From positions 89,094,001 to 89,158,000 of the forward strand of contig OZ320316.1 in NCBI GenBank assembly GCA_976226885.1: a stretch of DNA of 64,000 nucleotides, read 5' to 3'. Origin of the DNA: Iphione sp. A-MEVVRFRX5. Lineage: Eukaryota. The notes under the pieces are model-generated. The model saw nothing but the letters and a program-made list of their open reading frames with translations. It was not told the origin of the DNA and ran no database searches. Of the stretch, positions 1 to 64,000 are shown piece after piece. How positions within the stretch are numbered: position 1 is the stretch's first letter; each line of letters starts with the position of its first letter. Both the position numbers and the translations under genes were made by a program.

Positions 1-1844
1 TCACACGTGATTCACTTTCTGAAATGAGTGATCCTCCACTTCATGACGTCCTTTTGCCTTCAGCGCTGAGTAGATCTCATATCATGATAGTTTATTTTAA
101 AACCATCAGGCGGAATACAATGTGAAGAATATTGCATATCTATGCAATCCCCAATTCCTTTTGGGTGATGAGAGCCATAGTCCTTGCAAATTGTTCGAAT
201 TTACCTGAATTGCAAATACATCTTCACTATCAATAAAAGGTGTGGTTCTTACCACATTGTCTGGATAAGGGGCTTGCGCATGCATGGCAATCATGTTACG
301 AACGATTTTACAGCGCTAATATTCTTAGTTACATAAACAGCTGCTTTGAATGTTGTGTATTATAATAGCTTATTTTGTATGTTGTGCAGCTATAGAGAGG
401 AACCATGACAGTAGCCAGGTAGTTAGGTCAAATTTTGATATTATACAGTGGTCTCACTGCATAACGGTAAGCGCCAGAAAAAGCAACGGGGAGAAAACGT
501 CACTATCTGAAGATAAAGGAATGATTGATGGTAGTATTTAAGTTTTGGCTACGCTCTGTATTCACTAGAGACCCCTACCGTTTTGTATGAGAATCTAGCA
601 GCATTTACAACACGGATATCCCCATAATGCACGCCTACATGTTGTCCCTCTGGACGTCTCTTGCATTTTGTTACACATTGCTTCCATACTATAACCATAT
701 TAAACTAGATGTATCCAGCCCAGTTTAACCGGAGAGGGTATGTCTGTTGTAAAGTCGTATGCTCAAATGGGGAGTCCAGCTAAGTGGGCATAAAACACAG
801 AGAAAGGACCATTTTTCTCTTAAAAATATGTGTATTAATATGGAGAATCAGGATAGAGTGAGGATATAGGGCTGACTGTAAACGAAATGCTGTAGATCTG
901 CTCGTGCAAATATGAGTAGTGGACGGTTGAGAAAAGGAAATATCTTGTCAAGGTCTCTAACTTGCGAAAAGGGGTACCTGCAGATCTATTTTCATGGATC
1001 AATAATAGATTCTGAAATAAAAACTAAAGCTCCCGAAAATAAAGTAGTTATTTACAGGTATACTGTAGTAAACAATGGGACGAACTAGTGCATATCCTTT
1101 TCACTCCGCTTGATAAACTCCCAACGAACGTCTTATAGATGATTGAAGGAGTGCTAGATACCGTACCCACTGAACATACATTCGACTGGTTTTTTTGAGT
1201 AATGGATGGCTATGTATGACAAAATATGTGCATGCATTCTTCGAATATCAAAGAATGAGATGATAGCATTACAGGTTGATATAGGGAACTTCGAAGGAAG
1301 TCCATTTCGTGCGTGTAGGCTGCCAAAGTAAGTGAAGGACAATCAATTTGATTGCACCTACAAGTCGACGTAAAGATGCGATAAATCTCGTACAGATCTT
1401 AGCCCCTGGAGTGCGAATAATCAATAAAATCAATTTTCATACTGACACAGGGGGTTTCCTTTATATCTGCTCATATCCTCTATTCTGATATGGGGACTTC
1501 TACGTCGTTTTGACAATACGTAATAATAGCTGTCTTTCCGTATTTGATCAACACGTTTATCATTTACATTTATGCATGCACTTATTCATGTTTTCTTTAC
1601 GTTAATGGAGAGAATTGCATCCTGCCTCTATAAACATGTACTTGCTGACACTGCCGAGGAACGCTTTTATATTCCGACCCTCGTTTTCATCTGAAAGGAC
1701 GAATGGATATATGTCCTCAAACATTAATACCCCTTTCAATGAAAACGAGAACACTTGGTTATTCTGGGGGCAAACTACCGGCGTTTGAAGTACCAACGTA
1801 TTATTTTGCTTTCCAAATAACGGCTTTTCATTTTATGAAGGTAG

Positions 1845-2060
1845 ACAGGCAGACAAACAGGCGGACAGACAGGTGGTAGAGAGAAACAACGAAGTGCCTA
1901 TATAAGAGAAACAGAGCAAGAGAACGGGAGAGAGGAGAAAGCAAAGACTGTAAGGAGACAGTGTAGGAGGAAAAGAAGTGTAAACAGAACGAGATAAGAG
2001 TAGATACCGACATGCATACGTTACAGAGGGAGAGGGAAGCAGAGTTTGGAAGAGGAGGGG
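1845..2060. repeat. GA/GACA-rich low-complexity tract
   Basis: Degenerate (GACA)n/(GA)n sequence; it explains the Leu/Ser-rich antisense ORF 1828-2103. Confidence 0.7.
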
Positions 2061-3235
2061 AGTTTACTTGTTTTATCATCCTTCCTTTCGCTATAACCTT
2101 CATTTCAATGTTTATAGTTTGCCAGTTTTAGATGCCCCGACTGACTTTTCCTCTATAGACTTCTACTTCTAGATCCCCCTTGTTCGAAACATGTTCAGTT
2201 GGAAGACAGAGATCAGAAATCTACACGTACAAAGTAACCACGAAAATCAGGAGTCGTCAAAACAACTCACTTTCGCTAGTTGAGGAGTCGGAGGTCTAGC
2301 ACCCTCCTAATCAAAATTAATATGTACACAAACATTTAGACCATTTACAAGTATATGTAATATATTTCGATGATGACCATATGCTATGGAGGTGAGTTAT
2401 AGGTCTCCACCATTTGTAATTAACCTGAGGAACCCCTGCTTGAAGAAGTCAGAATTGAACAGCTATGTGTCCATGAATAAATTTAGGTTGTCCGAAACGT
2501 TTTAGGCATATTAAAATGAATATTTGAGGTCGAATATTTTTATCATTTACTAGCTCTGAATATCCGGTAGTATGGGTCCCTCATGATGAACTCTTTCCTG
2601 GCGCCATCTGGTGTTTCAGGACATCACAACGCTGTGCTCTGGGTAACAAAAATATACTTGAACGAATACATCGACAGACCAGCCTCATATTTCTACTCTA
2701 TTTGTCTGACATTGTGGACGGTTCTGTTGTACCATTCAAATTCAACAACCACATTCTACCCCCTCCCCTAAACACAAGCTCAAGCACACACACAACACAG
2801 CAAAGTTTAATGCCTGACACGTCAGCCCGGTCGGCACTATCCTGTGTCCATCTCTTGGAATGGCTGGAAAACAATGTTCGGAACAGCCACACAGCATCTA
2901 TCAGAGAGAGGAACAAATAAGAGGTTGACATTTGCATGACGTGAGTGTCAGACATAAATCCTGCCCCCCCCCACAACTACCTATACGACATAACCACTAT
3001 CCAACAAATGCAACAGATACTCATGGAGATGCAATTGCAGTATGCAATCCCAATGTCACCGAATGACATAGGTTAGCTATCCACCAGGGGATCGCAGGGT
3101 ATTGTGTGCATATAGTGGCCCCCTCTGCAGGCGAGGCCAGACATATATCTATTTCTGGCCTCGCGATCGACACTCAAGCTGTTGTTGTCAAGCTGTTGTT
3201 GTCGTTGTGGACGGACGTGTGCGTTCACCGTGAGA

Positions 3236-4192
3236 ATGCCCGACACGCCAAAAACGTTTGGTTCAGAGGAAGAGGCGCTTCTTACAAAGCTGGTAATGAA
3301 GATAGAGGATCTCGAGAAGAGGTTGGACCAGCTGCAAGTACAGCCAGAACAGAAGAAGGGCAAGAAGCACACCGTTTCCTCCGTGTTGACCAGAGCGGCA
3401 GCGGCTAAAATGGCTGACCAGCCATCGACCTCCGGTGCCTGTGCAGACGACTCCACTAGTCAAGACAGCACAACAGACCCTCCACCACAGCCTACTACTC
3501 TCAAAGCTGATGCTGCTTCAAAAATAAAAGAAGTCTTCAGCCACATGTATCCAGAGGCCTTAGAGACAGTAGGTAAGAAGATGGCCAGACCGCACCCTAC
3601 TTCTTACATAGTATTTCACAAGTCAGATAAGCCAGAATTGCGTGCCTTCACCTTTCCCCAATACGTTACCTCCATTATGGCCATGCTGCTTGACTCTTCA
3701 ATAGTGTACCCAGCTGACTTTTTCACGATGATAAGTCACATTAGAGACACAGCAGAGGAGGTGCAGGCTAACGGTTGGCCTCCAATTCGTGACTGGCTTG
3801 TCGAAGTCTGGCATCTGACAGGCAACGATAGGCTACAGTGGTCCGATACAGCAAGAATACAGACAATTCGCAATAGATGCATTAATGCTTATTCAAGGGT
3901 TAATCGTGAGCAGACAGCCCCACAGAAAGACTCTGTTGCTCCCTGCCCACAATGGTATTCAGGAAAGTGTAGTGAAACCTCGCCACATACTTCTGAAGAT
4001 ATGATGTTTTCACACATATGTCCATTTTGTTTAATCCTACATAATAAGCACCTGGAGCACAAGCTCGATCAATGCAGATCAAGGAAGAAGGCAGCCCAGA
4101 TGTCCCAGGCAGAACGTCCAACAACGAAACCGTGGTCAGCACAGCAGCCCAGAGACCAGAGACAGCAGAGGACAGATGCCCAGGACTGGTAG
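3236..4192 (+). CDS. gag: Intact DIRS/Ngaro-type gag-like protein (318 aa from ATG 3236); no intact pol or YR follows
   Basis: Coiled coil (MKIEDLEKRLDQLQ), core GWPPIRDWLVEVWHLTGNDRLQWSDTARIQTIR, and Cys/His knuckle CPQWYSGKC...H...HICPFC...H...C resembling gag of invertebrate YR retrotransposons. Confidence 0.8.
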   Translation: MPDTPKTFGSEEEALLTKLVMKIEDLEKRLDQLQVQPEQKKGKKHTVSSVLTRAAAAKMADQPSTSGACADDSTSQDSTTDPPPQPTTLKADAASKIKEVFSHMYPEALETVGKKMARPHPTSYIVFHKSDKPELRAFTFPQYVTSIMAMLLDSSIVYPADFFTMISHIRDTAEEVQANGWPPIRDWLVEVWHLTGNDRLQWSDTARIQTIRNRCINAYSRVNREQTAPQKDSVAPCPQWYSGKCSETSPHTSEDMMFSHICPFCLILHNKHLEHKLDQCRSRKKAAQMSQAERPTTKPWSAQQPRDQRQQRTDAQDW

Positions 4193-6649
4193 TCCACCAA
4201 AGTGGACAGCAGAACGACGACTTGCTTGAATATGAACTGAGTATTAATCCGTCTTCTTTACAGCTATCCTCCAGATCTCACTATCAGATGATAGCACACC
4301 ATGTTCTCAATTGGCCCACAACTGATGTATCACTAATGACATAAGCTTCCTCTCTTCTCTAGTCTCTGGTGGCTTCACCAGCTGTGTATGGGGCCCGTTC
4401 CTCCTTTGACCATCGTCGACTACCGCTTTCCATGTGTGTTTATGTGTATGTATGTATGTGTTCGTGTTTGACTGTGATTTCTAGCTACCAAACAGGTCCC
4501 CTTTCCCTTTTCACTGCCTGCTTCGAAAGTCTCTCTCACAATCCGGGCACGAAGGGGGCCTCCGAGTCGGCTACCGAACTGGCCACCAAGTAGACTGTCA
4601 TTTCCCTCTGAGCTTGACAATAAAATGTCTTTGTTAAATCCAACAGGCAACTTCCAGGAGTCATGGTAGAAAAGAACGTGACCCTTTCAACCTCCCTTTC
4701 AATATACAAACCAATCCTTCATCAGTCTTCTGCACATGTCGACTGGTGATATTAAACTGAAATCACATAAGACCTATGTATGTTGCTTACACACTCGGCT
4801 CTTTCTTTGCAGTAAGTTTCTATCCAGCTGCTGAGAGCTGAAAGTAAGAGGGATGAACACTACACGCTACACTAACACACCAGATGCAATCACACCAGCG
4901 ACAGAACACGCAAAAAAGACACACTAAAAAACACAAAAAAGCTAGTGTTACTCATCTCCTTTATGAAGGTTCTGTGCATCGTTTTACTTGTCAATATTGT
5001 CAGTCCTGTGCTTAACAGACACCTCCACTGACGATACATGGAGGGGTCAACTCACCCACACCCCCTATTGGGACATTCATATATATGTAGTAGCTCTGTA
5101 TGATAGAATGCTAAACCATGTTACAGATGTTTTGCCACCTAGACTTTGTAGAAGATATTTCTGGTACATGTATATCATTGCTGTAAGTCATAAACAGCAT
5201 AACCTACGCGGGGAGATTGATGAATAGAACTTAGTTAAAGAAGATCTCTCAGACAAGGACCTTGCCAGTAGAACATTCTCGGACAGAAGACTAACGGGGG
5301 GGATCCTATGATGAAAAAACATGCTCTACTATTACATGTACATCGAAAATGGTAACGAACGGCAACCGTGCTTTGCGCGTTTCAAAGAATGACGAAATCT
5401 TATACCCATAGACTATAGTGAAAACGAAACATCGGTTATAGTCTGGAATGTATCAGCTGGTGTTCTCGGTGGTATTGTCAATTGCAAATGCGAGAAGGTG
5501 GTCACGTCTGTGGACATCCCTGGACACTAAGGGAAAAAAGTTCATAAATACATGTATATACACATAGGGGAAAAGAGATATTAGGAACGGACGGATTACA
5601 TTTAGCATGATTATGTAACATCTAAAATTACGACTATATTGATTTACACTTTCGGGGATGGTTTAAAGTATGTACGTGTTATGCTTCCAGCACAATAAAG
5701 AAAGTATTTTGTTGGAGCAAGTAGACACTTGAGCTCGTTTAGTTAGATACCCGTAGAACTCGTCTTCGTTTCCTGAACAGAGGCCGAGATCCAAGTGATA
5801 ATCCATGTATTATACGAAATAGCTACACAGGTTGTGCACATTAATGAGATAATTTTAAGGCATTGTTATTAAACGTGTTTTCTTACACAAGAAAATGGAA
5901 AGACACCTATTTGATGGACGGCATAAAATATTGCCTGCAACTTAAAAGGGCGGTGCTCTTTAGGTCTGACGTGGCAACTTCCGCCAACCAGGCCGACATC
6001 TACCAACATTGTCGTTGAAAGTTAAGTAAGCAAAACCAACTCGAATACAAAGGGAATTGACGAAAAACAAATTTAAAATTGTCTTTTAATTCAGTTTGAA
6101 ATTAATTACATAAAGGTTTAACAGTTCATCATCCAATACTTGAGTAGTTCTACGTGTGAAATTAATCTCAGTGCCACGACGTAAAACGACTTAATAACGT
6201 ATGCATTATCTGCCGACAGTTCCGCCGCGGTATGAAAAGGTCTATTGATGGGAACGCATTGTCAGAGAAGGTTAATAACTTAAGAAACAAATTTAAAGAT
6301 TGAAGAATGATATGAGACATCTTATTGCGGGAAGTTGACGACATCTTACTCATGTTTCCTTCAGTTGGAAATTGTTTTCTTATACGAGATAAAAACACAC
6401 GAATGATGATTTTCCCGGCAAGTTTAATGCAAAATATTATTTGCTTTTTTAGATAAGGTATGTTTTCTTCTCGTTCTCTGAGAAAAATATTTAAGTTTCT
6501 CACCTGATAAGGGAATTGGACTTTTTTCCAAAGCTACACGTCTTCATGCTATGCGTTAAACATTGTTTCCAAATTCATTAATTGTACGGAACTAATTCAT
6601 GTTGTACCAAATATTCATATCAGATGATGCCGAAGGTAGATTGAAATAA

Positions 6650-7600
6650 TTGAGGGTGAGATATTCAGAACTCTTGATATAACGTGTCATATAAAATGGA
6701 TGGAAAGGGGATTTAGAGATATGATTTAAGCATGGTGGAAAGTAGGTGCTGAGAGGGCGGTCACAAAGAAAAGACAGGCTAACCAAAGATTTAGGGAAGA
6801 AACTGGAATCTTGGCAAAGGCTAAGAGATTAGGAGGGAAACTGTAATTAAAAAAACTGAGAAATATTAAGAGAAGACATGTGTTAAATTGGTTGAATAAT
6901 ATTTTGCAGGATGGGAAGCAATACTAGAAGGAGATAGAAGGTTTATTGAACCATAAGATCAAAGGTATGGGAGTTTGTGTAATTGAGGAGGATGGTAAAG
7001 AGATGACAAAGGGGGAAGTGCCAAATATATCAGGAGAATATTTCATGAGCGTAGGCAAGAAAATGGAGAAAGTGGTCTCTGAGCAAACAGTAAGTAACCT
7101 AGAGGGAAACATCAAATTTCATGCAAGGCAATTTGGCTTCCTGGCGCAGCGGGTATGAACAGGGGATGCTATAGTAGACATCACGGATGAGGCATATTTA
7201 GGGTTAAATGATAATTAAAAGGTAATGGCAGCTTTTAAAGACTCTAGAAAGGTTTTTGATAGTTTAAATCACTAAGTGTTAATATATAAATTAGATGGGA
7301 TTGGCTTATCCCCGATTACACCATGGATGAGAGAGTATTTGAATGAAAAAAGTCAAACTATGACGGTGAAGGGGAGGGAATTTTAATCATATAGGATGGA
7401 CTGTGGGGTACCGCAAGGGAGTCTGTTAAGGCCAGTTTTATTTTAAATCTATATAACTGACCTAGGGTTAATTATCACCATGGGAACTATATATTTTTAT
7501 ACTAAGGATTTATCAATAGTAATCAAAAAACATACGAAAAGTGCGGTATGATTTAAAATAGGTTAAGTGGTGGTGTGACAGCAATGAAATAATGTTAAAT
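6650..7600 (+). mobile_element. Decayed CR1/L2-clade LINE fragment (RT region, internally deleted)
   Basis: Stop-interrupted translation YFMSVGKKMEKVV...QFGF...AFKDSRKVFDSLNH...CGVPQGSLL (GVPQGS 7405-7422) RPVLF*IYITDL...VKWWCDSNEIMLN. Confidence 0.88.
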
Positions 7601-10600
7601 GTATGTGATGTATTCGTACCACGGAAGCTCAAAGGGAGATCTATGACTTTTGATGGGAGGTGTCAAATGATGCATCAGAGTGCCATATACGATTTGTATA
7701 TTAAAAAAGTTAAGGAAGTTCATAAATGTGGGAAATACAGTACGATTAGTAAGAATCTTATTTGAAGCAATATTTAGTAATAACTGTACGTTAATTGTAG
7801 GAACAAGAATGCAACCAGGCACCTCCAGGGATTCACTGTGCCAACTGGTCAGGATTTAGCCACGAACTGGTATTTTTTTGAGCAGAGACTATTTCACATT
7901 AGACGCAGACACTTCTAATGCTGCCCATGCCATGTCATCCCAAACAACCTGTTGACAATTGCAGTCCACCATCCATGACATTATTGTGTCATGTTTATAT
8001 TCTCTTTTTCTATAATGTGTAATTTGGCCTATGTAAATTTCCAGCTGTCTCTTCATTCTAATTGTCCAAAGATATCTTTGTTACTGTAATAACAAAAAGG
8101 TCACTAAAACATTGAAACATTGAATTAAAGTGCAAAAAAGGCATTGCATGAAGACAAGAACTATAAGGTAGAGAGGAGGGCAAGAATAAGAATACATGCC
8201 AGGATTAAGATTTCACGGTCGAAAAAACGTGCTGTTTATATAGGGGGTATTGTATATGAAATGGGATAGCAGATGATTCGAAAGAAGTTATAATCAAAAA
8301 GGTTTAAGAGACGATAAAAAAGGTCTAATAAACAGATACAATAGATATCGAATGGAGAATCAAAGTATACCTGAGCAGTATGATCAATATCAATAGCAAA
8401 AGGAGAGGGACGGGAGGGGGCTCACTATGGGAACTGTATAATAAATTTCCAACATTCAATACCGGATACCACAGAAAACCTCATTTTTTTATTAATTTTT
8501 ATTCCAGATCGTATTCATGAACGTGTTTCATAAATGTATTTTCACGAACCAACCTATACAAGGTTGGAGCTATTGTAGCATTTGTATATAAGTTAAGATT
8601 ATGATGCAAAAGAAAATAAAATCAGACTGAATTGTTTTTGATGTAAAAGAACCAGTTAATTCTTAGACAAATTGATCTGTATTTGATTCAGCTGAAATGA
8701 GAAATAAAATATAGATCAAAACACTTTGTTTGTGGTTTTGTTCATAAAGGAGTATTTAATGGTTTACAAATAAGCAAGGATTAATGCATAAATATTTTCA
8801 GAATAGTGTATGGTGGGGGAGCCTAGATGGATATATCAAATAGATTTCAGCCTCCTGTCTGTCCGTGAGAAATATCCAGAATTATGGACATCCTAGCGTC
8901 CGACTGCATTTCTACAGCAATTGTGTACCATCAACCGCTAGATGACGCTGCGACTGTTGAAGGTCGTTATTAGCGGCCTCTAGCCAGTGCCTATCATATT
9001 TCGCAACGGCAGCCAGAGGCAAGTCCGTGCAATTCATCACCTCATATATTTCCCTGTGATGTGACAAATGGTGCTATAGAAAAACAGCTTCAAAATTCGT
9101 TATCAGTCTGAGAATCGATCCATTGTAAGTTTGGAACTAACACCTGGCGTGATTACAGTTCATTTATTGAGGACACTATATTGATATGTATGAGAAGAAA
9201 CGAATGACAAAAGGCTGTTTGCCTCAGCGTAAAGCAGATGATCAGAAGTTGCTGTAGGGGACGCGTTATGGTACAGCAATCCAAGTGTCTGATACCGAAC
9301 ACAGACACGATTCGTCCATTATATCTTCAACACTCCCCGGGGCAAATGACTGAGCCACAGACACTGCCCTGGCTTTTGAGATTATTTAGTGAGGATATGC
9401 ACATTGAGTGAAAACACATGTTACTGCATTTATGACGAAAATGCCTACTGTGGTTTACTCTGAAGAACCTTGTAACTCCAGGGGATTATTATAGTATTTA
9501 ATTTTCTTTCTTACCAATATACATGACACAGAATAGATCTGCGAATTGTGCTTTGTTGCTTACATGAAACAACCAAAATGTGACAAGCACCGTTGTTTCA
9601 ACATGATGTTTCAAGATATATGTCAGTTCGAAAACGTCTGATCGGAAGTCTAAATGATACTCATTGCAAGTATGTTTGTAATATGCTAAGACGGGCCTAA
9701 ATGAGAAACGGAAAGAACTTCATTGTCCTTCATTTCATGAAAGTTTGTTTCAGTCTCCTTGCAGCAAGTACTCGGTGGCGACATTGCCAGAGAGCAAACG
9801 TTTAGCTTATTTCGAAATGCAATGACATGTGTCAAAACGTTAACTTGTAGACATGTAATAAAACACAACATTGATGCCAGCTAGACAGCTTTATTGCTTC
9901 GGTTGCTGGGCAAATTTACCTGGCAGGCATCATGGTAACCACACACCTCACAGTTCTCCTGTTTCTTCCCTCTGGAAATGACAGCAGATGATGAACCGGG
10001 CGACAACCGTAAGCACATTAGGAAATCTTTCAGTTCCCCAAACAACTAAAAAAACAAATACATTTTGTAGGTACCTATGACTGGGCCATCCCTTACATTG
10101 TACTTCAAAACAAAGCACTGCGATTACTACCAGCCCATTCTGATGATAAATCAAGAGAATCTGTATGTAATTTCAAACGTCACTCGGTCTCTAGTCGACT
10201 TGCTTATGACAACCGTCTCTGTACAACAAACCCATATTGTGTTACGTCGTGTTCCCGACAGCTATAACACACACCTACTTTAGAATCTATATGCATTGCC
10301 ACTTCGGTACAACCTACTAATTTCTACTCATTCATCATGAACTGAAGTTTGGACTCTGGCTAACCTGAAATATACAGACCATTACGTGAAGCAGCCAGCA
10401 AACATCGGGAAACATGATATTATGGCCAAAACAAAATATATTGGACACACCGATTTATTATCCTTATTTGATATTCCACACGAACGTGATGTGTATGTTC
10501 TATGTAATATGCCTTGGCTCAAAATTTCCATCACATCCTTTTATTTTCTACGTAGCGCACTGTATACGTTTCATACTCAATCTGCACGAGTGCCTTGCAT

Positions 10601-13444
10601 GTAAATCGTAAGGTCGAGGCGGAGTGACATGTCGTCAGCGTTTGGGCAAGTGACCAAAAGCCAATCCTCAATGGCGCAGTAACAGGTTTGCGTCTAGAGG
10701 CGCTTTTCACCACGCCATGACAAGGACGTGTCAGGCAAGTGCGTGACACCATTGTATGACACGCGCCTCCAACTTAGTCAACAATCATTTAGCATCACAT
10801 GTTATGCGAAATAGTTTTTTTTCGTCACTGTATATATCAGGAAGGCATCTTAGTTCACACACTCCTGCTGCGACCACATGTAGATATAAATGGAATTTTG
10901 CTGAAAGGCCCCCTTGGATTCCTTTTTGCTGGATGCATCCTTGCGAGATACCTTCGACTTTCTAATACATTTGCCCTATAACCTTCACGCAACATATATA
11001 TCAACCACCCCTACGGGCTATATGGCGGAGAGGACTGCTGTGTTCTGCCTCAGGTGGAACCTATCTGCTGCGTTCTCCTAAAAAGCAACACTTCTATGAT
11101 TGAATCTGTGAATAGCGTGGCTCTCACCAGGTGTGCAGACTCTCATGTGGCACCCTCAGCTCCTTTGATTCGCACTCCTTGCTTATTCAGGTAAGCTTTT
11201 GTTTGATAAAATGGGAATGGGAGAAAAACAGTCAGTTCTCATTTCGGCAGTGCCTTTGATTTCAAGTAGATGTAAATTAAGACTCGTTATTGTTGTTTCT
11301 CAAGTTGTTTCCTGTTGCTGCTGACTGAAATGTCAGCCGTTTGCCCATTTTATGTTATGGATTAACACATTGTTGACGGCAGTTGGAATCGTTAAAGAAT
11401 TCCGTCCCCTGAATTGTGCAAGGTCGAGCACTAGGTACGGCTTGATATGGACACGAGGTAGCATAGACTACCTGGACATGCGTCCGATCTTCATCCACAT
11501 CGACTACATACATCTATTTAAAATGTGTATTTCAATATATTCATGCATTTTTTAACGATTCTTCACAATGATATTTAATATCACCAATAGCCTTTTTAGC
11601 CGTTTCATTTGTAGAAAAGGTCCTCACTTTCGTCAGGGGGATGTTGTTCGGAAGATATATCATTTGCTTGACTGACCAGTATCTAATTTGAGTCCGTCTT
11701 GATTCGAGGCATATGAGTGAATATTTCCATTCTGCTACTCACTGTTGTGCATGAAATGTAAGTAATATAAGAAAAATGAACAATGCGGAATCAAAAGTTT
11801 ACTGCTTATAGAGTATTCCAGCGCAAGCTTACAGAACACTGGCGATTAGAACTGACCCCATATCGGAGTACATTCTGAGGGAATCCGTTGCTCATATTTA
11901 CATATTTCTAATTCCCCAGAATGGCTCTACCTCATATCTGAAAAGAATCATCTGAACAGAAACTATTCGGAAAATCAGGGTTGACTTTACACATAATGTA
12001 TTCTAAATCGACACAAATAGCAGTATCTACTATATTCAATTTGATGTTTTGCAACTGTTACTAAAATTTGTTTGGCAATGGAGACTCATTTGAGCTATGA
12101 ATCTGCAATCAACATCATTCAATATTCTTAGATGTCCACTTAAGGCACACCATTTATTATACCAGTCCTTGGAACATATTATCATGTGTTGTAAATCTGA
12201 CCTTTGATGAGGATTACATGTAAGTAGTGTGACCTAAACCTGGCCCCAATTGGATGCTTTCGTGCTCTTTGAACTGGAGCCCTCCACCGCGAGCGATACC
12301 GGGCGATCATTAAACTAACAGCCCAAGGGCATCGGGCATCATCTCAAAATGGATATGAGCCTAGAGACAAGAGGAAATATAGTCACACACATTCTTAAAT
12401 ATGTTCAAACAAGATATCAGCATAATTATTTTAGCCTATGTCAGTTGTTTGACAGAGATAAAGAATCACAAAATGTCCCGTCGCCAGTTAATTAACTCTT
12501 TCCCTCTAGCTTCACAAATGAGGTACGATCATAAATCGAGTTAATGTATATCTTCGAAATATAATAGGGAGGGATATACACGTTGACAGTTTGTGCTAAA
12601 AGTGAGAAAGGGAAAAGACGACGTCTTCTCATTGTTACATAATATTTACTCATGTGTGTATGACCGGTATATCCAAGAAAAAGATATTTACATTGTATCC
12701 TTTCAGCCCTGTAAGTCAATGAGTTTTGGGTTAGGTCCCGATACTTTCAAGTGCTTCCATAAAGGACCCTTTAGGCAGAAATTCAATTCACTTCCTTTAG
12801 CTCTGTCTCTTTTTTCCTTCAGTGCCTCTCCCTCTGATCATTGGAATCATTAATCTCATAAGGCAGCTTTTCTATGCACACACATTCACGCTTACAGGTA
12901 TGTGGTCATGACATGCAGGGTTTTGCAAGACATTGAATGTAAAAACCATGTGACAATGTGTCCAGACGTTATGCATGGAGTGGCGAGTCCGTGAACGCCA
13001 ATCAGCTATCGATTGATTTTTTCGCATGTGGATCTCGGTGCCGGGTGCATGATAGACTTATTTCAACACCTGCAATTACAATTCAGGCATTCGATGCCAT
13101 AAGTCGTCGCTCACACACCCAATCATTGTTTCTTCTAATTTTAAAGAACAAATATGTACTACACTTTATTATGAGTCATAACATAGTTTGTCGGTCATCT
13201 ACAGCTGAAGCACGTGGAGGCGACCACGTTAGGGATTGGATAATTCAAGTCTCTCCCACGGTCCTTCCACTTCCTCGAAGTGTGACTCCATCGTTTACAC
13301 CTCCTACAGCCTTCCTGATAGATTTCGTGCACCCCTGTGAAGTTCGCTATCCCTCCCTGTATAGATATTGTCTGATGATAGGCTAAGAATAAACCTCTGC
13401 GGACAACTGTTTGGTAAGGATATCTGGTTTGTTGAAGAAAGAAC

Positions 13445-13800
13445 AACAGTTAATAGTGTGTAAAGCTATTACATTATCAGTTTCTGATTATATGGATATT
13501 TGTTTGGGCTGTGACTAAAACACATGTTTTAAAAGTACACATTTGTCATGACTAAATATTAACAAAAATGTTAGGTGTAGATAAGAGGATGTCAACATCT
13601 GTATTGTATAAACAACTGAATCTGTTGACAATACAACAAAGAGTAACTTTACACATATTAATATGGGGGTATAGAGGTATGAGAAAGTACTTGCCATCAT
13701 TTGAACAAAGACATTACCAGCAAAGAGGTAATTGTAAATTTGAGAGTACATGAAAGATTGATGATCGTACAAAAGCATTATAAAACAGAATCACAATCAA
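13445..13800 (+). mobile_element. 3' fragment of a CR1/L2 LINE ORF2 (post-RT region)
   Basis: CKAITLSVSDYMDICLG... and LGVDKRMSTSVLYKQLNLLTIQQRVTLHILIWGYRGMRKYLP match the CR1/L2 C-terminal pattern. Confidence 0.65.
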
Positions 13801-15819
13801 AGATGACAAGGAACATGACATCAAAAACTCCTCCACCTGATAGTGGACTAGAAAGGGAACAATTTAATCAAGAATAACAAGAATAATATTTGACAATGGA
13901 TGACAAGTAAGAAACTGATTTTTGTAACTAACAATATGTACAGATACATATGAAAAGCGACTTGGTCGATATGTATTTGTTGAATAATCAACAAAAAAGA
14001 CAGCTCTCGTTGCTGGCCAAATCCACACAATGTAAGAAAAGAGAGAATATGTATAAAATAAGTGTCATAAACTGATTATTATCTCATGAGAGACTGAAAA
14101 AATGAAGACCATTGATTTCAGTCCTCAGTCGAGTCCTCACTATTGCAGGTACAATTAGTTACACCAAAGCGGTGTCGCAATAGTGAGAAATTACCTTACG
14201 TGTAATGATAATTTTTGTAAAACAATTATATTCTTTCGATATTTGATAGACACATTAAGCAATAAAAGTTATTCCACATTTCAAGGGTTGCATCAATTCA
14301 CGATACAATTGTCCGCATAGCACGCTATCCATGTAAAAAACAATTTTCAGAGTGCGTGAACAGTCGATTTCAATTATTAGTCGATTTCAGTAGCATTGCT
14401 CCAGAGAGTGCGTTTTCTTTTCAACAGAGTCTCCGGTAACAGGACCATGACTTTATTACAGAATACATCCAGTGGTGATATTGGTTGTCTTGGTTTCCCT
14501 TTGCATCTCAAGGTGAATGCCCAAGGTTGACAAAATGTACATTCAGTTGAATATATTTTCACACTTATTCATGGTGTTAATCTTCATATCCTTCCCAACT
14601 GCCTTCTTTGTGGTGTCTGCGTGTACATTCCTGATGTTTTATGTCAAGGAACATCGCTATTATGCTAGATATGACAGCTATCACTGTAACAATTGATAAT
14701 GTGGATATGTGACATCCTCGACTGCCTAAGATATTGCAGGCCCATAGCCAAGGGGGTATCGGGGGTATCGTCCGATACCTCCCAAAGCCAATAATGCCTA
14801 TTTGCCTCTGTAGGGAGGAAAAAAACGAGTTCCACCTCTGTAGTATTGGGGGTACCTTCCGATACCCCCCCAAAATGTTCCTGGCTACAGGCCTGTATTC
14901 GCTCTTCTGGTCCGAGTGTGAGTCCTCTCTTTTTGCGCCGTTATATAGACCGACTTACATATATTTGTTTCGGATCGATCTGTAGCATTACCAATATATT
15001 TGACTGAACTAGTCCTGTTTTATGATTTTCAATGTGGCCATACCCAAAAGGCCTATTTACGGTCTTTGCCCAAATAGAATAGCAGGTAATATATGTCAGG
15101 GATCAGAAAGCAAAGTATACAATATTAATATATTTTGCAATAGTTTAGGTATACATAATTAGATTAGATACGGACACTAACATTTAGACTACACTGCAAT
15201 ATTCTATCTTTAAGTTTCTATTCTCTAAATCTCTCAATTTTCTACACAATTTTTAAATCATTACGACAGATATTCGTTTCACATGTACCGTGCAGGTAGT
15301 TGTATATATGTGCTTTATTTGGCCCCTTCTATTTGTGACGATATTGCCACAAAGCTATTTTATAAGTGAAAACATTCATCAAAAATATTTCAAGCTAGAT
15401 GGTCTGCATATCAAATCACCCGATGGAAACCAATACATGTACATATCCTGTGAAAGTAAACTTGGCCGATTTGGTTGATTTGGGGGTCACAATTGTTATG
15501 ATTTCTCAATAAATAATGTAGACCTTTCAGGGATCAGAACGGCCAATCATGTCTGTATGGTTTATATGTAGCGCTTCCACTAACCTTCAAGATCTGTCAG
15601 CATCCTACGGTCCTTCCACAAGCCTTCAGTTTTCAGATAATGTCACAAGACGAACAGTCTGTTAAATGTTGCAGAGTAAGATACGTTAGAGTGGGTGCCG
15701 TTATATGAAGATCAATTATAAAAATAAATACTACAGTTATCTATCTAGTCTGTCACATTATCAAAAGAGAAACGGCGAGATATACAGTATAACATCAGTA
15801 CACTGGACATCACTGGGAG

Positions 15820-16142
15820 GGGGTTTATGCTGTAGCCAGGCTACCCCTTCTCCTCTTTTAACAAAGCTTAACCATAGCATTATAGGGGGCTTTAACTTGG
15901 TAGCTAGGACCTCCTCCAGGGTGTCAGGACGGAAGTCATTCCTCTCCCAGGTGACACGACTCTTCAAAGAGGGAAAAATAATTCATCCTCTAGGTGTTGG
16001 CAGGGAGGTCATGCTTCTCCCGGGTGTTGAAACTCTTCAAGGAAGCAAAATTCATGCCCCCTCTAGGTTTTAGGAGCGAGGTTGTCTCCTTTAGGCCCTG
16101 CAAAATAGGATTTTGTGATTGTAGAGTAAGTGTCCAAAGGTG
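15820..16142 (+). repeat. Unclassified dispersed repeat, copy 1 (internal 75-bp tandem dimer)
   Basis: Collinear similarity with 20062-20255, including an exact 22-mer TAGGCCCTGCAAAATAGGATTT (16092-16113 / 20210-20231). Confidence 0.8.
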
Positions 16143-16366
16143 GCTGTCCACTGTAAGTGAGTGCCTGAAGTGGCCAGGTAAAATTAAACATGATATACAA
16201 GGTATTTATTCAGCCTGGAGTAAATCCATCCATTCTGAGGGTTCTCCACAGTGGCATGGCATCCATGCACAGAGAGTTCACTGTGCTTATATATTAATGA
16301 TAACACAAAAAGGAGGTGGGGAAAGACAGGATAACAAGCCCCTGTTCAAACAACAATCCAATAAAA

Positions 16367-19110
16367 AATAGAATAGAATAAGCGTTTATTGTCATCTGAC
16401 CATCTTTCAGTCAAGGAATATTTCAGGGCATAAACATACAATTCATGTGCATTGTTTTAACATCGCAAATTTCAATCCATCACAATCGCAATACTCAATA
16501 TTTACATAGTTTGTACATAATATCTCAAAGTACACATTCTCTTATGACTTCTTGTCATATAACATCTTCCTAAACTTCCTAGTTCTAGTACATATACGAT
16601 GTATGAGAGGCAAATCATTCCATGATTTCACACCAATGTACAAAAGTGATCTTTCAACCAGTGTATTTTTGTTTCTTTGAAGTTTTAGTCCTACAGTACT
16701 GCCCTTGCGATTGATGCTTTTATTTTCCATTTGCAATTGATTCTGTAAGAACATTTTATGTACCAGAGTTACACTACTGTCATGAATCAACGATCTCATT
16801 ATGTTATTTGATTCATTATACGATATCTGCTGACCAATAATCCTCATATATCCCTTCCTATAGCATTTTGATAGGTTGTGTATTTGTATTTTGCTGGCCC
16901 CCATGATAAATTGGGCAATAGACCTTAAGTAAGGTAATAAATGACATACAAGGAGTCTCTCTCGAACAAAATTTGGTAACAATTTATGTACATTTCCAAT
17001 ACTATACGTTATCTTAGTGACTTTTGTGATTGTTTTGAAATGGAAGCCGACCAACTCAGATCATATCTCAAATTGTGCCCTAGCATCTCTAGTTCCTTTT
17101 TTCTTTCAAGTTTTTCACCTTTTACCAATACTGTCATCTCCTCTTTAGATCCTATTGTACAGTAGTTACACTTACTTGTTTAGAAGAAGACCCTTGTTTA
17201 TACACCACTCGTCTACAGTCATGTATGCATCTCATATTTCCCATTCTAGGTCAACTTTTGTTGTCTGCACTAACCACAACCGTGAGATCGTCAGCATATA
17301 ATGCTTCCTTCCTTCGCGTCCACACTTAGTGATGTTCCTATGTCATTGATAACTATTGTGAAGCCCATAGGCCCAATTAATAATCCTTGTGGAACTCCTA
17401 TGTGGTTAAGACTCTCTTTGGATCTAATTTTGTCTCTGTATAATTATTTGGGCCTATTTTTTAAGTAGTCTCTTAAAACATTAACCATATTTGTGCTCAG
17501 GCATGTACTAACCATATTCCCATCAATAGCTCCCTATTTATAAGGTCGAAAGCCTTAGTGAGATCAAAGACGAATACCTCCACCATTTTCTTGTTGCTAA
17601 TGCCATGTATTATATCACGTAGAAGAGTGGGACCTCTCTACTGAGTAAAGCAAAGGGACTTACCAAAAACTGTCCATAGAGAGGGGTGTCCTTTATAGAA
17701 GGAGTACTTAAACATGAATTTATAGAGATTTTATTCTCTTTTCCAGCTTTCCATAGTAGGGGGTGTCCTTTATAGAGGGTGTCCTTAGTAGAGGGGTTCC
17801 ACTGTATTACCAATTGCAGTTTGGGTCGATCAGCCTGGAATGAATCCATGTTGTTCCAAAATTTGCAATTGCTTAGGTGCGATCTTATTCTTTTACATAG
17901 ATATTTTCTGCAATCTTACCTGGAATTGGCAGAATCTTGATGGGTCTGTATTTGCTTACATCTGTTCTTGAGCCTTGATCTCACACCTATTTACTTTGTC
18001 CGTTTATTGTCTCTGGCAACTACTGACTGGTCTATTATCACGTATTTGTTGGTATAGGTATTGTGCCTGCAATACGCTCCACGTTATTAATGAAACAATC
18101 ATTTATAAACTTTTGGAATATCCTCTCTTTCTAGGTGTGCACCATTATTCTGAGGTTGTATGATGCATTGCCTTCTTGACCATCCTAATAACCTCTTTAG
18201 CTTTTGCCACAATACTCTGCCATCATTTTTCAGAGCTAATGAGTTAATTCATGTAGAAACTGTTACTTTCACTCTTTAGTTGTTTTTTTACATTTCCTAT
18301 CGGAGAATGATAGGATTCTTTTATCACCCTCATTGTTGTATCGTATCACCATTGCAATGTAGTACCTTCTGGCCCCTAGCAGATCCTTCAACTGCTTCTA
18401 CACCTTGGGTAGTTTCAGACACCACTTTTTTGTTGTTCATTCAGGAATATTCTATGATATATTATCTGTTGTGTTTCAATTACCATTTTTCCCATACATG
18501 TATTATGTTTGCATCGGTCTAGTCCCACACACGTAGGTCTCTTACCTCTTTTTTAGCTCATTAAAGTCATGCTTCGTATGAATGACGCTAGCAGCTACCC
18601 CTTTCACCCTTGTGAGACTAGATCCCTTTGTAAACTGCCCTAATACCAAAGTGATCACTAAAACTATTATCTAGTACTTTAGCATCATGAATTGCCATTG
18701 TATTACTGAAAATCAAATCAATAGTCGATCTGTTGTCTACTTTGGTGCTGGCATGTATCAATTGTATACATCCGTAATTGAGTAGCAAGTCTCTTAGTTT
18801 ACATTTTTATCTGTTTTCTGTTGCCCAGTTAATGATAAAATCCCCCAAAAGAATGAAAATTTTCTCTCTGAATTGCTTAATTTTGTCTAATACTAAGCTT
18901 AAATCAACAATGAAATCGATCACCGACGAGGAGGGGGGGGGGCCTATATAATGATAAAACATACAACGTCTTCTACCCTGTTTCACGCTTATAGCCAGTA
19001 TCTCTGTGTTTGAATCGCACAGTGTGGTGATGTAGACCCTTTAGTTTGCCCATAATGCTTCTCATATTGAAGGTTGCAATTAAACATCTCATATCTACCT
19101 ACGAACTGCT
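16367..19110 (-). mobile_element. Decayed CR1/L2 LINE, near-complete ORF2 (APE + RT) with 3' tail
   Basis: Minus strand: LIATFNMRSI, YRPP, ILLGDF, TIDLIF...SDHF (APE); YRPIKILP, FDLTKAFD, GVPQG (17384-17398), YADD (17287-17298) (RT). 3' AATAAA followed by an ATTCT-type tail at 16367-16382. Many stops and frameshifts. Confidence 0.93.
17625..17804. mobile_element. About 180-bp MITE (Tc1/mariner-pogo-like ends) inserted in the LINE RT
   Basis: Right end reads CAGTGGAACCCCTCTACT on the minus strand with flanking TA (17805-17806); left end GAGTGGGACCTCTCTACT is a degenerate inverted copy. Internal GGGTGTCCTT subrepeats. The LINE frame (TAIGN|LRDIIH) resumes across it. Confidence 0.75.
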
Positions 19111-20061
19111 TTTGCAATTTACAGCGTTATCATCTGGTGTTTGCATGAGCAATTTACACAGTCAATGCAAAAAGTATTGGTGGAGAAAATTGTCAGTTTC
19201 AAAACACCAATTTTCTTCAATATATTGTGGAAGGATGGAATCAATGCAAGGAATGTTGATTTGTTTATGATTTATCTTAATATCTTATCATAGATACACT
19301 ATTCATGATGTACACATACATATATATTAGAGCCCGCATCTAACATAAACATATAGCAGTTAGTGTAGTTGTTGCTTGCATTTGCAATGCACCGGATACC
19401 TCTACAGGTAAATGTACATAATCGAAAGTGGTATTACGATACATACATTTGTTTCCCCGTGTCAATTATGGGGAGTCCTTGAGAAGTATATCTCTAAGAG
19501 TAGATGGTGCAAACATTTTACAAAAGCGAAACACTAACAGTTTTTTCTCATCCGATACCTAACGTTCCATACAGTTTTTGCTGTTGTCCCCTACAACAGC
19601 CGACATTCGAATTGTGTGACAGACAAGGCAAAGAATAAGTACAATAGGATTATTCTTGAAAGGTTAGTACAAACTTTATCCCATAAGTTCTCCTCACTAT
19701 ACAAAGAATGGTTCAGAGATCACTCTGAGGGGCAGTACCTTGACGCCTGACGGTCTGACCTGGAGAAGCAAGTGTCTGTGTAGTGGGGGGGGGGTAGATC
19801 AGCTAGACACGCCTGTCACCTGAGGGGTAGGGAAAACATTACACTCGCAGGAATCAATTAAATATCTATAGCCATAAATGAATAATTGAATACATGTATC
19901 CTTGATATGGCAGAATAGATTAACTTGTATCCGTTAGTGCTCGCTATATGTATTTCCAATGAATCGTTACTCATATTTGTGTGGCTAGATCTTTTTTCAT
20001 GTACAGTAAAAACGCAGTACACCAGACATCATTGGGACTGGCCTGAGACCGTCTCGAGTGC

Positions 20062-20255
20062 GGGGTGTATGCTGTAGCTAGGCTATCCCTTCTCCCTCTC
20101 TCTCTATAAAGCTTATAGCATTTAACTTAGTGGCCAGGACCTCCCCCAAGTGATGAGACTCTTTAAAGATCATGCCTCCTGTAGGTGTTAGGGGCAAGGT
20201 TGTTCACTGTAGGCCCTGCAAAATAGGATTTGGGGACTGTAAGTCTAGAGGTGGG
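20062..20255 (+). repeat. Unclassified dispersed repeat, copy 2 (shorter)
   Basis: TATGCTGTAGCTAGGCTATCCCTTCTCC...TTTAACTT...AGGACCTCC...ACTCTT...TAGGCCCTGCAAAATAGGATTT, matching copy 1. Confidence 0.8.
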
Positions 20256-23200
20256 TTTTAATTCCATGCGATGAAACATATGATGAAAGACTGAAGGTTT
20301 ACAACAGTCTAGATGTAATAATTTTTATAATGAGAGCAATGTTCTCGCAAAATCGAGAACTCTATAGATACATTTCATCTCTGAGCGACGAACCCTCCGT
20401 TGCACTTGCGTTTGAAACGGATTATAGCCAACACAAACTGGGCAATTTAAGACTACAGCGTAGTCCTTCCAACAAAATCTTTAACTATTTGTGTGCATTC
20501 TGATGCTGAAGTGATGGTGGAGGACAGTTTTGTTTAAACTATATGTGCTTTGAACCAATATCAAATATTTTCAAACGCTCGGCAACGCAATGGACCGCCA
20601 CTATGGTTCATTAATATTATGGCCGGAAAAGTACGCTGCATTACGAAAACGAATACTGTACTAAATTCTCTACACTTGTCACAATTCATTATGACTTTTA
20701 CTTGTGAGTTAACAGGGACTAGATTCTACGTTTACACCGGCATATAAAAGGGTCACGGAACTCATTAAAGAGGAAAATATAGTGTTCCTTGTGTGCTTGG
20801 ACTTGGTTTGGTGAATATTATATAAATATTACTCGTATGAGAATTTGTTCAGTTCTGAAAGACAAATATGAAGGGAAATATTTGTTTCACGTCTGATACA
20901 AACCTCTTACGCAGTTCGCTTACTCATAGTGCTCTGTGCACACGGTCTTAATCGTCTAGAACGCTGGCATGCCTTCACCACGAGGATTTGCATCTGCAAT
21001 GTGGACACTCGCCCCTACCACGCCGGGTGCCAAACTCCTAAAAACAGACGCTGCATCTCCCACCAGAAAGTACCACTTTGATACTTATGATAGTAAAGGA
21101 CTGGGCATTCCCATTGTTAACAAATATTCACCTTCTCAGATACTAAGCTGAACACTGTGAAATCGTACAGGGCGCCGCACCTACAATACAACCATTTACA
21201 TGTATACACAATTTTTATATGATGAAAATAGAAATACCGTACATTTGGAAGAAAGGGGTATTAATTCTTGGCGGTGACCAGTTTACCGATTAAATGTCTG
21301 AAGCGGACTTTTGAAACCGTAGAACGTATAAGGATAGAGTGCTTGAATACGTGATCTTTTAACTAAAGCTACTGATGCAGACTAAGTGCTATGCGGTTTC
21401 CGTTGTTAAAGAAGAAATGAGAGGCTTTAACTCCAATTCTGCATGCTCTCTTAGGATCTCTTTTTCATTTACGATACTACTTTCCTCCTCTTGCAACAAC
21501 ACAAGGACATCATCGATACGCGTAGAAAAAAAATTACTTTCAGTTAGCCAGAAGGAGAAATCCACTTGCCCACTCTCGAAGTAAAAGTGTATTACATCTC
21601 TGAACGTATCCGGCACCAAGAGTATTGCGATAGCGTTCTACTCAGGCACGGTAAAGTGGCGCCATCATCTTACTGTGTCTGTCGTCGTTTGTGACTCCAA
21701 TTCTATACATGCTTAACACAATACATTCCACCAGGTAAACATCTATCCCCTAAAGCATCAAACTCAACAATGTTAGAAAGGGGGAGGGAGTAAAGATGGC
21801 ATTCCGTTTACTATATATTGAACATCCTGGCAGGTAAACACCATCCTTCTGGCTAGAGTTCAAACCAAATTGTACGTGTTTTCCCACCTTGTTGGCAGGG
21901 TTGTAGAAATATGTGGTTGAGTTGGTCTTAGTCAGTTGTTAGGGCTATGTGACGGCTTATTAGCACAGTCTGCCATGAGATACTATGCTCATTTTACGGA
22001 TGCGTTGCCTTCAGTCCCGGCAGTTGAAATCTATGGCGTCATATATTATGCAGGATTCGACAGCCTGCTTCCGTGTAGCGCTGTAAAATATTAGAAATGG
22101 TTGTACTTGTTAACGCTTGACTACACTGTGTATTGTTGTGTGCGTATACTATTTCCTGACACCTCCTGTTAGACCATAATATGCGTATCATGATTATTCG
22201 CAAAGAGTAAATCAGAAAAGTATTAATTCTAAAACCTAATTGTAATCACATAGTGCGTCTTGATTCATAATAAAAGTCCTTCAGTAGACAAATCCACACT
22301 TTAAGAGATGCCGGTCTCGCCACCTTAAAACCAACCATCTCCCGGGCCGGCCTTGGCAAAAGGTCCCGGGATAGGAGGGGGTCTTTTGCGTGTATTTAAC
22401 CACTGAGACCAACGATCACGTCGGTAGCGTGATGCGACGTCTCCAGCAGATTGCAGCTTGGCGTGATCGACCGCCCGCCCGGGAGGAGGCGCCCTACCAG
22501 GTGTGTCAGGATGGCCAGAAGCTACGGATGACCAGCTAATGCGCAGGTAGAAAGACTACCTTATAAATGATGTATTAGCTCCGGTTGTGATGTATTGTCT
22601 TGTCACCACTAGGGTGCGCCTCAGACACCCCCCTGCCTCTGGAATCACCCAGGATGGAGGTCAGCAGGCATCGCCGTCCCCCAGGGGAGATGGTTGGCAG
22701 ACTGCTACATGGAAAGGGAGGGAAAAGGTTAACACCCTGCCAAAGGGGGACCACTTTATGTTACGGCTTAAATGTAGCCACGAACACCGACCGTCAAAAA
22801 CGGAGCAACAAATGTGCGTACCGACTGTACGGTGAACAGGAATCACACTAGTGTGCATACGGACTCAAACTGTCAGCTTCGAAGACGGATTAAAATACCA
22901 GACAGAACATGCATTTACCTAAGGGCGTTTGTGTGGCGGTTTACGGTGACAAGGGGACAGCACTCTCAACATTCTGAAGAATGGAATGCCCAGTTCCTTA
23001 AGGCAGTTCAATAATCCTTCTCAGAAGAAACTGTGAAAGAGCATAAACTATAACAGATTTATAAAGCTAAAGCAAAACATTTTTAGAAATGTACGCCTAC
23101 GGGTATACATAGTCCATCTGAAGTACACCTGTCATAATACTTTTAAATTGATATCAGAACCATCCAGTTCAAGGATGAGGCATAATTCAAAAAAGAATAT

Positions 23201-25229
23201 AAAAATGCAGTTTTAGATCAATGAAGGAGACGTTAAACGCGCAATTCCCGATTTGACCAGTGCTTCCACTTATCGATTCATTTATGGTAATGACCTACCA
23301 CGTCGCAGATGTCGTTACACGGCTCCAAGCGGCACCTCCAGTAATAAATTTATGCTAATGTCAAGACCGTTTATATTACACATGAAGTCGTCCGCAAGCA
23401 ACAGGTCGTTAAACTTTACTGCAGTGTATATTTACGACATGTTTAAAATTAAGTTCGGATACTCTGAAAAGAAATGGCTGTGAAATGGGATCGGCTCTGC
23501 CGATATACTGACATATGGTTTCACTCCAAATTCTGTTAATTGAAACATCCTGATTCTGGAGAAAAAACAGGTCTGCAGCTCAGTAACATGACATGGGAAG
23601 CCATCGGCATAGAGGAACAAATTTCGAATTTCTGAACTGTTTATCAAGTCACCGTGCCTCCAGAAATACCAGTATGCTGCATATCAAAACAATCATGTCC
23701 GTTTGGTTCTTCCTTGATATGAAAATATCCAAGACGCCTACGTAGGGTGAGTCGTGTTGAACTCACAACACGAGCAACTTGTCCCAAAGTAAAGGTTCAG
23801 AATGACCTATCCCACCAAAAGCAATGGCAAAAACAATATTTGAATACAGATCACAAGTCATTTTATGGTAGTTGTCCAGGTTAATGGTACAGAAGATATC
23901 ATGCTCCTCCTCTGTAATATTAATCGCAGAACGGCAACGTTTGTATGTTATACAGGAGGTGCCTCATAAATTGCCGACAATGGCGTTAAGTTGTTGTTTA
24001 TTCTGCTCTAGCCCTCGTTCGTTCGACCGGCGCGCCTCCAGAACCTCGTAGCCATGTGAAAGTACAGGGCCTCAGGCTTTGCTTGCCACCTGGGAACTCG
24101 CCAAGCTTTTTCTGCCAACAGACCTGCGTGTGTAAAAGGCAGGTCACCTGCCCTATTGTCTTACCTGTAAGTGCAATACAACAAACGTGCGGGCCTGAGA
24201 ATTTGTGAATTCAATAGTGTAACATGCGTAAGGTATTTGCAGGAGAGTTATCCCATACTGTTTCCAGAATATACAATGTAGTGTTGAAACGTATAATATA
24301 TATAAACTGAACATTTATCTTCGCGCTTATCCACATCATTGTCTCTGGTGTAGTATTTATAACGTTTGTAATAACACGTAACACTATAACACTGACTCAA
24401 TTGGTGATAGCAATGAATGTGGGGCAGAGAGCTCAGTACAACGTAGACAATGCCCGCATCTTGTAAGAAATCGAACAATATTGTATTTCAATCAGTGATA
24501 ATGTCACAGTTAGCAGCCACCACATCGGTAGACTACACTTACTCACGTATCCCGTCCATGCCTTGGGCAAAAATCGATGAGACAGTGAATACGGCAAACA
24601 GAATGTGTCATAAATCAATCGCTTCTACTGTCTATTAGAGCCCGAAGATACGCTCTGTGTCAGGTCTTTTTCTTTGACACGAGCTTCCCAACCTCTCAGC
24701 GAGGTAACATCGATTTTTATCTGCATCAAGATAAGGGGAAACGAATGGGAAGAAAAGAAACCGTAGAATCCCAAGAAACGAATAAATTAATGAAGCTGTA
24801 TCTGCAGTGCTGAAGCACAAACCAGTATAATCTACAGAGCTTACAGGAGGGCCGCCGAATCGAAACAAAACCACACAATTTTGTAATATACATGAAATAC
24901 AGGTAATTTCAGTAAGATATGCGTATAAATTCAAGTGCATAAGATATTAATGCCTTTAAACACGAGCTTCCCGGTCACTTTAATATTGTTTGAATATACA
25001 ATAATGAAGACTCGTTCGTGAAGAAATCGTTTAAAACTGAATAGATCTCACTGATAGATCAAAATATTTCTCAGTTTGGCTCAAATGCTCTAGATACGTC
25101 GCAATCAACAAAGGAATAACAGGAATAAAATACCACCCTAGTGGTGGACCGACTATTGATCGTCACTGAAAATGAAATTGTGTGTCAACGCGCTCGATCC
25201 TCGGATTTCTGGGAGTGAAGTAGTTTACT

Positions 25230-25900
25230 GCTTCCTCGGAGACGAGGTTGTAAATTAAGAACCATCTTTAGAGGATTCGTCCACGCTGTCCGAGCCGCTC
25301 CGAGCGTCAGACGGCGACAGAAGTCAGAAAGAAACGCGACGAGGAACAGATCCAGCGAAAAAGACGGCCGTGTGACTCAAGTCGAGACCAAGTTTGATTA
25401 GTTCTGGGAGAGGCCGTGTGGGAGCGCCGAGACGGCAACGGATCCGGTGACGTGCCCGCGTGCGCAGACGTCACCCAACTCAAAGCGTTCGCGAGTCAAG
25501 CTCGGCTCTGATTGCAACCAAGGCTCTTCCTTTTGAGCATCGTCTCTATTGAGCGACACACGCGCGGCCCTCTTCATAATGAAACCATCACCGGCCTAAT
25601 CAGTCATCGCCCGTACTCTGAACATAGGTCTTGCGAGGGAACCGGCACAGAAACGAAGAGATGAGCGCTTATACCCTTGATCAATTGTTCTGACTATTCG
25701 CACGAGATGTTCTGGTGAATGGCGAGGGATTTTGTTACCTCGCGGTGTACAGGCGTGTTCGAGTTTGTGTTGAGTCCGGTATTATGTGTTTCTTCTCAGA
25801 TTTCACTCTGCATCGAGCCCCGTTCTTTACGCGTTTTCACGCGAGGCGCACCAAGGACCTCTGGTGACAGCGTTCGGGGGTGGGTCGGAATGAAACCTAC
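25230..25900. promoter_or_regulatory. CpG-rich, promoter-like patch (or decayed TE)
   Basis: High CpG density against an AT-rich background; CRE-like GTGACGT/GACGTCAC and NRF1-like GCGTGCGCA motifs at about 25447-25475. No associated gene identified. Confidence 0.25.
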
Positions 25901-28900
25901 ACGAAAACGCCATTAGACAAGTGCTCTACTAAAGTTGCTGAGAGCCTCGCTCAGCATTCGGGTAGTATAACGAGGGAGATAAGATGCACATGTAGAGGTG
26001 CTAATGAGGTACCAGATACAATAATCAGAATGTCGTCAATGAAGAGACAAATTTTAAAAAAAGGTCGTTTCCTACGCTCCCTTGCCGATTATTTCTCATA
26101 TTATCATGTATATTATATATGTATATAACGATGTATAAAATTGTAAAATATACAAAAGGAAAATCTAAATCATGTATAGGGAGTATAAATGAACACGCGA
26201 TAACTTATTTGTACCGGTGACAATACAGGTTCTTTTAGAAATCTTTTAGAAAGCTTTCCGCAATGCAAACAGGTAAATATGTCTTTACCATGTGTGTTCC
26301 ACATGCGCGTGCCGTCAGATATGAGATTATGAGCGTGATGTGAAGAGTAGACACGACACAACGACGCACTTTCGCGTCTGCTTAGTTTTAGGTGTCGGAT
26401 GAGCACGATTTCTTCTTCATCCGTGTTGTACATTTGTGTCAGTCGTCATTAAAATTGATTATGCCACAGAAGGTTTCATCCGACCATCCGTGTGGATCTC
26501 ATAGATTTTTCTGCGGGTTTCCAGCAGATTTTAGAATAGAACGGACTTTTTAATTTGAAGCAAGGTACGAACACTGCTACAAAGGGGATTTGTCAGGTAA
26601 GCGTCGATGGAAGAATGTCTGCATGTAAAAGAGGACGCACCACATGACGTTACAGTTGCACGGTAAAGAAGGGCTCGGCCCTCATTTCAGTACTTTTGCT
26701 GTCCTTCCACAGCCAAATTACCTTTGATGGGAAGCATAAAATACGACAACCTAAGTCAAAACATGTTGTTCGCATTGAAAATCCATTCAAGACTGGGAAT
26801 TCGACAGATGTCAGTGTTCCCATGGAGACTATATAAAGCCCTCAATCATATTGAGGGAAAACCTCCAAATATGAGAGGGGAATACACGAAAGTATATGAT
26901 GTAGGACTAATGCACGTCATTTATAGTAAACCTGGAATTTGGAAGGAGCTGGCATCTCCATACTAATGAAACGGACGATGGGATATAAAGGTCAGGATGA
27001 ATATTATGCCTTGGTTCATGTGTATCGCATGAAGCTCTAAAGCAGTCCTCGCATCATCTGTATTGATTACTCTTTGCGCCTTAGCTGAAATGTTTACACT
27101 GTCAGTATGGCATCAGTCAGCGAATCATTAGGAAACGTTACTTTGGAACTGTTGTAAATATTTGGGAGGTAGCGGTCATACCAGAGATGAGCTAATTATA
27201 TATAGGTACCTTCTATATACTTAAGACCACCATTGGAGGTGGGAATGAAAACATATGATGCCACAAATCGGGTAGTAGAGCGCCTGTGTACACATGCATA
27301 AACATACCGTCACCTTACCATTGCCAAACTGTTTGGTTAACGTGAATACCTGAATAGAAATCCTACGTTAGGAAAAACGCTGTATGAGGCACATTTTGTT
27401 GAAATGGCTATTTAGTCAAATTACGAATATATAACACCTGAGTCCCCTGTATACATTCACATGTTAATGGCCCTCCATAAAAAGGTGAATCAGCTTCGTC
27501 ATCTCCCGCACGATGCAAGGTAGGGTCAGGTGAGGCAGGTTAGAGTAGCAAACGGTATCAGCTTCCAAGGATCGAATACAGCACTCTATAATTTGTACAT
27601 AACTCTTTTTAATTACCACTACTCAGAACACTTTCTGAATGGTAAAAACATTTTTTCAAATATTACTTTCGATTCAAAAAGGGTTTCTGACCAAGGTGAA
27701 CCTGAAGTAGGTGCTGAGAATTGGTCAGTTGATAATCACTAAGCCTGAACAGTCTGATGAGAGAGGAAGGATTCTTTTTGAGGGTGATGGGTAGGGGTAG
27801 ATTAGAGAGGAATAACGAATTGAATTACAAGCTGATAGACACTAGTAAAGGACTTGAGATTTCAGTAAGAAAACAAAGGTTTTAGGGTTATGGTGTTGGA
27901 GTTAGCAGCTCAGGGGAAAACGTTAGTGGCCTCAAAGATGAAAAGGAAATGGGCGCCAGTGTCAAGGACGTAGTCGAAACCTCGATAGGGAGACAGTACT
28001 CACATGTAAGTTACCTTAACGTCAAGCCCTTGGTTAGAAACAGGAAAACGGGAACTGAAAATCTAACACTAGTTAAGATATAAAGGATGTATGTATCGCC
28101 ATACTTAAAGTGAACGCTGAATCTAGGTTTTAAATCATATCGATTTTAAGTGAATACATTAGTCTTGAAATTTGAATTGTAATATGTCTGAATTGCATTA
28201 AATGGCATTGCTACAGGATTTTTGTATTTCCACAGCAATACCGTTTGGTATAGTCAGAGTAGTATAGATAAGTTCATCTTGATGAATAATCGCATACTGA
28301 TCACCTGATCACTAGATTGGCTTCCTCTACAGGCGCACAAGCCTAATACATGCAATGATAATTTTGTGATATTAAGGGCCTCAGTGGTCCTGACTCCCCG
28401 GATGTTTTATAAACTGTCTGATATAGTTTTGTTTATAATGCAAACCATCAACAGTAAATACCTTCACTCTATGTAATGCTATGAGGGGGGCATTATATAC
28501 ATTTATGTGGGGATAAAGAATTTTTAAAGTGAAAAATGGTGCAAGACTCATAGTAATTTGGTTTAAGTAACAGAGTTTTGGGGGACCGTTATGCGTGGGA
28601 TGACTTCTGAGTGTTATACTGTACTTAAACATATGTGACATGTGGTATGGCTTTATATGGCTTCAACTTTGATCCACCCCTCGCTCCGCTACTTCCACGA
28701 CAATCCGCACCTGAAGGATCAGTCTGGAACCGATCACCTCAAAGTCAAAGAGGCGGAGGAATTCGTCCAAGACAGATGGATGAGGGAAGGTGACCAAGAT
28801 TTCCAGAGAAATATAAGCAACATCTAGCCGATCCCACCCTTTAATCAGGAAGATCCAGGCTAAACAGCTTCGATTTTTACCTGACTCTCGCCAGCCAAAG

Positions 28901-31900
28901 TAAGAGTCCCAGCCCTAAAGTAAAAGTAACCTGAGAATTAACAGTGAAAGATCGAACAGAAGCTGAACAGAGCCAGTAAAAGAACATGTATAAGGAGTCA
29001 TTTCAAGATCAGTTGATTGACCTGCTTTTCACGTAATGGAAAATTTGCATCTTCCTCCGCTGTAATGCCACTGGTATGGAGAAAGAACTTCAAGACTATA
29101 TCAATTTCAAAGACGTTGGCATCAGAAACTCCCTCAAGTGCCTTTATAGAAAGAGACATCACTTCTTGGGCGGTGTTGAGGATAACCAACCGACAACCAC
29201 AGACCTAGGGAAGGCAATTCTGATGTTGAGGCATGCCAGTTAGAACCTCCCAGAACAATCCAGAGATGCTGGCACTGTATTAGCATTCTACCTTCCATGT
29301 ACCAGACTCCTGGTAGAAATGAGGATAATATGTCTTCTTTCCTAGCTCGAAAACATCTCGGGAGAACTGGGCGATAAGGCCATGTGTGTAAAAGAGTACA
29401 GCAGCTAGTGATGTAGTAGGGAAACATGACCACTATTCTCACGCGAGTGCCTCCCACAAAGGGTCCAGACAACGAGAATGAGAATGAATAGGAAGAGGAG
29501 GAGAATTACGAGAGAGAGGAGGACAGGGGAACTAATTGCGAGGGATATGCGCCAGTCTGTCAGATTCTGTGAAGACAAGAACCATTGTACAACTGTCCAA
29601 TTCCTCTAAACTTGTCCATTAGATAATCATAAATTAATGGGGAGTTAAGTTGACTGTTCAGTCTTAGTAGTCTGCTCTGGAGTAAATGCGGAGGGATTGA
29701 TATGCCTATTCTCCGCAATTCAGTTTGCTTTGACCAACGTGTTGCTAATGATAGCTATTCTTAACAGCCTGATAACCCACGAGATAATGCTTACCGCGAG
29801 CAGGTTGTACATATTTTTAAAAGTGAAAAAATCAAATATGTTCGCGTTATATTAATATTTGGAGGGAATTGAACCCTGTTTTTTTTAAATTCTTCCCTTT
29901 ATTTACGTCTATGTTCGCTGTCAAATAAATGAATTTGTTAGAATCATATCACTAGTCCCTATGAGGTGCCGATACGCAGACCGATGTACGACAAAGGCCG
30001 TGCGAAGTGGCAAGAGCTGCTGCTTAACTAACGGATTGGTGCAAAATAACGGGTAATGTTTAACACGTTGACAACTTCCGCTGGCCACGGAGGAGCCGGT
30101 GTCCTCGGCATAAAATTGACTTTGAAAGAATTGCCTCTTGCTATGAAAAATTGCTGGCCTAATCAAGCTGCCTCGAAAGACCAAGCGTTTCAATGCAATG
30201 TTTACACGGCCTCGGGCATCCGTTTGATTTAACTTTGTGTTTACTGTAGTGATTACTCGATTCAATTTTCCATTCAATGTTTGGAAATATGGACTAATTC
30301 ATTCTCCATCAGTATGCTTATTGTGAGACGTTCAGGGACAATTTAAAGGATTCTTCAATTAGGAAGGAAGATCTCCTGCACGCGAAACTCGGTCCTGAAA
30401 AGAATAGATTATGTTAGTGGACACAATAGGGCTCTTATCGCGGGGTTTACAAAAAAAGCTATTTTCTTCGCAAATACAGTTATCCTTTCGAATTTCAATT
30501 ACTTCCTGTAGTAGGCCATTCATTCCAGAGGTCGACTCAAGCATACGTGCAGCATGAGGGCATTTATTCCTTGGGAGGAACCATAGTATTCTGCACATTT
30601 ATTCAATCATCCATATATGGATAAAGTAGCCCCTCCAAACTGTAAGCATTTACTTTCTCGCCGTGTCACATATAATGAAAAGTTGCTCACGGATGTATGG
30701 GTCAGAGGACTTATCGAGGGAGGTTTACACGACCGAATCTGGCGTGCCCATAAAATGTGTACTTCAAGCCTGCATATGGAGATGTTTGGGAGCTTGGCCA
30801 CGTAGAGAATCACCGTCCTTGCTCGTCTGCCTGAGATTTGATGCCATTTATGGCGACTATGTAAATATTAGCTACAATGTCGAACGGGCTCTGATCGCAT
30901 CAAACTCCCTGCGTCAGGAATCTTCTATTCAAGCCGTGGTCGTTGACGGACAAAGGTCCGTGGAATTTACTGGTAGTGGAGAGTGGAGGTGGCCACTTTT
31001 TAGCACGTCTGGAGGCGACCGAAGTCTATTTATGGCGGAAAGAGAGTCAGGTAAAACGACAGCACTTGCCTGGGCCATTTCTGATGTTGTGAAGGGCGTC
31101 TAGCGATGAATCCGTGCTGCATGCTGTCCGTCAATGTCAGCAATATTTCCAGACGGCAGGAATATGGATTGCACATTTCCAAGGGTGTCAGCTGATATGA
31201 GAATATACGATTTATTCAAGTATCTTACCTTTCAAACAATTTAACTTCCTTTTGTTTGATGTATGAAACGTTGGAATTCAACGATTCTTGCAAGCTGCTC
31301 TTGTTCTCATGCTAGATAGAAGGGCAATTAACGGTGTTTGCAAAACTTAATGGCTGACCTGTGGAGATTTTAGATGAACCAAGCACATTGCCTCTTTAGA
31401 ATAAGTAATCTTGTTCGATCGGTGCCAAGAATGCTTGATTTAAGGTGCATAACATACAGTTGGTAAAGGAAATATAATTGAATGCGACCACACCTGATTG
31501 GGAATGGTACTTAATATGCCCAACAGCTGGCACAGGCTATTCAGTGTGATGAGATGGAGGTAATATTACAGCAACTTGTCAACTACCAGACACACATCCT
31601 ACAATAAGATACGCGGTAAGGGCGGCACGGTTACCTAGTGTCCTTCATTAATTACATGTTTCTATGCGTATAGAATCATTCTAGATTTTTCGAACAAAAT
31701 AGCTGTGCCCCACAATGTACATATAGCTTGTATCATTGACTGCATATACATGTAGGGGTTTTTCTTGAGAGGGACTCGAGTTAAATGACAATTAATGTAC
31801 CTGTATTTCTCAGAATGGAAATTTGACTCCTACTAGACGAGTGATACATATCACTTATAAGCTTACAGGAAAAACCTGTCTGATCAAGAGCATACGTCGA

Positions 31901-32251
31901 TACCCTGGGGGGATGCTGCATGACCGCACCAAAGCCACTTGTACCACTACCGACTTGCAGGCATTCCATGCACAGATTTCATATTTCTACTGTACTGTTG
32001 CACCCTAAAGGACTACCGACAGAGACTGAGGTCTTGAATACTTGAAAATTCAGAGTAAGTTCAATCGGCAAGACAGAGATATGACACAAACTGGTGACAG
32101 CATGAATTGGCGATGGTGTGAATTGGTTATGCCTCGAAGAATGCTGCACCTCGCTCTCCAGGAGCTGATGGCGTGGGACATGACTTGCTGTTTTTGCCAA
32201 TATAGAGTATACAGCAAACATCCTTCATGCCAAAGATTCGAAGATGACTGA

Positions 32252-32268
32252 ATATATATATATATATA
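32252..32268. repeat. (AT)n microsatellite
   Basis: ATATATATATATATATA. Confidence 0.9.
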
Positions 32269-33181
32269 CGGAATCTTAGTCCTAAAATGGTTTAGATTTC
32301 TCAAAGTATTGACAAAAAGCCGTATACATTCGAACAACATAGAATAATCGGCTGTAGATAAATATTTTACCACTTCGTTCAATAGGATCGTACTTCCTTG
32401 CTGCACCGACTTTGTCAAAAGATGTATAATATTTTCTAGAACTTTTACCATATGCGGGTTCCGATGTATAACGCGTGTGAGTAAGGTTTAAAACCCATAA
32501 AGTTCCCTCCTGTCCAACATCCAAACGGTTGGGCTACCAACCATGCATGTGGAAAACACCATGCCTTGTCCATAGTACGTGTTCCAATATTCATTACACT
32601 ACGTACGAAATTCATATCTCCACGAGGTCAGTTGAGCGAGCCTTCAAAATGTACAGCTGGTCAGGAAGGCATATATTCTATGTAAGTGATAGAATTAAGT
32701 TTTCTATAGATACAAATAACATTGACCTATGTTTCGTAGCAACTGAACATGGTTATATTTAAGTACATGTTCCTTGGATAGCGTGCACAAATCAATATCT
32801 TTCATCCTTACAAAAGAGGCTGGCCATTGTGCTGTTGTTGTGTTGCACCCCATGTATATCAGTACGATTACTCTATTGTGAGTGGTAACTATGCAGCTGT
32901 ATGTCTTTTCATGTCCATGACATGTAGTCTTTGTTCAGACTCTGAATCTCACACCCAAATAGCAATGTATGAAAGTGTCATTATTTAGGTGTCTGCTGCT
33001 ACTCCAGATTATCCGTGATAGGCAGACCGACAGGGAAGCGAAGGCCCAGATCATGCAAAAAAGGGAATCAATCATAGTGAAACCATCATTCATCATAAAG
33101 AACCCAAACCTGATCTATACAGTGTTTGTATATCACTGAGCCTTGATCTCATCACTGAAATAGCTTCGACAACTCCTATGC

Positions 33182-33357
33182 AATGACCCGATCGCCAGCA
33201 GTTAAAGTAACGGGTACTGCGGAAGTGACTTTTACGTAATTGTGACATTGTTGCAATTTTAAGCAATCTGATTGGCTGATTCGCCTCATGACATAATAAT
33301 TCGGAAAATGTTACGTCCGCAATACCAGTTACTTTAACCGCTGGCGATCGGCTCATT
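33182..33357. repeat. 176-bp imperfect palindrome / MITE-like foldback
   Basis: Arms 33182-33229 and 33310-33357 are reverse complements at 42 of 48 positions. Confidence 0.85.
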
Positions 33358-36300
33358 TTTTCCGATTTGTCACAGGTAATGCCCCATAAGGTAATACCGT
33401 TATACGAAGAATTCGCATATTTTATTACCTTCTTGTAGAATACGACTCCTTGAGCTCTTTAAGTGAACGCGCACTAACTCCTTTGGGGTGCAGATGATTA
33501 AGGTTTTGCAAATACAGTTATTTTGTCAGTTGTAGAGACTTTTGTCCTTATACTGTTGACAAAAAATGGATATGGTCGCCATTATGTAAAGCAATCAAAG
33601 CTACTGTATAAGCTCGATCGACACTGTGTTTTACAAGACGTGTCCATGTCATGCCACCTCCCTCTTCTCCTTTGGAAGATGGGGTCATAAAGAGCGATAC
33701 ATTTGATTGCATGCCCCTGATTTTCAGTGCGTAGTCACAGTCACACAGACCTCGGTACATATATAGAAACGATACCATCATGATAAATACCATGATACAC
33801 AGAAAAGCTTGCAACGGAGACACGCATACATGCGCATGGAGGCGTGGTCGAAATGTTGATTGTGTGGGAATAAGTTAATGAAATATGATGTGAATTCGCC
33901 GTCACGAATGGAGTTGTTCGACATGCCTTATTGCTATTTTATACCTGTATATTCATGTTTCATTGCATATTCCATACCAGTAACCTCCGGTGATGGGTAC
34001 CCTTAAACATCTGTGATTTATACGTTATGTCAACTGTGACAGGTTTTTATGCAAACATAAGATTTGATGGTCGAAAAGAGATGCATTTCTTACTTGTGTT
34101 GCAACAGAAACAAAGTATCAAGCAGGAATACAGTTTTGCCATTGTCAAATTACGGAACCAAACGAAGGCCTAGGACGTCGATTGGAGAAGAGACTCTATT
34201 GCATGATAACTATCCTCTATGGAAACATGTTCTATTCGAGTCGGTAGTAAATGTCTGCCGTTTGCATGACTTGCACCGGCCCATGCATTGCGATGATCGC
34301 CTGTTTTAGCAGCTGATTAGAAGCTCATGCCCTTCGGGGACATTTATCTCAAGTGAATCGGGCGAGTTTGGGTATTACTGTCATGGAAAGCACAGAACTT
34401 ATCTATCCCCCGTATGGACCCAAACAACCGTATGTTTTCTGACATGTATTTCGGTGATAGGGACATCCAATGTCTCAACCATCTCTGCATGCCTGAAAGG
34501 ATAGTCTTGGACCCATAGACGGCAGGGCCCCACTTTGATTGCTGGGTGGTGTGCTAAGCTCAGGAATTGATGGCCCAAAGACAGGGGGGTTCCATTAACC
34601 GACGGATTCTGCGTTTCGTAGCGGGGCAGATCTGTAGGCGACTGTCTGATGTCACAGCCTACGCTTCACCTCTTTTGAAGTGCTGGAGACACTGAGCGTA
34701 CATTATGTCTTCGGACCCGCCCATGAAATCTTATCATTTTAGGGCTAGCCAAATGGATGTTGCCTCACAAATCGAACTACCTTGCTGAATAAGAACACTT
34801 CCCATTCGTCTCTAGTGTTTCATTCTCATAAAAACCAGGACAGTTTTTAGCATGCCAGGAACGTGCCTATCTATTCCGGAGACGGATTCGAACACTTAAC
34901 TCGATCTTTTTCTTTAGTAGCCACTGTCTCCTAGTGTTCGATTTATTTATTTAACAGTTGCAGTTAATGAGGCGGAATTATAATTTTGATTTGTGGCTCC
35001 TGCAGAAACGTTGTTCTGATTTTCAAATATGCTTTGTTCGTTTAAAGAGAGTAACCTTACTACATTTATGCAATAAAAATCACCTGGACATCGCTGAACA
35101 TAAAAAGGAGAACTTGACCTAGCCATGGCATTTCAAATGATGTACTTTAGCAGAAACCATCAATAGGTTACAAAGGAGTAGGTTAATCTAAAAATTCACT
35201 GACCCAGAACCCAAATATGAAATTACATATGTTAGGCCAAGGACAACGGTTCGATTGTGTTCATATTTATCTTTGACAAATCGCGTTATTAGTTATTCAT
35301 CCACTGGTCTTGATACGGGGGCATCATCTGGCTTGGCTTCCTCAGTACACCGCCAATACTGATTCACAGTGCCCCTATAGTCATGTGATCTCTTCATGCA
35401 TATCGGACTTTAGTGAAGGGATAGAGAACAGTATGGTAACTGATAGGCACGGAGGCAACTACCTTATTACTAGGCTACAGGTTGGATCATTTCGGCTCAG
35501 AGCAAGGTCCACCCTATGCTACTGCAGTCATGGCCTCATGAATACTAAGTACTTATATACGGTGCGACGCCATTAAATGTTCAGTGCCCTGGTATCCAAA
35601 TGTAGGGAAACTAAGTTGGTCAGAAATTGTTTTGGTTGATATAGTAAAGACCACGTTAGTCCTGCGAGAAGATAGATACCCAAATATATGCTACTCTCCT
35701 GGAGAAGAACGAATTGGATTGTTAAACATACGAAGTGACTAGCATGGACTATTTGGGACCGAATTGTAGGATATACATATACCTTAGTTCAGAATCTACT
35801 GTTTAATGATGGACAAACGTGTCTAAAATGAAATACAAACTGTAATCTCTGGTAACAAAATAGCACAAAGGAATCCGCATAATGCAGTATGCAGGTGTAA
35901 GCATCAGAATACATCAATAGGTAGAAAAAAAATTAAGGCTTTATTTCATCTATGGAAGTAGTATTACGAATCCATCACACTCGTTTTTCGCTTTGTTCCT
36001 AGTCCATGGATCTAGGAGTAATCATGGTATTGTGGCAAGACGATGTTAGTTGTATGTCATAGTCTCTGACGTGCTAACAGAAAACATTATTTCAGTAACA
36101 CACACGCCGCTTCCACCTGTTAGGCATGTCTGCCTGCATAAATAGCTCACACTAAGGCTACTTGTTGAATTGTCAAGACACCATTATCTTGAGATAATGG
36201 AAATCTGAAAGAGATGGAGGAATATTCATTTCATTGGTATATGCAGTAAGGTACTTGTTGTGTGCATCGTGTATCGTGTATAGGTATATTAAAATAATTA

Positions 36301-39300
36301 TATTGCCAAAGAATTATTTTGGGAAATTTGTTTACAGAATCATACATTTAGATTTATATAATCTGACAACATCAGCAAAGATTGCTTCCTGGTAACCGAC
36401 CTGAGGCATCCATAACGGAGTGTTTGCAGAACCAGTAAAATCGGCGTAGTGAGGGCACAGCTACCAAACAGATTGAACTGTACCTTATGGTAACAAAATA
36501 TATAATACTTTGCACAAAACGCCAAACTAACTGCTTTTCATCAATCTCATCTAAATATCCTCCGGCCAAAAAATCAAAACTAAATGCAAAAAGAAATATT
36601 ATGGTTAGAATCGTCTGTTTCATAAGTTAAAAGCACATGGAAGCCAATATTTTGCCTGTCTCCTCTCCCTGTATTTATGTCATTCAAGTGGTAACATTGC
36701 TCTGTCCTCTAGACATGTGGGTGTTTCCTCCTTTTGTACACCCTGGAGGGTGTCTGCTTCAGAAATACTACGGTGGATGTCTGTTATAGATAAGCGACAA
36801 TAATTTGGTCTATCTCCGGCGGACGTGTAATATCACAGGTAATTGCTTAAAGGTTTATATTTATATAAAAATGGTTGTTAAGGGCTCTCAGCAAATTGTC
36901 CCATGTAACGCAAGCATTATTAATCCTGAAAGAAAACTTGATATGTAGTAACGGGTAGTGTTGGCATTCAAGCATCATATAAGCAGAGCGAGTATAACGT
37001 AAAATAGGAGAAAGCCATTTGCAATTTCTAGTTACATTGCCAGAAGACTTATTATATTACCAGGAAAAAAATACAGATGCATACGTTCACATACTGTTTC
37101 ACCATGTTATAATGTTTTTGTTCCGAAAGACATATCCTTAATCATTTGTGCTGAGTTCCTACCTATAATCTCTTCATCCAGTATTGCTCCTGCTCTTTTT
37201 AAGTTGCGAATGCTATTAGATTGTGCCCTTGTGCATATTTTTGGCGGTTAGCGTTGTAGTAGCGGTGGAAGGGAGAAAAGTCCCTTTGGTCAGCTTTAGT
37301 GAGAATAAAATGTTCGAATGGGCTGATTTTCACAATGCTTCGTTTCTTCCATGGATAAAAGCATTTTGGGTGAAAAAGTATAAAATGAATTCATACATTT
37401 TACTGTATAATTTTTAAAAGAAAGTACAATACAAAATAGCGGTCAGATATACATAACTTCACTTTGAATAAATTTTGAATCATTGTATAAAGCCTCACAT
37501 TTCCGTGTATATCAGCTGCCTTAGGTATTTGTATAGGGTTAATCAATATTACTAAAACGACAAACGCAGAAGCAGCTATTTATTGCATCGCATCATAAGA
37601 GCAACTGTCACATAAAACCCAACCCATGATGGTTGGCTGTGTCTTTGAAACCTGGAAATTTTATGGCAAAATTCGTTCCATACCTTAACTGAGAAGATAA
37701 AGAAAAGCAGTGAATAGGGCTCACATATGTGCTCGCTTAAAATATATGCATGATATTAAAAGTGCATAGTTAATGCACCAAACCTGTTTTAATCAGGACG
37801 GATATACTTTCAGTCGGCGATTACACGGACAGGTAATTTACTTCAAAGGAGCAGAAAGATGGGTGTCAATATCAAAGGTACGCGCGTGCCAGAGAGAAAG
37901 AATATCTACAGCTAACATCAGCACGTCTGTCGCCTTGGGAGCCAGCCCGAGTGAGCCGCTGGCCTTTCATCGGGCGAACATCAGCCACGAAATTCAGTAG
38001 GCCTGTCGCTCTATGCAAATGTGCCGGGTCCCCGTTATCTCTAAGGATGAGGCTTTATCGTTATCTTCACAGTCTCCTTATCTACACTTCTTCATCCTTC
38101 CTGCTGTGTCAGTTGATGCTAAGATACATCTGCGCGCATGGGGTTATTCTCTGCCCTCGGTTGTTGGCCGTGATTGCAGTCGGTGACAGACTCTTGTCTT
38201 TTTGGATACGATCAGCAGTAGGATCAATAAAAAAAGAGGCGTTAATCCCAAGGGTTGGATCATTGCGCAGGGAGGATGGCTAGGTATTAGCACCCCGAAT
38301 GTGTGTGTGTGTGATTTCTGGAAGGCACCGGACGCAGCAGCGCTGACAGTGGCAACCAGGGGGCTCTAGCAGCGCAGGAGGCAGCTGCCAGCAAGTCACA
38401 GGCACCCGGGTGTGTAATGATATTAGGCCAGCCCAGAGCTGGTCGGACAATGAAGCAATTGACAAGCCAATACATGCCACGATCCCAGATATCAGAGATC
38501 TGTTGCCGCATCGATGCAGGGATCGAGGTGATGAGAATACACGACCACGTCCGTCAGAGGCGGGCCCTTACAAACCAGACCCGTTTAACATGCGCCAACC
38601 TAAGTCACTGTCAGCCATCAGTAATGGTTGCACACCCTCACAGCCAATAATTGACTGGAAGCTATGCGATCCAACGCAAAGTCCCGCTTTTGGCCGATTG
38701 ACGACTCCATACGCAGTAAGCGTCCTGGACATTGAGTAGAATCTACCTTGATCTCCTGTCAATGTAACACTTTATTCTAACTGATTTTATTCTGAAGGAA
38801 ATGTGAGTGTACAGACCATTGTTTCAAAGGTTAAGGTATGGATAATTCGAATAAATATACCTTTATAATTTACCCGGCTACTAAAATGAATAGCCTGCTG
38901 TTCGTTTATAATTGTGCTATTTTGTCATTTTTAACAGTATGTATTGGGGAAATTTATATACATGTATAGCTACATATGTATATAATTTATGTGTATGTAA
39001 ATCTAACTGTGTCGTAATAAACCACTTCTTATTGTTACTTTACAAATCACCATGGACTTTCAGAACATCAGTAAGCTGAATTTCTAAGATACTTTCTCCG
39101 TTCTCTTCTACTTTTAAAGAACGGATCACCGCGTGTTGATTATCGCCTTCCCTAAACATTATCTGTCTTGATGACATTTCCCTCGCCTCTCGGTGCGAAT
39201 CATGTTTGATGGCTGTCACAAAAAGATTTCGCTAACCTTATTTGGGTTGAGTGATTGTGCTACTGGTATGGGGCAAAGAACTCTACATAGCTGAGATGAA

Positions 39301-42300
39301 ACGTAAATATTAAGTGAGGTAAATGCGTGCCTGTCGGACTCAGCGTAATACCAATCGCTTACTATTTGACAATGATAAATATCTTTAATTAGCCGGCCAG
39401 ATTTGAATGCATTAAATGGTACAGAGTGCGCGAGGAAAGATGTCAACTCAAAGTGTGCCCTTGCATAGGATCAATGAGAAATGGCGCAGCCGTTCAAAAA
39501 TAAGTCAGGTAGAAATTTGTTCTTGAAAGATAAGCTGATGACGTATGATTGATTGGTATACGTCAAACAAATGTGTATAACCATTTTATGGATTCGTAAA
39601 TAGGTAAACTACGGTCAATTTTGGTGCCAGTCAGAAGTTTCGCCTTCACCATTAAGAGGATGAATGTATTAAATTTGAGTGATACTGATATTTAGGACAT
39701 GTGCGCATGCAAATAATCATTGGCAGCCTCTATGTGTCCGCGGCACTAGGGGAGGCGAATAAGGATCGTTGAGTAATTGTTACCGAGTCGGAGCAGAGAG
39801 CGTCGCTTGCATGCGAGCCGAAGCAAAACCGCGTCATTTTCCCGCTGCCGATCACTCTGTAATCAAGACAAAAGCATTAAACACTCTCTTTGATCCTAGC
39901 TGGGATTAAAATGCCAGATGAGCGGCTCGCGCCAGAGCACACTTTCCCAGCGTTGTAGATCACTTGGGGGCAAGGCATGAAAAAAATGGCCGTGATGAGG
40001 TGGAGGGACTTAACATGCCATAGGAGGAAGGTATGTTGGGCCGTGCACCTGCACTATTGGTCGTACGCCATTTTGGAGCGTCAATGATTGCATTGGTCTT
40101 TTTTTCCAGATCGATGCATGCTGCATCATTGACACCGGTGAGTACCGTGCGTGTGCCGGCACTCTAGCGATTGTGGGCAGTTTTGTGAAAAGGACCGGGG
40201 CTGGATGGGGATAAAGGGGGTGGGGTGGGGTTGTGTCTCCTGTGGGTTTCAGTATTCTGGTGGCATCGATCCACAAGTGTTTAGAGTCCCCCGGCTACAG
40301 ACACAGGCGATCCGTTGGTCGCGGTGCAGGCGGTCCCCGAACCTGACATCCGGTCGAAGTTGTCAACACTTACGGCCGAGCAAGTTCCATCTGGCCAATT
40401 CGTCAGTGATATCGGGATCGCCGCTCAGGAGTGACAGCGGAGCCCAACCGGCGTGGCACTTTTACCACCGGTTTTCTTTCGCTCACTTTACAGTTCGTAA
40501 CGGCAACGCGTGGTGGGTCCGTGTCGGGCGTCTCCTAATCGGGTTGCGGGACGGGGAATGGGCGGCGTAATTGGATTCTCGACCAATTGTCCCTGGATCA
40601 GGGTGGACACTGATTCGATCAGAGGCAAAAAACACGACTGACAGTGACCTGAAACGTCAGGACTAGCTGGTCCATGTAGGCTGTCAACCGGTCACTGGTA
40701 AGCCACGCGCCTTCGCCGAGCGCCAGGTCCTGCATGGCCTGGGGCATTGCGCGCCCCCTGGACCTCACCTCTACGGGAACTACACCCCGGTGTTCGCCGG
40801 CGGCAGCAGCAGGGCGCCGGCGTCTGGCTGCCTGCGGCAGGGACCGCTCTCAGGTAAGGGGGATCATGGCTCGTTTATTTTCGTCATTGAGCGTATCTTC
40901 GATCGTTGTCATCGGCCCACTATCCAAGGTCGTCTTCCCTGCCAAAAGCAGCGCAAGCGCAATGAGCAGGACATGTAAAAATGAACCCTACAGCTCTTGT
41001 CTGGAATTTTCTCAGCGTTCTTTATATTTGTCTACATAAGCATTAGTATGTATCTTTTTTATCTGCTTGTTCCGTTCAGTATCTCTGCACGGCCGGCTCT
41101 GTGTCTTTCTCTTTGTTTTTTTTTTCTTTTTCTGTGGGACAATTAAGTATGCTTGATATGAGACTGCAACAGAATAAAAGGCATTTTGTCCTTGTGTAGT
41201 CCATTGATGCAGTGTGTAGTGATAATTCCAAAAAGTCCCTTCGACAAAATACTAAATAACATTGTGTGTCATCAGTCGGGGGTTACATTGTCATTTTATT
41301 TCAGCAAAGGAAGTTGTGCCACTGTCAAACTATAGACAACAGGCATTCAACTGAGCATCAGCTGGAACCCTGGAATGTATTGCTGTATTCAAGATACCAT
41401 TTCTCAGGTGCCTACCCTTGACAGTGGAACCTAAAATTTTCTCAAACTTATCTCAATACCGTTGCAATTCAGCAAAATTCAGTACTGTATCAGCATGACC
41501 ATGGAAAAGCCAGACGACCAGACCGAACAATCTAATCACTTGAGCAGAGCAGATTTAACATACATATACAAATGTTTATTTTACAGACGACGGCCCACGC
41601 TGTGAAAATATTTCGTGTACACCATCGCGTGCTTATGAACACAACGATCAGAAAAAAACATACCATATCAATACTTCTCTCCACCAAGAGTGGGGCAATA
41701 TTTATTATCTGCCAGCTTTGCCATGGCTAATATTACCCACAAGCGCTGCTGCCTAACGAGTGTTTAGCCATGCCAGAGCTGTATATCAACCTTCCAGTGG
41801 GGAAGGTCTTTCTTACAACTCTCAGAGAACGGTAGGACGACACGCTTATAATTACCACACACGTGTGCTCGGCTGGAAATTAATTGCCAGGCGTATGCAG
41901 TTGAACCAGGCAGTGCGACCCAACGTCTCGGACGACGAGTTGAGAAAGAAGTGGGTTAACGAGCTGCAGCAGGGAGAGTTGAATTGGTCCATGGCCTACG
42001 TCAGTCATGTCCGTAGCAGGTCCAGCAGTGTCAGACATTATGAGAAAATCATGAGCATTTGGCATGTTGGAATCGAACTTGTAAATCTCTGACGGAAGAA
42101 CTGCACCAAGAGGGAGGCATAAAACCGGTCGCTGCAGTCCCCTTAGACATGCCAAACTTCCATACATTGGGGCGAAGTGCAGAAACCCCGCCCCTGAACG
42201 GGTTGACGCGATTGATCATGTGATACAAGCACTGAGTAAAACGAAAGCACGGACTCAGTTAAGACACGGTGTATGGTTCCATGAACCCACGAGGTATTGC

Positions 42301-45300
42301 CTCGAAAAAAAAGATCATCTCCTGAAAAAAATTTCCAATATATTGAGCATGCCCAGCGACGTTTCCCTGAGTCCAAAGACCTGTCTTGCAGAGTCTTGGT
42401 GCATGTGTTTGGTTATATAGGTCGGCCAGCAAGTGATTTATATCGAGAGGTCGAATAGCACGGACCGCAGAATCGTTCCCTTCCTATTTCCATAAGGTTC
42501 TTGGCAGTAAATCAGAAGGGTCCTGACATATTTCATGGTGGCTAATTCCGTGTGCTTGATTTCACTACCTTGTTTTGGAAACATTCACTCTGTGGCTCAT
42601 AATGATACAGCAAGTATCATCGATAGGATTTTGCAAGCTTGATTAGCAACTAATGGACTACGCAACCCGAGTAGGGCCAAACGACGTACAATACATCTAC
42701 CCTCCTTATTTGCTGTTTGTTTCATGCTACGAGAAGAATGCTCGATTTTATATTTGAGGAGGAAGTAAGCATGGAGTAATACAGTCACTCGTCTTGCCTC
42801 GAATTATGCGTGAAATTAACATTTAAATGACCCTATATTGATATTGAATTAGTCCGTTGATATGATGCCACTGACTTCTAATTAAGACATACCATCTATG
42901 AATACTAATTATCCACAATCCACATGCATATATTAATATGGTATGCTGCAACATTCATGTTTCAAACTGCCCGTAATGTACATCGATAAATGTACACCGG
43001 AATTAATAACGGAGAAAAGTGACAACGACCACTAAAAATCACACTGTGTAAATCCAGACACGCTGCGATGGAAGCGACTGGAGGATCCATGTTCCAATAT
43101 TCCTCCACTGGCAAACATGTCTCCTGGCTATAAATTTGTCTACATTTCGTGACACTGTCCCACTCGGTGGAGTGACTGCTTGTTTCTGACCGCCCATCCC
43201 ACGGCTTTTTCGGCACAGTCATTCGTCATGATGTTCGCGCTGTCTCCTTGATGAAAGAGCGACCATAAGCGGTCATATATCCGCCGTCCAGTACCCCTCC
43301 AGTGTAGGAAATACATATTTGTCCAGAGTCATTACAGTCTGTAAGCCGTATATATTACTAAGCACTCACGTGAACAGGTCCATCCGTCTGCGAAGTTTGT
43401 CGACACCGTGGGATATTACGTTTTACCACTCCCCTAATACACAAACGCTGTCCTACCCTTACTGAAAGATCCTTTTCCAGATAGACATTTGGGCGTACAC
43501 GTATTCGTTTCCTTCTCGAAGAAGTCGTTATCCTAGCGATAGACGGGGAAATGTAAATGTCCTCATTGGGATGATTATCGATGTGAGCCCTACTTCCGCC
43601 TGAATACTGGAACTTAATTTAAATTTGAAGCATAACAATCGGCACAAATGTTTCTTTCTTTTACCCATTATTTGGTGGGGATGCAGATAGCTGGTATCCT
43701 TAGTAGCACTTTCCCTGTCTCTTTCTTCCTTTGCATCCGTCGACCTGCCAAGACAGTATCATCATGAGGATAATGACTTCTTAACATAGCTACTCAAGTG
43801 CTAGTGTGCTAGATGACATATTAAAGCACTAACAGGGTCCACAGGCGGGGAGGCCGCCAATCGGCGAGGTCCTTCATCAGGAGCTCAATGGAGGCCCAAC
43901 AAACCGCTTCGTAGCCCGAAGGAAATCAAACTGATAGGTGGAGCGCCACTCGGCACATACACCCTTTATCTCTCTTCCAGCACCGACGTGCAATTTGCTA
44001 ACTAATCCATGGAAAGTTTCCAATGCCAACGCTATCTTGTCGGGTATTCGTTGTTTCTCTACAATGCATGATAAGTATGCAGAAAGTACATGCTTACGGA
44101 AAGTACGACGACAAAAATAATTTGATCCTTTCAATGTATTTATCAAATTATTTCTACACTGTGTGAAATGTAAATTCATTTCGGAATATAAATACTGCTA
44201 CAACCAAAACATTTTTAGTCATTTATCAATCGTTGTTACTTATGCTATTCATTTAAGTGTCATCCTACTAATAGATGCCCAGATAATTCCATTATGACCT
44301 TCGTCTGATTTATAGTATGTCAATAACCTTCGCTTAAGGTTATTGAAAACCTATCTGGATATTTGCATGTTTAAATGAAATACAGTGCATTGACGTTAAT
44401 ATTGGAAAGAGATGGATGGAAGCCGCACGGCTTCTTTCAGCAATATCAACGCCAACCTACCCAGACTGAGCCACACTTCGTTGTATGCTAAACGTCCGTT
44501 ACCAAAACTGAATTCCGCCTAAGTATGGCGTGCTGGATAAAGACGGTTTACAGCTGCAAAGGCTCTCAATTATTCTCAGGCTGAAGCGAAAGTCATATTA
44601 GATGCCATAAAATGTGCTATAAGGCGGGCATCTTTCCAACCAGCCATTCGCGCAATAGACTCGACTCCTGTTATCTTCCTAGGTTACAAAGCTCTCAAAA
44701 ACATAATGCACAATTTCACCTGCATTTCTTCTTTGTGAAATTACTGCAAGGGTGACGCTCATGCAATTTCACAAGCCATTAAATTGATAAAGACGATAGT
44801 GTAATCTATTTAATGGGGGGAAGAGCTCAGCATTAATTTGCGCTAGATGTCTTATCGCAAAATGGTAATTGGAACAACGTGTAAACGCTCGTGGATGTAT
44901 AAGGAGGTTATTTTAACAAGAGAAATCATGATTGTTAGGCCGATGTGTGATCATACATGTGCATGTTTAAGTCGTATTTCATGTATGTATTTGTTGGATA
45001 ATCTGTACGGATTGCCAATGCATTTTCTAAAGTCAAATTCACTTATATTATCTGGGAGTTGAGTGGATTCTGTGAGACGATGTAGGCGTAATAAATGGAA
45101 CTCCAAGTTGGATGAATTGGAGGAAAATAATATAAACATTCAAATGTGTCGCGAGGAGTTAAATGCATCTGCCCCATTCCTTAGGCCAAGACAACAATCA
45201 AATGATGCTAATTTATCATTCGCGGGGCACATTCTCAGCATTATTCTCATTTTTATTTTATTAACATTCGATGCGTCGGTGCTTTTTCTTTCATCCATTC

Positions 45301-48184
45301 AATATTCGAAATTGCAGGGGTTTAATTGGTGACTTGCCCATCCGGCAAGAAACCAAACTAATGGTTGTGGCTCCGTTAGCTCTTCGATGTGTTTTCAAGC
45401 TGATAAACACCTTTGTCAAAGAAAGCTTCAAGGCATTCAACAAACTCCGTTCATTGCATAGCCCGGCGGATAAATACTGGGCCAACGCAGACATTTGCAA
45501 CATTTTATTCAATTAAGCAAATTAATGCCCTGCTGATTTTCAGTACTGTGCAATGATCTGTAATTCATAACATCGTCAAGCAATGTGAGGATATAATTAA
45601 ATATAAGCTCATTGTCTTGATTAACCATAGGCCAGCACAAATATTGTACACAACCTGAAGTTTGACAAATCACTTAAAATATTGGAAAGCAGGGGTATGA
45701 AGTACTAATACGTGTGTCGCCATGAGTCGTTTTTCCTGCCAAATGCACCGAGTGAAATAGTTTCCTTCAACCACGTCTGGATGGTATGGCAGATTTATAG
45801 GCTGATTTGCGTGCTGCTGATCAATTACCCCATTATTAAGTTGTGATGTCCAGTATCGTGTAGGTTCGAGTCTTGGAATGTGGCTCGGTCCAGGCTGTAG
45901 AAATGTTAGATAAATCCAAGGGTCAACCTCGTCTGGTGCATGAAAGTGCCTCGGCAGTTTCAAGCTAAAGTAGGTTACCTCATTAAGGGAAACTAATAGC
46001 CCCATAATGCTGCAGCTGGTGCTGATAGCCGCTTCAGTAGGGTCGCCCAGGCTTTCAGATCTCCGCGGGCTAGGACAGTACTGAGCGCGGTCCAGGGATG
46101 GTGGTCGTTGGTGTATATGCATGGGGTGGTCCGTGTGGGTGCCGTTCGCCAGAACGGCCAGCGTTCAGTCAGCGTCGGCCAGAGAACGACGTCGTTCCCC
46201 ATTGAGGCCGACGAGTGCAGCTCGAGCAGACATAACGTTGTCTCGACAATAACAAACGTCCGGTCCGCGCCGCGAGGTCGGCGCGAGGTGACCGGCCCGA
46301 CCCAGGGATTCTCTCAGGGAGCTGACTAACACTGACCTATTGGCGGGGATCATCCCTGATAGAGGCGCAAAGCCATATCACAAGACTCCACACTATCTGG
46401 TCATGCTCGGATTTGCCATTCAGCGTGATTGGCTGCGTATTTCAGTTAAGCTGCCTCTAAGATCCTGTCAGACTGCGAGAACAAAACAATAATAGACACC
46501 TCCAACATAAACCTGCTAAAAAGATAGTGGCCCTAAAGACAAGTCGTACTACTCTATGTCTCTTACTTAATTCATCATAGCTCTATTCCCCTTTTCAGAA
46601 GAAGTAACAATCAGACCGACCGGGCACTACGAAATGTTCTTACTTAATTGAAAATCCATCTTTATTCTTGGATTGCCAAAAAGGAGGGCATACAAATTCA
46701 TTAATTACGAAGCATATTATACATATATATGGTCCGCCTATCGATCAGTCTGGAGTAAGATTGTGAATGTGATCTCACCGTAGAGGCCTTTGTAACGAAT
46801 GGCGCTGCTCAAATATCAGCCGCTCCTGCGAGGTAACTCCGCCATGTGCAGCACTTCCATCGCCTGTCGGAAGTAGCGCATGTGTGAGGACCAACTGTCA
46901 ACTACACTTGGGCAATTCTAGACACCATGAAGTGGGCTTTGGGGAGGCTGGGCGAGACAGTCGACGGGTGATTCCATTGGAAGTGCTAATCATTCAAATT
47001 AGATTATTTCCTATTTACTCGCGATATGGTGAATGGTTGAGGAGATTGATGGTTGTGGGCCCAGGCCTCACATTCCGTCAGATTCATCTCGAGTATCGGG
47101 GGTATTTCGGTCAGAAATTGGAAATGTAATTACAAATTAATTTGGCCCTTGGGTGAAGATTGCCTATGAAGGAATTTCATGTATGGGAATTACCTCTGCG
47201 GTGATGTGAGCCCCTGCTCCTGCCCACCGATTGACGCAATTCATAAAGGGCTGTCTTCCACCAGCTTTCTGGAGGATTTTCACAATTATTCAACGATCAG
47301 TTCAGAGTAATATCTTTGAAATCTCCTATACCGAACACGTGAATCTATATGATGCTCGAAAAATCCGGTCCACTGTATAACATTAGCTCGGGGCACAAGG
47401 ATAGGTTCGACGCTGGAGGGTAGACCTTTGCTGTTGTACAAAAGGATAGTTTGATTTTGCGAGAAAAAGGTGTGAACTGTCATCACTATATTCATTTCCT
47501 AACAATCCCGCAGATTCTTATATAATGTACCCCCGTCGACCATATTTGCTTTTTGTGACTATGTTTGTCTCATATCGCATGACGTTTCTTGTGATAACCC
47601 CTATTGTTGATATCCACTTATAACTACTATACTTTGTGTTGCAAAGAAAAAAGTTTTCAAGCTTTTTGAATACTTAGGGGTTGCCCCCACGGGCTTCTAT
47701 TACGCAATGCATCCCTCCTGTAATGGCAGTACATTGCTCAGCAACGATATTTTCAATTGTTATGTCCCTACTTGGCTTAACTGTTACCATCATCCATCAA
47801 AGCGTGGGCAGGAATTCTCTCCACACGTATACGTTGTGTGAGACTATCTGTGATAAGTGTGAGTGTGCGTAAGCGTGTTTGTTTGTTGCCCGCGATGCAG
47901 CCCCGCCTGCAACGTACCATTGGAGTATCCAGTCTCACCCGAAGAGTGGCTGTTGTGAAACGTCCAGTCCTAGCTGCTGGCAAGCGTTGATGTTGACTTT
48001 ACCGCAGGTGTAGTCTGTTTACAACACCAATATCACAGTGACCCGTGTCCAGCCATAGGCTGTATGTTACCAGTTGGTCAACTTTTCATGCTTCGGTGAG
48101 TCTGATAGTTGGCAACGTCCGCGCCAACGATCAGCAGGCAACTTGAGAAGGGAACTTCTATATGAAGAAATATTGCATTTTTTA

Positions 48185-51100
48185 AAAACTTTTATTTCAT
48201 TTGTAGATGACATACTTATAGTATTTACATCCAACAATCCTTTTTCACATTAGCATGATAACAAGTGACAATGATAATGATGATATAGGGAAAGACAATA
48301 TGATGTATTTTAGTAACAACACATTTTCTTTAGGATAACCGTAGTATCATGTACACATGAGTGCATACTTCATGGGACTGCCATCACAGAATATTTTCTA
48401 CATTCATAACACATTTGTACAGAGTCATGAAGTACGTCACAGTCAACTAAGGCACTTTTAAAGATAGGATATGCTTTCTGGTTAACTTATTAATACTAGA
48501 CCAGAACTCCTTGTGATTTTTTGTTCTTAGATCGTTTGGGAGTTGCTCCCATAGCTTATAACATGTGTACTCAATCAATTTTTTATAGGCTTCAAACTTA
48601 GGCCTATTTACCACTAAGACTCTCCTGTTTGTAGTTCTTGTATTTTACCCTGGTTGTTTTTTCACGGTTGATTATGATATGAGAGCATGTACAATCTTTT
48701 GTCTCTTTTGGCTAAGAAGCCATTTAACACCTCCTCCCCGGATACATACTTGTTGCCATAGGCACAGTTTATGATAGTTTTTCTACAAGTGATCATCTTC
48801 CTAAATGACGCTGCATGCTCATTGGTGTGTACAGATATACCGTAGTCACCTACCGGTAGAACCATAGTTTTTGCAACCCGCAGTGCATGATTGGTGTTAA
48901 TAAAGCGTCTTACAATTTGGAAATGAGACAGCCTTTGGTATAGACTTCTAGTTATTAACCTTTGTTGCTTTTCCATTTTCAATCTACTATGGAGGACAAC
49001 CCGTAGATAGGTTTCTTCATTTACAACACTTATATTCGTACCTCCTAATGTGACAACTCGCAGGACGTTGTCTGTTTCTCTACCATAATGGAAGTGGATA
49101 ATATATGTTTTGTTTGTGTTGAGTAATAATATCCATGCTTTTTTTTTTGCCATGCTTTTTGTCCATGCAATCAAACTGGCCAGATCTTCCTTTAGTTTAC
49201 ACATGGCATCTGTGACATCATCACCAGATGTAATCATGGCAATGTCATCTGCATGCATATATATCCTGGAATGTTTTACAGAACTAGGGATTGAATTAAT
49301 AAAAAGTGTAAAGAAGAGGGGGCCCAAGTGGATCCTTGTGGGACCCCACACGTTATGGGCCCCCTCCTCGACAAGGTATCATTACTTTTTACTTGCTGTG
49401 TTCGACCTGCTAAGTAATGCTTAATCCACTCTAAATTACATTGCGAAAGATTGATTTTACTAAGCACAAACATAAGGATACTGTGGTTGACTGAATCGAA
49501 TGCCTTCTGCAGGTCTATGAAAGCTCCTAAAACAGTCTTTTTATTGTTTAAGCCTTTGTGCACTGTATTCATCAAATCTATGATAGCCATCTCAGTCGAG
49601 TGTCACTTCCGAAAGCCATATTGATTACGGCATAGAATTTTGTTACTTTCTACATAATTGTATAATTTTGTGTGAACAACTCGCTCTTGTATTTTTCCTA
49701 CAAAATTTAATAAACTGAATGGGTGGTAATCGCCTGGTTCCATTGCAATTTTCCTTTTTGGGATTGGTACAATAATACTTGTCTTCCAATCCGGTGGTAT
49801 TTCTCCAGACATAAAACCCTTGTTATACAGACATGTCAGTATTCCAGGATTATTCAAGAATATTTTCTTAATCACTCCCTGCTGGATATCACTTATGCAT
49901 GAGGTCTTAGAATCCAAGAATGTCTTAATTGCATGTATAACCTCCTCATCTGTTGTTACAAAATCATCTAATAGTGTTTTCAGAGTTGGCAATTTAATTT
50001 CATTTAAAGTCAGAGTGTTAGTTGGGTTTATTTTTTCCATGATTTTATTACCAATATTACTATAGAATGAGTTCAGGTGAGAACACACATTTTCTCATGC
50101 AGTAGGCATGTTATTCTGGACCAGCTTAATTTCATTATCTCCGAATATACCATACCCTAGACTTGTTTTAATAAATGCCCAGTACTTTCTCCTATCTCCG
50201 TACAGCTCATCTGCCTTTTCCACGATGTATCTCCTCTTGTCCTGTCTTACAGCATACATAACAGATTTCCACTTCATTCTAAAAATCAACCAGTCTTCTA
50301 TCTGCTTAGTTTTAAGTGCTCTACGATGTAAAATGTTTCGTTCCTTTATTTTTTGCCTAGATTCCTCTGTCATCCACACATTCTTTGGTTGTTTTATCTT
50401 CATTAATCTTTTCGGATTAACATCATCAAAGTAGTTTACAATCAGTGACTGAATTTTTGACCAACCTAGTGATACCATACAACCAAAGATATTCACTTCA
50501 GTCAGCAACTTTGATACATTGTTGACAAAAATTTCCTCATTAAACTTCCTTCTACTTCTCACCAGCCATTCCTTAGTATGCACTTGTGGAAATTTTGAAA
50601 GTTCACACATAACCATATGATGATCACTCAATGACATTTGTTCAACAGTTGTTATTAAAGATTGTGTAGTGATATTAGTGATTACTAAATCAATAAGTGT
50701 GTGTCATCATTGAGTCTCACGAGTAGGCACATGTATCTTCTACTGACAATTATGCTCATCCAGAAAGGTAAACAAACGTCATGGGGCAATTTTTGACTTG
50801 ACTTATATATTTATATTGAGATCACCAATAATGATTATGTCTCTTTGTACTCAGAATTAGAATTGTTAGTTATCATCTCCCGTAGCTCGGATAGACAGTT
50901 TTCGACATTCCCTGGTGGGGGACGATATACACCACATATAATCAGTTTCTTTCCATTTTTAAGCGACAATTATGCTCATCCAGAAAGGTAAACAAACGTC
51001 ATGGGGCAATTTTTGACTTGACTTATATATTTATATTGAGATCACCAATAATGATTATGTCTCTTTGTACTCAGAATTAGAATTGTTAGTTATCATCTCC

Positions 51101-51456
51101 CGTAGCTCGGATAGACAGTTTTCGACATTCCCTGGTGGGGGACGATATACACCACATATAATCAGTTTCTTTCCATTTTTAAGCGACAATGTTAGCCATA
51201 CACATTCCAGGTCAATAGAAGGAAATGACATCGCATCTAAGAGGTCAATTTCAGTACTTAAAATATCTCTGTAGAATATTAATATTCCACCACCCGTTTT
51301 AGTGCTTCTGTCCTGTCGTATAAATTTATAACCATCAATTACATAGAGACTGTCAGGTATGTTTTCATTTAACCATGTTTTAGATAAAATAAAAATATCT
51401 AAGTTTTTTTCTAATATTATTTCCTTTACTAAGTCATGTTTATAGCGAAGACTCCG
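48185..51456 (-). mobile_element. Decayed CR1/L2 LINE ORF2 (APE + RT + 3' UTR), interrupted at its 5' end by the Ngaro element
   Basis: Minus strand: IRSLRYK...LDIFILSKTWL...DGYKFIRQDR...GGGILI, YRPP, GDLN, LIDLVIT...SDHH, YHPFSLL, QYGFR, FIDLQKAFDSVNH, GVPQGS (about 49333-49347), HADD, LWEQLP; AATAAA near 48190-48195. Split over the ORFs 50095-50637, 49603-50088, 49276-49590 and 48662-49351. Confidence 0.95.
50745..51190. repeat. Perfect 220-bp tandem duplication inside the LINE APE domain
   Basis: 50745-50964 equals 50965-51184 by eye; GACAAT at 50745, 50965 and 51185 bounds the units. Confidence 0.97.
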
Positions 51457-51611
51457 TATATATATGAATGATAAATAGGATATTTATTATAGTATATGTA
51501 TGTAACCATCCACTTGTTGCTGTGCTAAGAGAGTTGCTATGTAACCATAGAGCCGATGTCGTCATGTTCCATTGTCAACGGATTCACTCAGCCAGTCGCT
51601 TTTAAATTTTT
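51457..51611 (+). repeat. Split direct repeat A1 (5' end of the element)
   Basis: TATATATATGAATGATAAATAGG...GCTTTTAAATTTTT, identical by eye to 55460-55614. Confidence 0.97.
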
Positions 51612-51640
51612 CGGTCGTGATTCCTACAGCAGGAGATATC

Positions 51641-52486
51641 ATGGGGAAATTTTGCAAAAAGTGTGGTGTGAACCACCCCCCACCAGTTGGGAAAGCCTGC
51701 AAAGAGGTGTCAGAAGGCGACGGGAAGCTAAATGAAGCTACTGGTTTGGAGAATATGTCAGAATTTACCAGTCGTTTGGATCGCTTAGAGGGGCTGATCG
51801 AGACTTTGGTTACAGCAAAGGGCGGTGACCAAGAGAAGAAACCATCAAGTCTTCAAGCCCAGACTGACGATTCCAGTGAGGAAGAATCAGATTCTCCAGA
51901 CTCGGAGATTGATGATGAAGAGGCAGAAAAGAAGAGGTCGAGGAGGAGGAAAAAGAGTCTCGGTAAGAAAGTGAGAAGATTTGACATTACACGTTATGTT
52001 GATGTGGATGAGATTGACTCTTTCGAGCAGCTGATCGTTGGATCACTGGGGCTGTTAAAGAGACTTTTGTCAAAAGGCAATAATGTTGAGGCTTACGCGA
52101 ATCATCTAGCCTTTGTGGCGTCGAAGGCAGCCACGAAAGTATATAACCCGAAATCTTTGGTGAAATACGATCGTGAAGCAAGACGTAAGGCAGCGAAGGA
52201 GAGTGCAAGTTCATTCGTCTTCGGGGATACAGAACTCGTGCACAAGCATCTAGGGGTAGATGCTACCAATGGCGTTTTGAAGTCGAAGCAGATGAAGAAA
52301 GTCAAGAAGACGGACAGGATCTGCTATAAATATAATGCTGGTGACTGCAACGTGGACGGCTGTACCTACAAGCACTCTTGCCTTAGCTGTGGGACTGGCG
52401 GACACAGGGCAAGTGAGTGCTTCGGCTCTAAAACTACAGAGGGCGACAAGAGCAGCAGGACGAAAAGTGCGTCTAAACAGCAATGA
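51641..52486 (+). CDS. gag: Gag-like ORF1 of the Ngaro element (281 aa from ATG 51641)
   Basis: N-terminal CKKCGVNHPPPVGKAC (C-x2-C-x3-H-x7-C), coiled coil (SRLDRLEGLIETLV), acidic then basic stretch (EKKRSRRRKK), and C-terminal CYKYNAGDCNVDGCTYKHSCLSCGTGGHRASEC Cys/His knuckle typical of DIRS/Ngaro gag. Confidence 0.9.
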   Translation: MGKFCKKCGVNHPPPVGKACKEVSEGDGKLNEATGLENMSEFTSRLDRLEGLIETLVTAKGGDQEKKPSSLQAQTDDSSEEESDSPDSEIDDEEAEKKRSRRRKKSLGKKVRRFDITRYVDVDEIDSFEQLIVGSLGLLKRLLSKGNNVEAYANHLAFVASKAATKVYNPKSLVKYDREARRKAAKESASSFVFGDTELVHKHLGVDATNGVLKSKQMKKVKKTDRICYKYNAGDCNVDGCTYKHSCLSCGTGGHRASECFGSKTTEGDKSSRTKSASKQQ

Positions 52487-54475
52487 CGGTGCTTTGGTGG
52501 TGTGGATAAACTGGTGGTAGGTGAGGCTTATGTAGTCGAGCTCGAAGATAAATTTGTCTTATCTACTGATTTGATGGGAGTAGCCAGTTTAGATGATACA
52601 CCAGAAGCTGAGAACCCCCAGACGGTGTGTGTTGACGGAGAGATTCCTTGTGTCGATCCCGTGATGTTGGACGTTGGGAGCGTAACCCAGTCGGACAGTC
52701 GAAAGGTACTTTCAGACTCTTTCATTCATGACCATATTTTTCAGGAGCAGAATATGGACGATGATTATTTGGTGACATACAAATCACCAGAGAGTGATGA
52801 AGTTGTACGAATTTTTGAAAAGTGTGTTGATGCTAAATGTAGTTGTAGGCATCTCTTGGGGGGGGGTAGCAGCCAGCCTACTCCCATGTCGTTGTATTAT
52901 GCCTATATGTAAAAGCTTGCTGTCTGATGAGCAAAAGTGGTTTTTATGGAATGGCATGGTTAAAGGCTTCAAAATTGTTGACGATCCATGTAACACGGCT
53001 TATGATTGTGTGAACTATAAATCCATTACTGATGGTGATTTTTGTATAGCTATGACAAAGAAAATTGAAGAGGAGGTTGCATCAGGTGTGGTATCTGAAG
53101 TAAATTGTAAACCTAAATGTATCAATGCATTGGGAGCGGTTAGCAAACCAGATGGGTCACTAAGGCCCATAACAGACTGTTCCATGCCGGTAAACAAAGG
53201 TATAAATAATTACATGACATCAACTTATAAGCCTTTCCATTATAACACGGTTGACAACATTGCATTATTGCTGGAGCCCAATGAATACATGATGGTAGTA
53301 GATGTTAAAAGCGCTTACAGAGCAGTCCAGGTGTGCCCCGAGCATCGTACTTATCAGGGCTTTGCTTGGAAGCAAGATGACCAAAGGAGATATTATGTTA
53401 ATAACAGTCTTTGTTTCGGGCTTAAGTGCGCTCCTTATATTTTTTCATGTATATCTGACCTTATAAGAATGGAGTGTGTCAGGCGCTGTAATGCAAGGGT
53501 GGTAAATTATTTAGATGATTTTATTATCATCAGTAATAGTTATGATTCTTGTTTGGAAAAAGGCAACTGCATGATTGATGTAATTGAAGCTATGGGTTTC
53601 AAGGTTGCTAAAGAGAAAGTCACTGCCCCAAGTAAGGTGTGTCGATTTCTAGGGATTGACATTGATTCAAGTGAAATGGAACTCAGACTGCCGATAGACA
53701 AGGTGGTTAAGTGTAAGGGTGCCATTAACACTATCTTATCTTTAAGAAAGGTATCAAAGAAATCTGTGGAAAAACTGTCTGGGTTGTTAGCTCACTGCGC
53801 CACCGTCATTAAAGGGGGCAGGACTTATGCTCGCAGTGTCTATAATTGGTTAAATGATTTCAAGTCGAACCGACAGATGAAGCCAATCCCCGATATTGTT
53901 GAAGCAGACTTGAAATGGTGGTTAACCTTCATGGAATTGTTTAATGGTAAAAAGAAAATTATTGTTGATCGTTTTCCGTCAGCCTGTATCACAACTGATT
54001 CCTCGAGCAAGGGGTTTGGGGGGTGGTGTGGGGATGACTGGTTTTTTGGGAAGTGGGATGGTGATGCTTGGCCATTGGATCTCTTCGATCACCACGTTGA
54101 ACCCTGCCCTAGTGGTATGCAAGGGGGATTACACATCAATGTCTGTGAACTATGGGCAGTGGTTGTGGCTTTGAAGCGGTGGAGCAGCTGTCTTAGAGAC
54201 AGGATGATCAAGATTGTTACAGATAACATGACCGTTTTATTCATGTTGCGCAGTGGACGTAGTTCAAACAGACTCTGTTTGTCTTGGCTCAAAGAAATTT
54301 TTTGGACCTGTAGCATATACAATGTATACTTTGTAGTGGAGTATGTCTCTAGTGAATGTAACACGGTAGCGGATTCGTTGTCAAGAGGCTATGATAAATT
54401 AGCTTTGCATGTGTTAGGAACGACGAAGTGGATTGACACTTGCTGTTGCGGTGATGTTCTCTCCAATCTTTGCAG
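51963..54475 (+). other. Predicted 2513-nt intron joining the gag 5' part in frame to YR
   Basis: Donor CTCG|GTAAGA in Gly codon 51962-51964 (phase 1); acceptor TTCTCTCCAATCTTTGCAG|GT in Gly codon 54475-54477 of the YR frame (phase 1). Inference from splice consensus and phase only. Confidence 0.55.
52487..52912 (+). CDS. Pol N-terminal extension, in frame with gag after the TGA; probably joined to RT across the G9 run at 52858-52866
   Basis: Open frame from CGG (52487) through VDKLVV...CVDAKCSCRHLLG. There is no ATG near its start. Removing one G gives HLLGGVAASLLPCRC..., continuous with the RT ORF. Confidence 0.65.
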   Translation, partial: RCFGGVDKLVVGEAYVVELEDKFVLSTDLMGVASLDDTPEAENPQTVCVDGEIPCVDPVMLDVGSVTQSDSRKVLSDSFIHDHIFQEQNMDDDYLVTYKSPESDEVVRIFEKCVDAKCSCRHLLGGGSSQPTPMSLYYAYM

Positions 54476-54575
54476 GTCTGAGAGAGGAACTTTCGGAGGA
54501 GATGAGGACTTTGAGAAGGAATGCAGCATCAGAAAACACATGGAAAGCCAGAGATTGTCAGTGGAAGTGCTATAA
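52794..54575 (+). CDS. pol: Reverse transcriptase / RNase H (DIRS/Ngaro type)
   Basis: RT motifs LRPITDCS, VDVKSAYR, LCFGLKCAPYIF, YLDD (53508-53519), GFKVAKEK, FLGIDIDS. RNase H acidic residues in TDSS, INVCEL, TDN and NTVADSLSR. Confidence 0.96.
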   Translation: MMKLYEFLKSVLMLNVVVGISWGGVAASLLPCRCIMPICKSLLSDEQKWFLWNGMVKGFKIVDDPCNTAYDCVNYKSITDGDFCIAMTKKIEEEVASGVVSEVNCKPKCINALGAVSKPDGSLRPITDCSMPVNKGINNYMTSTYKPFHYNTVDNIALLLEPNEYMMVVDVKSAYRAVQVCPEHRTYQGFAWKQDDQRRYYVNNSLCFGLKCAPYIFSCISDLIRMECVRRCNARVVNYLDDFIIISNSYDSCLEKGNCMIDVIEAMGFKVAKEKVTAPSKVCRFLGIDIDSSEMELRLPIDKVVKCKGAINTILSLRKVSKKSVEKLSGLLAHCATVIKGGRTYARSVYNWLNDFKSNRQMKPIPDIVEADLKWWLTFMELFNGKKKIIVDRFPSACITTDSSSKGFGGWCGDDWFFGKWDGDAWPLDLFDHHVEPCPSGMQGGLHINVCELWAVVVALKRWSSCLRDRMIKIVTDNMTVLFMLRSGRSSNRLCLSWLKEIFWTCSIYNVYFVVEYVSSECNTVADSLSRGYDKLALHVLGTTKWIDTCCCGDVLSNLCRSERGTFGGDEDFEKECSIRKHMESQRLSVEVL

Positions 54576-55404
54576 AGACTTTTGTAGCAAAGCTGGGTTT
54601 ATGACATTACCTTGTAGTGTTATGCAACTGTGTATGTTTTTGACTTTCCTGGCGAGAGATAAATGTTTTTCGTCTATAAGAATGTATTTATCTAGTGTTA
54701 TTTATTTTTCAAATTTATATGGTTACCCATTGTCAATACAGGGTAATTTTGCTGTTCAAGAGGTGTTGAAAGGTATCAAACGTACAAGGAATTTCGTTGT
54801 TAGGAAAGCATCTGTGATTTCTATTGAAGACATGTCAGCACTCTGTGATACATTCGACTTGTCTAGTAAGATGGATATGATGTACTGGACTGCTATGTTG
54901 TTTGCTTTCCGGTGTTTATTGAGAAAAGAGTTATATACCTATCCAAAGTGTCTTCTTTGGGAGGATGTGAAATTTGTTAAAAACGGCATGTTATTAAGAA
55001 TTAATAAAGGTAAAACTTTCACTGATTCCTCTAGGAATATAGTAGTTCCAGTGGGTTATAGTATTGTTAAAAAATTCTGTATAGTGAATTTGTTGAAAGC
55101 GTGGAAAATTGTTTGTAAAGGTGGTGGTTTAGATCCGATTTTTTGTATCCGAGAAGACCAAAATAATATATGTTTAACTTATAATATGTTCAGAGACGCT
55201 TTACGTAAAGCATGTGATTGTATTGGCTTGATTGATGTGACTAGTCACTCGTTCCGTAGAGGTGGTGCCTCGTTCTTAGCCTCTAAAGGCGTTTCTCTTC
55301 ACGAGATCAAGTTTAGAGGGGATTGGCGTTCCAATTGTGTTTTCAAGTATATTGACATGAGTAAGGAGGATTTATTTAAATCCAACGAGTTGTTGTTTGT
55401 TTGA
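54433..55404 (+). CDS. Tyrosine recombinase (integrase) ORF3, overlapping the end of RT/RH
   Basis: SAM-like N-terminus (NTWKARDCQWKCYKDFC), FRCLLRKE (catalytic R), INKGKT, HSFRRGGAS (H-x-x-R, H codon 55246), RGDWRSNCVFKYI (W...Y). Confidence 0.96.
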   Translation: MTLAVAVMFSPIFAGLREELSEEMRTLRRNAASENTWKARDCQWKCYKDFCSKAGFMTLPCSVMQLCMFLTFLARDKCFSSIRMYLSSVIYFSNLYGYPLSIQGNFAVQEVLKGIKRTRNFVVRKASVISIEDMSALCDTFDLSSKMDMMYWTAMLFAFRCLLRKELYTYPKCLLWEDVKFVKNGMLLRINKGKTFTDSSRNIVVPVGYSIVKKFCIVNLLKAWKIVCKGGGLDPIFCIREDQNNICLTYNMFRDALRKACDCIGLIDVTSHSFRRGGASFLASKGVSLHEIKFRGDWRSNCVFKYIDMSKEDLFKSNELLFV

Positions 55405-55414
55405 TTGGGTTTGG

Positions 55415-55467
55415 AGTCCTCCAGCTTGTTGTTCCCCAATCTGTCGTTATGTGTTATTATATATATA
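55415..55467 (+). repeat. Split direct repeat B1
   Basis: AGTCCTCCAGCTTGTTGTTCCCCAATCTGTCGTTATGTGTTATTATATATATA, identical to 55625-55677; overlaps A2 in the TA run. Confidence 0.97.
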
Positions 55468-55614
55468 TGAATGATAAATAGGATATTTATTATAGTATAT
55501 GTATGTAACCATCCACTTGTTGCTGTGCTAAGAGAGTTGCTATGTAACCATAGAGCCGATGTCGTCATGTTCCATTGTCAACGGATTCACTCAGCCAGTC
55601 GCTTTTAAATTTTT
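55460..55614 (+). repeat. Split direct repeat A2
   Basis: Identical to A1 (51457-51611). Confidence 0.97.
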
Positions 55615-55624
55615 GTCTTAATGA

Positions 55625-55677
55625 AGTCCTCCAGCTTGTTGTTCCCCAATCTGTCGTTATGTGTTATTATATATATA
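55625..55677 (+). repeat. Split direct repeat B2 (3' end of the element)
   Basis: Identical to B1; separated from A2 by 10 unique nt (GTCTTAATGA). Confidence 0.97.
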
Positions 55678-55790
55678 AATATGCTAACTGTAACATTGTG
55701 TGATAGCTTTTACACTGTTGGTGTGCACTAGTGTGATCCAGTTTAATGTAAACCAATACGGAGTGGAATATAATGCAAAGTGATGAAGAT
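55678..55790 (-). mobile_element. 5' continuation of the same LINE ORF2, displaced by the Ngaro insertion
   Basis: The minus-strand frame ...CKSYHTMLQLAYL joins YIRSLRYKHDL when the element is removed, restoring the APE start motif. The distal limit is uncertain. Confidence 0.7.
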
Positions 55791-58700
55791 GATCATATTC
55801 TTTTAAGAATGATGAGAGTTGTCTCAGCATAGTGAAATTTTCTGTCACTACGCTTTAAGACCGCCACCCAGATTACATTGTTTCATGTTACATACCTACT
55901 TACTGTCTATGCATGATTGCGTCTACAAATGCCATTATGATTTTTTTCACTCGTTTCCATGAGTTTTTATGGGGATAACCGCCTCTCGATCGTTGACATA
56001 AAGACAATATGTACCAATAAACCTAAATACAACCAGTAGTTAGCGCGCAGTTATTCTATCCCTCCGACGATTGATATCTTTTGAATCGATGTCATCAATA
56101 TCAATGAATTGTCACCCTCTTTATATGTATAGATGATGATTATGCGGAATTGGATACATACATGTAGAAATATTTTCTGTACTTTATGCACTGAAGCCTA
56201 CTTCCAAACGGAGTCTATTTATAGCAATGGGATTGTATGCATGGGAACAAATTCATCATCAATCCGTTATTCAGAATCTGATCTTAAATCGAAAATAGAA
56301 AGCTTTTGTGATAAAATATTATTAGAGGCAAGTCAAAGTTCTGGTGAAATAGTCGCAACTTTACAATCTCGATTCATTCCGTCATTTTAGACAGCCAGCT
56401 GGTTGTAGTTACTTTTTCAGCTGTAGGTCTTTATCGGTGGCAACATACGCCTGGATTGTATATCGAATATGGGAGGTGACAAGACTGGCCAGATCATGGT
56501 GTAAAGTCAACTCGGCGCGTTGGAAGTGGTTACTGTCGAGGACTACCATGGGAGCCGTTACACGCTGAGAGTGCGTTCATTCTGTGTAAGCTCCATGCCG
56601 ATTTCCCTCTGCATGCAAATCAATGATGGCACTGCTCCAACTGTATGTTTCCTGCTGGCATTCAAGGAAGAATCAAATTGGGCATTTACAAAGTTTTATA
56701 TACCCTACAGTTCGACTAGGCTGCGTTAAGCCCAATGGAAAACTTTACTTTTCAGGCTTCCATACAACTGCTGCCTTCAAAGTACATGTTAGCCTATATA
56801 ATGAGGAGCCCTTGATATTTTACTTTAGCCAAGTTCTGCTTTATATGCATAACAAATTCTTCGGAGATCGAGGTCAAGTTGGATGATTCAGTTCTTATCA
56901 GGCGACCACAGGTCATAGCAGCACCTAATGAAAAGGCATGATGTGACCGAGATGTGGCGGGCAGCGTGAAGCAGGCCCCGGCCTTGAACTCTTTAACGTT
57001 GATTAGTATGCAGACCGTCATATTAGTCATAATCGGTGACACGAATATTTCAGTAGTGGCCCTACCGTTGAGTCACAGCATGAAATAGAAGCATTTCCCG
57101 AGGGTTCGTTTCAGGCATTGCCTGTCGAGCTTCACAGATTATCTTCAGAGTTTTTATTTCCACATCATTAAAGTTATGAGACAAACAACGAAGGTCAGGA
57201 TAATTCAGATTTGCCCCCCCCCCCACCTCCACCCGCTGGGACCGAAGTTCACACTAGACTTGGTTGTGGCTCATAGACGAGAGGATTTGCAGGGACTTTA
57301 GTGGGTGTTCACGCGTGATAAGATCCGGCCTGCCGTTTTGCCCCCTCGCCCTCCCCCTGGCTCTCAAGACCAGGCCCAGGGGATCCTCAGGCCATCGTGG
57401 AGTCGCGTGTCGTGCCATGTCTTCTCCCGCATGTGTAGATACGACGCATATCGATATCCATAATGGTATTGAATGGCTCAGCTTCGAATGCCCCTTTACG
57501 CTAATTAGTCCCTTGAATACCCGAATGACCCCGCGATTGGATCCCGAAAACTTAAACGCCTGAAAGATGGGGAACATTAAATGGTAGCTGAGGAATGAAA
57601 TGAAGAGACAGAGTATCCTCATTACTTTAATGACATCGTTATTTTTGGCATTTAACTAGATGGCAGTAGCATATTTCTCATTAGCTCTGGAATCCCGCTA
57701 TGTGCAGCGAGCCTTGATATTACCTCTTGCACGGAAGTGCAAAGTTGTGTTCTCAACTTGCAAGTAATGGTTCGTTATTGTGATTTGGCGGAAAATCCTA
57801 ATAGAGAAACAGGTGGTCTAGGGATACTCCAATAGTTGGATAGGTTCCTCTGAAAAGTCGTATGGAAAGGGGAAAGTTCCTCTGCCGCAAAATCCATTCG
57901 GAATTGCAACATGTTTCTCGGTAAAAGCCGGCGATTAAACAGGGCAATCGGCGATCGATAAAGTATGGCAGTGCTTAGGGAGCCCTTTGAGGTGCAACCA
58001 AAACCCGAGCAGAAAGGAATGCGCTGTTAAAAATGAATGAGATCGCACCAACCGGACGCTCATTGTCTAGACAGGTGTACGGAGCAGTGGGCTGTAAAAC
58101 GGGCTGCCGGCACATGCGCACAACGTACGCCTTATCACATGTCAGCATCCATCATTTTCAAAACCAGATTTAGCCGCTGCACTGACGGTCCTTTATCGCC
58201 AGCCTCTTCCCTCTTCATCATGGTACGTGCGAAATATCCGTCGAGGCAGGTCTCTTCAGCTTGACTGCAGGTACAGGTAGTTGAGAATATAGACAGTAAC
58301 ACCTCCTGCAACGCAACAGTAAGCGGGCACTCTGGGGGCCGCCATTTCCCTTCGCACACGATATGTCGCATTCCTTCGGACGAATCACTTGAGTGAAGTG
58401 CCATCACGTTTGGCAGATAAATGCGTCTGATTGGGCAAACATAATGTAATTTAGTCGTCTGAGTCTGATACCTGTAATAATTTAGAGCAGATAAAAGTAT
58501 AGAAATGTACAATATATTTAGCAACAAGTCTGAGTCGTCCTTCGATATGTGCCAGAAGTGTTTCCTTAGACCTTTATTTATTACAACTTAGCGTCTACCA
58601 ATTTTTATCCTTTCATCACATTCTATTCCCTTGTTCTGGGTGGACTAGTCCGAGCCGGGGCCAATCTGTGCCGTGTCATGATCTGAATAGGACCGTCATG

Positions 58701-61700
58701 ATCCTCACCTCAACTGCTGACTCCCATAATAATGCAGAGAGTTGAGGGTTTATGGACGTGTACGAGTGCTGCGAATGCCAACGACGGCCTTCTAATAACG
58801 CGAGGCCACGGCCGCCATTGGCCGACCGGCCTCTGTGTCGAGTTAAACAAACACTTCATTGTGCGAGCACACTGACACAGGCCATACGCATAGCCGCGAG
58901 TAGGACACTGAGAGTGCGATTTTTATCAGGCGATATTGTGAGCGATACATGGGGACTAACGAGTGAGAGATGAACATGAAAACGTTTCTGTGAGCTGAAA
59001 ATACGCTCAAAGTCTAAAGTGTCTAAAGTTCAGACGAACCTGCTTATCTCAAGTTTATGTGTTTGTTTTTCTACCAGTAGATCATCAAATGAGAGGCAAT
59101 GTGGCAGTGCTGAATATTAGAAAGTAATTAACGATGGCGGTCCTATACAATTTTGAAATTGCGATACGGGATTTCAGTCATTATCATTCAAAGACATAAA
59201 TACAGGAAAGCCTGCAACGGGGCAACAGAGTCACTTTTTATGGTTTTAATTAGAACAGTAAATAACGAAGCGACCCGAAAGAATTACAACGGCCACCCCG
59301 TCGAGTGCAGCATTATAATATCAATGGTGAGCAGATGCAAGCACAGGGTTAATAAAACAAGTTCCAAATGGTGCCGGACGTAATGAATTATCGCTTTGTA
59401 TAATGATGTCAAGTGCGCCGTAGCCGCTAATGGGGACGCTCCAGGGGTATTGTGGTAACACCCAACACGAAGGAGGCGGCCTCACATGATAAGATACTTC
59501 CTGTGCCGACATTAGGCATTTATGCCGGAAGGACGGCAGCTTCTGGTCTCCTGCTCCAACCCCCGTCTCACCCCAACCCGCAAACACGCCTTCATGGTGT
59601 CACAATATAACTGAGCTCATTGCACGCGAGTGGCCTCACTTGGAGGCAATAACCTGAGGCTGCATGCGATATGCCTGGCCATTCCGGCAGTCTCCCATAG
59701 ACGTAGCTTTCCATAGACCGACTCATTCGGGGCCAGTCGTTCACATACATTACCGTATATCTGCGTTGCGCTGTCCTTCCCAAGACATTCTTTTATCAGC
59801 AGCTGAAGGGCATTGTCTCCTCGAAAGGAAGTCCTTGGCACAGGAAACGCCCTTTCAGCGCACGGTCTCCTGATGGCGACGGTAGACCCAGGGTGGGCGT
59901 CACGAGAACAGCTCGTAAGTGCATAAATCGCCAAAATGTCATCTGAGTAACTCATAGTAAGAAGCAGTGTGTGTTTTGGTAGAAATACACATTGCATCAT
60001 TACTTTATGCAGGATAATTCAGGATTAGATAGGATCGGCACTATACAGTAGAGAACAAAGCGTTGATCAATATCTACAATCATGTGGCAGTAAATAAATT
60101 TTGACTAAAAAGATCTTTATATACAGTCTTGTTAAACTGGGAATGTATAGAGTTTTGTGCCTGTTTCCTAGCACAGTAATTGAAAATCATGTTAATATAT
60201 AGGACTGATGTCATTCTCACGGTTATAGGCTGATTCTTTGGGAGAGCAGAATATGTCAATGTCGTTTTTCATCCCGTCACTCGTTGCAATGGACTTCAAT
60301 GATGGCGCGGTGCCACACGCATAGATCACACAGTCCTTATGAACGTAATAAAGGGAAGCAAGCACGCGCCAAGGGCCGACCGTTTAAGCAGTTTCTGTGC
60401 TTTCGCTGCTTTTTAAGGGGCAAAAAGCAGCAGCAACAGGCTCTGTATGTACAGTTTTATACAGTGCCCGCGTATACGGCAAAGGCTCCTTCTTTGAGAA
60501 GAAAAACACCGTAAACAATATAAGTGCTTCATAAACTTTGCATGACAATTGGGACAAGCAGAGATGACCTTCTTCTAAATATAGGCTGAACAGTCTACAT
60601 TGATACATTGGTATTGCCAGCGTTTCCTTCCAGTGTGCGTTTACCTATGCTTAGTTTTAGAAACGCAACACGACATCAAGGACATCAAAAGCTTCCAGAC
60701 GTAGGTATTATAATGTGCCTCGGTCTGGTATTTATTCTCCATATTTCACAAAACCTGTCTTTTCTGACTGAAATATTCATTCGCAAGCACATGTGCAGGC
60801 TTTACATAGAATACGCATGTGTTTAGGGGATGAGAAATATAAACGGCCCGAAGCAATGAAATTTAACACTAAGCCGTCTCTCCCCGTAGCTCGAACGCGT
60901 CAACTTTCACAGCAATAGCCTAGGGATGGACGTCCCGTAAATGACCTTTTTCCGACAGGATCTCCTGCCTGACGGCTTAAGGTCATTCTAAGCCCGCTTT
61001 CTAAAGAAGGCATGTAAAGATCAAACGGGTGTTACCGACGCTAAGGTGTCGGATCTAGCTTTGACAGTCGCGCAAAGGTGGCTGGCCCGTGGAAATGTCT
61101 GCGAGGTTTATCTTCTTTTCCCGCTTAAACTCTCAAGGTGCTTCACCAGCAAGTTCGTTTTCAAGACGAAACGGTAAGGCCCTCTTGTGTCGTCGTTGTA
61201 ATGGCTTCTTGATCCCATTGTTTTTAAAGGGAGCGTGCGATGAATTAAAGCAACCGCCCAAGAGTTGGCTGTTGGTGAAAGACTGCACCCAGCCCTATGG
61301 CTCGGTCAATAGTGGGGTCCCCGTGAGGTTTGACTCCGTTTATGGATGGCGGCCACTAGGGACGCTCGCATCGAAGGATCAAGATGCGCCGAGCCCCGAG
61401 TACTTCCGGAGTGGCGCCCAACTCTCGACGTTATCAGCCTTCGCGTACACCGGACAGACGAAGCATCGTTTGTTTATCTATACTTTATAATTGCTACCTA
61501 TTAGCGGCCGCTATCTAGCGAACTAAGTTAGAATAATGGTATGCAAAGTAGGAGGTGACATTTCACCAGTAAATCAATCCTCAAAGAATGAGATCACACA
61601 TTTTGGTGAATTTTTCCTCACGGGAAGTTATCGATTTAAATACATCACCGAGAGGTCTTTTGCCTAGCGGCTCCTGTAATAACCCACTTACGTATATCAT

Positions 61701-64000
61701 TTTGTTAAGGCTGTTTTTAATGGAGATGTAAATACAGCATGCCCTTACGCGTAATTACCATGACAAGTGATGTTTCAGGCTCAAGACAAACAAAACATCC
61801 TTACAAATTAGTTTTGTGAAGCCTGTTTAGCTATCAATTTCCTTTTATTAATCCTATCTATATGTACAGTAGATATCAATGTGCCCACGCAGCGATAGTT
61901 TATGCATCAAGTAAAACGTACCAACGGTCCATATGCAGTTGCCTTTCACATAAAATCTCGTGGCCTTTTAAACGTGTAATGAATTTGTGGAAACCCTGGG
62001 ATTGACGGCAGCTTTTGAGAAAGAATAAGGATTAAAGGTCGCGCCGTCATGAGAAGTTCGCGTCTGTGGCCAGAAACAGATGGACACAGAGATGTTATCA
62101 ACGGGCTTGCAATGAAGACCACCGATTTGGGACCATTTACTGCAGATTCCATCAGGGCGAAAGGGGAGCCGTCTGGCGACATGGGCGGTTATCGCAGTTC
62201 CTCCCTCTTTAACCTTTTTTTCTCTTTCTTAACGTCGTCTGCTTCCTTTGGTAGTCTTTAACTACGGATGCGTGCCCGCTGTTTCCTAGGCAAACGTCCT
62301 TGGGATAGTAGGATAAGAATGGACAAAAAAAGGCAGAGCGACTAGCTAGAATGGATATACAAGTGCGGGGTGAAATATTCAATGTTCTCTTGAAGAAATC
62401 TTGGATGACATTGATCCTAGTTCTTTATCATTGGAACCTACCCTGTCTCGATCGTGGTTCGGATCGATTAATTTTTTTTTTATCAAAATACTAGCTTGGT
62501 ATACACAATCCATCCCAACGGACCTGACTCGACACATTGCCATTTGCGCTGAGACGACCAACACTGGCCGTTACGGACCTTGAGTTAGTGGCAGCGATGC
62601 GCTTTGGGAGGAATGAAATGGGTTATCCCTGGGATTGCCACTCTTCTGCAGGCATAAGGCTTGAGTTCAATAGGTCACCGCGATGGGCCCTGGCGTGCGG
62701 CACTGCAGACTGAGAGGTCCAGAATGATCGTCGGTCACGTGACCGGACTGATGGTGGCCCGCATGGACGCTCCGTTTTATAGTGTCATCACCGAGGCAAC
62801 GACTCGACCATCAGAACGGATCAACAGTCATTTAGACGCACGGCTACAGCTCCTCGTAGCAAACCAGCGCTCGGTCTTGTCAACCAGTGGGGGCTAGGAG
62901 CGGGCATCTCGGCCACATCTGGTGCCCTTAGTAGCATGCCGGTGTCGATGTCATGGGCGGTTTGAAAAACTCACCTGTAAATAAAATATGCACCGAGAGC
63001 CCTCCTCGCAAGTTACTCCTACTTGTGGTCCCTTTACATGCAATTGTTCTGAAAAGTTCATGCAGTCAGACCGGCGTTACTTGTGTGCCATTTTGTTTTT
63101 GGCTGGTTTGTTTGTTAAAGACAGGAAGCTTAGGGTCGTTCTCGTTCGACCTTTGCTTTGACACCGCATAGATAACGAGATCGTGGACCCCATCGACCCA
63201 TCTAGCGCCACGCCATTGCCCACTTCACTCACCAAAGTGTGACTCCTATCCGGCTGTGCATAAATCATGTTATCAGAATTCGTATGCCAATTTAACGGCT
63301 CACTTACGTTGACTCGATTTCCCGGACAGTTCATTACACAAATGAAGGTTTGGCTTGTACTTGTAATCGAAAATTTGCCACGAACAGTAATATTCTCTAC
63401 TTGCAGTAGAAAATGCGACACGGAGGGTAATATTCTCATACAGAACTTAATATAGTACGAAGTTGAGATAACAGACATGAAGATGAATATCATATCTGCG
63501 TATCATGTATCATGTTCTCCCTCCCGACAATAGACAGCAAGGTGCTAAACAAGACAGCATACTGCAGTTCGGCCTAGTTCATAAAGTAATTGTATAAATG
63601 TGTATCAAAATGATCACGTAACTTTATCAACAAAGTCGAAACGTGTAGCTGCAATTTGCTCCAAGCCAAAGTATCCATGAAGCAATATGTTGAGATCGTA
63701 GCACATATTGTGTAGGTCTGTGCTTGCAAATTCGCTTCATAGTTGACGTGGAAATTGGAAACATTAGAGTCTTTGATATAGCTTGGATTATTTCCTGTAA
63801 TCAGTCTGACATTGAGAGTAAGTTGGGACGGCCACAAAAATGCCGCCCCCACCCCCGTTTAGTGAATAATGTTTTACAGGCAGAAGCTCGCACTTGAGAC
63901 CCCTACTTCAGTAACCACTTAGAATTGGATACGGCCAAATGCTGCCGCTAGCACCACAGCTTTAACAGCAGCTCTCAGTGGTTAAAGCCATCATGATAAA

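Follow-up and report, generated by a model that had tools for sequence, protein, structure and literature searches.

A tyrosine-recombinase (YR) retrotransposon in the 64,000-nucleotide stretch of Iphione sp. DNA analyzed here (the window) carries between gag and pol a single, conserved in-frame UGA, and sequence comparison makes programmed readthrough very probable at this Ngaro-type gag-pol junction. We propose that, where the UGA is followed by CGG, CGU or CUAG, a small share of ribosomes would insert an amino acid and continue, and that a Gag-Pol fusion of about 977 residues would be the only form in which the reverse transcriptase (RT) is produced. Most ribosomes would stop at the UGA and release Gag; the weak UGA-C context would let a near-cognate tRNA win over eRF1 in perhaps a few percent of cases, and this local context, not an extended 3' stem, would carry the signal. 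Lacking a protease to cut it, the fusion would stay whole and bring RT into the Gag particle. Splicing between gag codon 108 and the YR acceptor would yield a second fusion, GagN-YR, of about 416 residues. The scheme offered comprises Gag, Gag-Pol by readthrough and GagN-YR by splicing; under it, a pol gene whose annotation begins at the first Met would be too short, and a stop at the junction would be no mark of a dead copy.

The element and its gag-pol junction

The junction lies inside a 4.2-kb element (51457-55677; Table 1) with the gene order gag-like ORF, RT/RNase H, YR. Its layout, A1-[ORFs]-B1A2B2, is that of Ngaro elements (PMC8547959; all papers are cited for the part of their text that was accessible), and an A-type repeat was present in 82 of 92 longer loci. 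A Pfam search of the window ORFs and of an intact 695-aa pol yielded neither a DDE integrase nor a protease, and no methyltransferase family matched pol at E<=0.05; absence of the methyltransferase separates Ngaro from DIRS1-like elements (PMC3266345). We conclude that, judged by repeats and gene content, the element is Ngaro-type, the trees comprising copies from its own genome, the metagenome locus L162 and two proteins from another source. It shares the split repeats, the gene order and the lack of methyltransferase, protease and DDE integrase with Ngaro elements of Cafeteria burkhardae (PMC8547959) and fungi (PMC3783388), but differs in having gag and pol in one frame with a conserved leaky-type stop and in its predicted gag-YR splice, neither of which is described in the accessible text of those papers. 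The first-pass annotation had set the in-frame arrangement against overlapping frames as the usual state of YR retrotransposons; this is indeed the usual picture for pol and YR of DIRS1-like elements, but in Ngaro elements overlapping ORFs are not the rule, as far as the accessible text of PMC3266345 goes.

An exhaustive search returned 290 gag homologues at E<=0.001, and among the matches listed most end just past the finger; a word-based homologue search found nothing, and no Pfam Gag family matched. The Gag model had a pLDDT of 64, and its best fold match (Z 6.2, rmsd 3.8, 83 aligned) was a designed helical repeat. The label gag is therefore a provisional one, given for a position as in other Ngaro elements, and the zinc-finger-like end would fit it. 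Ahead of RT, residues 68-160 of the L032 pol (window ~52690-52960) were confidently modelled as a small alpha/beta domain with invariant cysteines, for which a fold search gave no clear match (best Z 3.1).

Table 1. Features of the element and of its gag-pol junction, in window coordinates
Feature	Position	Strand	Evidence
Split direct repeat A1 (element left end)	51457..51611	+	155 nt, 100% identical to A2
gag-like ORF1, 281 codons, C-terminal Cys/His zinc-finger-like motif, TGA end	51641..52486	+	ORF, homologues
Predicted 5' splice donor G/GTAAGAA after gag codon 107, phase 1	51963..51969	+	GT in 54/55 families, top synonymous-conserved columns
Nucleotide-level conserved motif CAGA(T/G)GGCGAC, ~50 nt before stop	52437..52447	+	Synonymous excess 0.5-0.9, codons -18..-15
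Codons -5/-4 GCGTCT (ACGTCA in most families), complementary to TGACG	52469..52474	+	Synonymous conservation
Predicted readthrough site CAG CAA TGA CGG TGC	52478..52492	+	TGA 164/165 clade places, +4 C 145
pol 5' part in gag frame: linker and start of Cys-containing folded domain	52487..52912	+	
Conserved pol N-terminal motif, codons 14-28 past stop, upstream of first in-frame ATG	52526..52570	+	aa identity 0.67, pN/pS 0.19
RT and RNase H part of pol, stop-to-stop ORF	52776..54575	+	Pfam RVT_1 E 2e-18, RT_RNaseH E 3e-4
G9 run breaking pol frame in window copy (real indel or assembly error)	52858..52866	+	
Predicted 3' splice acceptor ...TTTGCAG/ before YR frame	54461..54475	+	With donor in 54/55 families
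Tyrosine recombinase (YR) coding region	54476..55404	+	Pfam Phage_integrase E 3e-6
Element right end B1-A2-B2: B1 55415-55467, A2 55460-55614, B2 55625-55677	55415..55677	+	

At the junction, the codons AAA CAG CAA TGA CGG TGC TTT occupy 52475-52495. As the first-pass annotation had read it, the TGA (52484-52486) stands in the frame opened by the gag ATG (51641), and this frame stays open past it for 141 codons, to 52912. The accompanying statement that no ATG lies near the junction holds only for conserved ones: an out-of-frame ATG overlaps the window stop (AUGA at 52483, 8 codons) and the first in-frame ATG is codon 30 past it (52574), but neither is conserved among the 55 families defined below (11/55 for the overlapping ATG, codon 3 to 189 for the in-frame one). 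Likewise, the expected fusion of about 977 aa matches a natural relative rather than the window copy. In L002/L032, a 91% identical copy, 695 codons are open past the stop (281 + 1 + 695 = 977), while in the window copy as assembled the break in the frame at the G run precludes full-length Gag-Pol.

The element sits at a TA-rich place in a broken LINE-like element with RVT_1 fragments (window 48662-51483, minus strand, and 55678 onward), which itself contains an exact 220-nt tandem duplication (50745-51184). The host genome measures 1.18 Gb.

Conservation of the stop, its context and the pol frame

TGA was found in 30/30 of the first loci, the window copy included. DNA and RT searches (4 of the 150 RT matches listed were left out) supplied 160 loci representing 152 distinct places, and a gag-end profile located the end in 146 of them (6 dropped). 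An in-frame stop stood at the expected place in 144 of the 146, and all 144 were TGA; in the remaining 2, gag is frameshifted, yet CAG TGA CGT is present in the RT frame. On the counts for the first loci and the located in-frame stops (144/144), a private nonsense mutation was rejected. The sense codon that the first-pass annotation had named as contrary evidence occurred in none of the own-genome copies with a located gag end. Its other concern, a pol in a different frame, was not borne out either: RT shares the frame of the stop in 121/143, and the 22 with shifted RT are taken as broken copies. In 57 copies no fewer than 270 codons ahead of the stop and 670 past it are open.

With 21 further clade places (n=165), the stop was TGA in all but one, which had TAA. 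The triplet after it was CGG in 43, CTA in 41 (39 of them followed by G) and CGT in 37, the rarer ones being CAA (7), CAT (6), CAG (5) and others (26). Near-copies were limited by grouping into 55 families below 90% protein identity (45-71%, median 51%); TGA was present in all 55, +4 C in 51 and one of CGG, CGT or CTA in 43. By comparison, other TGA triplets in the same elements were followed by C in 737/4610 cases and by CGG, CGT or CTA in 115/4610. The real terminators of pol were TGA (19), TAG (19) and TAA (16), with TGA-C in 3/54, and those of YR had TGA-C in 1/33. The TGA-C context of the junction is far above chance. A reassignment of UGA in the host code was rejected, as TGA ends pol in 19/54 and YR in 24/33 scored copies.

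The context is not uniform. The +4 C was absent in 20/165 copies, including 4/55 intact families (GGA, AGG, TGG), and CGT, common here, is not among the listed type II triplets. On a quick tree, the CTAG label required 3 changes, with the CTAG family L078 placed inside a CGG group, and a sister subclade with different flanking peptides also had TGA-CTA. Five near-identical tandem copies (L037-L041; G000:C22:24.58-24.60 Mb), four of them at 5369-base spacing, all had TGA-TGT.

Past the stop, a 15-residue motif (alignment columns +16..+30) showed a pairwise aa identity of 0.67, and its synonymous sites vary as freely as those of RT. Its pN/pS was 0.19 versus 0.27 for the RT core (54 pairs), and the flanking linkers were weakly constrained (0.69 at codons +1..+15, 0.86 at +31..+70). 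Met was absent before the motif in 51/55 families and absent through it in 49/55. The first in-frame Met ranged from codon 3 to 189, the first invariant one being column +201, and in 13/55 it lay beyond the invariant cysteines of the well-modelled domain. Since the first Met varies so widely and often lies past the selected motif or the cysteines, pol has no shared AUG, and an own pol ATG, which the first-pass annotation had named as a further possible objection, was nowhere conserved before the N-terminal motif under selection. In codons +1..+15, near-cognate starts were scattered over 30/55 families. Furthermore, an analysis that recovers the gag donor and the YR acceptor found no 3' splice acceptor between stop and motif. 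Because the selected frame has neither a shared AUG nor an acceptor, readthrough is likely the remaining simple route into it.

For YR, a different route is likely, namely production from a conserved gag-YR splice that the sequences predict. The predicted intron of 2.5 kb would remove pol and join GagN to YR. The splice phase fits the YR frame in 54/54 families, and in 42/54 under a stricter open-length rule on partial loci.

RNA folding was analyzed around the stop, the first-pass annotation having suggested to look for a stimulatory stem in the 150 nt 3' of it. Four kinds of analysis revealed no conserved stem. The 3' flank of the window copy had a z of -1.61. The 90-nt windows at +0/+6 had mean z of -0.6/-0.8, no lower than other pol windows (28/55 families), 27-nt windows at +3..+27 folded at shuffle level, and RNAalifold placed 0 pairs around the junction. 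A mild folding excess was seen at +54..+63 (38-41/55 under the shuffle mean), as was a hairpin from -21..-15 enclosing the stop (45-47/55), without covariation. Very long-range pairing was probed for one upstream motif only.

Two upstream motifs are conserved at the nucleotide level and suggest another cis function at the junction. The 52437-52447 motif may resemble a CTCF site, and the 52469-52474 motif a CRE half-site. Pairing of codons -5/-4 with TGACG was accompanied by no compensatory change in CTA families. In more distant clade members both motifs fade (4/21 for 52437-52447, 5/21 for 52469-52474).

Other routes into pol

These upstream motifs are one argument for an internal promoter at the junction, with TGAC/GTCA and CAGA(T/G)GGCG acting as DNA-binding sites and a separate pol RNA translated from a non-AUG start or the first AUG. 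Synonymous conservation at codons -18..-15 and -5/-4 would fit it, and a junction promoter has a precedent in Tca2 (PMC2194720). We nevertheless consider it very unlikely: the selected motif precedes the first Met in 49/55 families, near-cognate starts are scattered (30/55), and the motifs fade (4/21, 5/21) in distant members that keep TGA-CTA(G). In addition, a promoter leaves unexplained the TAG-CAA-YYA of a second clade described below, as does a TGAC arisen by chance, and the pol of Tca2 was itself traced to a gag-UGA-pol RNA (PMC2194720). Removal of the stop by splicing, through the gag donor or another, is harder still to credit, even though a real-looking donor and YR acceptor exist in 54/55 families. 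Between stop and motif, the best acceptor-like site scored at most 1.5, versus at least 9.2 for YR acceptors (the matrix was trained on YR acceptors and hence favours them), and the phases were mixed. Past the stop no AG is conserved; the conserved AG at -52 lies upstream and scores poorly.

The UGA might instead be recoded otherwise, as selenocysteine, by A-to-I editing to a tryptophan codon or by hopping, and the almost invariable UGA and the W at the junction of two proteins from another source speak for this. Such recoding is nonetheless hardly plausible, for the second clade has UAG-CAA-YYA, no copy has a Cys codon at the site, no conserved duplex surrounds the stop, and the flanking codons rarely match, as hopping needs. 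No Rfam family matched at E<=1 in 10 loci, with the reservation that Rfam SECIS models may miss divergent elements. As for ribosomes that stop at gag and restart at an overlapping or nearby AUG, the AUGA of the window at 52483 and a sister clade with UAAUG or AUGA and the ATG in the pol frame give the idea some substance. In the window clade, however, the overlapping ATG does not share the frame of pol, opens 8 codons and occurs in 11/55 families, which leaves restart with a probability close to nil. Readthrough thus remains the preferred reading.

Known systems and junctions of other lineages

To our knowledge, expression of the three ORFs in DIRS-order elements has been little tested. Full-text literature searches produced no report of readthrough in these elements, although classic subscription papers, Repbase or supplements may mention it. 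The accessible text of PMC8547959, PMC12440569, PMC6681497, PMC7192593, PMC3783388, PMC3266345 and PMC5009743 contains no mention of it for them.

The local context of the window clade is that of viral type II sites (alphavirus nsP3/nsP4, tobra-, furo- and coltivirus), in which UGA is likewise followed by CGG or CUA(G); the assignment of UGA-CGG/CUA to this type in the first-pass annotation agrees with PMC3542737. In VEEV (CAA CAA CAA UGA CGG) Gln codons precede the stop, as here, and the coltivirus UGA CGG UGU matches the clade context (PMC13517186). In contrast to the viral sites, the clade has no conserved extended 3' stem, CGU as well as CAA/CAG variants are common, and the host is a retrotransposon. 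A 3' stem is given for most viral type II sites (PMC3542737, PMC13517186); the stem-loop starts ~8 nt 3' of the stop and is usual, not universal. Because no such stem is conserved here, the resemblance to alphaviruses is limited to the local context. Mammalian UGA-CUAG readthrough genes share stop and CUAG context with 39 clade places and include some without predicted structure (PMC4132726).

The proposed readthrough would work like that of MuLV gag-UAG-pol (PMC5009743), where a single in-frame stop sets the Gag/Gag-Pol ratio, with a local context of alphavirus type; MuLV differs in its UAG-G with pseudoknot (type III), protease and LTRs; here there are split repeats and YR. The gag-UGA-pol of Candida Tca2 (PMC2194720) is another such stop in a retroelement. 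Tca2 differs as a yeast LTR element that lacks split repeats with YR and whose flanks did not drive readthrough: tested in a yeast reporter, its junction showed none and proved to contain a minor promoter (PMC2194720). A junction of this kind can thus fail in a reporter and conceal a promoter, which speaks against the proposed readthrough.

A further RT search, started from a distant metagenome element, gave 90 more loci (30 returned and 60 hand-picked from its 147 rows). The gag stop shared the frame of RT in 50 of them and lay outside it in 30; in the other 10 no stop was called. Of the in-frame loci, 19 had TGA and were window-clade members, and 31 had TAG, in every case followed by CAA. 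CAR-YYA was matched by 30/31 TAG loci (11 families once filtered at 85%); the TAG loci form a separate lineage in a quick tree, with an RT identity of 37-45% (L169, L173, L177, L178, L180, L181, L187-L194, L196-L204 and others). Tobacco mosaic virus has UAG-CAR-YYA as its type I readthrough motif (PMC3542737), so the second clade carries this exact motif in 30/31 in-frame TAG loci, whereas in the window clade CAA-YYA or CAG-TTA follows the UGA in a few families only.

Among the 30 other-frame loci, 10 had a pol-frame ATG that overlaps the gag stop or adjoins it, 12 were classed as overlap-type, with short gag/pol overlaps, and the rest were frameshifted copies of the in-frame clades. In the stop-start lineage (L167, L168, L170, L171, L174, L179, L189, L212, L218, L249), the ATG is in the pol frame and the junction reads TAATG in 6, ATGA in 3 and TAATCATG in 1, a stop-restart pattern known from caliciviruses, influenza B and SART1 (PMC10275272). 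In 7/12 overlap-type loci the pol-frame ATG lies exactly 67 nt ahead of the gag stop (L208, L214, L223, L233, L235, L243, L248). In these lineages, a pol in another frame mostly has its own ATG there, and a pol in the gag frame has in its place a leaky context of known type.

One genome thus contains, in sister lineages, the two textbook contexts of viral readthrough as well as the stop-restart pattern, which would make these strategies interchangeable in evolution. We consider it probable that YR retrotransposons are an overlooked and very large reservoir of translational recoding, with three lineages using three virus-style routes to pol in one genome (UGA-CGG/CGU/CUAG readthrough, UAG-CAA-YYA readthrough and UAAUG/AUGA stop-restart) and a gag-YR splice for YR, and that the divergent families amount to a natural mutational scan of leaky contexts working without 3' RNA structure. 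They would offer many natural contexts for readthrough assays.

Beyond this genome, a search of viral contigs yielded no relative, and one of metagenome contigs yielded 5 loci, of which L162 alone had a YR-type gag/pol junction, with overlapping frames. One family from another source includes a Gag ending in PAKRK (P0290) and an 1100-aa Gag-Pol reading PAKRK-W-pol (P0288). Because the same cluster holds both the Gag with the PAKRK end and the Gag-W-Pol, the one-codon gag-pol junction appears to reach beyond this genome. P0159 has the same W at the junction. The W of these proteins may stem from a TGG codon or from a TGA translated as W. P0005 was listed with P0288, P0290 and P0159 as a member of this family.

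Follow-up and report, generated by a model that had tools for sequence, protein, structure and literature searches.

A Ngaro-type tyrosine-recombinase (YR) retrotransposon in a 64,000-nt stretch of Iphione sp. contig OZ320316.1 (here called the window) carries a splice donor in its gag gene and an acceptor at the start of its recombinase gene. Both sites are conserved in position, phase and nucleotide sequence among very divergent Ngaro-like loci (76 of 77 loci for a phase-1 acceptor YAG, 29 of 31 loci with a gag ORF for the donor). This would explain how the last, often start-codon-less gene of these elements is made. We favour the view that YR is expressed from a spliced RNA that fuses the gag N-terminus in frame to YR. 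In the absence of transcript data for this element or host, we assign this reading a probability of about 0.7. No description of such splicing was found in the searchable literature.

Results

Structure of the element and position of the splice sites

The element is structurally complete, with the order A1, gag, RT/RNase H, YR and B1-A2-B2 (Table 1). Neither a methyltransferase domain nor inverted repeat pairs (searched in 50600-57000) were detected, in agreement with the definition of Ngaro elements within the DIRS order (PMC13465315). No other copies were found in the window by blastn or tblastn, no close relatives of the RT were found in metagenome contigs, and tRNA and Rfam scans of the window were empty.

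The original prediction placed a donor G^GTAAGA at 51962/51963 and an acceptor TTTGCAG^GT at 54475/54476 (the caret marks the proposed splice point), and both were confirmed by direct reading of the sequence. The donor splits Gly codon 51962-51964 after ...EKKRSRRRKKSL, while TCTCTCCAATCTTTGCAG^GT with its AG at 54474-54475 splits Gly codon 54475-54477. Both sites are phase 1, and 322 nt plus 926 nt add up to 416 codons. Nevertheless some points of the prediction have to be qualified. The Cys motif carried into the fusion, which had been taken for a CCHC zinc finger, is C-x2-C-x3-H-x7-C and not the classical knuckle, whereas the classical C-x2-C-x4-H-x4-C knuckle is located at the gag C-terminus inside the proposed intron. 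A diverged second gag had been named as support because it carries the same donor motif. Indeed, GGTAAGA is present in ORF 3182-4192 (G at 3572, phase 1, ...ETV^GKKM), but this ORF shows no BLAST-level homology to the gag of the element or to four gags of the other gag group, gives only a weak, biased profile hit and has no RT or YR beside it. It is doubtful support and was not used.

Table 1 Features of the element and the proposed splice sites (window positions)
Position	Strand	Feature	Observation
51457..51611	+	Terminal repeat A1 of the split direct repeats	100% identical to 55460-55614
51641..52486	+	ORF1, gag-like (281 aa from ATG; stop TGA 52484-52486); the C-terminal half is the conserved gag core with a CCCH-like motif and a classical CCHC knuckle	Core homologous to the Patella Ngaro gag (BLASTP 2e-11) and to a profile of 32 related gags, which included this gag
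51641..51962	+	Proposed coding exon 1, 107 codons plus 1 base; CxxC..H..C motif, coiled-coil-like stretch, acidic Ser/Asp/Glu stretch and basic KKRSRRRKK	Relatives share a CxxC...C motif plus a coiled-coil-like N-terminus
51963..51968	+	Proposed 5' splice site GTAAGA (exon ends CTCG), phase 1 in a Gly-Lys dipeptide	RefSeq donors in Clytia and Oculina align there
51963..54475	+	Proposed 2513-nt intron with the gag core, a spacer ORF and RT/RNase H	Corresponding introns in the RefSeq models are about 2.2-2.3 kb
52413..52418	+	Alternative phase-1 donor-like site GTGAGT (exon would end GGGCAA) near the gag C-terminus	Highest donor score in this gag; not at the conserved position
52487..52912	+	ORF continuing the gag frame after the TGA stop	No family match
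52794..54575	+	ORF2, reverse transcriptase plus RNase H, +1 frame relative to gag	Pfam RVT_1 2.2e-18, weak RT_RNaseH and RVT_3 (on 52794-54572)
54433..54437	+	Candidate branch site TTGAC (inferred only)	39 nt upstream of the AG
54453..54475	+	Pyrimidine-rich tract and proposed 3' splice site ...TCTTTGCAG	G at 54475 is base 1 of a YR-frame Gly codon (phase 1)
54476..55404	+	Proposed coding exon 2, complete tyrosine recombinase (ORF open from 54433, own ATG at 54454, stop 55402-55404)	Pfam Phage_integrase 3.1e-06; H272, R275 and Y306 (H-x-x-R and Tyr) invariant and R164 nearly invariant in an alignment with 20 relatives; 3930 relatives found
55412..55477	+	Repeat B1	92-98% identical to 55622-55687
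55460..55614	+	Repeat A2	100% identical to A1
55622..55687	+	Repeat B2	

Conservation of acceptor and donor

For this copy alone the signal is modest. A donor of this quality in the interval upstream of the gag core arises in 18% of synonymous shuffles and an acceptor-like site in 22.5% of control windows; the pair is not beyond chance (roughly 0.04). Significance comes only from conservation across the family.

Nearly every one of 82 Ngaro-like loci shows a pyrimidine-rich tract plus YAG at the start of YR homology, and a site selection that ignored phase chose the phase-1 site in 69 of 82 loci. Among 77 non-redundant loci (25-35% YR identity), 76 have a YAG with its G as codon base 1 within 10 codons of the expected site. 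In 63 of 77 it also follows a tract of at least 60% pyrimidines, compared to 22.5% of control windows (binomial 4e-28). The codon before the site encodes seven different amino acids (S, A, T, P, V, L or I) but is always N-Y-A.

Phase-1 G^GTAAG, G^GTGAG or G^GTAGG sites align at the boundary upstream of the conserved gag core in both gag subfamilies. Such a site is present in 29 of 31 loci with a gag ORF, while 10.3 are expected from synonymous-codon shuffles (none of 200,000 simulations reached the observed count; Fisher 1e-8). Only 1 locus has a phase-0 site and none a phase-2 site. Background usage of GGT among Gly codons is only 34% and of AAG among Lys codons 46%. The highest donor score anywhere in gag was not above the synonymous-shuffle expectation, so the donor argument depends on this positional interval, whose anchor column was chosen after inspection of the alignment. 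The test named with the original prediction, whether GGC AAA codons replace GGT AAG in related families, came out in favour of the idea.

A need for such a mechanism is indicated by the YR ORFs: 44 of 76 loci have no in-frame ATG before the conserved YR residues, and the median distance from the upstream in-frame stop to the acceptor is 9 codons.

Gene models joining gag and YR

As a second, independent line of evidence, three RefSeq gene models from a limpet, a hydrozoan and a coral join a gag N-terminal exon to YR at the homologous donor and acceptor: XP_050388701.2 of Patella vulgata, XP_066932750.1 ('isoform X1') of Clytia hemisphaerica and LOC144645323 of Oculina patagonica. Each has a phase-1 donor, a phase-1 acceptor and an intron containing RT. 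These models are automated and were considered without sight of their RNA-seq support. The Patella element has Ngaro split repeats. Two further candidates, P0099 and the Mytilus model P0338, turned out to be patchworks containing RT fragments and not clean gag-YR fusions. All longer N-terminal extensions of YR seen in ORFs from metagenome, Logan or ENA contigs are unspliced read-ins through the pyrimidine tract, so no spliced contig was found among them.

Discussion

According to the favoured reading, the full-length transcript serves as genomic RNA and as mRNA for gag (and pol), while a fraction is spliced from the donor in mid-gag to the acceptor at the first codon of YR homology. The spliced mRNA would use the gag AUG and encode the 107-residue gag N-terminal module fused to the whole recombinase. 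That splicing happens in this host and this copy is inferred, and the choice of donor 51963 over 52413 rests on positional homology only. It is likewise only inferred that the shared module gives the recombinase nuclear import, oligomerisation or coupling to Gag/cDNA complexes. The original prediction had proposed an NLS function of the basic stretch; a basic stretch precedes the donor in some relatives but not in others.

The descriptions of Ngaro elements that we consulted treat the three ORFs as separate, give no expression mechanism for YR and do not mention the donor/acceptor pair or the fusion product. DIRS-1 of Dictyostelium (PMC7192593) is also a tyrosine-recombinase retrotransposon with overlapping ORFs, but has inverted repeats plus an internal complementary region, and splicing in that study concerns only an artificial marker intron. 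The proposed strategy would extend env-type splicing of retroviruses to a retroelement order that integrates with a tyrosine recombinase. In avian leukosis/Rous sarcoma virus the env mRNA probably uses the gag AUG and splices a short gag exon in frame to a downstream gene, skipping gag-pol, but only about six gag codons appear to be carried, as part of a signal peptide, compared to 107-250 residues with their own motifs here, and the downstream gene here is the integration enzyme and not an envelope protein. Foamy virus Pol is probably likewise made from a spliced mRNA, though from its own AUG without Gag residues, while here only the recombinase and not RT would be on the spliced RNA. Partial splicing also seems to set product ratios in LTR retrotransposons (copia and BARE gag-only mRNA, gypsy env mRNA), which use DDE integrases encoded within pol and apparently do not fuse gag to the integration enzyme.

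It appears somewhat more likely than not that partial splicing from mid-gag to the first YR codon is an ancient, family-wide strategy of Ngaro retrotransposons, shared at least by elements of cnidarians, molluscs and this host. The active recombinase would then always be a Gag-N-terminus-YR fusion, whose Gag-derived module (Cys motif, coiled coil, basic stretch) would tie the enzyme to Gag/cDNA complexes, nuclear entry or target choice. How DIRS-order elements express their overlapping downstream ORFs has been left open in the descriptions we consulted. A conserved gag-to-YR splice would matter for annotation, since ORF-by-ORF calling would miss the real product, and for reconstitution of YR retrotransposition in vitro. 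It also bears on the idea, raised for Cafeteria Ngaros (PMC8547959), that Gag influences integration-site choice.

Other explanations are considered unlikely. The conserved acceptor may be fed from another donor, either in the 5' leader or at the stronger phase-1 site CAA^GTGAGT with its GT at 52413, which would give nearly full-length gag fused to YR. Several relatives also have good phase-1 donors inside the C-terminal zinc-finger region. Nevertheless, these C-terminal sites are expected from coding bias and are not positionally conserved, whereas the pre-core site is conserved and is the one used in the three RefSeq models. A non-coding leader donor would not explain the lack of ATGs or the fixed phase. 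Still less probable is a chance origin of the motifs or an origin as a by-product of coding constraints, with the RefSeq models as prediction artefacts. Coding DNA does favour phase-1 G^GTRAG, and the acceptor region is often dual-coding with the RT tail, but the positional donor excess survives synonymous shuffling, the acceptor is conserved whether or not RT overlaps it, the encoded amino acid varies, and three annotations in two phyla chose the same sites.

Translation of YR without splicing, by reinitiation, leaky scanning or an internal ribosome entry site on the full-length RNA, or from a subgenomic RNA made from an internal promoter, also seems improbable. The YR ORF in the window has an in-frame ATG 21 nt upstream of the AG, and 32 of 76 relatives have some in-frame ATG near the start. 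However, the remaining 44 have none, and this route does not explain the N-Y-A^G conservation at the nucleotide level, the pyrimidine tract or the conserved donor. Programmed +1 frameshifting in the 143-nt overlap 54433-54575, yielding an RT/RH-YR fusion, is regarded as even more doubtful than this route. YR is +1 relative to RT and overlaps it in the window and in the loci L001 and L002, and a few relatives (L027, P0285) have RT and YR in one continuous ORF. Across the family, however, the frame offset is 0 in 10 loci, +1 in 19 and +2 in 23, and the RT stop lies anywhere from 188 nt before to 105 nt after the acceptor; no conserved geometry exists. TGGTAA motifs just upstream of many acceptors were also considered as donors of a mini-intron joining RT to YR, but the phases do not fit, the distance is 10-70 nt, and the motifs look like the Trp-stop end of the RT ORF.

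Organization of the element and position of the splice-like sites

The region is a structurally complete Ngaro-type retrotransposon (see table below). A perfect 155-nt repeat and a second repeat of about 60 nt together give the split direct repeats A1 ... B1-A2-B2, and between them lie a gag-like ORF, an RT/RNase H ORF (Pfam RVT_1, 2.2e-18) and a tyrosine recombinase (YR) ORF matching Pfam Phage_integrase. The three ORFs are in three different frames. Neither a methyltransferase nor inverted repeats were found.

Positions of the Ngaro-type element, its putative splice sites and other features mentioned in the text
Feature	Position	Strand	Remarks
Ngaro-type element	51457-55687	+	structurally complete
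Repeat A1	51457-51611	+	155 nt, recurs perfectly as A2
gag-like ORF	ATG 51641; TGA 52484-52486	+	
Donor-like site CTCG|GTAAGA	GT at 51963-51964	+	phase 1, splits Gly codon 51962-51964
Second donor-like site CAA|GTGAGT	GT at 52413	+	phase 1
Open gag frame after the TGA	52487-52912	+	142 codons
RT/RNase H ORF	52794-54575	+	open from 52776, in the +1 frame
YR ORF	open from 54433; stop 55402-55404	+	own ATG at 54454
Acceptor-like site TCTCTCCAATCTTTGCAG|GT	AG at 54474-54475	+	phase 1, splits Gly codon 54475-54477
Repeat B1	55412-55477	+	about 60 nt, recurs as B2
Repeat A2	55460-55614	+	
Repeat B2	55622-55687	+	
Solitary ORF	3182-4192	+	336 codons; GGTAAGA at 3572, phase 1
String of ORFs	48662-50637	-	one with a weak RVT_1 match
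Tandem duplication	50745-51184		perfect, 220-nt unit
GC-skewed region	52001-56000		skew about +0.22
Continuous RT-YR ORF in relative L027	2378-4753 of L027		
gag N-terminus after YR in relative L001	2674-2988 of L001		
Second RefSeq product of the Oculina locus (L085)	3001-6087 of L085		927 aa

Both sites named in the original prediction, which proposed that the recombinase is expressed by splicing from gag in frame to YR, are present with the predicted phases. The donor-like site directly follows KKRSRRRKKSL. The interval between the two sites is 2513 nt, and the two coding parts of 322 nt and 926 nt sum to 416 codons. A branch-site-like TTGAC lies 39 nt upstream of the AG. Nevertheless, the Cys motif of the putative exon 1, described as CCHC in the original prediction, is C-x2-C-x3-H-x7-C, while the classical CCHC knuckle of this gag is at its C-terminus, inside the proposed intron. 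Furthermore, the YR ORF has its own ATG, and a second phase-1 donor-like site is found in gag.

In this copy alone the two sites are not more than would be expected by chance. With the amino acid sequence held fixed, a donor this good in the relevant part of gag arises in about 18% of synonymous shuffles, and an acceptor-like site arises in 22.5% of control windows. The case therefore rests on relatives.

Conservation of the acceptor and donor sites among relatives

The YR has no close relative in the protein collections; the best hit among 3930 is 35% identical. A profile scan of metagenome contigs returned 80 Ngaro-like loci, and five more loci were obtained by protein look-ups. Nearly every locus has a pyrimidine-rich tract followed by YAG at the very start of YR homology. 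A picker blind to phase chose a site whose G is codon base 1 in 69 of 82 loci. After removal of near-duplicates, 63 of 77 loci have at least 60% pyrimidines plus a phase-1 YAG within 8 codons of the expected point, while control windows inside the YR ORF reach 22.5% (binomial 4e-28). With a relaxed tract criterion the site is present in 76 of 77 loci. The codon before the site encodes Ser, Ala, Thr, Pro, Val, Leu or Ile, but is always N-Y-A, and the next base is G or A in 57 of 63 loci. This is the signature of a 3′ splice site and not of a conserved peptide. In a few relatives (locus L027 and protein P0285) RT and YR form one continuous ORF, yet the pyrimidine tract and the phase-1 CAG are still present at the YR start.

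The donor is conserved in position. In 27 of 30 gag ORFs the best donor-like site is phase 1; however, coding bias alone produces this pattern, and the maximum score is not above the expectation from synonymous shuffles. Alignment of 32 gag proteins was more informative, since phase-1 G|GTAAG, G|GTGAG, G|GTAGG or G|GTATG sites line up at the boundary just upstream of the conserved gag core in both gag subfamilies. In a 72-codon window ending at that boundary, 29 of 31 loci have a phase-1 donor scoring at least 6.5, while synonymous shuffles predict 10.3 (none of 200,000 simulations reached the observed count; Fisher 1e-8). Only one locus has a phase-0 site in this window and none has a phase-2 site. 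Background usage is only 34% GGT among Gly codons and 46% AAG among Lys codons.

The diverged second gag of the original prediction, put forward as further support because of its GGTAAGA, adds no weight. The motif is indeed in phase 1 within ...ETV-GKKM, but the solitary ORF shows no BLAST similarity to this gag or to four gags of the other group. Its Cys/His-rich C-terminus loosely resembles Ngaro/DIRS gag tails, it gives only a weak, compositionally biased profile hit, and no RT or YR lies nearby.

Alternative routes to YR expression

In 44 of 76 loci there is no in-frame ATG between the upstream stop and the first conserved YR residues, and this stop lies a median of 9 codons before the acceptor. 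The YR frame relative to RT is 0 in 10 loci, +1 in 19 and +2 in 23, and the RT stop lies from 188 nt before to 105 nt after the acceptor. A conserved frameshift or termination-reinitiation signal is therefore unlikely. By contrast, most relatives have gag and pol in one frame separated by a single stop, or a short overlap. In 20 loci the gag and RT/RH ORFs are contiguous in the same frame with exactly one stop between them, which suggests stop-codon readthrough as the usual gag-pol strategy in these Ngaro-like elements. In the copy studied here, the gag frame stays open after the TGA, but the RT ORF opens only about 290 nt after the gag stop and in the +1 frame. An indel in this copy, or readthrough followed by a frameshift, are possibilities for how pol is reached.

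Gene models joining gag to YR in other species

An exhaustive search revealed a 452-aa protein whose YR part starts at residue 125, XP_050388701.2 of Patella vulgata. On the chromosome its first exon is the first 124 codons of a gag ORF, followed by the donor GCAA|GTATGT (phase 1), a 2247-nt intron holding the rest of gag and RT, and the acceptor TTTCTAAACAG|AT (phase 1). The Patella element has Ngaro split repeats, and its gag core is homologous to that of the element studied here. XP_066932750.1 'isoform X1' (564 aa) of Clytia hemisphaerica shows the same arrangement, with CGTG|GTAAGC and TGTTTTTTAG|GG, and a UniProt fragment from another Clytia copy contains the same junction peptide. In Oculina patagonica, LOC144645323 (595 aa) uses AAGG|GTGAGC and TTTTTTGCAG|AT. 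The Clytia and Oculina donors fall in the aligned donor column group. These models are automated and were considered without sight of their RNA-seq support. RefSeq gives the Oculina locus a second product with an RT domain, which shares the start of the gag-YR product. Its span is about 300 nt longer than its coding length, so some intron must bypass the gag stop.

The fusion proteins are listed in RefSeq as 'uncharacterized protein'. None of the examined papers that mention Ngaro or DIRS together with splicing or introns describes native splicing of these elements, although an earlier remark elsewhere cannot be excluded.

Proposed mechanism and the exon 1 module

According to the mechanism we propose, the full-length RNA is the template and the gag/pol messenger, and modest splice sites let a fraction of it be spliced. 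The donor has mismatches at −3, −2 and +6, and the tract is 70% pyrimidine. The spliced fraction would yield a messenger that starts at the gag AUG and encodes the gag N-terminal module fused to YR.

Clytia, Oculina, the related locus L034 and the gag fragment after the YR of L001 share a K-C-x-G-C ... H ... P ... C motif, which is followed by a coiled-coil-like stretch. FCKKCGVNHPPPVGKAC followed by RLDRLEGLIETL in the element studied here looks like a shorter version, while Patella lacks it. A basic run just before the donor occurs in this element and in several loci (L037, L057, L059, L080), but not in Clytia or Patella. Thus, the original suggestion that this run is an NLS is reasonable for this element, but it is not general and remains a hypothesis. 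The gag fragment of L001 (MPPKPKFCEQCK...) begins about 270 nt after the YR stop, which suggests a tandem or circle-junction arrangement of that element on the contig.

Surroundings of the element

The tandem duplication lies about 270 nt upstream of repeat A1. The string of minus-strand ORFs next to the Ngaro element is probably a decayed non-LTR retrotransposon. In addition, there is strong positive GC skew across the RT and YR part of the element, compared with about 0 in the flanks.
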